A stretch of 64,000 nucleotides of DNA. Source: a virus. Lineage: Duplodnaviria; Heunggongvirae; Uroviricota; Caudoviricetes. Numbering within the stretch: the stretch's first letter is position 1; the number at the start of each line of letters is the position of its first letter. This document shows positions 1 through 64,000 of the stretch, piece after piece. Below the pieces are notes generated by a model. The model was not told the origin of the DNA. It saw only the letters and a program-made list of their open reading frames with translations, and searched no databases. The DNA is taken from positions 1 through 64,000 of IMG/VR virus record IMGVR_UViG_2908567220_000002. One strand, given 5' to 3'. Both the position numbers and the translations under genes were made by a program.

Positions 1-9614: not shown

Positions 9615-10196
9615 TCACACCGTCCCCGTGGTTGCCTGACTTGTCACCGTGCTGCCGCCGCTCTCCACACCGCTGACCGGGTGGGTGTGGATGTTGTATG
9701 CCTCCCGCAGCGCCTTCAGCGTGGTGCTGTTGGTTTCACAGTTGTCCGTGATATCCCCCGTCACCTTCAGCGACGGCGTTTCAAGGGTGACCCCGTCCGT
9801 CGCCGTCACCTTCAGCGTGGTGGCACTGTTCACCGTCACCGGCTGCCCGGAGGCCTCCACCACAATCCCGTCCTCACCCAGACGGACGAACTGCCCCCAC
9901 TGGTTGTAGACCACCACCTCACCGCTGCTCAGACCGTTAATCCGGTATGACTGATGGCCGGACGCCACCACCACCGCGCTGCTGCGGTTACCGGCAAGAC
10001 TCATCACCACCACATCCGTTCCGTCGGGCAGCACCGAGGAAAAACCAAACTGCTGAAGAACCGGCGTGTCGCTGCGTACCTCTGACGGACTCTGCACCTG
10101 CACGGTCTGCACCACACCGCTGTCATCACCCGCCGTCACGCGCCCCACGCTCAGCAGTGACACCAGACGGCGAAAAAGCACCTGTACAGGATTCAT
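9615..10196 (-). CDS. Baseplate assembly/spike protein (Mu gp45-like, gpV-like)
   Basis: 193 aa; position within the Mu-like baseplate cluster. Confidence 0.6.
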   Translation of the reverse strand: MNPVQVLFRRLVSLLSVGRVTAGDDSGVVQTVQVQSPSEVRSDTPVLQQFGFSSVLPDGTDVVVMSLAGNRSSAVVVASGHQSYRINGLSSGEVVVYNQWGQFVRLGEDGIVVEASGQPVTVNSATTLKVTATDGVTLETPSLKVTGDITDNCETNSTTLKALREAYNIHTHPVSGVESGGSTVTSQATTGTV

Positions 10197-11281
10197 GACG
10201 ACACATCCCTTCCGGCCACGCCGGAATAAAAACGGTACGGCTGCACGCTGAACGCCTCCGGCGGCATCAGGACCAGCGATGCCGTGGTCCCCGTCTCATC
10301 GTCACGGCTGAACGTCACCTCAGAGACCAGCCAGTTCAGACTGTTCGCCCCCAGTGCCGGTATGCTCACCGGCACAAAGGTGTTGGGCTGCCACAGCGTT
10401 CCCGCACTGTCACGCCAGCTGTCCACCGTGACGTTCACTGCCATGGAACGCCCGTAGCGCCGGTTCATTTCCCAGTTCACCGCCTGCTGTGCACACCCCG
10501 TCGTCATCAGCGTGCTCTCCACTATCGTCACGTGACGACGGGTGCGCATACCGGCGGCTTCCGGGTCACGGGCCGTCGCCAGCAGCACGCTGTCATAACC
10601 GGATGCCGGTGACAGCTCGCTGAGGCTGTTCACCGACACCGACAGGCCGGTGTATTCCGAAAACCGTTCATTCATGCTTCGTGTGTACTCCGCCTTCTGC
10701 AGGTTCACCCCCTGCGTCACCCCGCTGGCTGCCGACGCCGTTCCTGCCCGCGTCAGGAACAGGCTGCCATCCGGCAGGTCGTAATACAGCAGCCCCTCAT
10801 ACCGGCAGATGCGGTCGATGATTTGCTGCGACGACTCCCCCCAGTTGATGACAAAATCCGGCACCGTGGTGAAACTGTCGATGTCTGTCGTCACCGTGAT
10901 GCCGTACACCGACGCCAGTTTTCTGATGATGGCCAGCGCATCGCCGCCCTTTATCATGTTGTTCTCCCACCAGGCGGCGCAGTCCACAAGGTCCTGGCAC
11001 ATTCCCCTGCCCGTCACCCGGATATCATGCGACTGCGGCGTCAGGGTGTTCACCCACTGGTCGACATAGCCGGTCATCACCCGGTCATCACCAATGGATA
11101 TCGTGCAGTTGCTCCCCGGCGGGGCCAGCTGAAAGCCCTCCTGCGGATACCAGTCCGTCAGCGAAAGCTCAAAATCCGACGGCAGGCGCTCAATACCCCG
11201 CGTCACCCGGATATGGCTCCATCCCGACATGACGGTGTTGTTCACCTTCAGCGTCAGGGTGTCATCTGTGGTTGTACTCAT
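10193..11281 (-). CDS. Tail/baseplate hub protein (Mu gp44-like, P2 gpD-like)
   Basis: 362 aa; follows the DNA-circulation-like gene as in Mu. Confidence 0.6.
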   Translation of the reverse strand: MSTTTDDTLTLKVNNTVMSGWSHIRVTRGIERLPSDFELSLTDWYPQEGFQLAPPGSNCTISIGDDRVMTGYVDQWVNTLTPQSHDIRVTGRGMCQDLVDCAAWWENNMIKGGDALAIIRKLASVYGITVTTDIDSFTTVPDFVINWGESSQQIIDRICRYEGLLYYDLPDGSLFLTRAGTASAASGVTQGVNLQKAEYTRSMNERFSEYTGLSVSVNSLSELSPASGYDSVLLATARDPEAAGMRTRRHVTIVESTLMTTGCAQQAVNWEMNRRYGRSMAVNVTVDSWRDSAGTLWQPNTFVPVSIPALGANSLNWLVSEVTFSRDDETGTTASLVLMPPEAFSVQPYRFYSGVAGRDVSS

Positions 11282-12702
11282 GTGTTTCTCGCTGTGAAGG
11301 AAAGCGGCATGAACGCCGGATGGACGGGAGAGACCGCCTGTACCAGTTCGTCCGCACGCGAGGCGTCCTGATACAGCCGGTTTGCCAGCGCCAGCGACGG
11401 CTGCGGTGAGCGGCTGGTCACCTTCATCACGTCCTGTTGTGACAGATAATTCGTCTGCCAGTGGGTGACAAACTGCGTGTACTGCGCATTCAGCGCGTCA
11501 TAACTGTCGTCATCCGTACGGTCAGCCAGTAACAGCAGGACGGTTTCCGTCACCGTGCGGGCCTTCCGCATCACCAACACCGCGTCGTCGTGACCACGGG
11601 GGGAATACTGCATCAGCCGCCACAGCATCGCTCCGGCCCCCAGTGTGCGGATAAGGGCCTGCACCGCCGCAGAGATGGCATTTGCCGCCTCCCCTTCGTA
11701 ATACGTCCCGTCTTCCGCCGACGCAATCTCAGCCATGACGCGGATTTTCTCCGTGTCGCTGCCCGTGGCCTCCGCCAGAGTGATAATGACCGCCTGTATC
11801 GCGGACACGGCACCGGACACGGATGTGATATCCTCCAGCACCGCTGTCGCCGACTCCGCCGCCGACCGGTCCTGCACGGAGCAGGCCTGAATGGTTTCCA
11901 GGATACTGTCATCATCCGCATCCGTGGTGGCAAGCCACGTTGCAAGCGACGAGGCCGTGCTGCCCGACGGCGTGTCACTGCCCCGACAGTAACGCCCGTA
12001 ACTGTCAGGCGAATACAGGGATGACACCGTGCTGGTCATGCTGGTCACCGACGTCACCGCCCGCGAAAATATCGTCTTCCACGCGCTCACCGTGCTCTTT
12101 ATCGTTTTTACCGCGCCGGTGACACTGTTCATCTCACCGGTAATCGCCGCCAGCGTCACGGTGGCCGTTGTGGTCAGCGTCTGATACCACGTCTCCGATG
12201 ACGTGGAGGTTGTCCCCGTCACCAGTGAAAACGCTTTTTCCCCTGACTCAATGACGGTCAGCGTGAACGAAAACACACGCCCGGACTCCACGCCCTCTTC
12301 AATACGCAGACCTCCGTCCGGGACATACACCGTCATCTCACCCAGCGTCGGATGGACCAGCAGACCTCCGCCGGATGTTTCACAGGCCGCCACCAGGGCA
12401 TCCCGCTGACTGAACACATCCCCCGCGCTGTACACCAGACTGTCCTGTATCAGGAACCCGCGCAGTGTGAACTTCCGGGCGCTGCGCCCCAGGTCTTCCA
12501 CCCAGACCGTATCGCGGTACGGGTATTCATGCACCGCCACCCGGCGACCATATACCCCCTCTCCGGCAATCACGCCAAACGGCACGCCACAAAATGACGC
12601 CTGGTGAATATGCGACTGCCACTCCCACCCGCCGGAGGAAGACAGCCCCAGGGCGGATGACACCGCGTCTGTGATAATGCCCATCTTCTGCTCCTCACAC
12701 AT
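11278..12702 (-). CDS. Mu gp43-like protein (DNA circulation protein N-terminal domain family)
   Basis: 474 aa; N-terminal pattern FCGVPFGVIAGEG...GRRVAVHEYPYRD...VEDLGR; downstream of tape measure. Confidence 0.6.
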   Translation of the reverse strand: MCEEQKMGIITDAVSSALGLSSSGGWEWQSHIHQASFCGVPFGVIAGEGVYGRRVAVHEYPYRDTVWVEDLGRSARKFTLRGFLIQDSLVYSAGDVFSQRDALVAACETSGGGLLVHPTLGEMTVYVPDGGLRIEEGVESGRVFSFTLTVIESGEKAFSLVTGTTSTSSETWYQTLTTTATVTLAAITGEMNSVTGAVKTIKSTVSAWKTIFSRAVTSVTSMTSTVSSLYSPDSYGRYCRGSDTPSGSTASSLATWLATTDADDDSILETIQACSVQDRSAAESATAVLEDITSVSGAVSAIQAVIITLAEATGSDTEKIRVMAEIASAEDGTYYEGEAANAISAAVQALIRTLGAGAMLWRLMQYSPRGHDDAVLVMRKARTVTETVLLLLADRTDDDSYDALNAQYTQFVTHWQTNYLSQQDVMKVTSRSPQPSLALANRLYQDASRADELVQAVSPVHPAFMPLSFTARNT

Positions 12703-14659
12703 CCATCGCCGTGACCACCGCGCCCCCCTTCACCGTCCGGCGGGTTGTCTGCCCCGTGGCGGTGTTGGTGACGTTAATGTCCAGCCGGATTTTGTTTTCG
12801 CTGAAACCGCGACTAATTTCATCCCGCACGTCAGTCCCTGAACTGCCGGACTGCAGCATGATGATGCTGCCGCCGGATACCTGCGACATGTGCCTGAACA
12901 CCTTCGGCGCGTAGGTCTGTGTCTCCTGTGGCATCCCCTTCTGTCCGCGAAGCCAGGCGCTTATATTGCCTTCGCCCCAGTTGTACGCCTGAAAGACGCG
13001 CTGCATGTCACCACCATACTGCGCCATCAGCCCCGCCAGTTTTCTGGCCGCTGCCTCCGAGGCCCGGTAAGGGTTGAATACATCCATACCGGAAAGGCCA
13101 TACTCCCGGGCCGTCGGGTCAATGAACTGAAACATCCCCTTTGCCGTGCCGTAACGGGTGAGCGGCCCGACAGCATCCGCCCGCCCGGACGACTCCGTCA
13201 TGGCCAGACCGTACAGCGTGTTTTCCGGCAGGTTGTACTGCTTCTCCAGTGCCGCAAAATGCGCCCGCAGTTCAGGGGTGATATCACGACCACCGGCACC
13301 GTTTTTTTGTGGTGACGTGATCTGTGACAGGGCCGGAGACACCATAACTTTCGACAGATCGTCATTCAGCATCGTGGTAAGCGCATTCAGTCTGTCGGAC
13401 CGCTGACCGGACAGACGCGTGTGCATCTCCAGGAGATCTGATGTCGCGATATTGTTATCGAGATTGTATCTTTGCCGGGACGTCAGTGATTTCAGTTGCT
13501 CCGGATGGGCATACAGATAACCGCGCAGCTCTGACAGACGGTCACCCGTTTTCTGCTGACTGCTGCGCTGACCGGTCAGGACATCGGTCGCCCAGTCTAC
13601 GGAGGCGGTGACAGCATCACTGCCCAGTACCTTCGCCTTAATCCTGCCGGTGAAACCATCCCACGCGGCTGACAGACGGTTCAGGTTGCTGTTGGCCTGA
13701 ACCAGCTTCGCATTCAGACTGTCCGGCATCGACAGCCCCAGACGATCGGACTCCGCCAGCGCCGCATTCAGGTTTTTCGTTCCCCGCAGCAGCGCCAGTT
13801 GTGCATCCGACAGCCCCAGCGCGTCCGCCACCACCTTCTGCGACGAACTGTTCAGTCTCCCGAAGGCATCAATCAGGTTCTGCGTGCTCTTTTCCAGGTT
13901 CACCGTGTGGTCGCTGTTCTCCGCCAGCTTCACACCAAACTGGTTAAGAATGCCCGTGACCTCCGGTGAACGGGTGTTCAGCGCATCGTTCAGTGTCGTG
14001 AACAGTGCACCGGTCTCCGCCTGTGCCTGATCTGCCGACAGGCCCATCAGACGGAACACCCCGGCAAAGCGGCTGAACGCACTCACGCGCATTCCGGCGT
14101 TCCTTGCGTTCACATCCAGGCTGTATGCCGCTTTCGAGGCATCATAAAGATTACTGACGACCGCCTTCACCGCCATGCCACCGCCAGCGACCACAAGCCC
14201 CGCAAGACCTCCGCGCCCCAGCGCACTGAACAACTCTGATGACAGTGCCCCGACATTGCGCAGCGGCGGCACAATATCCCCGAAATGCTGTGACGTGTCC
14301 TTCCCCAGCCGGGACAGCCGTTCAAAATATCCGGACATCCTGTCCGCATTCTCCTGACTCTCCCTTCCCAGCGCCCTGTTACCCGCCCTGTCTGTGGCCA
14401 GCAGCGCGTTCATCAGTAGCGTAACCGAATCGTGGATCTGCGTTATCTTCCCGCCCAGCGCATCCGCCGCACCGGATGCCCCGTTCAGGGACGTGTCATT
14501 TACTTCACCCAGCTCCTCAGACAGACCTGACACGCTGGCCGCCGCCTGCTCTGCGTTACCTGCCAGCAGTCCTGCAGCCTCTGAGGCTCTCAGTAAAAGC
14601 GCATCCGCGTTACCCTTTGCATTCAGCTCAAAAACAAAAGCATTACCCGCCATCGCCAC
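12695..14659 (-). CDS. Tail tape measure protein with C-terminal lytic transglycosylase (SLT) domain
   Basis: 654 aa, Ala/Leu-rich helical N-terminal part; C-terminal TESSGRAD...GMFQF...AYNWG motifs typical of SLT. Confidence 0.7.
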   Translation of the reverse strand: MAMAGNAFVFELNAKGNADALLLRASEAAGLLAGNAEQAAASVSGLSEELGEVNDTSLNGASGAADALGGKITQIHDSVTLLMNALLATDRAGNRALGRESQENADRMSGYFERLSRLGKDTSQHFGDIVPPLRNVGALSSELFSALGRGGLAGLVVAGGGMAVKAVVSNLYDASKAAYSLDVNARNAGMRVSAFSRFAGVFRLMGLSADQAQAETGALFTTLNDALNTRSPEVTGILNQFGVKLAENSDHTVNLEKSTQNLIDAFGRLNSSSQKVVADALGLSDAQLALLRGTKNLNAALAESDRLGLSMPDSLNAKLVQANSNLNRLSAAWDGFTGRIKAKVLGSDAVTASVDWATDVLTGQRSSQQKTGDRLSELRGYLYAHPEQLKSLTSRQRYNLDNNIATSDLLEMHTRLSGQRSDRLNALTTMLNDDLSKVMVSPALSQITSPQKNGAGGRDITPELRAHFAALEKQYNLPENTLYGLAMTESSGRADAVGPLTRYGTAKGMFQFIDPTAREYGLSGMDVFNPYRASEAAARKLAGLMAQYGGDMQRVFQAYNWGEGNISAWLRGQKGMPQETQTYAPKVFRHMSQVSGGSIIMLQSGSSGTDVRDEISRGFSENKIRLDINVTNTATGQTTRRTVKGGAVVTAMDV

Positions 14660-14788
14660 TCCTCAGCCTGTTGATCCGCTCTGCCTGTGACGACCACCAG
14701 AGAATTTCCCCTGACGTCAGCCCCCACGCCTCGCGCGGGGACCAGTGAAAGAACCACGTCAGTTCAGCCGCCCTCGCCTGCCACTGGC

Positions 14789-15067
14789 TCAGGCCTCCAG
14801 GAAAAAACCCGTCAGGAACCGCTCACACTTTTTGTAATCGGACACCGCCATGAATTTCAGCGGGGCAGACGGCACGCCCGCCACTGCCGCAATCAGCTCA
14901 CGCATGGCCGCCATTGCGCCCAGTGAGGCGGTATTGCGGTGAAAGTCCTCCGCCTGGAACAGCACCGGCTCTTTCAGTCGCAGCTCACGGAACTCGGTCC
15001 TGGTATCCGGATCCTTCACCGGACGTTTCAGCGTCACCACCAGTTCTTCGGTCTGTTTCTCATTCAT
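14789..15067 (-). CDS. Putative tail assembly chaperone
   Basis: 92-aa ORF between tail tube and tape measure, the usual chaperone position; 129-bp gap to tape measure could hold a frameshift extension. Confidence 0.45.
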   Translation of the reverse strand: MNEKQTEELVVTLKRPVKDPDTRTEFRELRLKEPVLFQAEDFHRNTASLGAMAAMRELIAAVAGVPSAPLKFMAVSDYKKCERFLTGFFLEA

Positions 15068-15069
15068 TG

Positions 15070-15435
15070 TCAGCTCTCCGTCACTTCCCGCCCCTCAAAA
15101 CGGGCCGTAAAGGTTGCATCGTTGTTGTCTGTCTCAATCCGGCCAGTCAGCCACATGTTCTGACCGAGAATGGTCTTGCCGTTCACCAGATAGGCCGCCA
15201 CCGTCACATCCGTATATGCCGCAAAATCCTTCAGTGACAGTGAGCCGGAATCACGCACCGTCATCTCGATAAACGGCGCTTTGTACGACTCCTTAAAGCC
15301 ATGTATGCCGCTCATCCCCGTGAGCGTTTCACGCTCGATTTCACCCACGGAATATCTGAACGTTCCGGCCACATTGACCGACACGCCGTCAATCGTCACG
15401 GTACAGGTGCCCGCTAACGCGTTCTGACTCATCAT
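15070..15435 (-). CDS. Tail tube protein (Mu-like)
   Basis: 121 aa, immediately downstream of the sheath gene. Confidence 0.65.
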   Translation of the reverse strand: MMSQNALAGTCTVTIDGVSVNVAGTFRYSVGEIERETLTGMSGIHGFKESYKAPFIEMTVRDSGSLSLKDFAAYTDVTVAAYLVNGKTILGQNMWLTGRIETDNNDATFTARFEGREVTES

Positions 15436-15474
15436 CGTCTCCCGTAAAAAAGCCGCCCGCAGGCGGCATCATGG

Positions 15475-16977
15475 TTAATCGCTGCGGCTGTTCAGCCTGA
15501 ACTGGTTCAGCACCGCAAAGATGCGTAACTGGTTCATCAGGCGGCCCGGCCACACCACGTTCACGCGGTTCGGGTTGTCACTGTCACGCTCAACCACCAG
15601 TTGCTCCGCAAACGCATCCGCATTCTGCACGTAGCCGTTGCTCGCCAGCGTCCGGAACCGGGCGATCAGCTCAGCACGAATAATCGCAGGTGTGGCTATC
15701 GCAGCCCCTGCCGGAATATTCGCGTCGTCATCTGCCAGCTTCATCCGTCCAAACTTCGAGGTCACCTGTGTGCGCATGTCGCGGCATACATACATCAGCG
15801 TGTACATCGTCTCGATCTGCAGGTAGCTGTCGTCTGTCGCACCGTATCGGTTGGTCTGGTACGTGGTGATGGTATTCTCAAGCGTCACCGTATCGTCGGC
15901 CGACACCGTGAAGGTTGAGATACCGCTGTAGAGAAGCGTGTTCCGCTCCGTCAGGGTGAAACGGCTTGCCAGCGGCGGGGCCAGCACACCGGATACCGGC
16001 AGCGTCTGGGTGGGTCTCGCCGGATCGTTGCGGACCGACTGCGCCAGCGCCCCCACCATCGCGGCGGCATAGTCATATGAGGTGTTCGGACCGTCATACA
16101 CTCCCCAGAGTGTCATGTGCTGGTCGTTGCGGCGCTCTCCCTTGTCTGCCAGCTCGCCATAGCTGCCGTTTACCGCCGTGAAGGCATGGCCGTAAATTTG
16201 TTTGTCCCACGCCCAGCGACCTTCGTCATCCGACAGAAAATCCTTCATGTCGTTGAGCGATGTGGTGTCGGAATACGCCAGGACAATGAAATCAAACGTG
16301 CGGTCGCCCAGAGAGGCGAGCGCATCCGCAAGGTCCGGCGCACCCTCCCCGCCACTCATCGCCGTGATGGTCAGCGTCAGGCCGTCCGGGGTGGACTCGC
16401 CGCCGGATGACCCGAGATAGTTCAGCCGGATATCAATGGTGTTTCCCGTCTCACCGGCATTTCTGGCCGTAAGCTCAACGGTCGTGCCATCACGGGGCAC
16501 GGAGGCCGTCACCGGCAGCCCGGAGGTGGCGTTGATTCTGTCTGCCAGCAGACTGGCAATCTCTGCCCGCGTGTACGCTGGCTTCACCGTCAGGCGAACG
16601 CGGGTGCCTGCGATGTACAGGTAAATGACGCCGGATGCCGTCGGCACACTGTCAACAGATATACTGCCTGTGGCCGTCGTCATGCTGCTGTCATCATCCG
16701 CCAGCGGCAGCAGCCAGGTCTCTCCGTAGCTGTCATTTTTAAGGTAGGCCATCAGCATGGTATGCAGCATGGAGCCTTCCCCGCACAGCCCGGCAGCCAT
16801 GGAGGCCGATGAACAGCGGTATGCCGTCCCTGCCGTGGCCGTTCCCGCAGCCGTCATCTGACCAATCAGCAGCGTGCGCTGCGTCTCCGTGGCGCTGTTC
16901 GCCATTGAGTTGTCCACTTCAACATAGAACAGTGGCACACGGAGATTTGACGGGATATTGCTGAACGATACCGTCAT
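15475..16977 (-). CDS. Contractile tail sheath protein (Mu gpL-like)
   Basis: 500 aa; size and position typical of a myovirus sheath. Confidence 0.75.
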   Translation of the reverse strand: MTVSFSNIPSNLRVPLFYVEVDNSMANSATETQRTLLIGQMTAAGTATAGTAYRCSSASMAAGLCGEGSMLHTMLMAYLKNDSYGETWLLPLADDDSSMTTATGSISVDSVPTASGVIYLYIAGTRVRLTVKPAYTRAEIASLLADRINATSGLPVTASVPRDGTTVELTARNAGETGNTIDIRLNYLGSSGGESTPDGLTLTITAMSGGEGAPDLADALASLGDRTFDFIVLAYSDTTSLNDMKDFLSDDEGRWAWDKQIYGHAFTAVNGSYGELADKGERRNDQHMTLWGVYDGPNTSYDYAAAMVGALAQSVRNDPARPTQTLPVSGVLAPPLASRFTLTERNTLLYSGISTFTVSADDTVTLENTITTYQTNRYGATDDSYLQIETMYTLMYVCRDMRTQVTSKFGRMKLADDDANIPAGAAIATPAIIRAELIARFRTLASNGYVQNADAFAEQLVVERDSDNPNRVNVVWPGRLMNQLRIFAVLNQFRLNSRSD

Positions 16978-17264
16978 GCATCCCCCCCTTTCGCCGTGCT
17001 GGCAGACGTGCTGCCTGTTGCTGTCGTGGACGCGGTCACTTTGCCGGTGGCTGCCGTGGTGGCCCTGTCAGCCAGCACCACATCCCCCTGCTTCAGGCGG
17101 CGTCGCCAGAACAAATCACGATCCGGCACCTCCGCCCCCTCATCAGGCAGCAGACGTGACGGGTCGCCGGGGTAGCGCACCCTGCGCCCCGGTACAGGTT
17201 TCACAAACATGGAATTTCTCCTGTCAGGTTTCACTGCCGGTTTCATCACCGGCAGACAAATCAA
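16974..17264 (-). CDS. Hypothetical tail-associated protein (Mu gp38-like position); start uncertain
   Basis: 96-aa ORF; internal Met candidates at 17246 and 17210. Confidence 0.4.
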   Translation of the reverse strand: MICLPVMKPAVKPDRRNSMFVKPVPGRRVRYPGDPSRLLPDEGAEVPDRDLFWRRRLKQGDVVLADRATTAATGKVTASTTATGSTSASTAKGGDA

Positions 17265-17787
17265 AATGCAGGCGGAATGACGGATACACGCCGCGCACGT
17301 TCACCTCACGCAGCGGGACAATCTCAGACGGGAAGAAATCCTCCGGCCCCTGGTAGTACTCCAGATCCAGCTCCAGCACCACAATACCGGTGTGCGCTTC
17401 ACCGTCGGAATCCACGCCGATATGCGACCGGATCCTGCTGATTTGCTGAAACTTCATGCGGACGTCCGGATTACCGATGACGGCACGCTCTATCGCCTCC
17501 TTCATCGCCTCCGCCTCTTCCCACGCCACGCCTGCTGCGTTTTCCGTCTCGTCCCCGCTGTCATACGCCAGCACGCGACCGTCGATACGCAGGGTCGTGG
17601 TGGTGGTGAACTGCGGCACATGCCGCCCCTGTGACACCTTGTGTTCGGACTGCACGGACACAATGATGAGCGGGTACTGGTCCGGCATCACCGGCAGGGT
17701 GCGCGGGGAATACACCCGACCGCCAAAACCGGAACAGTCGTTCAGTGCCCGGGTGACAATTTTTCTGGCTTCTGCGGTATTCATCAC
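17224..17787 (-). CDS. Putative tail completion/neck protein (Mu gp37-like position)
   Basis: 187 aa; between the head-tail connector-like gene and the sheath. Confidence 0.5.
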   Translation of the reverse strand: MMNTAEARKIVTRALNDCSGFGGRVYSPRTLPVMPDQYPLIIVSVQSEHKVSQGRHVPQFTTTTTLRIDGRVLAYDSGDETENAAGVAWEEAEAMKEAIERAVIGNPDVRMKFQQISRIRSHIGVDSDGEAHTGIVVLELDLEYYQGPEDFFPSEIVPLREVNVRGVYPSFRLHFDLSAGDETGSET

Positions 17788-18119
17788 TTCACCCTGTTCA
17801 GTTCAAGTCGCGTGCCGCCGTGGCTGTCCGGTTGCACATCCCGCACGATATACAGCTCCCCCGTGCGCACGATGAGGAAAATATCGCCCTGCTTCGGCTT
17901 CACGCGACACGCCGCATCCCGCACGCCCAGCACGGGCAGCGTGGAGTTTGATTCCGTGCCCCCGTCCTCGCCGACAAGCTGCTGCGTGTACGCCCGGTCA
18001 AAAATCCCGGTCAGCCGGTACGCCTCACCGCCACGCGGGCGGTGTTCGCATTCCTCACCAAACACCCCGAACAACGGGGACAACAGATTTTTGTCCCAGT
18101 CAACCGGTCCGGCCATCAC
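17784..18119 (-). CDS. Putative head-tail connector protein (Mu gp36-like position)
   Basis: 111 aa; overlapping start/stop with neighbours. Confidence 0.5.
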   Translation of the reverse strand: MMAGPVDWDKNLLSPLFGVFGEECEHRPRGGEAYRLTGIFDRAYTQQLVGEDGGTESNSTLPVLGVRDAACRVKPKQGDIFLIVRTGELYIVRDVQPDSHGGTRLELNRVK

Positions 18120-18285
18120 CCTTCATCTCCGCCAGTGGAACAATCACCCCCAGACGCAGAAGACGCTGCGCCTCGCTTTCGCTCAGGGTGATCACATTAC
18201 CCTGCGCCACCCGTTGTCCGTTGTGCTGCACACAACCGCGCAGCACAACATAGTCAACCGGCGCGCCCTTTTTGCCGGACGCCAT
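18100..18285 (-). CDS. Small hypothetical head-tail region protein
   Basis: ORF 18100-18336; probable start just downstream of the capsid stop. Confidence 0.35.
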   Translation of the reverse strand: MASGKKGAPVDYVVLRGCVQHNGQRVAQGNVITLSESEAQRLLRLGVIVPLAEMKGDGRTG

Positions 18286-18286
18286 C

Positions 18287-19342
18287 TCACACCACCGACG
18301 CGCACAGGCACGCATTGACACGGGACGGGATGACAATCGGTGCCGACTGCATCATCAGGAAACGCTGTGCCGGATCCTGCTGATCCCACATTTTCGGGGC
18401 ATAGGCCATCTGGCCGTAATTAAACGCCGGATCCATGATACAGCCGAACGCGCAGGTCCCCATCAGGGCCGCCCCGGTCAGAATGACGTTGCCGTCATCC
18501 AGCATCGGTTTTTCGGTTCCGTCATCCGGATCGATGAACCAGTCGTTATACAGCCAGAGGTTGAAGTTCCCCCACCTGCCCTTGTACACCGCACCGGTGT
18601 TGATCTGCGTCCCCGGGTTCACCACGTTGCTGGTCGGGTTCAGGGCGGGCATGTTGATGGCGTTCTCACGAATGAAACTGTCGTTCATGAACGCTGTCCA
18701 GGCTGACGGCGTGAAAATCACCTCGGTCGGGTACGCACCGGATTTTTTCAGCATCAGCGTCGCCCACGCCTCAAGGCAGGAGGTCGGGATCGTGCTGCTT
18801 TCCTCAGAAGGCCAGACATCATCCCCGCTCAGTGTCACCGTCAGGTCGCTGTCACGACGAAAATCCACTTCCGTGGTCGGGTAGCCCTCACCGGCGATCG
18901 TCACCTTCGCGTACTGGAGCGCCTGTGCCGCCATCCATTCAAGACGACGGTTCAGCATGTTGATCTGGTCGGCCATCTCGTACTGGAGGTTCAGCATTGC
19001 ACGCTCTGCTGGCGTGTACTCACGCCCGCCCAGGCGTTCGCCGATCATACGGCGCACCGGACGAAGCAAATCGGGAACGCGCTTATCCTTGATGTAGGCC
19101 GGTCTGAAGGTGTTGGTCTGGTACGGCAGGGCCTCAACCATTGGTCCTTCCACCAGAGGGGAGCAGAACGGTGACATACGGCGTGCGCCCACTTCCACAT
19201 CAATGGCCACATACTCCGTATCGCTCAGCACGATATTCGGGAAAAAACTGTCCAGCAGCCAGTTCTGAGCCACAAACAGGTTCGGCACCACCTGCGCCAG
19301 AAACGCGGTGTCGTACAGCAGATTAAAGTCTTTTTCGCTCAT
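18287..19342 (-). CDS. Major capsid protein (lambda gpE family)
   Basis: 351 aa; recalled resemblance to lambda E (FRPAYIKDK vs FTPGYVKPK; C-terminal MMQSAPIVIP vs MIQSAPLMLL). Confidence 0.75.
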   Translation of the reverse strand: MSEKDFNLLYDTAFLAQVVPNLFVAQNWLLDSFFPNIVLSDTEYVAIDVEVGARRMSPFCSPLVEGPMVEALPYQTNTFRPAYIKDKRVPDLLRPVRRMIGERLGGREYTPAERAMLNLQYEMADQINMLNRRLEWMAAQALQYAKVTIAGEGYPTTEVDFRRDSDLTVTLSGDDVWPSEESSTIPTSCLEAWATLMLKKSGAYPTEVIFTPSAWTAFMNDSFIRENAINMPALNPTSNVVNPGTQINTGAVYKGRWGNFNLWLYNDWFIDPDDGTEKPMLDDGNVILTGAALMGTCAFGCIMDPAFNYGQMAYAPKMWDQQDPAQRFLMMQSAPIVIPSRVNACLCASVV

Positions 19343-19397
19343 AAAAATCCCATAAAAAAAGCCGCATCATGCGGCTGTCAGGCTGTCAGAGGGGAGA

Positions 19398-19799
19398 TCA
19401 CGGTACCGTGACCGGATTGCGCAGAAAGATTTTCTCTTTCTCCAGCGCCACGCTCAGATCATCAATGTCCCAGCTTTCATCAAAAATCACCCGGTTTGCG
19501 TTGAACTCACCCATCAGGTAGACACCGGCCAGCACATCACCGGACGAGGCATCCGCCATGTCCGCCAGAATCGCCACCGGCGTTTCGCTGCCGTCCGTCA
19601 CGCCTGCCCCCTGCTTGCAGAGGGTGTACGCCCCACTTTCCGTCATGCGCCCCAGCACCGTACCGCGCTGATACACCTCGCCACCAGTGATGGTCACAGT
19701 TTTTGTGACCACCTGAAGCGGTCCGCACAGCAGCTGGTCCGGCTGGTATGCACCGGACCAGTAACCCGGTACCGACGGGTTGTTTCCGTATGTGCTCAT
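19398..19799 (-). CDS. Head decoration protein (lambda gpD-like)
   Basis: 133 aa, immediately upstream of the major capsid gene as in lambda D-E. Confidence 0.6.
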   Translation of the reverse strand: MSTYGNNPSVPGYWSGAYQPDQLLCGPLQVVTKTVTITGGEVYQRGTVLGRMTESGAYTLCKQGAGVTDGSETPVAILADMADASSGDVLAGVYLMGEFNANRVIFDESWDIDDLSVALEKEKIFLRNPVTVP

Positions 19800-20374
19800 T
19801 GCGCTTTACCTCCCGTCGCCTCGTTGTACAGTTTCATGGCGTGCTGTGCCATCGCGTGCGCCTCCGTCGGTGCAGGGCGGACATCACGTCCGGTTCCCGG
19901 CTGTGGTACATGCTGCATACGGGCAGTCAGTCCGCCTTTCTGGCCTGCGCCCCCTGCCACCGCCGCTTTCATCACGGCTCTGGCCTGTTTCACACTCATG
20001 CGGGTGTTGAAGGCCAGCTCTGCGGCAAGGGCCGGATTTTTCGCTGCATACGGCGTGGCGAAGATGGCTGCGCAGCGATGACGTTCGCTGGCGCGGGCCT
20101 TTTCTTCGTCATCGTCGTCTTCTGCGTTTTCATCGTCGTCGTTATCGTCATCATCCGCACGGGAGCGCGCCTTACGGCTTTCGCGGCGGTCATCGTCGTC
20201 ATCCGCCTGCCCGTCGTCGTTATCGTCGTCATCCGCACGGGAGCGCGCCTTACGGCTTTCGCGACGGTCCTCGTCATCCTCCGCATTCTCCCCGTCGCGT
20301 TTGTCCTCCGGATCGTCATCCATTCGCGAACGACCGCCCATGCCTACCAGGTGCATGAAAGAAAATTTACCCAT
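19796..20374 (-). CDS. Putative capsid scaffolding protein with highly acidic tandem repeats
   Basis: 192 aa between protease and decoration genes; 78-bp unit repeated twice (20151-20306) encoding RRESRKARSRADDDDNDD. Confidence 0.45.
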   Translation of the reverse strand: MGKFSFMHLVGMGGRSRMDDDPEDKRDGENAEDDEDRRESRKARSRADDDDNDDGQADDDDDRRESRKARSRADDDDNDDDENAEDDDDEEKARASERHRCAAIFATPYAAKNPALAAELAFNTRMSVKQARAVMKAAVAGGAGQKGGLTARMQHVPQPGTGRDVRPAPTEAHAMAQHAMKLYNEATGGKAQ

Positions 20375-21227
20375 TGTTTGCTGTCTCCTTTAACAGAAAA
20401 GAAAAGGCCTCATCCGGCGACATCACGTCGTCGGCAAGCCCTGCCTGCACCCCTTCGTCAGCCCGCAACGTCCGGGCCTCAAGTGCACGCACCGCATCCG
20501 CGCTGATGCCACGGTTGCGGGCAACGGTTTCGATAAAAAGCGTGCCTGCAGCGTCAGTGTCCGCCTGAAGTGCCGCCTGTGCCGCCTCACTCAGCGGACG
20601 CAGCGGACTGGTCTCCGCCTTCCGGCTGCCGCAGGTGATGATGGTCACGTTCAGCCCCTCATCCTTCATCTGGCGCGACATGTCACAGTGCACGTAGATG
20701 ACACCGACGGATCCCACGCCGCCCGTGCGGGGGACCAGGATCCGGTCGGCGGCGCTGGCAAGGGCATAGGCCGCCGAGTACGCCGACTCCGAGAGAATGG
20801 CGTGCACCGGTTTCTGCCCGCGACAGGCAAAAATCGTGTCCACCAGGTCAAAACACCCGGCCACTTCTCCGCCGGGTGAATCGATATCAAGACAGATGCC
20901 CTTCACATCAGGGTCGTTAAGCGCCGTCAGAAAATTTCGCCGGATGCCGTCATACCCCGTCATGCCGGAGTAAGGCCGTAGCGTCCCCAGTTTCTGTACC
21001 AGGGTGCCGTGCACGGGAATGATGGCGATCCCCTCCAGAATGTCGTACCCGCTTTCAGGGGCGGGACGGCAGAAATCGTCTTCATCATCGTCATACCAGG
21101 CCCCCGTTTTTATCCGGGTGATCCCGAGTCGTTCTGCCAGTGCCGTAACAATGATTTCCGCTTTTCGCGGATGAATGGCCAGCGGCGTGTTCAGCAGGCG
21201 CTGGCTTAACAGTGCAAGTTGATTCAT
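20367..21227 (-). CDS. Head maturation protease (S49/ClpP-like, lambda gpC family)
   Basis: 286 aa, downstream of portal; S49 peptidase-like motifs. Confidence 0.75.
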   Translation of the reverse strand: MNQLALLSQRLLNTPLAIHPRKAEIIVTALAERLGITRIKTGAWYDDDEDDFCRPAPESGYDILEGIAIIPVHGTLVQKLGTLRPYSGMTGYDGIRRNFLTALNDPDVKGICLDIDSPGGEVAGCFDLVDTIFACRGQKPVHAILSESAYSAAYALASAADRILVPRTGGVGSVGVIYVHCDMSRQMKDEGLNVTIITCGSRKAETSPLRPLSEAAQAALQADTDAAGTLFIETVARNRGISADAVRALEARTLRADEGVQAGLADDVMSPDEAFSFLLKETANNG

Positions 21228-22864
21228 GAAACATCAGGCTCCTTCGGCTCTGCCGGGTCACTGCCCGTCGGTGTGGGGGCAAACTGCTCTGCCTGAAACC
21301 AGGAAGGCGGTGTCAGGCCTCTTTCCTTAAAGGCCCGCTCTTCTCGCGCCCGCTGATCGAGAATGTCCTCGAAATCTTCCCCCACGTTCTCAGCCACTTC
21401 GATTTCCAGCGTGGACATGCCGGCCTCCATCGCCAGAATCGCCCCTTTTTTCTCCGCGACCGGATCCACCCAGCCACGCCCCGGTCCCATCCAGTGGGCA
21501 CGGGTGTAAGCGGCCCGCGCCGCCAGAAAATCCGGTGCGCCTGCAGGCAGCGGCAAATCCTCTTCTTCGTGCAGCTCTTCCAGAAACGCCGTCAGCACCG
21601 GCTGGGCAAAGCCAACCGCAAACTCATCACGACGGCGGGTCAGTGTTTTCCACGCCTCAAGGAGTGCCGCGCGGGCAGAGCTGTAGTTAACGTCCGACCA
21701 GTCCTGTGTCACCTGCTGGGTGGACAGACCCAGTGCAGCGGCAATATTCCTGAGCACCGTGCCCTCGAACTCCTTAAAGTTACTGACCGGGCGGGCGGCG
21801 CTCACGGCTTTTGGCTCTTCGCCGGGGAACGTGATGGGAATACGCACGCCCGACATCGAAATCCGGTTAGTATCGTGATACTTCATGCGCGCATCCTGGT
21901 AGCCATTAATCACCTCCGCGTCACTCATCAGATCTTCTGTCAGTTTCGGGTCATAGGGCGACGTGATGAAAAAACCGAACATGGCATTGATGATGGCGGC
22001 TTCCAGCTCCACCTGGTCGTACTTGATAAGCATTTTCAGACGCTGAACCACGGGATTGAGAATACCGACACCACGATGCTGGCCCGCACGGTCATGATCA
22101 AAGTCATGCACCACCACCGGCCTTCCCCACGACGTTTCACGCGGCACGCGTTCCCAGTGCATCGTGTCACTGCCGCTCCACCAGTCCCCCATGTGTGCGG
22201 ACCGGATGTGATAGGCTACCGGCACCCCGTCCGCGTCAATTTCCACACCGCCACGAATATGCGGCATGTCAAACGCATCGTTCGGGTTACTCAGCCGGTC
22301 GGGGTCAATCACCTGTACCACCGTACCGTAACGCCCGCGACCGGGGGCTATTCTGTCCGGTCGCCAGTGGATGACCGCCAGCGCATCGCCGTCGATCATC
22401 TTGTGGCGGAATGCCAGCCGGAAAAGCTGCGGCAGGGTCTGTCTGCGTTCAAGGTCGCAGTAACACCCGGCATCACTGGCCCAGTTGCGCCAGTGTGCCT
22501 CCACACAGCGCCCGTACTCATCCGCCCAGTCTGCATCAAATGCCCGGTTGCCGGTCATCTCTGCCAGCATCCGGTAGTCAGGCTTCATCCTCGGGCGAAA
22601 AACCACCCCCATGGCATTGTCCAGCAGACGGGTGATACTGCCATTCGCCCAGCCGTCATTGCGGACAAGGTCGCGCATTCTGGCAACCATACGGTTACGC
22701 CAGATATTCACTTCATTGTCCGGTGACCACAGTACCGGGTTCCAGCCCACCACCGAACCGTGCGAGAAACCGGCAGAGTCGTAGGGGATCCGCCCGCTGT
22801 CATTCAGTGCGCGTTTTTTTTCCGTCTGTTGCGGAAAAGGTCTGCCATTTTTATCGACTATCAT
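21224..22864 (-). CDS. Portal protein (lambda gpB family)
   Basis: 546 aa; between gpW-like and protease genes. Confidence 0.8.
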   Translation of the reverse strand: MIVDKNGRPFPQQTEKKRALNDSGRIPYDSAGFSHGSVVGWNPVLWSPDNEVNIWRNRMVARMRDLVRNDGWANGSITRLLDNAMGVVFRPRMKPDYRMLAEMTGNRAFDADWADEYGRCVEAHWRNWASDAGCYCDLERRQTLPQLFRLAFRHKMIDGDALAVIHWRPDRIAPGRGRYGTVVQVIDPDRLSNPNDAFDMPHIRGGVEIDADGVPVAYHIRSAHMGDWWSGSDTMHWERVPRETSWGRPVVVHDFDHDRAGQHRGVGILNPVVQRLKMLIKYDQVELEAAIINAMFGFFITSPYDPKLTEDLMSDAEVINGYQDARMKYHDTNRISMSGVRIPITFPGEEPKAVSAARPVSNFKEFEGTVLRNIAAALGLSTQQVTQDWSDVNYSSARAALLEAWKTLTRRRDEFAVGFAQPVLTAFLEELHEEEDLPLPAGAPDFLAARAAYTRAHWMGPGRGWVDPVAEKKGAILAMEAGMSTLEIEVAENVGEDFEDILDQRAREERAFKERGLTPPSWFQAEQFAPTPTGSDPAEPKEPDVS

Positions 22865-22872
22865 CGCTCACC

Positions 22873-23124
22873 TCAGTAACGCACGCTCAGAGACCTTCTC
22901 GTCCTTATCCCCAGCGCCCGCTGGAGCGTCGCGATCAGCGCCAGCAAATCAGCACTGCTGGCCTGTGAATAAGTCACGGTGCGCGTGCCGTCTCCCTGTG
23001 CATAGGAGAAACTCACGCCACGCCGCCCTGAAAGCAGCTCAATATAGGCCGCCTGAGCTTCATTCAGTGCCGCCTTCAGTTGTTCTTTTGACATTCCGGC
23101 AAACACGCCGGGGGGATTCATCAT
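22873..23124 (-). CDS. Head-tail joining protein (lambda gpW-like)
   Basis: 83 aa between terminase large subunit and portal. Confidence 0.65.
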   Translation of the reverse strand: MMNPPGVFAGMSKEQLKAALNEAQAAYIELLSGRRGVSFSYAQGDGTRTVTYSQASSADLLALIATLQRALGIRTRRSLSVRY

Positions 23125-25100
23125 CGTCTCACTCCTGCAAGCCTCATATGCAGCGGTATTTTCTTACGGGGTGTCTCCGGTGCTTTTGCGCCCGGCATAC
23201 TTAAACTGATTTTTTCTTCCGGCTGCGCGGGAGGCGGCTCCATGAATGACAGATCCTGCGCCGCCCGTTCAGCCAGACGGTTCAGTTTCAGACCGTGATG
23301 CAGCAGCCCCTTCAGGGCCGCGTAACCGTACACCATGCAGTCCAGCGCCTCATTCGCCCGTCCGGCAGACAGCTCCCAGACACGGTACACCTGCCCGCCG
23401 TTCTCCTTACGCACCAGACGCTCAGAGAGCAGCTGACTGAAATAATGCAAATCCAGAAACGACGGAAAATGGATACAGCCTGCGGCAGGCGCGCCTGCCG
23501 GATCCGGCTCAATATGGAGCCGGTGCCTGATGTCGTCCTTCGCGGAGTTCACCCCCAGAATGACGGGGCGAAAGGATTTCCGGTTGCGGGAAGAAACACT
23601 GCGCGTCGGCCAGACGGGATTACGTTTGCCGCCAGCGGCGGACTCACCTTTTGTCGCCCAGATACGACGCCCGATACGCGCCTTCGAGAACTCATACACT
23701 TTGTTGGTGTGATGACCGCCCGAGTCATGGCAGACCGCCGAGAGCGTCAGCCCGAAACCGTCAGCCCGCCGCCAGACCTGCTTCAGATACGCATCAAGGC
23801 GCTCCCACGGCTCTTCTGTTTCAAGGTCACCAAAAATCACGTCATGCGCAATCACCCAGCATTCTTCGTTCATGCCCCAGCCGAGAACGGTGATTTCGAA
23901 GCGGTCATCCTGTGTATCCACCCCGGCGGTGAGCAGGAGCACGCCATACGGCACCTCCGCCCCCCAGACCTCAACGCGGGCGATCAGCCGCTGCTCACTC
24001 ATCGCAAACTCGCCTGCATCCTCGTAAGGCTCGCCCAGCGTGGTATTGATGAATGTCTGGCGCATCAGCGGATCGTCCTTCACCCTCAGCCATTCGGCGA
24101 CCAGATTCGGCCAGGAGGCATTTGAGTGCGGGCTGTAGCCCGTCCAGATATGAAAACCGGCATGCCCCCTGAATGGTGCACCGGCACGCCATTCGCCTTT
24201 TGCCAGCATCCCGGGCAGTTCACTGTGCACAATCACACAGCCGTGGTGACGGCACAGATAGTAAGCGGTCTCCGGCAGCCCGTTACCTTCGCTGTCCTTT
24301 TCCCACTTGATGCCGTAAGGGGTGCTTTTGCTGCCCCACTCCAGCACCTGATATTCACCGCAGTGAGGACAGGGCACGAAGTAGCGGCGCTGATCGCTTT
24401 CCAGCCAGGCTTTTTCAATACGGCTCACGCCTTTCACGGTTGGCGTTGAGCCGAGAACAATCTTGCGGTTCCAGAAGGTTTCGGAACGTTTTGTTCCCAG
24501 CGCAATCTGATCCCCTTCGGACCCTGCGCCCCCTGCCGGATACCCGTCCACCTCATCAAAAAGGATGATGCGGCATGTGATACGGCGAAAACCGCCGGGG
24601 GAGTTGGCCCCGACCAGCGTGAGGTTTGCGCCGTTGGAAAAGGTTTTGCGAAGAATGGTCTGGTTGCTGTTTTTTGCCTTCGGGTCGCCGCTGATGGCTG
24701 CCAGCACCGGCGTGTCGCGCAGCATCGGGGCAATTTCGGTTTTACTGTAGTCTTCGGCATCCTCCACCCTCGGCTGAACCACCAGGATGGGGGACGGATC
24801 ATGTGCCAGGTAATAGCCCACCACATGATCAAGAATTTTCGTGTATCCCACACGGGCTGATTTCATCACCGACACATACGTGACTGACGGGTCGGTGATG
24901 GCATCCATCATGCCGTCCTGATAGGGATAGGAGCGGAATTTCCCCGTCTGGGCACTGGTCTCACGGGACAGTACAGCGAAGGTGTTGGCCCACTGACTTA
25001 AGGATAATGGAGGCGGAGGCGCAAGATAACGCGGACACGAAAGCAGCGCATCCTCAAACTGTATCTCCGTGGGTTTCGCGCCTGTCAAATGCAAGTTCAT
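23121..25100 (-). CDS. Terminase large subunit (lambda gpA family)
   Basis: 659 aa; follows the Nu1-like gene with overlap. Confidence 0.8.
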   Translation of the reverse strand: MNLHLTGAKPTEIQFEDALLSCPRYLAPPPPLSLSQWANTFAVLSRETSAQTGKFRSYPYQDGMMDAITDPSVTYVSVMKSARVGYTKILDHVVGYYLAHDPSPILVVQPRVEDAEDYSKTEIAPMLRDTPVLAAISGDPKAKNSNQTILRKTFSNGANLTLVGANSPGGFRRITCRIILFDEVDGYPAGGAGSEGDQIALGTKRSETFWNRKIVLGSTPTVKGVSRIEKAWLESDQRRYFVPCPHCGEYQVLEWGSKSTPYGIKWEKDSEGNGLPETAYYLCRHHGCVIVHSELPGMLAKGEWRAGAPFRGHAGFHIWTGYSPHSNASWPNLVAEWLRVKDDPLMRQTFINTTLGEPYEDAGEFAMSEQRLIARVEVWGAEVPYGVLLLTAGVDTQDDRFEITVLGWGMNEECWVIAHDVIFGDLETEEPWERLDAYLKQVWRRADGFGLTLSAVCHDSGGHHTNKVYEFSKARIGRRIWATKGESAAGGKRNPVWPTRSVSSRNRKSFRPVILGVNSAKDDIRHRLHIEPDPAGAPAAGCIHFPSFLDLHYFSQLLSERLVRKENGGQVYRVWELSAGRANEALDCMVYGYAALKGLLHHGLKLNRLAERAAQDLSFMEPPPAQPEEKISLSMPGAKAPETPRKKIPLHMRLAGVRR

Positions 25101-25671
25101 TCAGCGCCTCGTAAATCAGTTCCTGCAATGCCGCCGTGAATCCCTGATCGTCTGTCATCCCCGCCAGCGCCCGCAGACGGGGACCATGTTCCGGCGCAAG
25201 GGCAACAAGGCGCGTCCTCACCCGGGTATACTCCGCCCCGACCCGCTCAATGATGGGTTTCCAGGGAAGCAGTGTTCCTTTCTTTTCGTCATACTCGAGT
25301 TTTGCCAGCAGCGCGAAGTAGTTCTCTTTCATGGTTCTGGCTTCATCGAGCGTCATCATGGCTCCGTGGCTGGCAATGAACTGTTCGACCCGTGCTTCTT
25401 TCGATACATCAGAGGAGTCATCGTACAGGGCAATGCTGTTACCTTCGTTGTTACCCGGAGTGTTACCTTCGGATGTTACCCTGTTACCTAAAGTGTTACC
25501 TTTTTGCTCATTTTTTATTCGGGTAACAGTTTTCCGGTAACGCCGGATCCGCTCGTTTGAGGCATCAACATCGATGTCCTCACCGTCCAGAACCAGCCAG
25601 CCACGGGCCTTCCACGCCGTTACCGTCTTGCGACTGACACCGTGAAGTTTTGCGAATTCCGCCTGATTCAT
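25054..25671 (-). CDS. Terminase small subunit (lambda Nu1-like)
   Basis: 205 aa; N-terminal HTH-like MNQAEFAKLHGVSRKTVTAWKARGW resembles the Nu1 N-terminus. Confidence 0.7.
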   Translation of the reverse strand: MNQAEFAKLHGVSRKTVTAWKARGWLVLDGEDIDVDASNERIRRYRKTVTRIKNEQKGNTLGNRVTSEGNTPGNNEGNSIALYDDSSDVSKEARVEQFIASHGAMMTLDEARTMKENYFALLAKLEYDEKKGTLLPWKPIIERVGAEYTRVRTRLVALAPEHGPRLRALAGMTDDQGFTAALQELIYEALNELAFDRRETHGDTV

Positions 25672-25696
25672 CTGTTACCCTCTGTTACCTGTTACC
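25438..25696. promoter_or_regulatory. Array of GTTACC/GGTAAC hexamer repeats at the terminase small-subunit start; candidate terminase recognition (cosB/R-site-like) elements
   Basis: GTTACC at 25438, 25450, 25462, 25475, 25483, 25495; inverted GGTAAC at 25522, 25536; three more at 25674, 25684, 25691 just upstream of the ATG at 25669-25671. Confidence 0.4.
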
Positions 25697-25902
25697 CAAA
25701 TTTCAAAATTTTATAGCTAGCGAAACACCGCGCTCGCGCAATGCCCGTGCAATAAGGTCTCCAGGAAGGACCCGTTACCCTGCCAGGCGACAGTGTCGAC
25801 ACCCGCTTGCGGTTTCAAAAATCTCAAGATAACGATAAATCACAATGCCATCACAAAACCCTGTGATGATTTTTTCACGACTGATGGTTTTCATATATTT
25901 CC

Positions 25903-26106
25903 TCACGTTTCATCAGACAATAACGCAACCAGATGGCAGGTCGCCTCCTTATTAAGAGGGAACACGAGCGTTTCACCTCCTGTGCGGTGGATATACAATG
26001 TCCTGCCCCCGGATTCATCTCTTTCAACATCAAGATATGAAACAACGGGGCGGCATATCGCTATGCCGCGTTCGCTAATGTGAGTTTTGTTTATGAGGTT
26101 ATTCAT
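25903..26106 (-). CDS. Hypothetical protein
   Basis: 67-aa ORF between the cos region and lysis-distal genes. Confidence 0.3.
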   Translation of the reverse strand: MNNLINKTHISERGIAICRPVVSYLDVERDESGGRTLYIHRTGGETLVFPLNKEATCHLVALLSDET

Positions 26107-26191
26107 GGGAATACTCTCCGAATTAAATACACTTCTGGAAAAGATACCACTCTGAAAAAAACTTCAGTCAGTCCCACAGGAAATAGAAGAT

Positions 26192-26383
26192 TTGAAGCGA
26201 AGAGTTGCTGAACTGGAATCGAACCATTGTTCTGCAACCAGCGCACAATTCTGTCCCAAATGCCAAAAAGCGTCTTTTCAGCTCGACAGAACTGAAAATG
26301 ATCCAACGTTTGGAGTATTAGGCCTTCAGCGGGACATTTATGTTTGCAGAGTGTGTGGTGACTCTCGCCATGAATCACGTTAA
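26192..26383 (+). CDS. Small zinc-ribbon-like protein
   Basis: 63-aa ORF with CPKC...CRVCG; opposite strand to the surrounding late operon. Confidence 0.3.
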   Translation: MKRRVAELESNHCSATSAQFCPKCQKASFQLDRTENDPTFGVLGLQRDIYVCRVCGDSRHESR

Positions 26384-26431
26384 TAAAAACGCTGCTGGCA
26401 CGTTCTTTCTTCAGGGCAGCAATGCCCTGCA

Positions 26432-27097
26432 TCACTTCGCCGTCTTTAAAGCCTGTTCAAGCGCCACACTCAGCTCCGTCTTCATGAGACGCGATGCCAT
26501 GTTGTGTGCCAGCGCCTGATAACCCAGTACCGGCGTGACCGGCAGTGCATCACCAAAACGTATCAACAGCTTTGGTGAGCGGCTTTTTTTGCGGGGAGCG
26601 CGTGTGCCATTGGGGGAGCGTTTTCTCCGCTTCCTGGTTTTTGCCACTTTTTTCGCTTTCTTACGCTGCCAGACGCCACCAACATCCTCACCATAGTTGT
26701 TCGTCACCTTACCGATGAACACATCCGGTCTGGCCTTCAGCTGTTGCAGTTTTGCCTTTGGCAGGTTGCCGTATTTGTTCAGCCGGATATTTTTCGGGTT
26801 CAGTACAGCTTTCTGCCCCTCACCGAGATAATGCAGCCCGCCCACCTCAAAGGGTTCAAGGTAAGGCACGGCGGTATCCATGATGAACACCCGACCGGTC
26901 AGATTGTCCCTTGTTGCCCCTTTTGAGCGCACCGAGTTCACGGTGAACGGCGTCGGGTTATCCAGCTTCCGGCGAAGGTTTTCTTTCTCTGCCGCTTCAA
27001 TTTTTCTCACCGTGGCAGTGATGGCGCGCGCAGTGGCAAAACGCACCTGCTTCTGCATTCCCAGAAGCTGTCTGTGAAGGTCGTTAAGGTCAGCCAT
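26432..27097 (-). CDS. Hypothetical basic protein
   Basis: ORF 26432-27112; probable start MADLNDLHRQ; lysine/arginine-rich C-terminal segment. Confidence 0.45.
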   Translation of the reverse strand: MADLNDLHRQLLGMQKQVRFATARAITATVRKIEAAEKENLRRKLDNPTPFTVNSVRSKGATRDNLTGRVFIMDTAVPYLEPFEVGGLHYLGEGQKAVLNPKNIRLNKYGNLPKAKLQQLKARPDVFIGKVTNNYGEDVGGVWQRKKAKKVAKTRKRRKRSPNGTRAPRKKSRSPKLLIRFGDALPVTPVLGYQALAHNMASRLMKTELSVALEQALKTAK

Positions 27098-27156
27098 ATT
27101 CCACCTTCTCATGCTGCATTATCGCAGCCCCTCACTGAAGGGCTGCTGTAATGCTG

Positions 27157-27456
27157 TTACTCAGTAACTACCGCACCTTCCGGTAATTTCATACCGGCAA
27201 ATACCGGACAGCCCGGATGGCGATCATCTTCTGTTGCTTCCAGCATTGACTCACCAAACCACTCCGTTGTGGCGCGACCATCAGCTGCTTTGTAGTGGAT
27301 CAAGTACTGGTTTTCGCCATCCGCATACTGCGCGCGGGCTTTAATCTCACCCCATTCATCACTGATGCGCATCTCCACCAGTTGAGACAACTCAAACTTA
27401 AACGGAGCAGCATCAGCACCAATTACAAACGGTTTGTTTTCTGTTTTTTCCATCAT
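27157..27456 (-). CDS. Hypothetical protein
   Basis: ORF 27157-27504; probable start MMEKTENK. Confidence 0.4.
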   Translation of the reverse strand: MMEKTENKPFVIGADAAPFKFELSQLVEMRISDEWGEIKARAQYADGENQYLIHYKAADGRATTEWFGESMLEATEDDRHPGCPVFAGMKLPEGAVVTE

Positions 27457-27627
27457 CGTCTCCTGATATCTAAGCCCGTCGCCGCACCGGGTACTGATCA
27501 ACATTTGAGTATTCGCGGCGACATAAAGAATTTATTTTATTGAATAACCACAAACACAGAATTTCATGCTTTCCGGTCGCTGACGCACCCTTCATTTTTC
27601 AGCAAAATATTCTGCTCTTACAGGCGA

Positions 27628-27810
27628 TCAGTTCTGCAGACACTGCCGAACATCGTCGACAATTTCACAGACCTGAGAAGCTGTATCGAAAAGCTGGCGC
27701 GCTTTATCCAGGCTGACGCATCCCACCAGGAAAAAAGGCACCAGTATCGCTACCAGTGCCCATTTCACCGCCGCTCGCGGCATTCTGTGTGTCCAGTGTT
27801 TTCTGCTCAT
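27628..27810 (-). CDS. Small lipoprotein (possible outer-membrane spanin-like lysis component)
   Basis: Positively charged N-region, hydrophobic stretch, lipobox LVGC; immediately downstream of the endolysin. Confidence 0.4.
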   Translation of the reverse strand: MSRKHWTHRMPRAAVKWALVAILVPFFLVGCVSLDKARQLFDTASQVCEIVDDVRQCLQN

Positions 27811-27824
27811 AACCCACCTGGTTA

Positions 27825-28208
27825 TCAGCGTTTCAACTGAAAATGAGGTCCGTCTTTCAGTGTTTTCCAGTCGCCGCCCCATTCGATGGCAGTTCCCAGC
27901 TCTGCGGCAGCCTGCTTAAATGCCTGCGCGATTTTCTCGTACAGAGGCCAGTCCCATGACACCTGGCTGCCAATGTAGGCCACAACATCCACCGCATCAC
28001 CGGTCAGGTGGCGGCTGTTCATGGTCTGGCTTTTTCCTTCCGCGACCAGTTGTTTCTGGCGCTCTTTCGTGCGCAGACCTTCCGTAATACCAAAATCAAC
28101 CTCCGTCAGTTCAAGGGCACGGCGAACTACAGCAACCAGCTGTGGTCTGACACACTCCAGATTTTTCTCGCTCCGGCGGCTGAATCTGAATTTACCCGAC
28201 ATATTCAC
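27825..28208 (-). CDS. Endolysin, peptidase M15-like L-alanyl-D-glutamate peptidase
   Basis: 127 aa; motifs SRHLTGDAVDV and WGGDW typical of M15 zinc peptidases. Confidence 0.7.
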   Translation of the reverse strand: MNMSGKFRFSRRSEKNLECVRPQLVAVVRRALELTEVDFGITEGLRTKERQKQLVAEGKSQTMNSRHLTGDAVDVVAYIGSQVSWDWPLYEKIAQAFKQAAAELGTAIEWGGDWKTLKDGPHFQLKR

Positions 28209-28480
28209 CTCAACAATGGAAAGATTCTTGTGACGTTCCCGCGTGCGCGTATCACCAGCACGCAGAACAGCAGATTAAAAAACACCTCCAGCCAGCCCGT
28301 TGCTAACGAGCGACCACACAGATAGCTGAGGGGGGCAAAGGCATACAGCAGCATCAGCAGCCAGGCCAGCCATGACATCAGCGGTTTGTGCCTGGAGTCA
28401 CGACGACGATAAAAAAAGAGCGTCAGCACGATAACCGTGCATAACGCCACATTCAGCAATCCGGGAAGGTTACTTAACAT
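28205..28480 (-). CDS. Holin-like membrane protein
   Basis: 91 aa, two to three hydrophobic segments; between holin and endolysin. Confidence 0.5.
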   Translation of the reverse strand: MLSNLPGLLNVALCTVIVLTLFFYRRRDSRHKPLMSWLAWLLMLLYAFAPLSYLCGRSLATGWLEVFFNLLFCVLVIRARGNVTRIFPLLR

Positions 28481-28862
28481 TGCCGCCTCCTCCGCCCCGC
28501 AGGCGCGAGAACAGACCAGACACCAGTGATGCGATATCCTGCTGGTGGATGAATGACATAATCTTTACCGACACCAGCGATACCAGCACCGCACACAATG
28601 CATCTGCAGACGTGCCGTCATAACCAGTTTTTGATGCCACCCAGGCTGAAAGCAAACGCGCACCCAGTACGCCGACGATAAATGACACAAGAAAATGTGC
28701 CGCCACCCGCCATGCTGAAAGCGCCTGCGGTATCGTTGCAACAAACAACGCCCCCGCAAATGCGCCAAACACAATCCCGAAATCCGTTCCGGTAAACAGC
28801 CCGAAAACAGTCGCCCCACCGAGCGCAGCAGCTGTGCCGGAACCGGATAAGGGTTCAGACAT
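28470..28862 (-). CDS. Putative holin
   Basis: ORF 28470-28916; probable start MSEPLSGS; several hydrophobic helices; first gene of the lysis cassette. Confidence 0.5.
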   Translation of the reverse strand: MSEPLSGSGTAAALGGATVFGLFTGTDFGIVFGAFAGALFVATIPQALSAWRVAAHFLVSFIVGVLGARLLSAWVASKTGYDGTSADALCAVLVSLVSVKIMSFIHQQDIASLVSGLFSRLRGGGGGNVK

Positions 28863-28902
28863 ACTTTTTCTCCTGTAAATTAAAAAAGGCCACCAGCGGA
28901 CC

Positions 28903-28949
28903 AAAAAAAACACCACACCAAAGACATCCGCAGATGCCTTTGTGTGGTG
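28903..28949 (-). terminator. Rho-independent terminator immediately upstream of the lysis cassette (tR'-like position)
   Basis: 13-bp imperfect inverted repeat CACCACACCAAAG / CCTTTGTGTGGTG with 13-nt loop, followed on the - strand by a T8 run. Confidence 0.55.
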
Positions 28950-29661
28950 TTATTCAGATTTGATATGTATGGGACGTGGAGCGAATACAAAAAAGCCCGT
29001 CAGAACAGGCCTCAAAAAAAAGCCAGCTCTGGGGAGGCTGGCAGGAATGAAAAATGACTCTCGAGATTATTCATCACAAAACGGATTACTTTGCGCTGAA
29101 CAGAATGCTCCTTCATCGTATATTTCTCAACTGGAGAGACTCATTTTCAGATTTTGTTATCTGTCATATTGACAGTCCCCACTTCTCCGGGGTAGTGAAG
29201 TAAGTAGCGTTTGCTTCCTGTAAATGCCCGAGGGTTATCCATGATCTCTTGTATAAGGCATTCCTCAGTGGACTAATTTCGGAGTTATCATCCCGTTCAA
29301 TTTCATCCAGGATCCCCTACTAAATAAGTTCACCATTCTTCAGGTGGCAGTTTCTTTCAGCCAACCGTGCACTCAACAGCACATTCTTGTCGGACTCAGA
29401 ATAACTCCTGCAAATGCAACAATGATGGCCGTCGCCCCAATAACCTTGTGCTGCCCGCATCCGTAAAAAGCGAAGGCCCCAAATTACCAGAATAAAACCG
29501 AGCAGATATCCGACCTTCGTTACCGCATGGACTTCATTGTCTCATACACCAGGATCAGCGAATTGCAAAGGATGAAGCACGCCCCATGAAGATTCTCCCA
29601 AAAACTATAATTGTAAAAACCAAAGTAGTGGAAGCGAGCACTTGTAACCCCGAACTTTGAA

Positions 29662-29688
29662 TAAAAAAAAACCGCCTGGAGCGGCGGT
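29662..29688 (-). terminator. Rho-independent terminator downstream of the tRNA genes
   Basis: Stem ACCGCC/GGCGGT with 6-nt loop followed on the - strand by T9. Confidence 0.6.
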
Positions 29689-30041
29689 TAATGGCATATA
29701 AAAACGCATGATTTAATTGTATTCAGAAGTGTCGGGTGCCTCCCGAAGCATCCAGCCCCACAAGGATACTGTGGTTTCCCGCTAAACCGACTCTTTAAAC
29801 CACCCTCGCACTGAGGAACACCTCTGTAGTGTTTTTACAACACCGGGATAGTGCATCATCAGCCCTGCCAGGAAATACTAAATCTCCACCGATAATGCAC
29901 CATTCCATTGGTGTAAAAAATCAGCACTGAGGCTATAACCGATCTTAAACCATAGCCTGAGGACCAAAGATGTCTTAAAACAACCTGCCCCCACGTAAAA
30001 AAACACGCCAGTGCTGTATAATTCGTGTTGCCAGAATAATG

Positions 30042-30116
<75 letters not shown>

Positions 30117-30119
30117 CAT

Positions 30120-30195
<76 letters not shown>

Positions 30196-30362
30196 CATTG
30201 GTTCCTCAGGTGTGGATGAGATGCCCGGATACATAAATTACCCTCCCTTGGAACCGACGAAGAATAATAATGAATTCCGCTCCTGTTTCAATACAAACAA
30301 TGTCAGGTATTTAAAACATAATTATACAATATTATAAAAATTAAAAAGTTCGCAAAAAAAAG

Positions 30363-31409
30363 CTAACTATTGTTTCTTATTTCATCAAACGTTTGATTAA
30401 ACCTGTCCGTTTCCAGCTCTACACCAATAGCTCTACGTTCCAGAGAGAGCGCAGCCTTTATAGTCGCCCCCGATCCCATAAAAAAGTCTGCAACCAGTTC
30501 CCCCGGACGACTGCTGGCTGTAATTATCTGCCGCAACATATCTGCTGGCTTCTCACACGGATGTTTACCCGGATAATACTGCACAGGTTTGTGCGTCCAG
30601 ACATCCGTATAAGGAACGGCAGCCGATACGGAAAAATAACGCCGCAAAGATTTATACTCTTCCAGCAGGCTGACATATTGCCGGTTCAGTTCGCTGTATG
30701 TGCTGACCAGATGGTGGTGTGGCTTTTCCAGTTCTCCGCGTTGATGTTTTTCTGCTGCAACACGCGCAAACAACGCCTGCAGCTTTCTGTAATCAGCTTC
30801 GTTCGGTAACTGCCACTGGCTGGCACCAAACCAGTGCGAAGCCATGTTTTTCTTTCCGGTGGCTTCCGCTATCTGTTTCGGCGTAATCCCCAGTGATTCA
30901 CGCGCATCACGAAAGTAAGAAATCAGCGGAGCCATGACATGCTGTTTAAGCTCGCGCCCCTTTGCCACATAGCCATCATTTTTTGGCCGATATGGCCCCT
31001 GGTAATGTTCAGCAAACAGTATGTGCTCTGTTGCCGGGAAATATGCCCTCAGGCTTTCCTTCCTGCACCCGTTCCAGCGTCCGGACGGCTTCGCCCAGAT
31101 GATATGGTTAAGCACGTTGAAACGTTCACGCAACATGATCTCGATATCAGATGCCAGACGATGCCCACAGAACAGGTAAAGACTTCCGGCGGGCTTCAGT
31201 ACCCGCCAGAACTGCGCCAGACACTGGTCCAGCCATTTCAGGTAATCATCGTCGCCCTCCCACTGGTTATCCCAGCCCTCGGGCTTCACTTTAAAGTATG
31301 GCGGGTCTGTGACTATCAGATCGACAGAATTTTCCGGTAAGGTCTGGATAAATTCCAGGCAATCAGCGTTGATTAACTCACAACTGGATATTTTTACAGT
31401 ATTGGCCAT
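30363..31409 (-). CDS. DNA N6-adenine methyltransferase (orphan, phage-borne)
   Basis: 348 aa; DPPY motif (VTDPPYFK) and C-terminal AdoMet-binding FMGSGAT motif. Confidence 0.75.
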   Translation of the reverse strand: MANTVKISSCELINADCLEFIQTLPENSVDLIVTDPPYFKVKPEGWDNQWEGDDDYLKWLDQCLAQFWRVLKPAGSLYLFCGHRLASDIEIMLRERFNVLNHIIWAKPSGRWNGCRKESLRAYFPATEHILFAEHYQGPYRPKNDGYVAKGRELKQHVMAPLISYFRDARESLGITPKQIAEATGKKNMASHWFGASQWQLPNEADYRKLQALFARVAAEKHQRGELEKPHHHLVSTYSELNRQYVSLLEEYKSLRRYFSVSAAVPYTDVWTHKPVQYYPGKHPCEKPADMLRQIITASSRPGELVADFFMGSGATIKAALSLERRAIGVELETDRFNQTFDEIRNNS

Positions 31410-31559
31410 AGATCAATAAGCACTTCTCTGATAGGCTCATACCGCTTTTGCGCAAAGCAGATGGGCCTGAGGTTTGCTTGTGACCCCAACGCATGAGCAG
31501 ATGGCTGGCAGGTGCCGCTAACACCCACCAGCCGCCCATTACCACAAATTAAAAAACCT

Positions 31560-31757
31560 TCACTGAGGAAGGCGTCTGTAACAACCGAACTGATAATCTG
31601 CCAGACCCGCCATAACAAGCTGAGTCAGTATTAACTGGCAGCGTTCGCGTGAAAGGTAAGTATTCTGCGCAATTTCCCCGACGGTCGCCGGTTCGGTGAC
31701 GCTTAATTCATTAAACACCACTCTGGCGGTTTCGGTCATATCCTGCTGTTTTAGCAT
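31560..31757 (-). CDS. Small hypothetical protein, possibly winged-helix DNA binding
   Basis: ORF 31560-31880; probable start MLKQQDMTETARV. Confidence 0.35.
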   Translation of the reverse strand: MLKQQDMTETARVVFNELSVTEPATVGEIAQNTYLSRERCQLILTQLVMAGLADYQFGCYRRLPQ

Positions 31758-31880
31758 GCCTTTTTCCCTTTTCTGGTTAACGTGACATACCAATACCTCT
31801 TGTCGAAAAAGCCAGCAAGCTGAAAGACCAGTATTCACAACTACCAGCGAGTTTAATGTTCTGTGCCGTTTTTCAGGCAT

Positions 31881-31910
31881 AAAAAAACCCGCATAAAGCG
31901 GGTTCTTTCA
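31881..31910 (-). terminator. Rho-independent (bidirectional-looking) terminator ending the ATPase/Toprim cassette
   Basis: AAAAAAACCCGC-ATAAA-GCGGGTTCTTTC; on the - strand the stem is followed by T7. Confidence 0.6.
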
Positions 31911-32039
31911 GGTGTCCATGTCTGCTATTCGCCTCGCGGTACAGCTTTGCGAAGCGTAGCTGGATTGAAACAGTTTATTGGCAAAAAATCAAGACATTTT
32001 ACAAACAAAAACAATCAACTGAACAAAAAAGAAAATAAA

Positions 32040-32573
32040 TCATCTTGTTAACCTGAAATGTTTAGAAAAAGATGACTTAAAACTTGCAACAGGCTCCAAT
32101 ACAGCATGTAAATCTCTTGTAAACCACTTAGTTTCCTGCATGCCCATTTTCAGTAACTTTGAAAGTTGATTGTTACAAGCAATAAAATCTCTCTTGAAAT
32201 CATTTATACCCGATGTTTTTTTTGCACAGAACCCAGCAATTAGTTTTTTTACAGGAATTCCGCAACACCAGGCCAACTCCTCCTCAAAATTTCTTTTCTG
32301 CTGCAAAAGATAAACTTTATGCCCTCTGTTTTTAAGGAACTTTACATTTTCAATGAATCTTGCAGATTGCTCCACTTCATCACTATCAAAGACAATTAGT
32401 ATATCACTTCCCTTCGGAATAGTAATCGCATAATTTCTTATGCTCTCTTGCCAAAAGTTTCTTTTTACAATTGATTTGGCATCAATAACTCTCTGTTGTT
32501 TCATCTTCTGAAAAAGAGAGTTTTCTGTTTCACCTTCGACAAAAATTATTCTTATTTTAGACAACCCCGCCAT
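32040..32573 (-). CDS. Small Toprim-like protein (RloB/AbiLii-like or DUF4276/DUF4435-like), predicted nuclease partner of the upstream ATPase
   Basis: 177 aa; N-terminal IIFVEGETE and downstream IVFDSDE resemble the Toprim Glu and DxD motifs; start overlaps the ATPase stop (TGATG); AT-rich. Confidence 0.6.
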   Translation of the reverse strand: MAGLSKIRIIFVEGETENSLFQKMKQQRVIDAKSIVKRNFWQESIRNYAITIPKGSDILIVFDSDEVEQSARFIENVKFLKNRGHKVYLLQQKRNFEEELAWCCGIPVKKLIAGFCAKKTSGINDFKRDFIACNNQLSKLLKMGMQETKWFTRDLHAVLEPVASFKSSFSKHFRLTR

Positions 32574-33763
32574 CAGAGTAGCTCCGATACTAATGATGTG
32601 TCAGGTAAGACACCAAAGACATCTCTCTCAACAGCGTTTCGCATGCTACGGTCATTTTTTTTAACAACTGAATTTGCTTCAACAAACTCCGAATAGTCTT
32701 TCGTTTTTTTAATAAAAATGAACGAGTGAACAGGCAGATCCAACTCAAAAATATCCATGTTATGTGTTGTATAGAAAAACTGAGTATTTTCTTTCAAATT
32801 AGATATAATCAGCGCCACAATCATACGCTCTAACTCTGAATGTGTATAAGCCAATTTCTCGTCAAGAAAATAAGTCATTGATGGTATTAGAGATTGCTTA
32901 CCTAGTCTTTCACAATCAGAGATAATAGCGCTTATAAAATGCGCTACCGTCACTGCCTCGTATGTTCCTCGAGAAAGACGGTCTGAGTTAATTATTTCAC
33001 CTTTACTGGTAACGACAAGAGAATCAGAGTTTTTAAATTTAATCAGATAAACCGCAGATGATTTATTTTCATCCCCGTCACTTTCAGACTCCAGCATCTC
33101 GGTAACTCCTATAATACTTGAATCGAAAGTGCGAATTATCCTTTCAAGAATATTTTTATTCATTCCTGAAATTGCAGTGGTACTCTCTTTAGTTTCAGAC
33201 AACAAATAGTACCATCCACCAAAAAACTTAAGTTGCTTGAAAAACTCCAATACAACTGGTTCGCTATCAGTAGCTAGTTCCTGAAAAAAATATTCTGTAT
33301 CTCCTGGGGCCCTTCCAGAAAAGAGTTGATTCAGTTTTTCTGTGGTTTTATAGCAAGAATCATTTAATGCTATTTGAACAAAACCATATTTAATTTCTTT
33401 GATTATGTGCGCTCCGCCTTCACTGGTAGCAAAGCGTACATACAAACGATGATGAAAATGTTCCTCCGTAGCAAAGTCCACTTCAAACGAAGCATCATTA
33501 TTTTTATTATTCACTCGCAGATTACTCCGCAACTCTTTGGTTCTTAGAAACACCTGAATTCCACAAAGAATTCGCCCTAGTGACGTCTTACCTGAAGCAT
33601 TCCCCCCCGTTATGATACAGACTTTTTTATAGTAAAATTTAGGCCGTCCAGCCAAAAACTCCCCATCAAGAGGCATGTTTACAGGTTTCCTTGGATAGGA
33701 CAGGTTAAGCTCTGCATCCTCAAAAGCGTACAAATTGATAAATCTCAATCGTGTAAATATCAT
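32573..33763 (-). CDS. ABC-type/AAA ATPase (AAA_15/AAA_21-like; RloA/AbiLi/AriA/OLD-like)
   Basis: ORF 32573-33853; probable start MIFTRLRFINLYAFEDAELNL at 33763 with GGAAG RBS; Walker A GGNASGKTS, Walker B-like TYFLDE, H-loop-like YTTHN. Confidence 0.7.
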   Translation of the reverse strand: MIFTRLRFINLYAFEDAELNLSYPRKPVNMPLDGEFLAGRPKFYYKKVCIITGGNASGKTSLGRILCGIQVFLRTKELRSNLRVNNKNNDASFEVDFATEEHFHHRLYVRFATSEGGAHIIKEIKYGFVQIALNDSCYKTTEKLNQLFSGRAPGDTEYFFQELATDSEPVVLEFFKQLKFFGGWYYLLSETKESTTAISGMNKNILERIIRTFDSSIIGVTEMLESESDGDENKSSAVYLIKFKNSDSLVVTSKGEIINSDRLSRGTYEAVTVAHFISAIISDCERLGKQSLIPSMTYFLDEKLAYTHSELERMIVALIISNLKENTQFFYTTHNMDIFELDLPVHSFIFIKKTKDYSEFVEANSVVKKNDRSMRNAVERDVFGVLPDTSLVSELL

Positions 33764-33852
33764 TCTTATCTTCCATATGTTGGAACTTAACGTAAGTATT
33801 GTCCAGACCTTGATGAACGTCAACAAGATTGATAGCTGATGCACTTCTATCA

Positions 33853-34410
33853 TCAGTTATCAGAAAAGCACCGAAGTGCCACGCACATTGGAAGGAAAAG
33901 CATGGTTTCAGCCATCGCCAACCAAACATCAATGCGATTTCTACAAGTTTTCAGGCTCCAGTCAGGGTGATTCTTTTTTAACTGTTCTGCCATTTTCAGC
34001 TTGCTCATTCCCAGCCCTTCATATCTTTGTCGGAGGATACAAATCAATCCCGGATGCTCTGCCAACACTTCACTAATTACCCGATCGATACATAACGCCT
34101 CGGCATCAGTACAATAAGCCAGCCCGCTCTTTTGCTTGCTGTTGATCATCTCACGCAAAAACGCTTCCAGCTCAGTTTTATCAATCCCTGATTTTTTTAT
34201 TCTGCGCAGAGCTTCATTGATCGCAGTTTTTGTAAGTGTTTTGGATGCCAGCAACTGATTGAACATATTTCCTGGTTTGCCACCACCTATGTACGACCAA
34301 CGCCCCCACATCCGTAATTTCCCCTGGATCCAGACGGCTTCCAGCGTTTTTAGACGTAAATGCTCGCCGCTTTTGCCTGTAATTTCCGGGTATATCATAT
34401 TTACGATCAC
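33853..34410 (-). CDS. Putative late-gene antiterminator Q-like protein (phage 21/82-type); identification tentative
   Basis: 185 aa directly downstream of rusA (canonical Q position); RMWGRW motif resembles the WGxW motif recalled for 21-type Q. Confidence 0.45.
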   Translation of the reverse strand: MIVNMIYPEITGKSGEHLRLKTLEAVWIQGKLRMWGRWSYIGGGKPGNMFNQLLASKTLTKTAINEALRRIKKSGIDKTELEAFLREMINSKQKSGLAYCTDAEALCIDRVISEVLAEHPGLICILRQRYEGLGMSKLKMAEQLKKNHPDWSLKTCRNRIDVWLAMAETMLFLPMCVALRCFSDN

Positions 34411-34416
34411 TCACTC

Positions 34417-34767
34417 TCAATTTTGTAAATCTTCACGCCCAGCCGCCCCCCCAGGAACGCGCTGACCGCGCACAATATTGATTTCATCAAACTGCTCGTC
34501 GTCTATGAGAAGTCCGGCATGCGTCAGCGCATCCAGTGGTGCTTTCAGAATATTGTCCAGGTCACAACGGCGCTTATCCGGTGGCTCTGCAATAATCTTT
34601 ATCGCCAGCCTTCCGGACAGGTTTAATTTCAGTCGCTGCTGGCGAACAATTAGCGCCACATCACGGCGATAACGCTCACCGGCTTTTGAAACAAAATATG
34701 TGCTGCCACGACGTCGCCAGTAGGTATTCACCGTCGGCGGGTAAGGCAAAACAAACTCTATACGCAT
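34417..34767 (-). CDS. rusA: Holliday junction resolvase RusA
   Basis: 116 aa; motifs LPYPPTVNTYW, RRCDLDN and DALTHAGLLIDD match the RusA signature as recalled. Confidence 0.8.
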   Translation of the reverse strand: MRIEFVLPYPPTVNTYWRRRGSTYFVSKAGERYRRDVALIVRQQRLKLNLSGRLAIKIIAEPPDKRRCDLDNILKAPLDALTHAGLLIDDEQFDEINIVRGQRVPGGAAGREDLQN

Positions 34768-34779
34768 CAGTAACCTCTT

Positions 34780-35829
34780 TTACCCGAGCACGCCGGTTGC
34801 AAAGGCGTGATCAAGAAAACGAAAAATTAAATCAACCTGAGAACCATGCTTTTCTTCGAACGCCAGCGGATCCGCATGAAGTTCGTTGTGATGCTCCCGG
34901 CACAGCGGTAGCGTGAAAATATCGTGAGCTTTTGTCCCCATTCCGCCCTGAGCATGACCAATCAGGTGATGGGGATCATCAGCTGGCTTACCACAGCACG
35001 AACACGGCTGTGTCTTTACCCAGCGTGTGTATTTCTCATTGACCCAACGGCGACGTTTAGGTCGTTTCATGAAAGATTCTGGAGACTCCGGATCAACAGT
35101 GATGCTGACCACCGTCTTTTTGTGAGGCGGGTTTTGTTGCTGGTAGGCGTGGCGCAGCGGCACAATATTTTTTGTGCGCTGCTTCAGTATGCTGGTGGCG
35201 CTCTGCTCTCCCGGTACGATGTCACTTTCGCGATACACCGAGTGGATTTTTTCCGCACGTAACCCCAGAGAACGACGTAATACTGCTTCCGGTAGCGCGT
35301 CCGCCACCTGATTGCAGACCGCCCACCAGGATAATTCAGCCAAAGATAATTCACGCTCCTGCGTACCGCTTATTGCGTGACCGATGACGTCAATCATCCA
35401 TGCTGACAGGTTTTGATGAGCAAGTTGCTCGAGTGATTCGGATGTCTGGTCACGCAGCTGGTTGTCGCAGTGCCAGCACAACACCATTGCGCCGGTACCA
35501 TAACGGTGAATGACGGTTTCGCTGTGATGATAATCGCCGTGTGGCCACTGGCAGGATTTAATATGGCGCAACAGCCAGTCAGACAATGCACCAGCACCAC
35601 CAGCAGCACGAATCACCCGTGCGTTACTGAAAAACGGCAGCAATGTTTTGTCTTCCACCAGCGGCTGGCGAGCGGCGGGAACAACCCCGGACGGCAGATT
35701 ACGCATGCTTTTCGGTTCCGGCTCCACCAGTACCCGGGTATTGTGGAATACCGGCATGGATTCACGGCCCGGCTTAACGATCACCAGCCCGAGTTCCGGT
35801 ACCAGAACAGGTCGAAGTAATACCCGCAC
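34780..35829 (-). CDS. ydfU: DUF968-family protein (YdfU-like) with C-terminal HNH-like Cys/His motifs
   Basis: 349 aa; C-terminal CSCCGKPADDPHHL...CREHHNELH; same position as ydfU in Qin as recalled. Confidence 0.65.
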   Translation of the reverse strand: MRVLLRPVLVPELGLVIVKPGRESMPVFHNTRVLVEPEPKSMRNLPSGVVPAARQPLVEDKTLLPFFSNARVIRAAGGAGALSDWLLRHIKSCQWPHGDYHHSETVIHRYGTGAMVLCWHCDNQLRDQTSESLEQLAHQNLSAWMIDVIGHAISGTQERELSLAELSWWAVCNQVADALPEAVLRRSLGLRAEKIHSVYRESDIVPGEQSATSILKQRTKNIVPLRHAYQQQNPPHKKTVVSITVDPESPESFMKRPKRRRWVNEKYTRWVKTQPCSCCGKPADDPHHLIGHAQGGMGTKAHDIFTLPLCREHHNELHADPLAFEEKHGSQVDLIFRFLDHAFATGVLG

Positions 35830-35830
35830 G

Positions 35831-36103
35831 TTACCTCCAGATGCGTTGCTGGAATGTGCGGGACGGACGCGGTGGGCGTTCGGAGTAAGGAAGCCTGACG
35901 GAGATTATCCAGTGACGATAATCGAGGCTGAGGGCTTTCTTAATCTCGTATCCGTGTCTGCGGTAGCACTGAATTAGCCACTCGACCTGTTCTTCAGTAC
36001 ATGGTGGGTGTTGGTACCAGTCGGTTTTAAATGCGTGTGAACGCCGCCCATGCCGGATGGCAAGGTCGGTATCAGAATTGTGAAATTTGGTTTTGTGCGC
36101 CAT
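35831..36103 (-). CDS. Hypothetical phage protein
   Basis: 90-aa ORF between the hok locus and the ydfU-like gene. Confidence 0.4.
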   Translation of the reverse strand: MAHKTKFHNSDTDLAIRHGRRSHAFKTDWYQHPPCTEEQVEWLIQCYRRHGYEIKKALSLDYRHWIISVRLPYSERPPRPSRTFQQRIWR

Positions 36104-36270
36104 CTGTTTTCTCTGCTGGCGCAGCAGGTGTCAGGTGTTCAGGCTGACGTGCGAATTGTAAACCAGAATGCCAGGAAAAAACAAAACCCGCCGAAGCGGG
36201 TTAAGTGCGGGTGCGTTGAGGATGCCTGACTCATCAGAGGTGGCGAGGGATTTCTCCCTCGCCTGGTCTC

Positions 36271-36426
36271 TTACTCCTCAGGTTCGTAAGCTGTGAAGAC
36301 AGCGACCTCCGTCTGGCCGGTTCGGATTCGTACCTCGCAGAGGTCTTTCCTCGTTACCAGTGCCGTCATTATGACGGTTAAACAGATGACGATCAGGGCG
36401 ATTAACATCGCCTTTTGCTGCTTCAT
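36271..36426 (-). CDS. hokD: Hok-family type I toxin (HokD/RelF-like)
   Basis: MKQQKAMLIALIVICLTVIMTALVTRKDLCEVRIRTGQTEVAVFTAYEPEE, near-identical to HokD as recalled; the longer in-frame ORF to 36483 may be the mok-like frame. Confidence 0.8.
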   Translation of the reverse strand: MKQQKAMLIALIVICLTVIMTALVTRKDLCEVRIRTGQTEVAVFTAYEPEE

Positions 36427-36836
36427 AGCCTGCTTCTCCTTGCCTTTCGGCACGTAAGAGGCTAACCTAGATTTGCCGTTCATAGATTGAGCCTCAGATT
36501 AATGTATAAGCGTCTTGCAGGACGCATAATGTTAACTGGGGCTTTTCTCTATCTGCCTTTGGTGTTCATGCTTGAGGCAGATAGCCTCAAGCACCCGCAG
36601 CAATTTTACTTAACTCCCCTTTTCCCACAAATCGTTTTTATCCCTACTGGTAATGTTCTCCCGATGTGGGATTCCCACATTGGAACGAATTCAATCAGTT
36701 AAAGACTCATCAGAATCTCACCTTTCTAAGTGCCCACAGGTGAGGCATTGCAATAAAAATAGCAAACGTGTATAAAAGGAGGTAATGCATGTTTTTCCAG
36801 TCTTATCAATCCATTACTGAGAGTTAAGGGGGCGCC

Positions 36837-37631
36837 GTGGATCGGTGCGGTAATTATTTACTTAAAGATGGTCGCAGTTTAGGACAAGGGAGTTTTGGCG
36901 AAGTATTTAAGGTTGATGTCTATAACTTAACCCAGACCCACATGACCACATATGCTCGCAAATACTTTTCACCTTGCCCGGACTTTGACAAGACCGCTAT
37001 AAAAGAGTTGACTGATTTAAGACAGCGTTTTTTAGTTGAGATCAAAACACAATGCACTCTCAATAGAATAAACTATGATTCAATAGCGCCAATAGTTTTA
37101 TTTAATACAAATGGTGATAAACCTTATTTTGTTATGGAATTGGCAGAGTGTAACTTATATGAAGCCATCCGCAATGGTATGAATTACGCGGAGAGGAAGT
37201 CTGCTGTTACTCAGATTTTAAAAGGAATTATCACCATACATGAAAACAACTATATACATCGTGATTTAAAACCAGGAAACATACTTTATTATGCCGATGG
37301 AAAGTATAAAATATCTGATTTTGGTCTAGTAAAAGACAGAGATACCTTACGGGCCGAAATCAAAACAAAATTTAAGCCTAATCACATGGGCACAGATGGA
37401 TATCGAGCGCCCGAAATACATGATAGCGGTCTTTTTTCTTTTCAAAGCGACATATTTGCAGCAGGTAAAATTATCACTGATATATATCCCACAGAAAGAA
37501 GTGAAAAATTAAAAAGATTGATTGCAAAATGTTGCGCACATTGGCCTGAAGAACGATATCAAAGCACACGGGAGTTACTGGAAGATTTTTTAAAAGTGAC
37601 GGGGGAGGTAAATCATGAAGAACATAATTGA
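36837..37631 (+). CDS. Hanks-type (eukaryotic-like) serine/threonine protein kinase, kinase domain only
   Basis: GTG start with RBS TAAGGGGG; glycine loop GQGSFGEV, lysine YARK, catalytic loop HRDLKPGN, DFG, APE; AT-rich versus flanks. Confidence 0.85.
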   Translation: MDRCGNYLLKDGRSLGQGSFGEVFKVDVYNLTQTHMTTYARKYFSPCPDFDKTAIKELTDLRQRFLVEIKTQCTLNRINYDSIAPIVLFNTNGDKPYFVMELAECNLYEAIRNGMNYAERKSAVTQILKGIITIHENNYIHRDLKPGNILYYADGKYKISDFGLVKDRDTLRAEIKTKFKPNHMGTDGYRAPEIHDSGLFSFQSDIFAAGKIITDIYPTERSEKLKRLIAKCCAHWPEERYQSTRELLEDFLKVTGEVNHEEHN

Positions 37632-38331
37632 AATGGCATGTTTTAGCCTAAAACAACCCCAAAAAAAAGAAAATGAAGACTTTTATTTACCGCCATCTTT
37701 TGATAGCGATTTTAACATTGTCTTTGCAGTAGCTGATGGGGTTGGTTCCTCTGAACATTCAATGCTTGCATCTCATGCAGCCATTCGTGGCATTAGACAC
37801 ACGCTAGGCACTTCCTTTTTCTCAATTGAAAGTGCATTTCATTCAGCTAAAAAAGAAATTGACAATTTAGATATTAGCACTGCCACAACCTTAACAATTG
37901 TTCAGATCAAAAAAAATGAAGTGTTAATTGGTCATTCCGGTGATTGCCGAGTATACTTCAATAAAAACAACAAACTAAATCAGTTAACCACTGATCAAAC
38001 GAGATATCAAGAACTCCTTGATTCTGGTGAACATAAATTACGTAATTTAAGAAATCATAAAGAACGGCTATCTTCAGTCCTAACGAATGCTTTATCAAAT
38101 ACAACGGATTTGAATTTTGAGTTAATGTCTTTTCCGATTAGCCAGCTAATTTATAATGGCTATCTTCAACTCTATGCAATGACTGATGGTGCCTATAAGC
38201 ATTGGGATGTCAGACCAAGGTTTTCTGAGAAGACAATGCTCTCACCAACAGCTTTTGCGAGTAGTTTAAGAAAAAGGATTGAGAAAAACATAATGGATGA
38301 TTACACTTTTATAGGCGTAAAAGTAACCTAA
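37615..38331 (+). CDS. PP2C-family serine/threonine phosphatase
   Basis: ATG with RBS GGGGGAGG; overlaps the kinase gene by 17 nt; motifs FAVADGVGS, GHSGDCR, TDG. Confidence 0.75.
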   Translation: MKNIIEMACFSLKQPQKKENEDFYLPPSFDSDFNIVFAVADGVGSSEHSMLASHAAIRGIRHTLGTSFFSIESAFHSAKKEIDNLDISTATTLTIVQIKKNEVLIGHSGDCRVYFNKNNKLNQLTTDQTRYQELLDSGEHKLRNLRNHKERLSSVLTNALSNTTDLNFELMSFPISQLIYNGYLQLYAMTDGAYKHWDVRPRFSEKTMLSPTAFASSLRKRIEKNIMDDYTFIGVKVT

Positions 38332-38485
38332 TTTTAGATATCCAAGATATTTACTCTAATTTAACCATAGTATTCCCAACCTCTTTTTATTGGGGGTTGG
38401 GTTCATTAAAGTCACCATTTTCTATTTCTTTCCCGTTAGAGGATATATTATTTCCAGATAAAGAAAGCAACTTCTTATGCAACTT

Positions 38486-38590
38486 CATATCACGCCATGC
38501 TTCCACCGCGGTAACTCTACATAGTCCATTAACAGTTCATGCCATTCTTCAAAACTGGCGTTATATTTAGTTGAAGCAAAATCAGCCATT
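38486..38590 (-). CDS. Tiny hypothetical ORF (34 aa), coupled to the upstream acidic ORF
   Basis: MADFASTKYNASFEEWHELLMDYVELPRWKHGVI; RBS GAGGAAG; start 1 nt after the stop of the 38592-38765 ORF; below the six-frame track threshold. Confidence 0.3.
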
Positions 38591-38591
38591 T

Positions 38592-38765
38592 TATTCTTCC
38601 TCTTCGTCTTTTATTTCGTGATATGAGTAATTGCAGTAGTTAAAGAAAATATCTTTTGCTTCGTCATGTATTTCATCAGGCGTCGCATCATCATCCACTT
38701 CGAATTCATCCTCGAAATCTCCACCGGCTATTCCCGTTTCAATAATTATTTTGAACTTTCGCATT
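38592..38765 (-). CDS. Small highly acidic protein (57 aa)
   Basis: MRKFKIIIETGIAGGDFEDEFEVDDDATPDEIHDEAKDIFFNYCNYSYHEIKDEEE; below the six-frame track threshold. Confidence 0.3.
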
Positions 38766-38853
38766 TAACTACCGCCCTGCCGGACAGCCTCCTGATGTTC
38801 TGAGGGCGCCCCCCTCCGGTTAAGGATTAAATTTTTAACAGTGCTAAATTTAA

Positions 38854-39210
38854 TTATTCAGTTCTTGATTTTGTCGCCCTGCGTATCCGCGCTTTCGCGT
38901 TACGCTCAATCTGAATTAGCTTTTCTATATTTTTCCGCCTTTCCTGTTCCTCCTGGAGCAATAACCTTACATCATCTGCCAGTCTGGTTTCTCTTTTCGC
39001 CACAGAGAGCATCCAGTCAAATGGCTCCACAACTGCACCGCAGATTTTACAGCGGACCTGACGCTCTTTTTCGTCAACCCGGACAGAGGCGTGATGGCAA
39101 TATGGTCTTTCCGATGGCTCATAAAGAAAATTAACCTGATTACGAGGGTCATCCTCTTTTGCCGGAAATAAAACGATATTGCTTAACTCATCTTCTGGTT
39201 TTATTTCCAT
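38854..39210 (-). CDS. Hypothetical protein with zinc-ribbon-like Cys motif
   Basis: ORF 38854-39291; probable start MEIKPEDE; CHH...CKICG. Confidence 0.45.
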   Translation of the reverse strand: MEIKPEDELSNIVLFPAKEDDPRNQVNFLYEPSERPYCHHASVRVDEKERQVRCKICGAVVEPFDWMLSVAKRETRLADDVRLLLQEEQERRKNIEKLIQIERNAKARIRRATKSRTE

Positions 39211-39907
39211 GCTCCTCTCCTTTGATGCGAATGCCAGCGGCGCGTGGCACATTAACTTCCACGATGCGCACAGTTGGTTTGTACATCTCAATCGCTGTCA
39301 GCCAGTCAGCTCCTGTCATGCGTTTTTCCGCATCGCCATTAGTCCACTGAACCGGCACACCAATAGCCTTCATCGCGATTTCTATTTCCCCGGCAATGGC
39401 GCTTTTTCCGCAACCAGTAAAACCAGATACAACGACAAGAACTTCGCCTTTGGCTGGTTTTATTTCCCGTGCTTCCAGTTCTGCTATGCGCTTACTTCCA
39501 TCCGCGATTACTCCCTCGTAATACTCACGCTGCTCGTTGAGTTTTGATTTTGCTGCTTCAAGCTCAACGCGCAGCTTCCCTACCGTTAGCGCAATCTCCT
39601 CGTTCTCCTGGTCGCGGCGTTTTATGTATTGCTGGTTTCTTTCCCGTTCATCCAGCAGTGCCAGTACGGTAGCCGGGTTAGCCTCTGCTATAAATGCTGC
39701 GTTTGCATAAGCCTGAGCATCTGTTTCAACCAGGCAGTTAGCATGACATTCTGCAATCACGCCACCGGGTTCTCCTTTCCATTTTTGACAAACAAAAACT
39801 CCTGTTAAATTGCCGTACTGGTTAACAGATGTATGCCCTACGATGTAGCTTCCTTTAGTTGCTTTTTCTGCCTTGGCACGCAGTACCTGATAGTCAATCT
39901 TGCTCAC
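39188..39907 (-). CDS. ead/Ea22-like protein
   Basis: 239 aa; N-terminal MSKIDYQVLRAKAEKATKG and central coiled-coil segment, as in lambdoid Ea22-like proteins. Confidence 0.55.
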   Translation of the reverse strand: MSKIDYQVLRAKAEKATKGSYIVGHTSVNQYGNLTGVFVCQKWKGEPGGVIAECHANCLVETDAQAYANAAFIAEANPATVLALLDERERNQQYIKRRDQENEEIALTVGKLRVELEAAKSKLNEQREYYEGVIADGSKRIAELEAREIKPAKGEVLVVVSGFTGCGKSAIAGEIEIAMKAIGVPVQWTNGDAEKRMTGADWLTAIEMYKPTVRIVEVNVPRAAGIRIKGEEHGNKTRR

Positions 39908-40388
39908 TGGTTGCCTCCTTCACAAAAATAATCCAATGTGTTTTATCGTTCTTGCCGGTGCGCTGGCTGATGATTGGTTTCGCGTCGGTTAGTGCCAATA
40001 TCTGGCGGACAGGCACTTGCGTTTCATTCCATTTAAAAATCAGAATGCCGTGTGGCCACAACACACGAAAGGCTTCTTTAAATCCCTGCCTCAAATCATC
40101 ACGCCAGGTATCTTTATTCAGCCGCCCATATTTCTTTCCCATCCAGGCGTTATCACCAACACGCTCAAGATGCGGAGGGTCGAATACAACAACCGGAAAC
40201 GATGCGTCTGCAAATGGTAATGCACGAAAATCTGCTATCAGGTCAGGGCTAATTATCAGTCGTCGTCCATCACATAATGTGTGCTCTTCCTTTCTGATAT
40301 CGCTAAATATCGCCCGGTCGTCATTCTTATCGAACCAGAACATGCGGCTGCCACAGCACATATCAAGAATGGTTGCCGGTGCACTCAC
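39894..40388 (-). CDS. Small DNA methyltransferase (DPPH motif; N6-adenine or N4-cytosine type)
   Basis: 164 aa; motif I-like ILDMCCGS and catalytic VVFDPPH. Confidence 0.6.
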   Translation of the reverse strand: MSAPATILDMCCGSRMFWFDKNDDRAIFSDIRKEEHTLCDGRRLIISPDLIADFRALPFADASFPVVVFDPPHLERVGDNAWMGKKYGRLNKDTWRDDLRQGFKEAFRVLWPHGILIFKWNETQVPVRQILALTDAKPIISQRTGKNDKTHWIIFVKEATSEQD

Positions 40389-40807
40389 TGCGCTACCTCC
40401 TGAAAATTACCCTGATAAAACGACAATATGCGCTGCATAACTTCGCTCTTCCGGCACTCACAGCAAATTATATTTTGGTGCCTGTCATAACGACGTATTT
40501 CTCCGTCTGGTAATGACCAGATAAGATCCGGATCAGCCACAGATGCTTTCTTCACTTTCGCCCTCGAGAGTTTTTTGCGGGCGTTTTGCCAGTCCTTACG
40601 CGCCTGCTCAGACGGGAATAACCCGTAACCAGAGTTGTATACATCGCCGCTGGCAACCAGCTCTCTTGCGAGAACGCTCATCAGATATCTTGTCGCACCT
40701 GTCTTGACTTCCAGTTGCCGTAACGTCTCACGCCCACTCTGGCGTACGAGTTCAACAACCTGTCCTTTAATTTTTTCCCGCTCTTCTTGTGTAAAAACTT
40801 TTGCCAC
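40385..40807 (-). CDS. Hypothetical phage protein downstream of the replication gene
   Basis: 140-aa ORF; occupies the position where a helicase loader would normally be. Confidence 0.4.
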   Translation of the reverse strand: MAKVFTQEEREKIKGQVVELVRQSGRETLRQLEVKTGATRYLMSVLARELVASGDVYNSGYGLFPSEQARKDWQNARKKLSRAKVKKASVADPDLIWSLPDGEIRRYDRHQNIICCECRKSEVMQRILSFYQGNFQEVAQ

Positions 40808-40847
40808 AAGCCCTCCTGAAAATTACCTCATGACCAGAAATTAACAC

Positions 40848-41924
40848 TTACCCCCTGAAGCCCGGCGGAATTTCGTTATCCGGTTCAGAAATATGATTCA
40901 CACAACGCTGGTTGTTCGTGCCGCTTACCGGGAGCAACCAGGGGTTCTCAAAATTCCGGTCCGGTCCAAAAAACGTCGTCGCTCGCTGAACAAATTCCGT
41001 TCCCGTTTTCCCGGTAGCCGCCAAGTATCTTGCGTAACGCCTCACGCCATCCAGCATGGCCTCTGGTGGCACCCCCTCGCGTAATCTGGCCTTCCAGGCA
41101 CTGAAAGCGGATTTCTTCGGGTTTGCCCCAGCACGCAACGGGTACTCCCGCCAGACCTGTTCGAACACATCCGGATAATCCACTCGTCCCACAGACTGCC
41201 CGGTGTTTTCCGGGACTACCCGATCGGCTTCCCGCTGAATGGCGGAATCGGCTTCGGGCTGCTGCAGTTGGTGTGATTGCTCCGGCCTTGCGGTCATCAC
41301 CTGCTGCACAGCGCCCGAATCGGCTTTCAGCGCATACGCTGAATCGGCTTCCGGTGTCGTGCCTGCTAGCTGACCAAGATTGACGGTCTGAACATCCCCT
41401 GCCTGGTTCGTGGCGTTTTTTACGCCATGGACCATAGTGTTTTGATCTTCTTGATCTGTATCTTTATCTGTATCTTTATCTGTCGTGACTCGTCGTGACA
41501 TGTGCGTGACATTTCGTGACGCGCCGTGACAATCGCCATTTTGTTCCCGCTTTCTTTCCCTCTCTCGCTGCGCCCTCTTGCGCTCTGCCGGAGATTTTGC
41601 GGTTTGCGAAATATTGCCGTTGTCCTCTTTAAGCACCTGGCGTTTTTCCCATCCAGTGATTAAATCACCATCAAGTACCCGCCCCTGCATCGTCTGCAAA
41701 ATTGAATCAATTACCTCTTCTGTCACGTCGAGCGCACTTGCCAAATCTTCTGTCGTGACATCAATGTGACCTCGCGTGACATTTCGTGACGCGCTCACCA
41801 GGAGGTGGATATACACTGCCATCACTGTTGCAATTGGCTGCCCTGACACCCTGGCAATTGTTCGCCACTTAGGGTCATTTGGCATGTCATGCCATAATCT
41901 GAGCCAGGCGTTAGCCATACTCAC
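40848..41924 (-). CDS. Replication initiation protein (lambda O-like functional analogue) containing the probable origin iterons
   Basis: 358 aa downstream of cro/cII-like genes; two CGTGAC iteron clusters inside the coding sequence. Confidence 0.55.
   Translation of the reverse strand: MSMANAWLRLWHDMPNDPKWRTIARVSGQPIATVMAVYIHLLVSASRNVTRGHIDVTTEDLASALDVTEEVIDSILQTMQGRVLDGDLITGWEKRQVLKEDNGNISQTAKSPAERKRAQRERERKREQNGDCHGASRNVTHMSRRVTTDKDTDKDTDQEDQNTMVHGVKNATNQAGDVQTVNLGQLAGTTPEADSAYALKADSGAVQQVMTARPEQSHQLQQPEADSAIQREADRVVPENTGQSVGRVDYPDVFEQVWREYPLRAGANPKKSAFSAWKARLREGVPPEAMLDGVRRYARYLAATGKTGTEFVQRATTFFGPDRNFENPWLLPVSGTNNQRCVNHISEPDNEIPPGFRG
41453..41790. repeat. Putative replication origin: two clusters of CGTGAC(A) iterons plus TATCTTTATCTG direct repeats
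   Basis: CGTGAC at 41484, 41494, 41505, 41515, 41525 (about 10-bp spacing); second cluster at 41722-41790; 12-bp unit twice at 41453-41482. Confidence 0.55.
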
Positions 41925-41989
41925 CTCTTCTGATACCGAATCTTTTTACTCACGAGTTGCCGGAAGCGATTCGATATGGCTATTGTCAG

Positions 41990-42415
41990 TCAATGTACTG
42001 CCACAGCATTTCCTGCCGGGCCACCACGGTTCATCTGATTGAAACCGGCGATTGCCACTGCGACAAAATCATCAGCGTCTCTCACCAGTCGCTCCCGCGT
42101 CTCCACCAGCTCCCGAAAATAAGCTGAACTGTGGCTGCGCATTCGGGCCACCAGCAGAGGTGGCATTGCTTTTTCGATAGCTGGTAACAACGCCTGAATT
42201 TTTTTAACCGCATCAGGGGTGTCTTTCTCCACCCAGCGGAAAATTTTCTGAGTATTGCGAGCCAGGGCTTCCGGATGGCTGTCGTCATACAGTTCCGGGA
42301 ACGTCATTCCCAGCTCGAAATACGCTTTGGTAATTTTCGCAGCCGGTACTTTTTCGCCGTCCGGATGCGCCCAGGCATTCATCGCCATGCGGATGTGTTC
42401 ATGCTTGATTTTCAT
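41990..42415 (-). CDS. YdaT-like protein (CII position)
   Basis: 141 aa immediately downstream of the cro-like gene, mirroring ydaS-ydaT in Rac. Confidence 0.45.
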   Translation of the reverse strand: MKIKHEHIRMAMNAWAHPDGEKVPAAKITKAYFELGMTFPELYDDSHPEALARNTQKIFRWVEKDTPDAVKKIQALLPAIEKAMPPLLVARMRSHSSAYFRELVETRERLVRDADDFVAVAIAGFNQMNRGGPAGNAVAVH

Positions 42416-42666
42416 GAATCAACTCCCATCAGCTTTTTCGTAGTAGTTTTATTCCTGCCAATAGTTAAAATTGCATCGGCAGAAAATAATCCGTTTGATG
42501 CAAGAGCGATTTTTTCAGCGTAATTTGTTTCGCCGGTATATTCTGTGCGAGGCAATTTTCCGTTATCCATCCATTTATAGATTGCTCTTTGGCTGACACC
42601 ACAAACGTCGGCCACAACAGCAACGCGAACAGTTTTGATTACATCTTCAAGTGTTTTCTGGTTCAT
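42412..42666 (-). CDS. Cro-like HTH regulator (YdaS-like)
   Basis: ORF 42412-42738; probable start MNQKTLED at 42666; HTH segment VSQRAIYKWMDNG; divergent from the repressor gene. Confidence 0.6.
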   Translation of the reverse strand: MNQKTLEDVIKTVRVAVVADVCGVSQRAIYKWMDNGKLPRTEYTGETNYAEKIALASNGLFSADAILTIGRNKTTTKKLMGVDS

Positions 42667-42745
42667 ATCACCCTCACAATGTGAACTTTGAGTACATGCT
42701 ATAACAGAACTGACAGTACATTCAAGAGCGAATATCATTGAACTT

Positions 42746-43165
42746 ATGGTTCATGAAGATAAAGCGCGTAAAGAGTTCGCCAGTAGGCTTGCGCTAGCCT
42801 GTGAAAACGCTGGTTATGAACAACATGGAAGGCAGGCAGAAATTGCCCGTCGAATGAAATTAACACCAAAAGCGGTTAGCAAATGGTTTAATGGCGAAAC
42901 AATTCCTCGCCGGGAGAAATTAAGGGAATTAGCAACACTAATAGGAACAACACCAACCTATCTTTTGGGAGAGGATACAGAAGAAAGTGGACAGGTACGT
43001 TTCTATCAGGAGTTAAATCCAAGACAAAAAATCATCATTGACCTTCTGGACGAGCTCCCTGACAGTGAGACAGATGAACTTTTAAAAACTCTTGAAGAGA
43101 AAAAACAGAAGTACAATGCAATTTACGAAGAGTTAGCACGAAAGAAAAAACAAAAAGCCTCTTAA
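42746..43165 (+). CDS. Prophage repressor, HTH-XRE type without peptidase domain (DicA/RacR-like)
   Basis: 139 aa; HTH segment QAEIARRMKLTPKAVSKWFNG; divergent from the cro-like gene; followed by ydfA/ydfB-like ORFs as in Qin. Confidence 0.65.
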   Translation: MVHEDKARKEFASRLALACENAGYEQHGRQAEIARRMKLTPKAVSKWFNGETIPRREKLRELATLIGTTPTYLLGEDTEESGQVRFYQELNPRQKIIIDLLDELPDSETDELLKTLEEKKQKYNAIYEELARKKKQKAS

Positions 43166-43459
43166 ACCAGCATAAATCCGGTAGCGCCTTCCTCCGGGTT
43201 TGTGCTTCACTTTATCCCATCTCATTTTTTTACACACAAAATGTACTAAAAGTACTTTACAACAATGAACGCAAAGTACATTATATGCCTGCCACCCACC
43301 CCGCCCCACAGAATGCAGGGCAATACTTCGAGTTACCAGGCAGTGGTCAGGGGGTAAGTAGCCAGCCCGAGGCGTAAGAACATGACGGCAGGGTTCAACT
43401 TTAACTATGCAGCAGGTTTTTGTTCCGCTACCCCGGCGTTAAGGGGAAATGAGGTCAAC

Positions 43460-43615
43460 ATGGATACTATCGATCTTGGCAACAACGAATCTCTGGTATA
43501 CGGCGTGTTTCCCAACCAGGACGGAACGTTCACCGCGATGACGTATGCCAAAAGCAAAACGTTTAAAACCGAATCTGGCGCGCGTCGTTGGTTGGTAAGA
43601 CATTCAGGTGAATAA
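43460..43615 (+). CDS. ydfA: YdfA-like small protein (DUF1391)
   Basis: MDTIDLGNNESLVYGVFPNQDGTFTAMTYAKSKTFKTESGARRWLVRHSGE, near-identical to Qin YdfA as recalled; RBS AAGGGGAAA. Confidence 0.65.
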   Translation: MDTIDLGNNESLVYGVFPNQDGTFTAMTYAKSKTFKTESGARRWLVRHSGE

Positions 43616-43616
43616 A

Positions 43617-43763
43617 ATGAACGAAACAGAATTAAAACACGTTATCGCTCTGCTTCTGGAGGATGCAAAACGCCTCCAGCAACTGGAACCAAATGCAGGC
43701 ACTGAAGCCCGCATCTGGCTGGCATTGTACGCTATTGAGTCAGGTCGTGATGATGAAGGTTAA
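43617..43763 (+). CDS. YdfB-like small protein
   Basis: 48-aa ORF starting 1 nt after the ydfA-like stop (TAAAATG); below track threshold. Confidence 0.4.
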   Translation: MNETELKHVIALLLEDAKRLQQLEPNAGTEARIWLALYAIESGRDDEG

Positions 43764-44044
43764 GCATCATCTAAGTTTTTTACATAGCGCCCATTAGATT
43801 CGGTAACAAGAACACCGGGATTTTTCTTAACTTTTGAGGCCACTGATTCAGCAAGGTCAGCAACAGATTCTTTGTCTTCATTCTTGCTTGAATATATATA
43901 TTCGGCATTAGGAAGACGGTAGGTGTTCCCTAAAGAGGTTGTAATCGTTCTGGAGAATCCCTTTGCTTCCATTCGTTCATGAAGCTTATCGTAATCAGCG
44001 GAACTGGAATCGCGAAGTTCGATCCTGACTGTAAATTTTGCCAT
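43760..44044 (-). CDS. Hypothetical protein
   Basis: ORF 43760-44056; probable start MAKFTVRIELRD. Confidence 0.4.
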   Translation of the reverse strand: MAKFTVRIELRDSSSADYDKLHERMEAKGFSRTITTSLGNTYRLPNAEYIYSSKNEDKESVADLAESVASKVKKNPGVLVTESNGRYVKNLDDA

Positions 44045-44404
44045 TTTATCCTCCATTTAGGTTCTGGGTTAGAAATGGAGACCAATACGGGGCTACGTGT
44101 GGTCGTGCGCCGGACACGGATAAGAATCCGGCACTGACAGTTTACTGAAAGGATATTTCCCTGAAAAGTCAGGGCATAACACGAAAGCGTACGGCGAAGG
44201 CCTTCACCTATGAGGCTTGTCGTTAATTTCTTCGACCGTGCGCTTCCGGTTGTGGCACTCCGCGAAATGGCGCGGCGGTAAGTATGGCGGGGTTATTCCT
44301 TCCCCCGTTGAGGACACCGGGTTGTCAGGTTGACCATACGCTTAAGTGACAACCCCGCCATAACTCATACTGCTATAGATATATGGGGACTAACCGGAGG
44401 AAAA

Positions 44405-44626
44405 ATGATAGTTCAATGCACAGACGGGAATAATAAGCTGCTCTGGTCATACGATACCGTCAGCCAGAAACACATAATGAATATGACTTTTATAAAGGAC
44501 GGTACTCAACAAAAAATCATTACCGCCCTTGCAAGTGCATTAACTCAGGCGACAAGCCAAATTCTGCTATCTGATAACGTTAATGGAGTATCTGATATTG
44601 GCTCGATGACCGGGAGGGAGTGCTAA
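44405..44626 (+). CDS. Hypothetical protein
   Basis: ORF 44330-44626; probable start MIVQCTDG at 44405 with strong RBS GGAGG. Confidence 0.4.
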   Translation: MIVQCTDGNNKLLWSYDTVSQKHIMNMTFIKDGTQQKIITALASALTQATSQILLSDNVNGVSDIGSMTGREC

Positions 44627-44836
44627 TACAACATTCCAGTAACCCGAGTGGGGCACGGTAATATTGGCAGGGAATCGTTCATAGAAACCGCCGTAATAGG
44701 TAAAACGCCCGCCCCGCTTGAAAGCCTGGTAATTTGAATCATCCATTAATAAAACATTAATCTGGTGTGAACATTGAACCCTGACAAGGTCACCATCATT
44801 CATGTGTTCACGACTATGTATATGGGACATAAACAC
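44567..44836 (-). CDS. Hypothetical protein
   Basis: 89-aa ORF convergent with and overlapping the 44405-44626 ORF. Confidence 0.35.
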   Translation of the reverse strand: MFMSHIHSREHMNDGDLVRVQCSHQINVLLMDDSNYQAFKRGGRFTYYGGFYERFPANITVPHSGYWNVVLALPPGHRANIRYSINVIR

Positions 44837-45155
44837 TCCTTTTTACTGTGGAAAGCTAAATCATATCACGGTCTATGAAGTAAAAAGTGAATTTCGTGAT
44901 GCGGTGAATGCGGCTCAGCGCACGCAGAACAGTTAAAAACACAAGTGTTATGGGTGAATCATCCGGCGTTAATTGCTAACTGGTTAACGTCACCTGGAGG
45001 CACCAGGCACCGCATCACAAAGTTCACTTAGGTGATGAAAGGTAGAGAAAATGTTGAATGTAGCTATTGAAAACCAGAACGGGTGGAATTATAGTGCACC
45101 TGCACCTCATAAAACGGGTGCCGGGCGTGGAAACCCGATGTTCACTAACGCGCAT

Positions 45156-45178
45156 AACCGCGCTCAGGCGGTTTTTTT
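45156..45178 (+). terminator. Rho-independent terminator within the leader upstream of the rha-like gene
   Basis: Stem AACCGC/GCGGTT, loop GCTCAG, followed by T7. Confidence 0.55.
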
Positions 45179-45347
45179 ATGCGTAATGCACAGCCACATT
45201 CAGATTATGGTGGGACGTGCAGGGCAGCCGCAAGGCTGGCCGGGTTCGTTAGTGACCGGTATTTCCACCCCTGTACGTCTCACCACCCTTATGGTCGTGG
45301 AAAACCTTGGTGGTGAGTTAATCAAATTCACTAACGAGGCTGCTATC

Positions 45348-45902
45348 ATGGCTACTATCCCTACCCTTTCTCAACCTGACGTAACCATCGAAAATGGTCG
45401 CGCTGTCACTACGTCTGTTGCGATCGCCGAGTTCTTTGGCAAACGCCACGACAATGTTATTCAAAAAATAAAATTACTGGATTGCTCCCCTGAATTCACT
45501 GCCCTTAATTTTAAGGTGAGCGAATACACCGACTCAACCGGGCGCAAACTCCCTATGTACCAAATCACCAAAAACGGCTTCGTTTTCCTGGTGATGGGCT
45601 TCACGGGCAAAAAAGCCGCAGCTTTCAAGGAAGCCTACATCGCTGAATTCGATCGCATGGAGGCAGAGTTGTACCAGCTTAATACCACTACCACAGACAA
45701 AATAATTCCTGGTGATGGTCGCACTCTCGTTGTTCACTTCGACGAACGCGGCAATATCAAATTCACCGAAACCGTTCCTGACGGCGCTCTCGTCTGTACT
45801 CTGGATACTTTCCGCTTTTATCTGGAGAAGCAGGGGTGGACTCTTGTAAACAGGAGCGCAATTAAAAATATGACCGTCGAGCAGTTGCTGAGTATTAAAT
45901 AG
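45348..45902 (+). CDS. Rha-family phage regulatory protein / antirepressor
   Basis: ORF 45051-45902; probable start MATIPTLSQ at 45348 with GAGG RBS; upstream in-frame region contains a terminator so is probably non-coding. Confidence 0.65.
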   Translation: MATIPTLSQPDVTIENGRAVTTSVAIAEFFGKRHDNVIQKIKLLDCSPEFTALNFKVSEYTDSTGRKLPMYQITKNGFVFLVMGFTGKKAAAFKEAYIAEFDRMEAELYQLNTTTTDKIIPGDGRTLVVHFDERGNIKFTETVPDGALVCTLDTFRFYLEKQGWTLVNRSAIKNMTVEQLLSIK

Positions 45903-45948
45903 TTTTCTGGAATTTTCTTAATGCGACAAATTTATTAAGGAGATAATT

Positions 45949-46170
45949 ATGATTGCTCATCACTTCGGAACTGATGATATTCCTCGTCAGTGCGTGACTC
46001 CCGGTGATTATGTTATTCATAAAGGAAGAACATATATTGCTTCGGTAAACAATATAAAAAAACACCGGCTCTATATTCGTGATTTTTCCACACAACACTG
46101 TATTAATGAAACCATGATTAAAGTCTTCCTTGATCGTGATGGTTTACCTGTAAAGGCGGAGTCGTGGTGA
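45949..46170 (+). CDS. Hypothetical protein
   Basis: 73-aa ORF between the rha-like and exonuclease genes. Confidence 0.4.
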
Positions 46171-46287
46171 GCTGTAATAAAATAACTACCCCAATACGAC
46201 ATTCAGTTTAATAAATACATCAGATTCGATTCTTATATGCCAGCAATGGCAGTGACTTGTTCACCCCTAAATCTGTAATGAGGTTTA

Positions 46288-48726
46288 TTGATGAGCACGA
46301 ATAAAGAAGTGTTTGCGCTATATTGCGAAGCTAAAAATGACAAGGTCAGAAAGCGTCTCGGTATTAAAGGTGGCTTTTTCTGGATCGAAGCCAAAAAACT
46401 TTCCGTTGCAGTTTCCCGCTGTATTGCCGCTATGGACGATGCTGGCTACGACGAAGATGATTTCAAAAAAACAGTTCGCGTCCATTTGCCTGTTCTAAAT
46501 GACCTGCCACCTGAAGGCGTATTTGATACTGATTTCTGTAACCGTTACGAAAAAGGTGGAGAAGATGGCATCACAATGATGCCGGTACCGTCCAGCAACA
46601 GCGATGAAAACAGTAACGCCGCTAATACTAACGTCAACGGCGAAGACATGATTGAGATTGAGGAGAATATTCTTCTGCCGGTTTCAGGTCAGCTTCTGCC
46701 TGTTAGATGGCTGGCACAGCACGGCAGCGAAAAACCTGTCACGCATGTTTCACGGGATGAACTGCGGGCATTACATAACGCACAGGAAGAAAAACTTCCC
46801 GCCGTTACCGCTCTGGCCATCTCAAATAAAGCAGTGCAACTCGAACCGCTGGAGATTCGGGATTTGTACAAACTGGTGCGGGACACTGACAAAGTTTTTC
46901 CCGCCCCCGTAAATTCAGACCTGGGACTGATGACTTCCTTCATCGAAGCATACCTGGACGCTGACTACACCAATCGCGATCTGCTTACAAAAGAGTGGAT
47001 GAAAGGAAATCATGTTTCGCGAATCAGCCGCACACCATCCGGCGCTAACGCTGGCGGCGGTATTCTTACCGATCGCGGCGAAGGTTTTGTACACGATGAT
47101 GCATCACTGGCGCGCGACGTAGCCACTGGCGTGCTGGCCCGTTCAATGGACGTGGACATTTATAACCTTCATCCGGCACACGCTAAACGCGTCGAGGAAA
47201 TTATCGCTGAAAATAAACCGCCCTTTTCTGTTTTCTTCAGCAAATTCATCACCATGCCGGGCCACAAGGATTTCTCCCGTGCCATCGTGGTTGCCTCCGT
47301 GAAAGAATCACCAGTTGGTATAGAGGCTATGCCCCACCGTGTCACCGAATACCTGAATAAAGTGCTGACTGAAACCGATCATGCCAACCCTGATCCGGAA
47401 ATCGTGGATATTGCCTGCGGTCGCTCCTCTGCCCCGATGCCGCAGCGTGTAACTGAAAAAGAAAAACATGATGAAGAAAAACCGCAACCATCTGGCGCAA
47501 TGGCAGATGAACAGGCAACGGCTGAAACAGTGGAACCGGATGCAACTGAACATCATCCGGACACGCAGCCGGTGGATGCTCAGCCACAGGTGAATTCTGT
47601 TGATGCGAAATATCAGAAACTGCGGGCAGAACTCCATGAAGCTAGGAAAAACATTTCGCCTAAAAATCCTGTCGACGCAAACAAATTACTGGCAGCCTCT
47701 CGCGGAGAATTTGTTGAAGGGATTAGTGACCCGAATGATCCGAAATGGGTTAAGGGGCTCCAGACTCGCGAGTCTTCGAACCAGAATCAACCAGAAGTGG
47801 AACAAACCAAGCCAGAATCGGGACAAAATAGCCAGGATGCACACCAAAATGAACCAAAAACGATACATCCGGAGCCAGCAGCGCAACATGCACAGAAAAA
47901 TCCCTGTAATGTTTGTGGGGAAACTGGCGGGGGCACATGCCCTGACTGTGCCTCAGTAATGGGTGACGCAACTTACCATGAGACATTCTGCGAGGAAGAT
48001 TCAGATGAATCTCAGGAAAAAGCTCCGGAGGAGATGGAAAACCCTGAACATCCGCATCCGGAAAATACTGACAGCAATCAGCATAACAATAGCGGTGATA
48101 AAACTGACAGGACGACAAATTCCTTAATTAATATGCACGGTCATCAGAAAAGAACATCCACCAGCAGAATGTGTCACCATCTGATGATCGACCTTGAAAC
48201 AATGGGAAAAAATCCTGATTCCCCGATTATCTCAATAGGTGCAATATTTTTCGATCCGCAAACCGGAGAGATGGGACCAGAATTTAATAAAACCATCGAT
48301 CTGGAAACTGCTGGCGGAGTCATTGATCGGGACGCGATCAAGTGGTGGCTGAAGCAATCACGCGAAGCGCAATCTGCCATTCTGACCGATGAAATCCCGT
48401 TAGATGATGCACTGCTGCAATTGCGGGAATTTATCGCCGAAAACTCCGGTGAATTGTTTGTTCAGGTCTGGGGAAATGGAGCCAACTTCGACAACGTGAT
48501 TTTGCGCCGTTCATATGAACGGCAGGGTATCCCCTGCCCGTGGCGCTACTACAACGATCGCGATGTACGCACAATCATTGAACTGGGAAAATCCATAGAC
48601 TTCGATGCCAGGACGCCTATTCAATTCGAAGGCATACGCCACAATGCGCTGGATGATGCCCGTCACCAGGCGAAATACGTTTCAGCAATCTGGCAAAAAC
48701 TGATCCCGAATCAGTCTGATTTTTAA
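46288..48726 (+). CDS. Exonuclease annotated in lambdoid prophages as exodeoxyribonuclease VIII-like; C-terminal DEDD-type 3'-5' exonuclease domain
   Basis: 812 aa; C-terminal [23 protein letters not shown]...[10 protein letters not shown]; upstream of xis-int as exo is in lambda. Confidence 0.65.
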
Positions 48727-48789
48727 TGTTCAACCCCAGTCGTCGCCCCCAGCTATAGTGGCGGCGACCATGATTAGCGAACGATACTC

Positions 48790-49038
48790 ATGGCAAGACT
48801 TATTCTGCTCACTGAGTGGGCAAAAGAGGAATTCAGCGATCCGGTCCCTACTCCGGGCACGTTAAGTAAATACGCTAAAGCCGGAATGATATTTCCTCTC
48901 CCCAAAAAAGTTGGAAGACACTGGCGAGTGGATCCGCGAGCTCGCTTTGTCGGAATGGTAAACAAGCCGGAGGTGATCGCCACAGATCACCCTGCTTTAA
49001 AGAGGATACTGGAAGATGGCACGCCCGCGAAAATATAA
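48790..49038 (+). CDS. xis: Excisionase
   Basis: 82 aa immediately upstream of and overlapping the integrase gene. Confidence 0.65.
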   Translation: MARLILLTEWAKEEFSDPVPTPGTLSKYAKAGMIFPLPKKVGRHWRVDPRARFVGMVNKPEVIATDHPALKRILEDGTPAKI

Positions 49039-50146
49039 AACCGCTGTTCCGGGATTATCTCCGTATTTTGACAAAAGAAATAACAAAGTTTACTGGCGTT
49101 ACAGGCATCCCATCACAGGTAAAAATCATGGACTCGGCAGTATTGACCAGAAACTGGCGGAAACCATTGCAGCAGAAGCGAACAGCCGTCTTGCCAGACA
49201 ACAAATGGAGCAAATGCTCAGTCTGCAGGAGAAAATTATTAGTGATACCGGCGGCGCATCAACCGTTTCCATTTTTCTGAATAATTACAGAAAAATTCAA
49301 CAGGAAAGATATGAGAACGGAGAGATCAAACTCAGCACGCTGAAGCAAAAAGCGGCTCCTCTCAGGGTGTTTGATGAACGTTTTGGAGCCAGGCCGCTAG
49401 ATGCCATAACAGTAAAAGATGTGGTATCGGTGCTGGAAGAATACAAGGCAAAGGGACATAACAGAATGGGACAAATTTTCAGGAAGGTATTGATCGATGT
49501 TTTCCGGGAGGCTCAACAAACGGGTGATGTCCCGCCAGGCTTTAACCCGGCTGAATCGGCAAAAAAACCGCAAGTGCGGATATCAAGACAGCGACTGACT
49601 TTTGATGAGTGGATGATGATTTATAACGCAGCGGAAAAGGATGGTTACTTTTTACAGCGCGGCATGCTGCTGGCACTGATGACGGGCCAGCGTCTTTCGG
49701 ATATTTGCAAAATGCAGTTTTCGGATATCCGGGATGGTTACCTTCATGTCGAACAGCAAAAAACAGGAGCCCGGATAGCCATTCCTCTGGCTCTGCGTTG
49801 CGACAAATTAAATCTTACCCTGGGTGACGTGGTGTCATCCTGTCGTGATTACATCCTTAGTCCGTGGTTATTGCACCATCATCACGCTAAGGGGATGGGT
49901 AAGCGCGGCGGGATGGTTAAACCAGCAACGTTAACAGTCGCATTTAAAAAAGCCCGGGATTCTGTGGATTACAACTGGCGTGCTAATGGCACGCCACCCT
50001 CTTTCCATGAGCAAAGATCTTTATCAGAACGATTGTTCAGAGAACAGGGAATTGATACCAAAATTTTGCTGGGCCATTCGAATCAAAAAATGACCGATGT
50101 TTACAACGATGCACGCGGTAAGGAGTGGAAAAAACTGGTCATTTGA
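49016..50146 (+). CDS. int: Tyrosine integrase (lambda Int family)
   Basis: 376 aa; N-terminal arm-binding-like region; C-terminal catalytic region LLGHSNQKMTDVY. Confidence 0.85.
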   Translation: MARPRKYKTAVPGLSPYFDKRNNKVYWRYRHPITGKNHGLGSIDQKLAETIAAEANSRLARQQMEQMLSLQEKIISDTGGASTVSIFLNNYRKIQQERYENGEIKLSTLKQKAAPLRVFDERFGARPLDAITVKDVVSVLEEYKAKGHNRMGQIFRKVLIDVFREAQQTGDVPPGFNPAESAKKPQVRISRQRLTFDEWMMIYNAAEKDGYFLQRGMLLALMTGQRLSDICKMQFSDIRDGYLHVEQQKTGARIAIPLALRCDKLNLTLGDVVSSCRDYILSPWLLHHHHAKGMGKRGGMVKPATLTVAFKKARDSVDYNWRANGTPPSFHEQRSLSERLFREQGIDTKILLGHSNQKMTDVYNDARGKEWKKLVI

Positions 50147-50157
50147 TGACCAGTTTT
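50131..50157 (+). promoter_or_regulatory. Perfect 12-bp inverted repeat spanning the int stop codon (terminator or sib-like retroregulatory hairpin)
   Basis: AAAACTGGTCAT-TTG-ATGACCAGTTTT. Confidence 0.45.
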
Positions 50158-50187
50158 GCAGAAGAGTTTTGCAGAGATTTTGCAGAG
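50154..50187. promoter_or_regulatory. Three direct integrase arm-type repeats (P'-arm-like)
   Basis: TTTTGCAGA(A/G) at 50154-50163, 50167-50176, 50178-50187, immediately after int. Confidence 0.6.
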
Positions 50188-50430
50188 AAAATTAGAAGCG
50201 GTATCCGGCAGAGAACATAAACACCCACGGATCCAGTCGTACCGCGTCTTTCACGGGGGTTCCATTAAATTTATAGCTGGCGGTTGTGTCGATATCCATG
50301 TACCACACTGGTAGGTTTCAAAAAACACAATAACCAATTGTATTTGAAGCAAAAAAACAAGACTTTGAGATGTTTTTTTGTACCTTTTTTTATGCTTTTA
50401 ACTGTCTGATTTTATTGAAATCTTTTTTAG

Positions 50431-50440
50431 TTTTGCAGAA
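50431..50440. promoter_or_regulatory. Fourth arm-type repeat (P-arm-like) on the other side of the presumed core
   Basis: TTTTGCAGAA in an AT-rich stretch about 270 bp from the first cluster. Confidence 0.4.
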
Positions 50441-50620
50441 GGAATTTTTTACTTGATTGTAACTTTTTCGTTTTTTTGGGGCTAATTGACGCGCAATGCT
50501 GGGCGGGGAGCGCACAGCCAAAAAAACCGAAATTGACCGCTAATTACTGCCAATCATCATCGCTCTGATTGAGCGTAAATCATTCAGGTTATTCAGTTCT
50601 TCCTTCTGCTCTCGCTGACG

Positions 50621-50902
50621 TCAATAAATCCCATCATTGCGATCAACCTCATCCTTAACCATTGATGCGAGCAGTTCTTCCAGTTTCTGCGCTGACAGCT
50701 TTACCTGGTGATCTTCAGCATCTTCCCGGGCTATTGTGGTTCGCGCAGTGGCTGATTTTGCTGACATCACCACAGGGGGCAGACGGACCATTGAACCATG
50801 GCCTCCGGAACAAATAAGGGCAAAAATAACAACCACTATCGAAAGCTCACAAACTAACCGCAGCACGTTCCTGCATACGACGTGTCTGCGGCATAATCCC
50901 AA
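50621..50902 (-). CDS. Hypothetical protein in the b-region of prophage B
   Basis: 93-aa ORF; its 5' end lies inside the tfa-derived repeat, so it may be non-functional. Confidence 0.3.
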   Translation of the reverse strand: MGLCRRHVVCRNVLRLVCELSIVVVIFALICSGGHGSMVRLPPVVMSAKSATARTTIAREDAEDHQVKLSAQKLEELLASMVKDEVDRNDGIY

Positions 50903-50905
50903 TGA

Positions 50906-51175
50906 TTACTCCCTGACAGGATTTGCAGGCCACTCAATATCAGGTACAGTTGATGTATCAACACGATTCAACAATACCCGATATTTATTCCATGCCTCCA
51001 GCAACGATCTTTCTTCCTCCGTTGCGATTTCCAGATCTACAGCATCCTGCAGTGGCGCAATATACTCACTGAATTCCTGGATGTAGAACTGTGTGGTGAC
51101 GGTCTTCCAGCCATTCGGCTCCTGCTGTATCGAAGCATACCAGGCTATTTCAATATCGCTATGCTGCGGCAGCAT
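50906..51175 (-). pseudogene. Tail fibre assembly protein (tfa) C-terminal fragment
   Basis: 89-aa ORF ending [22 protein letters not shown]; far shorter than an intact Tfa. Confidence 0.55.
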
Positions 51176-51231
51176 TTAACCCCTTGTAATTCATCGCCAT
51201 AATTGATTTAATTCACAAATAAAACTATAAC

Positions 51232-51900
51232 ATGGTGAAATCAATGAAAAAAAACACAGATGATGGGGCTAAAATTTACACACCACTTACCCTAAAGCTT
51301 TATGACTGGTGGGTTTTGGGAGTATCAAATCGGCTTGCATGGGGATGTCCTACAAAGGAACACCTTCTTCCACACTTTCTGGAACATGTAGGTAACAACC
51401 ATCTGGATATTGGTGTTGGAACTGGGTTTTACCTTACTCACGTACCTGAGAGTAGTCTGATATCTTTAATGGATTTGAACGAAGCTAGCCTGAACGCGGC
51501 ATCTACAAGGGCTGGGGAATCAAAAATTAAACATAAAATTAGCCATGATGTTTTTGAACCTTATCCCGCGGCGTTACATGGTCAATTTGATTCCATTTCC
51601 ATGTTTTACCTTCTTCACTGCCTGCCTGGAAATATATCTACAAAAAGCTGTGTAATACGCAATGCGGCGCAGGCCTTAACTGACGATGGAACTCTATACG
51701 GAGCCACAATTCTTGGCGATGGAGTTGTGCACAATAGCTTCGGTCAAAAACTGATGCGCATTTACAATCAGAAAGGCATCTTTTCAAACACAAAAGATTC
51801 CGAAGAAGGCTTAACACATATACTCTCAGAGCATTTCGAGAATGTTAAAACCAAGGTTCAAGGTACTGTAGTAATGTTTTCCGCTTCAGGGAAAAAATAG
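51232..51900 (+). CDS. Class I SAM-dependent methyltransferase (no DNA-MTase motif IV; substrate unknown); AT-rich cargo gene
   Basis: 222 aa; Rossmann motif I-like LDIGVGTGFY; flanked by the two tfa-derived repeats. Confidence 0.65.
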   Translation: MVKSMKKNTDDGAKIYTPLTLKLYDWWVLGVSNRLAWGCPTKEHLLPHFLEHVGNNHLDIGVGTGFYLTHVPESSLISLMDLNEASLNAASTRAGESKIKHKISHDVFEPYPAALHGQFDSISMFYLLHCLPGNISTKSCVIRNAAQALTDDGTLYGATILGDGVVHNSFGQKLMRIYNQKGIFSNTKDSEEGLTHILSEHFENVKTKVQGTVVMFSASGKK

Positions 51901-51949
51901 CATCCAACCGCAGCACGTTCTTGCTTAAGACGTGCTGCGGCATAATCCC

Positions 51950-52137
51950 AATGATTACTCCCTGACAGGATTTGCAGGCCACTCAATATCAGGTGCAGTT
52001 GATGTATCAACACGGTTCAGCAACACCCGATACTTTTTCCAGGCTTCCAGCAATGAGGTTTCTTCCTCCGTTGCGATTTCCAGCTCAACAACAGTCTGAA
52101 CGTACCGGGAACAGCCTCCTTCAGAGCTTGAAGGATA
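51950..52137 (-). pseudogene. Second tfa C-terminal remnant, in frame directly after the stf stop codon, no start codon
   Basis: Reverse-strand translation after the stf stop reads [26 protein letters not shown]..., continuing into the Tfa-like C-terminus; about 85 percent identical by eye to 50858-51060. Confidence 0.45.
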
Positions 52138-55100
52138 TCAATGTTCGCTTCCTGTTAACTGCCGGACAAGTGCAACCAGTTCGCTTACCTGATTTTCCAG
52201 AGTGCTGATCCGGGTGTCTGCTGTTGCCAGATTTTCACGTAGCGTTGTGTTTTCCTCTTCCAGCGCGGTAACGCGATCATCTGTTTCACGGGCGACCTGA
52301 ACAAGTAAACCCGTCACGGCGGCGTAGTCAACATTAAGATAGCGCGTTTCTTCGCGTAGCTCGTTGCCGTCAACGGTCGGGCCTTGCAACTCTTCACCAT
52401 AATGAGTAAACGATCCCACAGCTTCTGGTATCGCCTCCATTACTTCCTGTGCAATAACGCCAGCATAAGGCATCCCGTTTTCCCTGAGCGTGTAGGTGTA
52501 TCCGTTCATTTTACGGATTGCTTTCGTCGCGTCGCTGATAACGAGAATATCGTCTTTAAGGTCGCGGTCTGATGACTGATTCAGCGTTGTGCAATTAATA
52601 GCGCCATTTACATCAAACAACTGGCCTGCTGACGTTTTTTGCGCATAAAACAGATACGCAGCAGACGTTCCAACCTCAAAAACGTTTTGTCGAGTACTGG
52701 AACCCCACACCCTGACAGAAAACGGCAGTTCTGCATTGCCTGAGTTCTGTAAAACAAAACGATTACCAGTCCCTGATTGCTTTGTAAGGGTTAAATCAAC
52801 GGTTGAGTTAACCTCATTCTTGTTGATAGTGAGCGCCTGCGCTGTAGCCCCGTTAACAGCACCTGTTTTGAGTTGAACCGCGCCGTCATTACCATTTAAC
52901 AGTATCTCAGCTCCGCTAAAGAAATTTTTTAGCGACAGCATCTTACTTACGCCGACTGATGAACCCAACGCCCACGCGAGAGAATTACCGGTGCTATCAA
53001 ACCCACGTACAAAGCAATCCATTTTGCTATAGTCTGACGTGCTTCCAAGGACATCAATTCGCCCTCCGCCAGATTTTACCGGACTAGATGTGGTTAACGA
53101 CCTGACAGTTATATCCTGATTCCATCCGGAAACAACAACCTGACTCCACGCTGTCCAGTTTCCATTAACAACAAAGCGAACGTATATACGTTTTGTGTCG
53201 CTGTTAATCAGCGTTTGCATGTTCGCATAATCTGAATCCCTAACCTTACGAGTCGACTCTACACGGAGCAAAAAGTTACCGGTTACACCGTCAGGCTTGT
53301 TGGTGATATTTGCACCACCTCCAGAGGATGGACAACTATAGTATTTAACCGCCCCGGCATCTGACCTGATGGTCAGGTTGTTAAGATCAACCTTCTGGCC
53401 GCCAATGTTTTCAGGCTCGATGGCTCCTGCTATCCCGGCACTGAACGTAGCAGCGGCTGAAAACGCTGTCGTACCTTTGAAAGCCAGTTGACCACCAATC
53501 GTTAATCCCTTGTCGAGTTTCGCTTGCGTGATCAATTTGCTGTTTTGTTTCTGATCAGGACTCTCGCCAAAAGCCAGATCCCCATTAGTATCAATTCCAA
53601 GATACTTTTGGTTCACGTTGTCTAACTTAAACCCAATGGACACATTTTCAGAAGAACCGGAACGCGTTAAAACCAACGGCGTGTGCTGTACTCCATAGAT
53701 GCTGAGCGTAGTTGCCGATGAGTCAGTGTCGGTATTTGCAATCTCAATCGTTCTGCTTTTAATTTTATACGCTACTGTGAGATCACGGACTTCAACCCTC
53801 CCGTCGTGACGAACAACAAGATCCCCTCCTGATGTCCCCCCTGCTGTCTTTGCCCTGATGCGAACTTCGCCAAGCGAATCAGTGTTAGGACCAGCATAGA
53901 TTATGCCGCGCTCTGTGTTATCGCCAGTATAAAACCGCAAAGCGGTGACTCCACTGTCTGCCCGCAGGAAGACTGACGGTGTACCTTTTTTGATTGTCAA
54001 GTCACCGGTCATTGTATCGCCGGTTTTTTTTACCTGCGCATCGTTCGTTACGTTGCCAAGTCCAACATCCGATTTCGACGGCTTGTTTGCCGAGCCGTAT
54101 AGCTCATTGACGCTAAAAGTCCCGTTGTTAAGCCGGGCATCGGTGCCGGCATAGATCTTAATCTTCGCGGTTGAGTAGTCGATATTGATCGCTGACCACG
54201 TATCGCCGCACCGCGAGAATATACCAGAACCGTGGCTATAAATGGTCGCCGTGCTTCCGGTCGGCTTATCACCGCGCCAGAAATGACCACCTTTGTCACG
54301 CAGAGCTTTTAAGATCTCTACATCGCTCATCTTGCCGTTTGTTGATATCCCGCTACCGCCAAGACCGAAAGCGCCTGTAAGCATAGCATTAGAAAGACCC
54401 AAATCTGCTTTAGTCGGCTTGTTTAACTGGTCGTAAATCCTTACAACGGGGCTTTCAACATATCCAGAAGGCGCGGCGGTTTGCTTAACAAATCCGTCTG
54501 GAATGTATAATTCCGTGCGTGCCGTCTGCGCCAGTACCGCAACCTTTGCGCCGTTGATAAATGCGCGCTGGAAGGCCCAAACCTCAATAAAGCCATCACC
54601 TTTAACCAGGCCGTAACGCATCTGGTTGTTATCGGTCAGCCCGGTTGACCCTAAGCGGCGTATACTCAGATGACGAGAAACATTATCCGCACTAAGCAAA
54701 GAAGGCATACCGCGCGCCGAGATCTCGATAAAGTCAATGTTTCCGTAAGGGGAGCCGTAGTTACCAGCGTTAGTAACCATTAGCGTTACATGGCAATTGC
54801 CGCTTCCGGGATCGGAAAGTTTCGCGATCTTTATGTAAAAAGACTCATTACCAGTAACAACGGGCCAATCGTATTGCGTCATCGGGCTGACGAGTCCCCC
54901 GACCTTGTCGAGATATTCTTTCGCCTTGTTCTCTGACGCTTTAGCGTTGGTTTCGCTGACCTTTGCTGCTGCCTCACTATTTTTCGCGTTGGTTTCTGAT
55001 TTTTTGGCTGCTGTCGCGGAGTTTGCCGATGCAGTTTGTGAGTCTGCTGCCGCCTGTGCGCTGTTATCCGCATTCGTCTCAGACGTTTTTGCGGCCTTCG

Positions 55101-55917
55101 CGGAATTTCCTGCCGCCGTTGCCGAGGAAGCTGCACTACTGGCACTTGATGATGCGTTCGTTTCTGATGATTTCGCTGCCTCTTTTGAGGCCGCCGCATC
55201 CCGGGATGAGGTGGCAGCTTCTGACGCTTTCGTGGTCGCGGTGGATGCAGAAGTGGCTGCAGATTTTTGTGACGCTGCAGCATTCGTTTCTGACGTTTTC
55301 GCCGCACCGGCACTGGTGGCTGCCGCGCTTTTTGAAGACTCTGCGGCGGCAGCACTTTTTAATGCTTCAGTGGCCTTTGTTGATGCCGTTCCTGCGCTGG
55401 AAAAAGCCTCCTGAGCCGACGTCGCGGCCTGTCCGGCTGACGTTCTGGCTGCGCGTGCTGAGTCTGCAGCATCAGTCGCATGGGTTGCCGCCTCACGGGC
55501 TGATGTGCCGGCATCGCTGGCTGACTTCTTCGCGGCTGCCGTGTTCTGTGCCACTGCGGACGCGTTACGCGCCACCTCTGCCACCATCAGTTCAAAGCGG
55601 CGCAGTGCCTCCGGACGGGCATCATCCTCCGTCATGGCACCGAGAAAATCATTCAGCGTACCCGGTTGTGAGTCTTCATACACGGTGATGGTCCCGGCAT
55701 GCGATGGCGGGAAGCCTTCCACCAACAGAATAACGCTGTACTGACCGTACTCAACGTCCATGCTGTAACGCCCTGCTTCATCCGGATTTTCAGATGCCAC
55801 CGTGTTCACCACCACCGTGGTGCTGTTACGTTTTGCTTTCAGCTGGATTGTGCAGTTCTGTACCGGTTTACCTGCACCGTCTTTCAGTACACCTGAAATC
55901 TTTACTGCCATATTCAC
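52138..55917 (-). CDS. stf: Side tail fibre protein (lambda Stf-like) with C-terminal intramolecular chaperone (peptidase S74-like) domain
   Basis: 1259 aa; N-terminus matches lambda Stf as recalled; Ala-rich repeat region; C-terminal DRDLKDDI...YLNVDYAAVTGLL plus coiled-coil tail. Confidence 0.75.
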   Translation of the reverse strand: MNMAVKISGVLKDGAGKPVQNCTIQLKAKRNSTTVVVNTVASENPDEAGRYSMDVEYGQYSVILLVEGFPPSHAGTITVYEDSQPGTLNDFLGAMTEDDARPEALRRFELMVAEVARNASAVAQNTAAAKKSASDAGTSAREAATHATDAADSARAARTSAGQAATSAQEAFSSAGTASTKATEALKSAAAAESSKSAAATSAGAAKTSETNAAASQKSAATSASTATTKASEAATSSRDAAASKEAAKSSETNASSSASSAASSATAAGNSAKAAKTSETNADNSAQAAADSQTASANSATAAKKSETNAKNSEAAAKVSETNAKASENKAKEYLDKVGGLVSPMTQYDWPVVTGNESFYIKIAKLSDPGSGNCHVTLMVTNAGNYGSPYGNIDFIEISARGMPSLLSADNVSRHLSIRRLGSTGLTDNNQMRYGLVKGDGFIEVWAFQRAFINGAKVAVLAQTARTELYIPDGFVKQTAAPSGYVESPVVRIYDQLNKPTKADLGLSNAMLTGAFGLGGSGISTNGKMSDVEILKALRDKGGHFWRGDKPTGSTATIYSHGSGIFSRCGDTWSAINIDYSTAKIKIYAGTDARLNNGTFSVNELYGSANKPSKSDVGLGNVTNDAQVKKTGDTMTGDLTIKKGTPSVFLRADSGVTALRFYTGDNTERGIIYAGPNTDSLGEVRIRAKTAGGTSGGDLVVRHDGRVEVRDLTVAYKIKSRTIEIANTDTDSSATTLSIYGVQHTPLVLTRSGSSENVSIGFKLDNVNQKYLGIDTNGDLAFGESPDQKQNSKLITQAKLDKGLTIGGQLAFKGTTAFSAAATFSAGIAGAIEPENIGGQKVDLNNLTIRSDAGAVKYYSCPSSGGGANITNKPDGVTGNFLLRVESTRKVRDSDYANMQTLINSDTKRIYVRFVVNGNWTAWSQVVVSGWNQDITVRSLTTSSPVKSGGGRIDVLGSTSDYSKMDCFVRGFDSTGNSLAWALGSSVGVSKMLSLKNFFSGAEILLNGNDGAVQLKTGAVNGATAQALTINKNEVNSTVDLTLTKQSGTGNRFVLQNSGNAELPFSVRVWGSSTRQNVFEVGTSAAYLFYAQKTSAGQLFDVNGAINCTTLNQSSDRDLKDDILVISDATKAIRKMNGYTYTLRENGMPYAGVIAQEVMEAIPEAVGSFTHYGEELQGPTVDGNELREETRYLNVDYAAVTGLLVQVARETDDRVTALEEENTTLRENLATADTRISTLENQVSELVALVRQLTGSEH

Positions 55918-55975
55918 CCCACAAAAAAGCCCGCCTGAACCGGCGGGCTGTCATAACACTGTGTTACCTGGCTAA

Positions 55976-56575
55976 TCAGAACTTATAACCAACACCCACG
56001 ATGAACCCGTCAGTGCGCCAGTCGCCACTGCCGGAGCCTTCATAAGCGACATCAACGGCCACGGATTCGGTCGGGTTAAACTGCACGCCAGCCCCCCACG
56101 CCAGAGACATGTTGCTGTGGCGACCGTCATCACTTCCGGTCAGCACATCGTGCGTTTTCCCCTTGTTGTCAGTTACGCGGAGATAATCCCCGGAGAAAGT
56201 CGACACACGGCTGTAAGCCATACCCGCCATCGCATACGCGCTGAACCATTCATTCACGCGCACAGACGGCCCCGCCATCACGCTGAACCAGCGGTTACGC
56301 ACGGAATCTTCATGCCAGCGGGTATCGCTGTAACGGGTCAGCTGGCGATTCTTGTCTCCTGCATAGCTGAATGACGTCACCAGCCCCAGCGTATCCGTAA
56401 ACTCATAACGGTATTTCACGTTAATCCCGTTCAGATTATCGCTGCCGGGAGCGTTCGTACGGGCATGAAGATACCCTGCGCTCAGTGTGGCCTGCTGCTC
56501 AGACGCCCATGCAGGCGCACCGGATACGGCCAGACAGATGGCTGCGGACAAAATGGCTGCACAAACTTTACGCAT
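55976..56575 (-). CDS. lom: Lom-like outer membrane protein (Ail/Lom/PagC family)
   Basis: 199 aa with signal peptide and beta-barrel-like alternating pattern ending GYKF; between J and stf as in lambda. Confidence 0.8.
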   Translation of the reverse strand: MRKVCAAILSAAICLAVSGAPAWASEQQATLSAGYLHARTNAPGSDNLNGINVKYRYEFTDTLGLVTSFSYAGDKNRQLTRYSDTRWHEDSVRNRWFSVMAGPSVRVNEWFSAYAMAGMAYSRVSTFSGDYLRVTDNKGKTHDVLTGSDDGRHSNMSLAWGAGVQFNPTESVAVDVAYEGSGSGDWRTDGFIVGVGYKF

Positions 56576-56643
56576 AATTACCTCTCGCTTTTCTGCAATA
56601 AAAAAGGCGCCAGAAATGGCGCCCGCATATGGGTTATGAAAAT

Positions 56644-59600
56644 TCAGCTAATCGTGATACCTGCTGTGGATTTCTTCATCACCACAACCAGCAAATCACT
56701 GATACTGGCTGTGGGATACCAGTCATTTACCAGCCACGCTGATACCGAAAACTCCAGCGTCATGTGACCGCGACCAGCAGGCATATCAATAACACCTGTA
56801 TAAACCAGCGTATTATCCAGCGCGGTACGGTTATAAATTTCAGCACCGTTTTTCTTCACTATCAGGCGGCATGACGAATAAATATCGTTATTCTCCCGCT
56901 CATGTTTAGCGCCACGAAACGCCACCGCGGGAATAACAATCTGCCGGTCAAACGGCTGATCGTCATAAACCCTGACGGTAATGGTCCCTGATGGCCACCG
57001 CTCCGGTGCACGGGAGTCCCGGGGGAAAGCTTTGCCCACTGTTTTAACGAGATCGCCTTCAATCTGGTTCGCAGACAGTTTTCCCAGAACCCGACAGTTT
57101 TCATTTATCGTGACATTGTTGAGCGTCCCGGCGTTCGCATTCACACTGCCACTGATATCCGCATTTTTCGCCGTCAGTCGCCCGTCCGGTGTCAGGGAAA
57201 ATGCCGGTGGATTTCCACCGCTGGTAATGGTGGGGGCCGTCAGGCGTTTCAGGAACACGTCGTTCATGAATATCTGATCGCCCTGACCAACAAACATCGG
57301 TTTTGTGTTGCCATTCGCAGGATTAACCATCGCAATCCTGTCCGCCGCCAGCAGCACCTGACTCTGCATGCCGTCAGGGGTGTTCTCAATACCGGCACCA
57401 ATACCCGCGATATAAAGGCGTCCGTCCTGCATCTGCTGCAGCTTCACAGCCCACATGCTGTTCAGGTTATTATTTGTATCAACCTGAACCTTCTGTATCT
57501 GCTGAATTGCCGCACTCTGGTCTTCCAGTTTCTTATTGACGGTCTGCGTGATTTCATTGCTGACATCCGTAATGGACGTCCTGATTTCAGCCAGGTCAGG
57601 CGCAAGCTGACCGTTATCAATCTGCGTCCACAGCTCCTGAGCCAGATGGGTTTTCCCTATCTCGCCTTTGAAAAAATCCAGATAGCCGGATGCGTCATCA
57701 CTCGGCTGACCAACAGCCTCCACGAATGCCGATTTGCCAACGGTGTTCACACTGCGAACGTAAAAATAATAATTATGGCCCGGTTTGATATTGATACTGG
57801 CGGCTATCCAGTACAACGCCGTACCAAGATAGCGTGCTGTGGTTTCAACCTGCCTGATATCCGCAATCCGCTTTTCCGAGAACCAGAACTCAAACTGTAC
57901 CGTCGGATCATAAACCGCAAGATGCGGCGTGGCGGTTATCTGAAAATAGCCCGGCGTCAGCTCAATCCGCGACGGCGCTGCCGGTGCGGCAATCCGGAAC
58001 GATACCGACGCCGGATCGCCCTGCTGCCCCCACGCATTTACTGCCCGGACTGTCAGCCTGTAGTTCCCCAGAGCCAGTTGTGTGAAGCGGTAAGTGGTTT
58101 CCGTCGTCCGGGCCGTGCTGACCAGCCGCTCACTGCCGTCATCCGCTGCCACGGTCAGGCGAAGCAGGAAGCTCACGCCCTTCACCACCTTCGGCGTGTC
58201 CCAGCGGGCCAGCACCTGGTATTCCCCGCTGTCTGCGGTGACTTCTGCGGTCAGATGCTGCACTGCTGGCGGCGTGACACCATTCACCGTGCCGCTCTGG
58301 TCGCCGTCAAAGTGCGCCCCGTTATCCACGATGGCCTCTTTTTCCGGTACATGCTGCACGGCGGTGATGGCATACGTGCCGTCATCGTTCTCACGGATAC
58401 TCACGCAGCGGAACAGGCGCTGGCGCAGCGTCGGCAGCTTCAGCCCCCATACGCTGTATCCGGCAACGCCGTCAGGAACACGGCTCACTTTTACCTTCAC
58501 GCCGTCGGTGACGGACTGGACCTCCACGCCGACCGGATTGCCACTTCCGTCAACCAGGCTTATCAGCGTGGTACCGGAGGATGGCAGCGTGATTTCACGG
58601 TCGAGCGTCAGCGTCCGGGTCTGGCTGTTCACCGCCAGCACGCGCCCGCCGGTGCTGATACCGGCATAGTCATCATCGCAGATTTCAATGACATCGCCCG
58701 GTACATGGCGAAGCCCTTCAGCACCCACGCTGAAGTCCACGGTCTGCGTTTCCAGCAGCTCCGTTTTAATCAGCCACAGCCCGGCGCGGTGTGCCTGCCC
58801 CCGGCTGGTACAGCCAAAGGCATCCATCTTCGTGACGTTACGACCGTAACGGGCAATGGCCTGCGAGTCCTCCACAAGCTCTGTTGCCGTCTCCCAGCCG
58901 TTATCCGGGTCAATCCAGTTCACTTCAACGGCATTATGGCGGTCTTTCAGGGCGCTGAAGCTGTAGCGGAATGGTGCGCCATCATCCGGCATCACCACAT
59001 TACTGCGGTTATAGGTCCACACCTTATCCGATGGTCGGTCCTGCACGAACGTCAGCGTCTGCCCGTTCCATACCGGCATACAGCGCATCGCCGAGCAGAA
59101 ATCACTGAGCACATCCCACGCCTTACGTTGTGTGGTCAGGTACGCATTACAGGTGATGCGCGGCTCCGTACCGCCAAAGCCGTCCGGCACCGACTGGTCA
59201 CAATGCTGGCCGATGACATACAGCGCCCATTTGTCCACATCCGCCGCACCAAGACGTTTCCCCATGCCGTAGCGCGGATGGGTCAGCATATCCCACAGAC
59301 ACCAGGCCATGTTGTTGCTGTATGCTGGCTTAAACGTTCCGTCCCAGATACCGCTGTATTGCCGCGTCTGCGGGTTATAGTTCGACGGCACCTGCAGAAT
59401 GCGCCCGTGCAGATGATAATTACGGCTCACCTGCTGGCTGCCGAACTGCTCCGAATCCACCTGCACGCCGACCAGTGCCGTGTTCGGGTAGCACTGTTTC
59501 ACATCGATGATTTCGGTGTATGACGACCAGAGCGTTTTGTTCTGCAGCTGGTCTGTGGTGCTGTCCGGCGTCATCCTGCGCATCCGGATATTAAACGGGC

Positions 59601-60123
59601 GCGGCGGCAGGTTACCCACCACCACCGAGGCCAGATACTGCGAGGTGGTTTTGCCCTTAATGGTGATGTCTTTTTCCGTCACCCAGCCACCATTACGCTG
59701 GATCTGAACCAGCAGGCGGACTTCCGACGGATTCCTGTCCCCCTTTGAGGTGGTTTCCACCAGTGCCTGCACGCCGAAGGTAAAACGCAGTCGGTCAATG
59801 TTTGCCGACGTGATGGTCCGGGTGATCGGCGTGTCGTATTTCACTTCCGTACCCAGCACCGTCTCGGAGCCGGAGGATTCAAATCCCTCCGGCGGTGTCT
59901 GCTCCTGCTCACCGGCCCGGAACACCACCGTGACGCCGGAGATGTTGGTATTCCCCTCACTGTCCAGCACCGGCGTACTGTTCAGCAGCACGCTTTTTAA
60001 TCCATCCACCGGACCTTCAATCGGCCCTTCGCTGATGGCATCGATCACACTCAGCAACTGCGTGGACTTCAGGTTGTCCTTCGCTTCGCGCGGAGTATGC
60101 CCCTTACTGCTGCCTTTACCCAT
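56644..60123 (-). CDS. J: Host specificity protein J (central tail fibre/tip)
   Basis: 1159 aa; position after I; recalled similarity to lambda J. Confidence 0.85.
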
Positions 60124-60182
60124 TCGTCACGCTCCATAAACGACAAAACCGCCCGCAGGCGGTTTCACATAAACGTTTTTCA

Positions 60183-60830
60183 TCAGCGACCAATCACCAC
60201 AACCTGACCACCATCCCCTTCGTCTGCCGTGCTGATCTCCTGAGAGACCACCTGCGACCCCACGCGCATTTCACCGTACAGAACGGGCAGAACATTGCCC
60301 TGGGCAACCATGTTATCCAGTGAGGAGAAATAGGTGTTCTGTTTGCCGTTATCTGTACTTGCTGCCGTGGGCGTCCTGGCTTTCGGTGCCAGCATCTGCG
60401 CCACTCCGCCAAGGATCATACTGGCCCCCGCAGCATACATGCCCGATAAAGCCGCAGCTCCCAGCCAGCCTGCAGGGTTCCACCACGCCACTGCAATCAG
60501 CGCCGCACCCAGCACCGCCTGAAACACACCGCCACTTTTTGCTCCCGCCAGACGCGGCACGATGTGGATCACGGCACCATTTGCCAGCGGCTCATTAAGA
60601 CGGGCAGACAATTCGGTTTCACCTGCATCACGCCCGGCAATCCGTATCTGATACCAGCCCTCATTCAGTTTCTGACGAAACACCGGGAGCTGTGTGGCCA
60701 GTGCGCGGATGGCTTCAGCCCCCGTTTTCACACGAAGGTCGATGCGGCGGCCAAATCGTTGCAAATCCCCGTAAAGGCAGATGCGTGCCATTCCCGGTGA
60801 CGCCAGAGGGAGTGTGTGCGTCGCTGCCAT
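60183..60830 (-). CDS. I: Tail assembly protein I
   Basis: 215 aa; N-terminus MAATHTLPLASPGMARICLYGDLQRFGRRIDL as recalled for lambda I; overlaps the end of K. Confidence 0.8.
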   Translation of the reverse strand: MAATHTLPLASPGMARICLYGDLQRFGRRIDLRVKTGAEAIRALATQLPVFRQKLNEGWYQIRIAGRDAGETELSARLNEPLANGAVIHIVPRLAGAKSGGVFQAVLGAALIAVAWWNPAGWLGAAALSGMYAAGASMILGGVAQMLAPKARTPTAASTDNGKQNTYFSSLDNMVAQGNVLPVLYGEMRVGSQVVSQEISTADEGDGGQVVVIGR

Positions 60831-61471
60831 TTGTCGGTGTACCTCTCTCGTTTGCTCAGTTGTTCAGGAATATGGTGCAGCAGCTCGCCGTCACCACAGT
60901 AAATGGCGGCATGATTCGGCACCGATGAACCAAAGCAGCACAGCAGCACATCGCCCGGTTGTGCTGATGACAACGGCACCTGATACAGCCCTGTGGCCTC
61001 CAGATTATCCAGATAGAGATTCTGACCGTGACGCCACCAGTCATCCCCGCGATGAAAATCCGGCATCTCAATCCCCGCCAGATGATAAGCATCCCGGAAC
61101 AGCGTGTAACAGTCCGTCACTCCGTGCTCAAAGCGCCGCCCGGTGAGATGCGGCACACAGCGGAACTTATGAATCGTCCCCCGGCAAACCAGCCACCACG
61201 GCAAATCACTCTGCACCTGCAGCCGCCGGTCGGCCTCACTCAGCCAGGGCAGACCACCGGGGTGGCTGTGGACCAGCGCCACAATCTCACCCTGCATTTC
61301 TGCCCGCAGCCAGTCCTCCGGCGACATCCGGAAATACGCCTCCGGCTCACCGGAGATATTCACGCAGGGAAAATATCTTTCCCCTTCCGGCGTTCTCACC
61401 ACGAAGCCGCACGACTCCGCTGGCGCACATCGCCGGGCGTGCGCCAGAATCGCTGATTCTGTCTGTGTCAT
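60728..61471 (-). CDS. K: Tail assembly protein K (NlpC/P60 plus JAB/MPN-like domains)
   Basis: 247 aa; lambda K-like order. Confidence 0.8.
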   Translation of the reverse strand: MTQTESAILAHARRCAPAESCGFVVRTPEGERYFPCVNISGEPEAYFRMSPEDWLRAEMQGEIVALVHSHPGGLPWLSEADRRLQVQSDLPWWLVCRGTIHKFRCVPHLTGRRFEHGVTDCYTLFRDAYHLAGIEMPDFHRGDDWWRHGQNLYLDNLEATGLYQVPLSSAQPGDVLLCCFGSSVPNHAAIYCGDGELLHHIPEQLSKRERYTDKWQRRTHSLWRHREWHASAFTGICNDLAAASTFV

Positions 61472-61476
61472 GGGAT

Positions 61477-62175
61477 TTACTGCGAAAGTTTGTTAATGGA
61501 AAGGAAGCCGCCAAAGTTGCCGACGTTATTGCGAAACTTACAGCCGCTCAGGCATTTGCTGCATTTATCCTTCGTGATATCGGACGTCGGCTGGTCATAT
61601 TCATCCGCGACAGCCGGACCGCTATAACCGCACTCGTCACCGCGATAGGTCCAGGTGCAGGTGTTGGCCAGCATGATACGTCCCGGAAAAACAGCGCCAT
61701 CCGTTTCCGTCGGCGTGGACAGTACAAAGGAGGCACTCACCGCGCTCAGTTCGCTGCACTGCTCAATGCGCCAGCGGCTGATCACCTCCTGCTCCGGATC
61801 GGCGTAACTGTTTCCGTTGACGAAGTTCACCGCATCCAGAAAACGGGCGTAAACCTTACGCCGGACCACCGTTCCGCCGACCAGACTCTGCATATCTTCC
61901 GCCATCCCGGTGACCATACCGTACAGGTTAGAAACCGTCAGCGTGGGGCGCGTACTGGTGCCTTTGCCATTCAGTTCAAAACCGCTCCCCTGAATGGGAT
62001 ACGGCTGATACTGTCGCCCCTGCCAGGTGACCGGCTCACCTTTTTCGTTCTGCTCATTACAGAAAAAATAACGTTCTCCACCGACCTCTGTCAGGTCGAT
62101 TTCCCAGAGCACCACGCTGGCCGACTGCTCCGCACGGGTGCATTCATTCAGTGTTTCCTGCCGGATATCCTGCAT
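61477..62175 (-). CDS. L: Minor tail protein L
   Basis: 232 aa; essentially identical to lambda L as recalled. Confidence 0.85.
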   Translation of the reverse strand: MQDIRQETLNECTRAEQSASVVLWEIDLTEVGGERYFFCNEQNEKGEPVTWQGRQYQPYPIQGSGFELNGKGTSTRPTLTVSNLYGMVTGMAEDMQSLVGGTVVRRKVYARFLDAVNFVNGNSYADPEQEVISRWRIEQCSELSAVSASFVLSTPTETDGAVFPGRIMLANTCTWTYRGDECGYSGPAVADEYDQPTSDITKDKCSKCLSGCKFRNNVGNFGGFLSINKLSQ

Positions 62176-62504
62176 CAGTTCACCACCTGTTTAAACTCTG
62201 CGCTGAACCCAACACGCAACATACTGACCTGCGACGACCATTTTGCGCAGGTCACCTTTATCTGCCTGTAACCATAAGGCGGCGTCCACAGAAAGGCCTT
62301 CCAGCCCCCGTGCTCAGCCAGAAACGACTCCAGCGCCGTGGCCTCCTCACGGGAGACAGACAGCGTCACGCTGTACGTTTTCAGGTCAGCGTTCAGCCCG
62401 GCAGGCGCACGCTGGGAATAGCCATCACCAAAGCGCACCTCCCTGACGGAAGGAGCCGATGTCACATCCATCCCGGGTTTCACTTTCCAGCGGAAGGTTT
62501 TCAT
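62175..62504 (-). CDS. M: Minor tail protein M
   Basis: 109 aa; MKTFRWKVKPGMDV...FSAEFKQVVN, near-identical to lambda M as recalled. Confidence 0.85.
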   Translation of the reverse strand: MKTFRWKVKPGMDVTSAPSVREVRFGDGYSQRAPAGLNADLKTYSVTLSVSREEATALESFLAEHGGWKAFLWTPPYGYRQIKVTCAKWSSQVSMLRVGFSAEFKQVVN

Positions 62505-64000
62505 CGTCCACCTCCGGAGAACAGACCACCATCGCGCATCTGTGCCTGGATTTCATCACGGGCACCCTTGCGGGCCATGTCATACACCGCCTTCATCATC
62601 TGTGGACCTGGCAGACCATTCGTACCGTCGTTCTGAATCACCACGTTGTTGTTCTGCTCAAACCTGATACCCTCTGAACGCCGCATTTGCGCCGGACTTC
62701 CGGTGCCACCGACATAACCGCCGGTGGCATAGCCGCGCATCAGCCGGTAGAGATTTCCCACGCCAATCCGGCTGGTTGCCTCCTTCGTGAAGACAAATTC
62801 ACCACGGTGAACAATCCCCGCTGGCTCATATTTGCCGCCGGTTCCCGTAAATCCTCCGGTTGCAAAATGGAGTTTCGCCGCAGCGGCCTGAATGGCTGTA
62901 CCGCCTGACGCGGATGCGCCGCCACCAACAGCCCCGCCAATAGCGCTGCCGATACTCCCGACAATCCCCACCATTGCCTGCTTAAGCAGAATTTCTGTCA
63001 TCATGGACAGCACGGAACGGGTGAAGCTGCGCCAGTTCTGTTCACTGCCGGTCAGCATCGCCGCCATATTCTGCGCAATACCATCAAAGGTCTGCGTGGC
63101 AGCACTTTTAACCTGCGACATACTGTCCGTGGCACTCTCTTCCCACTCACTCCAGCCTGACCTGAGGCCTGCCATCCAGCTCCCGCGAAGCTGGTCTTCA
63201 GCCGCCCAGGTCTTTTTCTGCTCTGACATGACGCTATTCAGCGCCAGCGGATTATCGCCATACTGTTCCTTCAGGCGCTGTTCCGTGGCGTCCCGCGCTG
63301 CCTGCCGGTCAGTCAGCCCCCGGTTTTTCGCCTCAATGGCTGCCCGTTTTGCCCGTTGCTGCTGTGCGAATTTATCCGCCTGCTGCGCCAGCGCGTTCAG
63401 GTGCTCCTGATACGTGACCTTATCGCCAAGTGCAGCCAGCTGGCGTTTGTACTCCAGCGTCTCATCTTTATGCGCCAGCAGGGATTTCTCCTGTGCGGAC
63501 AGCTGGCGACGTTGCGCCGCCTCCTCCAGTACCGCGAACTGACTTTCTGCCTTCCACAAATCCCGGCGCTGCTGGCTGATTTTCTCATTCGCTCCGGCAT
63601 GCTTCTCCAGCGTCCGGAGTTCTGCCTGAAGCGTCAGCAGGGCAGCATGAGCACTGTCTTCCTGACGATCGCCCGCAGACACCTTCACGCCGGACTGTTT
63701 CGGCTTTTTCAGCGTCGCTTCATAATCCTTTTTCGCCGCCGCCATCAGCGTGTTGTAATCCGCCTGCAGGATTTTCCCGTCTTTCAGTGCCTTGTTCAGT
63801 TCTTCCTGACGGGCGGTATATTTCTCCAGCGGCGTCTGCAGCCGTTCGTAAGCCTTCTGCGCCTCTTCGGTATATTTCAGCCGTGACGCTTCGGTATCGC
63901 TCTGCTGCTGCGCATTTTTGTCCTGTTGAGTCTGCTGCTCAGCCTTCTTTCGGGCGGCTTCAAGCGCAAGACGGGCCTTTTCACGATCATCCCAGTAACG
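62501..64000 (-). CDS. H: Tail tape measure protein H (3' portion; continues upstream beyond the window end)
   Basis: ORF 62501-63745 called from an internal Met; coding signal continues to 64000; Ala/Gln-rich coiled-coil sequence typical of tape measure proteins. Confidence 0.75.
   Translation of the reverse strand, partial: RYWDDREKARLALEAARKKAEQQTQQDKNAQQQSDTEASRLKYTEEAQKAYERLQTPLEKYTARQEELNKALKDGKILQADYNTLMAAAKKDYEATLKKPKQSGVKVSAGDRQEDSAHAALLTLQAELRTLEKHAGANEKISQQRRDLWKAESQFAVLEEAAQRRQLSAQEKSLLAHKDETLEYKRQLAALGDKVTYQEHLNALAQQADKFAQQQRAKRAAIEAKNRGLTDRQAARDATEQRLKEQYGDNPLALNSVMSEQKKTWAAEDQLRGSWMAGLRSGWSEWEESATDSMSQVKSAATQTFDGIAQNMAAMLTGSEQNWRSFTRSVLSMMTEILLKQAMVGIVGSIGSAIGGAVGGGASASGGTAIQAAAAKLHFATGGFTGTGGKYEPAGIVHRGEFVFTKEATSRIGVGNLYRLMRGYATGGYVGGTGSPAQMRRSEGIRFEQNNNVVIQNDGTNGLPGPQMMKAVYDMARKGARDEIQAQMRDGGLFSGGGR

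Follow-up and report, generated by a model that had tools for sequence, protein, structure and literature searches.

What occupies the DNA between the integrase gene of one prophage (A) and the tail-fibre genes of another (B) in the 64-kb window, the whole stretch of 64,000 nucleotides that was analysed? A preliminary description of the locus had proposed a complete P-core-P' site rather than a simple attL, with A and B integrated in tandem at one attB so that a hybrid site is created. We hold with high confidence that positions 50131-50443 constitute a complete lambda-type attP lying between two different, head-to-tail prophages at the 3' end of ompW. The features of the locus are collected in Table 1.

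Table 1. Features of the ompW-type attachment site and its flanks (window coordinates)
Feature	Position	Strand	Remarks
xis of prophage A	48790-49038	+	Overlaps int start; Pfam PF07825 Exc, E 4.3e-07; annotated as excisionase in homologous loci
int of prophage A	49016-50146	+	TGA stop 50144-50146; lambda-type heterobivalent tyrosine recombinase, PPompW 'IntE' type
Hairpin	50131-50157		Perfect 12-bp inverted repeat, 3-nt loop, spans int stop
Three direct repeats, int-proximal arm	50154-50187	+	Start-to-start spacing 13 and 11; putative arm-type Int-binding
O segment, 121 bp	50190-50310	-	Phage-borne substitute for ompW 3' end; encodes VWYMDIDTTASYKFNGTPVKDAVRLDPWVFMFSAGYRF*
Core TCGATATCCATGTACCACACTG	50289-50310		22 bp identical to bacterial attB
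Int-distal arm (P')	50311-50443		AT-rich; from prophage B; ends just past fourth repeat
IHF consensus AATCAGACAGTTA (WATCARNNNNTTR)	50399-50411	-	Ends 20 bp before distal arm-type repeat
Fourth, distal repeat (putative arm-type) TTTTGCAGAA	50431-50440	+	253 bp from 50178 copy
DUF4376 pseudogene, distal end of prophage B	~50541-50810	-	RefSeq annotation of homologous locus L001
Tail-fibre assembly remnant, prophage B	50906-51175	-	Pfam Caudo_TAP, E 1.7e-24
stf of prophage B	52138-55917		
J of prophage B	56644-60123		

The integrase of prophage A contains the Pfam domains Arm-DNA-bind_1 (PF09003, E 5e-21) and Phage_integrase (PF00589, E 1e-15). It matches the lambda Int structures 5j0n and 1z1b over its full length (E 3e-55); residues 14-375 align to 5j0n, with the R, K, H-x-x-R, H and Y residues conserved. 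Identity to lambda Int is about 36%, and amino-acid identity to the PPompW intE of LC567818 reaches 96.3%. On the other side of the site, the DUF4376 pseudogene, the Caudo_TAP remnant, stf and J confirm that the tail-fibre end of a second prophage adjoins it, as had been noted before. The two prophages are unlike, with a tail sheath and baseplate (contractile) in A and a lambda J and stf in B. A search of genome contigs with Int returned one locus only, in E. albertii NBRC 107761 (96% amino-acid identity); the junction there runs on into unrelated sequence and is uninformative for the tandem model.

When ten attB, attL, attR and junction sequences are aligned, an attR-type int-side arm meets an attL-type distal arm at the core boundary 50310/50311. 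The boundary falls after ...CCATGTACCACACTG (position 50310), and bacterial flank is absent on both sides. Alignment with the K-12 attB, attL and attR gives the order int(A)-arm-core-arm-tail genes(B), and because no bacterial DNA lies between these elements the site in the window is a full attP. This attR-type left half joined to an attL-type right half supports the proposed P-core-P' site as opposed to a simple attL. Within the 64-kb window neither the 121-bp ompW segment nor the distal arm was found a second time; the outer ends of A and B lie off the window, and the tandem reading is completed from analogous genomes.

The centre of the site, overlooked in the preliminary description, is a phage-borne ompW 3' end, and it names attB. 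Comparison with the bacterial attB (K-12 ompW) places attB at the ompW 3' end and yields a 22-bp identical core. Translating the window alongside K-12 ompW shows that the stop codon of the O segment is the reverse complement of 50192-50194. The segment is labelled 'duplication due to insertion of PPompW' in the LC5678xx records and appears as a partial OmpW pseudogene in RefSeq genome annotation. The stretch between the repeats had been called AT-rich, which holds for 50311-50460 (20-30% GC) but not for 50190-50310, the ompW 3' end, with 45-52% GC. Identity with K-12 ompW at the core covers 22-28 bp, with a sharp break on the distal side (50310/50311) and diverged ompW homology on the other. 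The strand-exchange region is probably 50289-50305, which is bracketed by flanking polymorphisms; variant cores go with the distal side in loci L016, L026, L027, L047 and L090. Core-type inverted repeats (GTGGTA...TACCAC) picked out by eye around CGATATCCAT are not conserved in the window's own allele, and no core-site assignment was made from them.

Tandem integration of A and B at one attB, with a hybrid site between them, is supported both by the alignment and by the same junction in E. coli GPEC403-625. In that genome the junction is followed by a 46-kb lambda-like prophage ending in exo-xis-int-P-O, an intact ompW and yciC, and O157:H7 strain EC4115 has the same layout. Of the E. coli genomes, 17 complete ones have the full junction, and about 543 others match 83% of the 521-bp query, having the O-P' stretch but lacking the int-side arm; in SS17, the one genome inspected, this stretch is an ordinary attL. 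The junction type is an ordinary one, already documented for tandem prophages in E. coli ompW.

The integration site, the 121-bp segment and the IntE-type integrase place the window site in the PPompW family. Like the window, PPompW prophages (LC567818-LC567841) have the ompW 3'-end site, the 121-bp att and a hairpin plus three repeats after int; Int identity is 96%, whereas the window int/P-arm allele has diverged to 92% nucleotide identity. Passages of Nakamura et al. 2021 (PLoS Pathog, PMC8112680) report tandem second PPompWs in four O157:H7 strains, confirmation of the 121-bp PPompW att by sequencing of excised circles, and excision and circularisation by PCR, all of the latter on other alleles than the window's. 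In these passages att is defined via PCR sequencing, with arm-type sites, an IHF site and the hairpin going unmentioned, and the PPompWs described are lambda-like, in contrast to prophage A with its contractile-tail module.

Genome DS26-1 bears on which prophage supplied which half of the site. It shares 99.9% identity with window positions 1-3600, and an A-type prophage has its left end (yciE-O-P') there, 464 bp leftward of the counterpart of window position 1; by analogy, the left end of A would lie just outside the window. The distal arm at this end in DS26-1 is of a different sequence type from the window's, which makes P(A)-O-P'(B), a hybrid site, the probable composition of the junction. 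Among complete genomes, the best E. coli match across the junction reaches only 95%. These comparisons indicate that the stretch is a mosaic absent from the complete-genome collection.

The breakpoint matches, to the base, the att core boundary of independent attL and attR sites, the structural modules of A and B are unrelated, and the same junction is seen repeatedly with several distal-arm types, as repeated site-specific events would give. These observations make homologous recombination between related prophages, or a duplication, an improbable origin of the junction, one in which the attP-like site would be a by-product instead of the result of a second Int-mediated integration. Such an origin would find candidate recombination stretches in the exo-xis-int module that the prophages share or in the 121-bp ompW segment, and could invoke GPEC403-625, where the exo, xis and int proteins are identical between the tandem prophages, a pattern that gene conversion or duplication could explain; a passage of PMC8112680 also reports prophage-prophage recombination at the ompW locus.

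Under the favoured site-specific origin, one phage would have entered attB by Int/IHF recombination, and the attP of a second phage would then have recombined with either attL or attR of the prophage already resident. The outcome would be one core with the int-side arm of A on one side and the distal arm of B on the other. In tandem lysogens of lambda (Campbell model), an attP lies at the junction between the prophages. Lambda polylysogens suggest by analogy that recombination of the site with the outer attL or attR would release A alone or B alone, and recombination between attL and attR would release A and B together.

The arms of the site carry the repeat TTTTGCAGA(A/G), that is TTTTGCAGAR, of which the 64 kb hold four copies, at 50154, 50167, 50178 and 50431, all on the plus strand. 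Chance expectation is 0.42, and none of 100 shuffles contained four or more. The three repeats after int and the fourth at 50431 thus stand as first described and are the only copies in the 64 kb. Three proximal copies (two in two deletion variants) are found in 43 of 43 scorable related junctions, these being the sampled junctions long enough to score and every one having been found via the repeat motif itself. A metagenome pattern search returned 120 loci, from which about 95 chance matches were filtered out and 25 related loci kept. On the distal side, TTTTGCAGR is located at +119/120 from the core in five diverged distal-arm sequence types and is absent from every attR, and homology among the distal arms stops directly after it. 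The preliminary description had counted a coincidental distal copy among the findings that would refute its reading; the fixed position in five arm types and in the attP of phage 4A7 disposes of that objection.

We regard the TTTTGCAGAR/TTTTGCAGAG repeats, from their sequence and placement, as candidate Int arm-type sites flanking the core. The arm-type assignment is sequence-based, and three close direct repeats also recall Xis site arrays. Xis sites in the lambda attP, however, are confined to one arm, whereas the repeats here occupy both, at a fixed distance from the core in the five diverged arms and with homology ending just past the motif. In phage 4A7 the motif varies along with the Int sequence while the 3+1 layout is retained. 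It is accordingly very unlikely that the repeats bind another protein, be it Xis or a host factor, or that the distal copy is fortuitous.

The same regularity extends to the putative IHF site at 50399-50411, one of four exact matches to the IHF consensus in the whole 64-kb window. This consensus recurs at +87/88 in every P-O-P' junction that reaches the position and in no attR, and is common to the five diverged distal-arm types. The 20-bp spacing between the IHF consensus and the arm repeat is also seen in the DS26-1 attL and the phage 4A7 attP. Four arm types compared pairwise share on average 66-70% identity close to the core, 86% over the IHF-plus-arm block and 35% past it. In the int-proximal arm, nothing matches the IHF consensus at one mismatch or fewer.

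The perfect 12-bp inverted repeat across the int stop, a further element of the preliminary description, is present and consists of AAAACTGGTCAT (50131-50142), the loop TTG and ATGACCAGTTTT (50146-50157). The 64-kb window has no other perfect stem of at least 12 bp whose loop measures 3-10 nt, and any such stem appeared in only one of 30 Markov shuffles. Four of the 12 base pairs are G-C; the predicted folding energy is -14.9 kcal/mol on the plus strand (z-score -3.4) and -14.4 on the minus strand (z-score -4.9). When the stem is taken as the 8-bp CTGGTCAT/ATGACCAG part alone, the int strand continues with U4 and the ompW strand with U6. A simple consensus terminator scan did not report the hairpin. 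The int-strand U-tract is only 4 long. A compensatory C-G to T-A variant exists in E. coli TUM1886 and one metagenome contig, and two further natural variants weaken the stem.

The most plausible reading of the hairpin is a putative bidirectional terminator, serving int (+) and, in the attR context, ompW (-). Of the two roles suggested for it earlier, that of a terminator is reasonable given the stability on both strands, the U6 tract and the compensatory variant, while that of a sib-like element fails on its placement on the int side of the crossover. In lambda, sib lies across the crossover from int, and integration parts sib from int; any member of the sib/tI class must be so placed. Here the hairpin lies on the same side of the core as int and does not differ between attR and P-O-P' junctions. 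It therefore stays linked to int in phage and prophage and cannot sense the att state. A retroregulator that exposes the int mRNA to RNase III-dependent decay only when attP is intact is hence a highly improbable reading, despite the stable hairpin at the int 3' end and the intact attP that follows int(A) in the tandem junction. A 12-bp stem is also short for an RNase III substrate. A sib-like structure past the distal arm was sought at 50440-50560, where the fold is no better than that of shuffles (z-scores -0.1 and -0.8). As a terminator, the hairpin would most likely stop convergent transcription, that of int coming from one side. In an ordinary lysogen it may also end the rebuilt ompW, in place of the native terminator displaced by integration.

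The lambda attP contains arm-type sites P1, P2 and P'1-P'3, IHF sites H1, H2 and H', and the core C-O-C'. The window site resembles it in its homologous arm-binding Int, the adjacent Xis, three candidate arm-type sites by the int 3' end, a far arm with a candidate arm-type site and a putative IHF site, and an overall size of about 290 bp. It differs from lambda in the arm motif (TTTTGCAGR instead of lambda's), in an int-proximal arm in which no IHF consensus was found and which is long because it includes 95 bp of surrogate ompW coding sequence, and in an identity with attB of 22-28 bp compared with 15 bp. Provision of a substitute gene 3' end by the phage, leaving the gene intact in the lysogen, is familiar from phage 21 and e14, although their target is icd, unlike the ompW target here.

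A closer structural parallel comes from Escherichia phage 4A7 (Bievrevirus, LR595864.1; relatives 3W and ev017), a free phage with a genuine attP whose Int is 50% identical. Its attP has the same 3+1 repeats right after the int stop, with a spacing of 13 and 12 compared with 13 and 11 in the window. The motif covaries to TTTTGGGGA, and 20 bp separate the end of the IHF consensus from the distal copy, as in the window. A gene 3'-end fragment with a terminator hairpin likewise lies inside the int-proximal arm. The hairpin of 4A7, however, comes after the repeats whereas that of the window covers the int stop; the distance to the distal copy is 360 bp, against 253 bp in the window, and the target gene is different.

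A broader reading, which we judge evenly balanced between right and wrong, is that the PPompW-type attP is modular, that unrelated phages such as A and B could stack and swap at ompW via a functional hybrid attP, and that the hairpin, as a bidirectional terminator brought by the phage, keeps the rebuilt ompW properly expressed. Its modular part is drawn from geometry, namely three repeats on the proximal side and one on the distal side, the latter preceded at 20 bp by an IHF site, an arrangement common to at least five distal-arm sequence types, interchangeable on this reading, and to phages with only 50% Int identity. Literature searches found no description of the arm-site consensus or of a terminator role for the hairpin, and a search for the motif string gave unrelated primer matches only.

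The value of these results is chiefly for annotation, and they do not open a new biological question. The boundary between prophages A and B is fixed to the base, attB is named as ompW, and the orphan 'OmpW pseudogene' of annotation pipelines is accounted for. A candidate arm-site consensus, TTTTGCAGR, and a site map are provided for an integrase that about 44% of complete E. coli genomes carry. Effector- and Stx-carrying prophages are known to gather at ompW, a hot spot for them, and a mapped modular attP would aid in predicting which of the prophages excise singly or jointly.

We aligned the region around the end of the prophage A integrase gene (int) in ten sequences: the window, two other junctions (GPEC403-625 and strain 118), three attR sites with the layout int-P-O-ompW (PPompW_14040, DEC5D and TUM1886), the int-P-O locus of Escherichia albertii (L006), two attL sites with the layout yciE-O-P' (SS17 and PPompW_132418) and the empty K-12 attB. 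Here P and P' are the int-proximal and int-distal arms, and O is the 121-bp ompW 3'-end segment including the core. The window is attR-like up to ...TCGATATCCATGTACCACACTG (50310), a stretch covering int, a hairpin, three direct repeats and the ompW 3' end in its phage version, and attL-like from 50311 on; bacterial flank of the yciE side or the ompW 5' side is absent from the window junction in the alignment. An attR half joined to an attL half without bacterial flank defines P-O-P', and the junction is thus a full attP, as proposed in the preliminary description, which had favored a complete P-core-P' site over a simple attL. Int carries the lambda arm-binding and catalytic domains and aligns over its full length with lambda Int structures and retains the catalytic residues; an Exc-family xis overlaps the int start.

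The minus strand of 50192-50310 translates to VWYMDIDTTASYKFNGTPVKDAVRLDPWVFMFSAGYRF followed by a stop, a diverged copy of the OmpW C-terminus (K-12: VWYMDIDTTANYKLGGAQQHDSVRLDPWVFMFSAGYRF and stop). RefSeq labels the homologous stretch a partial OmpW pseudogene, and GenBank PPompW records carry the same 121 bp, adjoining intE and xisE, as 'duplication due to insertion of PPompW'. Comparison with a prophage-free strain, suggested earlier and made here with the empty K-12 attB, showed that the phage copy matches bacterial ompW perfectly for only 22 bp in the window allele (50289-50310); for the common allele the figure is 28 bp. Phage-specific polymorphisms on the left, such as the G at 50288 common to the TUM1886 attR, stay with the int-side arm, and right-side variants (ACCAGACCG; L016, L026, L027, L047 and L090) move with the distal side, placing strand exchange, we infer, within 50289-50305. 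The other part of the 121 bp stands in for the ompW 3' end, leaving a lysogen with an intact gene.

Among species-representative genomes, the closest Int (96% amino-acid identity) is that of E. albertii NBRC 107761 (L006, 4290-4800), with P-O next to it. Past its core boundary (CACACTGG, then CAGTTGCC...) comes sequence other than ompW or a distal arm, perhaps a secondary attachment site or the result of a rearrangement. IMG/VR and metagenome contigs L026, L047, L090, L123 and L126 are attR-like junctions whose core end varies (GTACCAGACCG or GACTG) and whose bacterial-side flanks differ, suggesting that the same Int family may use ompW alleles or paralogues in other hosts.

The three repeats after int and the fourth distal copy were likewise borne out. 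The window has four TTTTGCAGAR copies in all, each on the plus strand (50154, 50167, 50178 and 50431), against a chance expectation of 0.42, and none of 100 shuffles reached four. The sequence between them, described as AT-rich, is so at 50311-50460 (20-30% GC) but not at 50190-50310 (45-52% GC). Junctions were sampled from IMG/VR, metagenomes (filtered) and E. coli genomes. Among them, all P-O-P' and O-P' sites of sufficient length match the IHF consensus WATCARNNNNTTR exactly, on the minus strand at +87/88 from the core anchor, and have TTTTGCAGR at +119/120; both are absent from all ~30 attR sites. The distal arms are of five sequence types, and pairwise comparison of four representative ones gives a mean identity of 66-70% by the core, 86% in the IHF and repeat block and 35% beyond it, a drop indicating that homology stops at ~50443. 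As a separate observation, the E. coli O55:H7 DEC5D attR (L008) and L021 lack the first arm-type repeat through a 13-bp deletion and have one additional A in the A-run ahead of the hairpin; their integrase is annotated ~50 codons longer, overlapping ompW, and this variant may be a decaying att/int.

The next-nearest Int relatives in the phage collection are ~50% identical. The free phage 4A7 has three direct TTTTGGGGA repeats right after the int stop (spacing 13 and 12) and a fourth copy 360 bp off, with an IHF consensus ending exactly 20 bp before it; the DS26-1 attL and the window (50411 to 50431) both have this 20-bp gap. Between 4A7 and the window the repeat motif changes with Int whereas the 3+1 geometry is common to both, the behavior expected of arm-type Int sites. 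A coincidental distal copy, which had been named as grounds for rejecting the site, thus appears to be ruled out, also by its fixed position in all five arm types. The 4A7 attP (L151, 2138-2550; Escherichia phage 4A7, LR595864.1) further contains a post-repeat terminator hairpin (AACGGGCGT/ACGCCCGTT), then a host-gene 3'-end fragment on the opposite strand, two IHF consensus sites and the fourth repeat.

The inverted repeat noted over the int stop is present, with the TGA (50144-50146) within its loop and right arm. It is the sole perfect hairpin in the 64-kb window (stem of at least 12 bp, loop of 3-10 nt), and 1 of 30 Markov shuffles contained any such hairpin. Its folding energy is -14.9 kcal/mol on the plus strand (z = -3.4) and -14.4 on the minus strand (z = -4.9), and the U-tract behind an 8-bp GC-containing stem reads UUUU on the int strand and UUUUUU on the opposite strand. 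A terminator or a sib-like retroregulator had been suggested. The lambda sib-type mechanism requires integration to part the element from int. The hairpin is identical between attR sites and P-O-P' junctions and so stays attached to int whatever the att state, which excludes the sib-type reading. ompW is read on the strand opposite to int; in an ordinary lysogen, the rebuilt ompW transcript would pass the surrogate stop (50192-50194) and the three repeats into the hairpin, and the native ompW/yciE terminator hairpin (folded separately) remains at attL after integration. Together with the U-tracts on both strands, this points to the hairpin as a probable phage-supplied bidirectional terminator. 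In favor of termination, TUM1886 and one metagenome contig have a C-G to T-A change that is compensatory and synonymous, but two natural variants weaken the stem and a simple terminator scan did not call the hairpin. In 4A7, the analogous terminator hairpin directly follows the surrogate gene end, instead of covering the int stop as in the window.

Prophage A (50146 leftwards) carries a tail sheath, baseplate and lambdoid early genes, and prophage B (from 50311) lambda-type stf, Lom and J; A and B are distinct phages rather than two copies of one. B extends to the right past the end of the window, and the layout proposed for its far end is taken from other genomes. In GPEC403-625 the same junction precedes a complete 46-kb lambda-like prophage ending exo-xis-int-P-O-intact ompW-yciC, EC4115 has the same start of the tandem, and the full junction is present in 17 complete genomes. 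The alignment and the GPEC403-625 layout uphold the main interpretation, tandem integration of A and B at one attB. No second O segment or distal arm was found elsewhere in the 64-kb window. E. coli DS26-1 shares 99.9% identity with window 1-3600, and in that strain yciE-O-P' is found 464 bp left of the counterpart of position 1. This A-type distal arm is of another sequence type than 50311-50443, the common arm adjoining a DUF4376 pseudogene in ~560 E. coli genomes, and the junction is therefore most likely the anticipated hybrid, P(A)-O-P'(B). The first phage would have entered attB through Int/IHF recombination, and the attP of the second would then have recombined with the resident's attL or attR; the order of arrival is indistinguishable because the informative polymorphisms fall outside the exchange region. 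If the site behaves like those of lambda polylysogens, Int could free A or B singly from the junction and an outer attL or attR, or A+B together from attL and attR.

Features of the att region and of the prophage A cargo region
Feature	Position	Strand	Remark
int ORF, prophage A	49016-50146	+	ORF call
Inverted repeat AAAACTGGTCAT-TTG-ATGACCAGTTTT	50131-50157		perfect 12-bp stem
IHF consensus match	50399-50411	-	exact match; only three others in the 64-kb window
ORF6N/anti-repressor gene	1-561		cargo region of A
Second ORF6N/anti-repressor copy, frameshifted	~747-960		cargo region of A
Alpha/beta hydrolase, split in two around G-run	G-run near 1440-1465		cargo region of A

At the left end of prophage A, the cargo region (1-2000) shares 99.8-99.9% identity with E. 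coli DS26-1 and ETEC E24377A, whereas the att junction has only 95% identity to any complete E. coli genome, indicating a mosaic source prophage. A distal tail protein of A (3599-8023, minus strand; 1474 aa, baseplate-wedge N-terminus), labelled 'leucine-rich repeat protein' in relatives, is periodic: an 81-nt (27-aa) unit is present in 22 or more in-register copies (3812-6541). The head-gene region of A has a tandem 78-nt duplication (20134-20289, 90% identity) in overlapping ORFs. In prophage B, a 164-nt direct repeat of tail-fibre-assembly gene fragments (50886-51049 and 51935-52098, 90% identity) flanks a SAM-dependent methyltransferase gene (51232-51900), which looks like a moron inserted into, or duplicating, tfa.

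According to the published survey, 44% of 767 complete E. coli genomes carry PPompW, attP sequences from excised circles confirmed its att, and four O157:H7 strains carry a second PPompW in tandem (Nakamura et al. 2021, PMC8112680), so tandem PPompWs are already on record there. The junction belongs to the PPompW att system and the lambda-type attP class, and is an ordinary finding. Our literature search found no description of the arm-site consensus, the conserved IHF-arm module or the terminator reading of the hairpin; these seem previously undescribed, and are annotation-level additions to a known kind. The 4A7 attP provides an att map for that phage group.

Follow-up and report, generated by a model that had tools for sequence, protein, structure and literature searches.

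Positions 50190-55917 of the window (the whole 64-kb stretch of DNA that was analyzed) form the tail-fiber end of lambdoid prophage B, which is integrated in ompW of E. coli; this end is very probably a mosaic that recombination has built from parts common in E. coli phages, as judged from sequence comparisons. Leftward from the stop codon of the side tail fiber gene stf, the order is a tfa' relic, which overlaps repeat copy B (the last quarter of a lambda-type tfa) and is followed by a terminator-like hairpin, a methyltransferase gene on the opposite strand, repeat copy A, a DUF4376 relic and the 3' end of ompW (Table 1). This layout is real but common and ordinary in E. coli, not special to this prophage, and it is already annotated in its entirety in hundreds of RefSeq genomes.

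The ompW fragment, which is also annotated in NZ_AP021914, C227-11 and NCCP15648, shows where prophage B ends at its attachment site and borders on prophage A, the int gene of which ends at 50146. The adjacent DUF4376 relic is a third 3'-end relic with the same orientation as the two tfa ends described below. It has no Pfam match, and its identity comes from PHROG matches and RefSeq annotation. Specifically, an overlapping ORF (50621-50902) matches phrog_1141 'tail fiber protein' (6.9e-10) as well as phrog_7703, and PGAP labels the relic a DUF4376 pseudogene in related genomes.

Table 1. Features at the tail-fiber end of prophage B, in window coordinates.
Feature	Position	Strand	Evidence or remark
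ompW 3' fragment, last 41 codons	50192-50317	-	Pfam OmpW 4.6e-12, profile positions 155-195 of 195
DUF4376/tail-fiber-related relic, internal stop	50540-50809	-	Translation; PHROG; PGAP
Direct repeat copy A: degenerate hairpin, tfa stop codon, last 48 tfa codons	50856-51049		Repeat search, alignment
TfaX-like ORF, 89 aa, ATG start	50906-51175	-	Caudo_TAP 1.7e-24; phrog_2341 6e-61
Candidate promoter, sigma-70-like site TTAACC-16-CATAAT	51176-51203	+	29 nt upstream of methyltransferase ATG
Class I SAM-dependent methyltransferase, ybcY family, 222 aa	51232-51900	+	Four Pfam models; phrog_2132
Direct repeat copy B: strong hairpin, tfa stop codon, last 48 tfa codons	51906-52098		Repeat search, alignment
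tfa' relic, 60 codons, without start codon	51955-52137	-	Translation; Caudo_TAP 1.5e-20
stf, listed ORF of 1259 aa from GTG	52138-55917	-	phage_tail_N 6.6e-72; Peptidase_S74 8.1e-12
S74 intramolecular chaperone/autocleavage domain (cleavage predicted) and coiled-coil tail	52138-52572	-	From Ser1116 (codon 52570-52572) to stop
Conserved stf 5' part: phage_tail_N and start of Ala-rich repeats	55144-55911	-	O104:H4 Stf comparison

Neither of the two tfa ends in this region amounts to a full-length, two-domain Tfa of about 180-195 aa with its own start codon. The preliminary description of this DNA had placed one tfa-derived segment in frame directly after the stf stop, and both its translation and its Caudo_TAP match bear this out. 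The minus-strand translation, which ends with PANPVRE and a stop codon, puts tfa' in frame immediately behind the stf TGA (52138-52140). Only the conserved Tfa C-terminal domain is left in its 60 codons (Caudo_TAP profile positions 86-130), and PGAP names the segment 'tail fiber assembly protein, missing N-terminus' in related genomes. Up to about 52083, a single nucleotide separates copy B from the intact tfa of O104:H4 at its 3' end. Protein-level homology of tfa' extends about 7 codons beyond this DNA breakpoint, and the relic is therefore itself mosaic, its junction with stf being located approximately.

On the left side, the TfaX-like ORF had been taken for a C-terminal fragment of tfa. 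This holds for residues 31-86, which match profile positions 75-130 of 131 of Caudo_TAP (PF02413), but not for the first 30 residues, which are unrelated to Tfa. The ORF, a homolog of K-12 tfaX that matches phrog_2341 (a recurrent 88-aa phage family) over its full length, thus reads as a chimera in which about 30 non-tfa codons are joined to the conserved Tfa C-terminal domain. As had been anticipated, the ORF list contains no full-length tfa between the stf stop and the end of the prophage; the sole intact Tfa of the window (2209-2748) belongs to the other prophage.

The two tfa ends share a direct repeat, first estimated by eye at about 200 bp and 85% identity. Pairwise alignment confirmed the homology and corrected these figures to about 194 nt and 90%. 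Copies A and B measure 194 and 193 nt, respectively, and their global alignment spans 194 columns, of which 174 are identical (89.7%), and needs a single 1-nt indel. The repeat search accordingly returned two blocks with a one-base offset, 50886-51049/51935-52098 (164 nt, 90%) and 50856-50884/51906-51934 (29 nt, 90%). A blastn E value of 5e-71 rules out a chance repeat, and only these two copies occur within the window. With respect to orientation, we considered whether the repeat might be the remnant of an invertible tail-fiber segment of the Gin/Cin/Pin type, as the related phages Turner and PhiR68_2 encode an invertase of the Pin type in the interval from tfa to the methyltransferase. Such an origin is extremely improbable, and we reject it because the repeats are direct rather than inverted; moreover, the sole inverted repeat found is 16 nt long at 81% identity, and the ORF list of the window has no invertase between int and stf.

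Each repeat copy also carries a hairpin. That of copy B (51908-51940) has an 11-bp perfect stem and an MFE z-score of about -6 on either strand; it begins 8 nt past the methyltransferase stop and has no T-run on the plus strand. The copy A hairpin (50858-50891) folds more weakly (z -2.85). Over all of its 199 nt, the model of Rfam RF02111 (IS009), a candidate sRNA predicted in E. coli, aligns with both tfa relics, at 112.5 and 95.1 bits. A functional sRNA is less likely here, as the model corresponds to the tfa coding block and both matches lie below the gathering score of 117. Given that IS009 maps onto tfa coding sequence and that its matches in EDL933 fall within genes (PMC5331693), it is probably no RNA gene.

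Selection on two genes could in principle also maintain such a repeat, with the TfaX-like ORF serving as a functional small protein, for example a trimerization helper. The ORF is intact and has an ATG, matches phrog_2341 from end to end, varies little or not at all between the window, O104:H4 and several phages, and keeps the Tfa C-terminal domain for which a trimerization role has been proposed (PMC9608196). Nonetheless, we consider this reading unlikely. Copy A is variably broken elsewhere: its reading frame stops prematurely in K-12 and PhiR68_2, is shifted by a 7-bp deletion in 2G7b, has divergent 3' ends in Turner and PhiR26_1, and continues differently to an early stop in Ayreon. The ORF has no fiber-binding N-domain and is called a pseudogene by PGAP in related genomes, and the codon differences between copies A and B (8 synonymous, 6 non-synonymous) do not point strongly to constraint. 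The overlap of its 5' end with the promoter region of the methyltransferase could account for the conservation there. The TfaX-like ORF is thus most likely a relic.

The listed stf ORF opens with GTG; the true start is likely the ATG at 55911 (MAVKISG), as in the isolated phage Ayreon, whose Stf also begins MAVKISG and to which the Stf of the window is 82% identical from end to end. At the C-terminus, an S74-type intramolecular chaperone domain had been predicted, and profile and motif evidence agree on it. Peptidase_S74 matches residues 1116-1167 of 1259 with 45.7 bits against a cutoff of 22, and profile position 1 falls on residue 1116, the serine of a Ser-x4-Lys motif (S1116-D-R-D-L-K1121) that aligns with SSDRRIKKDI of PDB 6F45. 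A Ser-Lys dyad at such spacing has been described in endoNF (S911/K916), as has the S74 mechanism (PMC8326128). The frame shared by stf and tfa', together with conservation of their junction in the window, Ayreon and mEp460, raises the question of whether read-through of the stf TGA expresses the relic and thereby adds a Tfa C-domain to the S74 chaperone. This is almost certainly not the case. An in-frame position is expected by chance once in 3, and all stf::tfa' junctions descend from one event, so that their conservation lends no independent support. In addition, the S74 domain is predicted to be released after cleavage, and an extension of it therefore has no evident role.

The proposed replacement of the receptor-binding tip by recombination is supported by sister prophages at the same integration site. 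Specifically, the ompW-site prophages of O104:H4 C227-11 and NCCP15648 carry stf, an intact 194-aa tfa, the methyltransferase, tfa', DUF4376' and ompW' in series. The Stf of the window is 89% identical to that of the O104:H4 prophage over residues 3-258 (256 residues), with no clear similarity beyond, and its distal approximately 1000 residues, the S74 domain included, differ from the tip of the sister prophages; copy B, as noted above, is one nucleotide away from the 3' end of the intact tfa up to about 52083. Taken together, these observations agree with a tip exchange in which homologous recombination took place inside the conserved tfa 3' block.

With respect to mechanism, Tfa comprises a variable N-terminal fiber-binding domain and a conserved C-terminal domain (PMC9608196), and there is experimental precedent for recombination of lambda with Rac and Qin within stf-tfa homology of 88-96% identity (PMC3945230). 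In our model, the conserved 5' part of stf would provide the upstream homology arm, and the DNA of the conserved Tfa domain with its hairpin, some 190 bp that different phages share at 90-100% identity, would provide the downstream one. Recombination between co-resident or infecting lambdoid phages would then swap a fiber tip and the matching tfa N-domain as one unit. The incoming tip at this locus would bring its own intramolecular chaperone, which is predicted to fold and trimerize the fiber and then to cut itself at Ser1116. Such a tip would have arrived without a tfa N-domain, the homology arm alone being left as a relic.

The methyltransferase gene is convergent with stf and tfa', and it is both bracketed by the two tfa 3' ends and AT-rich, as originally described (GC 41.1%, versus 52.3% for the window). 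Its bracketing by the repeat and its lower GC could be taken to mean that it was inserted into this prophage after or along with the tip replacement, and that the tfa end was duplicated locally on that occasion. We regard this as very unlikely, and it is largely refuted already by the distribution of the gene. Of 5426 complete E. coli genomes, 3799 (about 70%) carry the methyltransferase at 95% nucleotide identity or more; together with its flanks it adjoins an intact tfa in 2356 of these, and it adjoins the S74 stf::tfa' junction in 437. K-12 DLP12 has the same gene and flanks, as do isolated phages with other fibers, and the junction between copy B and the methyltransferase is the same as in O104:H4. 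The intact-tfa neighbors and this O104:H4-like junction therefore indicate that the duplication arose before the S74 tip and separately from it. Accordingly, the earlier suggestion of cargo insertion between duplicated tfa ends survives insofar as two tfa ends do flank the methyltransferase, but the module is older and was not made here. To judge from its distribution, it is the old and widespread tfaD-ybcY-tfaX module, created neither in this prophage nor with the tip swap.

Consistent with a mosaic origin, the S74 stf::tfa' junction is also present in the isolated phages Ayreon and mEp460, and the same blocks are flanked by other fiber types and cargo in 2G7b, Turner, PhiR68_2, PhiR26_1 and AR437, the last of which carries different cargo. 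Presence and absence among collinear phages, along with its deviant GC, mark the methyltransferase as a cargo (moron) gene. In our model it would be independent cargo that had joined earlier downstream of tfa, where an illegitimate junction would have put the methyltransferase and the 5' end of a small neighboring ORF into a second tfa copy and so generated the direct repeat. The repeat would, in turn, make the methyltransferase losable by homologous recombination. The hybrid that such a deletion, already envisaged in the preliminary description, should leave does exist, as isolate AF44 has a single copy-A/copy-B hybrid and no methyltransferase at the same locus. The event behind it could be a deletion, but AF44 could also represent the ancestral state, because a single-copy S74::tfa' with copy-A-type hairpin and flank is common elsewhere. 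As for the order of events, an S74 phage could have gained the methyltransferase module, or the reverse could have occurred.

In terms of function, the class I assignment of the methyltransferase is consistent across sequence and structural comparisons. Four Pfam models match above their gathering cutoffs (bits/cutoff: Methyltransf_12, 37.5/30; Methyltransf_23, 29/27; Methyltransf_25, 27.7/27; Methyltransf_11, 24.6/21.2), the match to phrog_2132 is full length (4e-157), and the SAM-binding glycine-rich motif D59-x-G61-x-G63-T-G65 is invariant in 24 homologs. The protein is 100% identical to a cluster with 6589 member sequences. Its AF2 model (pLDDT 88, pTM 0.85) has a Rossmann-type methyltransferase fold with seven strands, and Foldseek returned 1223 methyltransferase-type matches in the PDB at E<=0.001. 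The best of these, 8YS9, a bacterial phosphatidylethanolamine N-methyltransferase, scored a TM of 0.61-0.66, barely above many other methyltransferases (0.5-0.66), many of them small-molecule enzymes. The fold matches do not single out one substrate over another. A PDB sequence search gave weak matches to JHAMT and UbiG, and NCBIfam models yielded no specific PmtA or UbiE/Coq5 assignment (bits/cutoff: PmtA, 15.7/390; RquA, 16.9/175; CpaM, 18/180). No DNA methylase family appeared among the Pfam matches, and the only PADLOC match reached 12.9 bits (E 0.009). The chromosomal homologs in Salmonella and Enterobacter are stand-alone genes whose neighbors give no functional clue, and a full-text literature search found no functional study of ybcY. 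The predicted fold suggests a small-molecule or lipid type enzyme (UbiE/Coq5/PmtA-like) rather than a DNA methylase.

Expression in the lysogen would probably come from the gene's own promoter, for which Table 1 lists a candidate site. A scan for promoters and terminators did not exceed chance, promoter-like sites in the region being no more numerous than expected from shuffled sequence. Eight loci compared show almost no variation in the intergenic stretch. A more ambitious model would make the methyltransferase an active enzyme of lysogenic conversion that methylates membrane lipid or quinone, and the tfa 3' block with its hairpin a linker selected for cassette exchange of tips and cargo; we hold this to be distinctly unlikely.

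Overall, the locus provides a worked example of lambdoid host-range change, in which tip and chaperone N-domain would move as a cassette between conserved arms and a self-chaperoning S74 tip would leave the tfa arm as a relic. Prophage annotation can profit from it, because 'tail fiber assembly protein' fragments as short as these and the accompanying IS009 matches are most likely relics, not genes, and so can the engineering of Stf chimeras. It is no new kind of system, and its wider interest lies in what the methyltransferase, found in most E. coli genomes, does.

Among known systems, tfaD-ybcY-tfaX of K-12 DLP12 shares gene order and orientations with the window, with homology in the tfa 3' end, the hairpin, the methyltransferase and the TfaX-like ORF. 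In K-12, however, ybcY is a pseudogene, tfaX is cut to 61 aa by a premature stop and tfaD is nearly full length, whereas in the window the methyltransferase is intact, the TfaX-like ORF has 89 aa and the upstream tfa is reduced to 60 codons behind an S74 stf. The ompW prophages of C227-11 and NCCP15648 agree with the window in integration site, in the ompW'-DUF4376'-tfa'-methyltransferase series and in the Stf N-terminus, and NCCP15648 also shows the tandem layout, with a RecE/xis/int prophage in front; both differ in having another fiber tip and the intact tfa. Ayreon and mEp460 share an S74-type Stf followed by the same tfa' junction, but in Ayreon an internal deletion that did not involve the repeats has removed most of the methyltransferase, and in mEp460 tfa' is present once and the methyltransferase is absent. 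Like the S74 domains of endoNF, the T5 L-shaped fiber and S16 gp37, that of the window combines the Pfam match with a Ser-x4-Lys motif at the domain start; unlike them, it sits on a lambda-type Stf N-terminus, and its cleavage is predicted by analogy. Finally, morons and lysogenic-conversion cargo downstream of lambdoid tail fiber genes include lom, bor and the effector loci of O157 prophages. The methyltransferase resembles these in being a single opposite-strand gene of lower GC that is variably present among similar phages, although its promoter and terminator are candidates only.

The region under study is the junction of two prophages, A and B, lying in tandem within ompW (see the table). 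Prophage B begins there with its tail-fibre end. The annotation of E. coli NCCP15648 shows the same tandem arrangement, and that of several other genomes the same prophage singly. Prophage A (window positions 1-50146) pairs tail genes of myovirus type with an early region resembling that of Rac; it also carries genes for tRNA-Gly(TCC) and tRNA-Thr(TGT) (30043-30196, - strand) and for an unusual tail-fibre-like protein of 1474 aa (3599-8023, - strand), whose N-terminus resembles Mu Gp48 and which also has a Big_2 domain and leucine-rich repeats of the BspA type (Pfam LRR_5, 4e-37).

Features at the prophage junction and selected genes of prophage A (window coordinates)
Feature	Position	Strand	Location	Remark
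Intact Tfa, 179 aa	2209-2748		prophage A	tail gene
Baseplate_J	8020-9243		prophage A	tail gene
Rha/Ash	45051-45902		prophage A	early region, with RecE-like exonuclease, xis and int
RecE-like exonuclease	46288-48726		end of prophage A	
xis	48790-49038		end of prophage A	
Lambda-type integrase	49016-50146		end of prophage A	
ompW 3' fragment, 126 bp	50192-50317		after prophage A integrase	Pfam OmpW 4.6e-12
DUF4376/tail-fibre relic	50540-50809	-	prophage B	internal stop inside
TfaX-like ORF, 89 aa	50906-51175	-	prophage B	
Class I SAM methyltransferase	51232-51900	+	prophage B	
tfa relic, 60 codons	51955-52137	-	prophage B	
stf	52138-55917	-	prophage B	
lom	55976-56575	-	prophage B	
J	56644-60123	-	prophage B	

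The two tfa-derived segments that the preliminary description placed around the methyltransferase proved to be homologous. They share a direct repeat, 50856-51049 (copy A, overlapping the TfaX-like ORF) and 51906-52098 (copy B, overlapping the tfa relic behind stf), identical in 174 of 194 alignment columns, with a single 1-nt indel (blastn E 5e-71); no third copy occurs in the 64-kb window. The repeat comprises the last 48 tfa codons, the stop codon and ~50 nt downstream with a hairpin, which in copy B (51908-51940) has a perfect 11-bp stem (z about -6) and in copy A has decayed through a 1-nt insertion and substitutions. Both relics are hit by the whole model of Rfam IS009 (RF02111) (50949-51152 and 51998-52198, - strand) at 112.5 and 95.1 bits, slightly below the gathering score of 117, and this 'sRNA family' corresponds to the conserved 3' coding block of tfa.

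As described, copy B lies in frame directly after the stf TGA and lacks a start codon. A strong Shine-Dalgarno-like GGAGG (52115-52119, - strand) stands within the 12 codons separating the stf stop from the relic's Tfa-like part, with no start codon following it. The copy A ORF starts with ATG and is Tfa-like only at residues 31-86 (Caudo_TAP profile 75-130), residues 1-30 being foreign. It appears to behave as a relic, since its versions in other genomes are broken or variable: K-12 and PhiR68_2 have a premature stop, 2G7b has a 7-bp deletion, and 3' ends differ elsewhere. The 5' end of this ORF and the 56-bp intergenic stretch holding the sole promoter-like site are near-invariant. Downstream of stf there is no full-length tfa, the only intact Tfa of the window being that of prophage A.

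The predicted S74-type chaperone domain of Stf was recovered with Peptidase_S74 (45.7 bits, cutoff 22), starting at Ser1116. Lys1121 follows five residues later, the spacing of the endoNF dyad S911/K916 (PMC8326128), and the domain start lines up with SSDRRIK in the S16 fibre structure (6F45). Several related genomes have this stf annotated in two pieces, an S74 peptidase CDS and an N-terminal pseudogene (for example NZ_AP021914, L001:10949-14728, and AF44, L011:6530-10306), and there the gene is therefore broken in its Ala-rich repeat region; the window stf, in contrast, is a single unbroken ORF of 1259 aa.

At the same ompW site, E. coli C227-11 (O104:H4) and NCCP15648 carry sister prophages in the order ompW' - DUF4376' - tfa' - methyltransferase - intact 194-aa tfa - stf - lom - J, where primes mark truncated remnants. 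The first 256 residues of Stf are 89% identical between window and sisters and the rest has no clear similarity; copy B and the spacer to the methyltransferase differ by 1 base from the 3' end of the sisters' intact tfa up to ~52083, beyond which similarity decays. These observations uphold the proposed replacement of the receptor-binding tip. The window therefore differs from its sisters by a cassette running from ~stf codon 258 to ~tfa codon 146, an S74-type tip taking the place of the sisters' tip together with the N-terminal two thirds of their tfa. The stf(S74)::tfa' junction recurs base for base in the isolated phages Ayreon (Stf 82% identical to that of the window) and mEp460, and the methyltransferase adjoins it in 437 complete E. 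coli genomes, which indicates that the junction arose once and then spread, and was not made in this prophage.

With respect to mechanism, the conserved DNA block is the Tfa C-domain. A passage in PMC9608196, citing work on Mu TFA, describes the N-terminal domain as variable and fibre-binding and the C-terminal helical domain as conserved and mediating trimerisation. A block encoding this C-domain would account for the location of the crossovers and for the joint transfer of tip and chaperone N-domain. In the experiments of De Paepe et al., lambda recombined with Rac and Qin inside 88-96% identical stf-tfa homology (PMC3945230); a RecE-like exonuclease is encoded by neighbouring prophage A.

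The methyltransferase had been regarded as cargo inserted between duplicated tfa ends. It is indeed bracketed by them, but the duplication is probably old and unrelated to the S74 tip, since the module occurs in K-12, beside intact tfa and with other fibre types. Specifically, the window series of tfa, methyltransferase and TfaX-like ORF is that of tfaD - ybcY - tfaX in K-12 DLP12, and the gene (at least 95% identity) is found in 3799 of 5426 complete E. coli genomes, adjoining intact tfa in 2356. It is also present in the isolated lambdoid phages 2G7b, PhiR26_1, Turner and PhiR68_2, which have yet other fibre types or a Pin invertase separating tfa from the module. The simplest origin would be one illegitimate junction between tfa codon ~135 of another genome and codon ~30 of a small ORF that is oriented divergently to the methyltransferase; Ayreon retains a different continuation of that ORF. 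In E. coli AR437 (L012:3061-4865), the S74 stf::tfa' relic is followed by an AAA-family ATPase and a hypothetical gene in place of the methyltransferase, a different cargo at the same spot that could be a defence pair.

Recombination between the repeats had been expected to delete the methyltransferase. A synthetic 'recombined' query (copy-A flank, repeat, copy-B flank) found an unbroken match of 98.1% in isolate AF44, likewise at the ompW locus. The AF44 hairpin and left flank are of copy-A type and its variants rightward of ~50946 of copy-B type, the hybrid expected from a crossover inside the repeat. AF44 could equally be the state preceding acquisition of the module, because other prophages commonly have one S74::tfa' copy with a hairpin and short flank of copy-A type, as does mEp460. 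In Ayreon most of the methyltransferase is gone by a different, internal deletion, and a viable phage does not need the gene, whichever way AF44 arose.

The identification of an AT-rich, + strand SAM-dependent methyltransferase is confirmed: four Pfam models score above their cutoffs, and the GC content is 41.1% (window, 52.3%). The protein shares 100% identity with a database cluster of 6589 sequences and has homologues (55-70% identical) in Enterobacter, Citrobacter, Salmonella, Klebsiella, Yersinia, Erwinia and Aeromonas; those examined are stand-alone chromosomal genes. Its AF2 model has a class I fold (pLDDT 88) and is best matched in the PDB by 8YS9, a bacterial phosphatidylethanolamine N-methyltransferase (E 5e-11, TM 0.61-0.66), with nearly equal scores for JHAMT, Coq5 and phosphoethanolamine and natural-product methyltransferases. 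Family-specific models scored far under cutoff, and no signal for a DNA methylase or defence system was found; the gene is best described as cargo encoding a putative small-molecule or lipid methyltransferase.

Overall, the original observation was correct and its interpretation essentially right. The finding is an ordinary one that adds little new: the structure is a common mosaic of lambdoid prophages that has been annotated already, and both the swapping of fibre tips as modules at conserved blocks and the replacement of separate chaperones by S74 domains are established.
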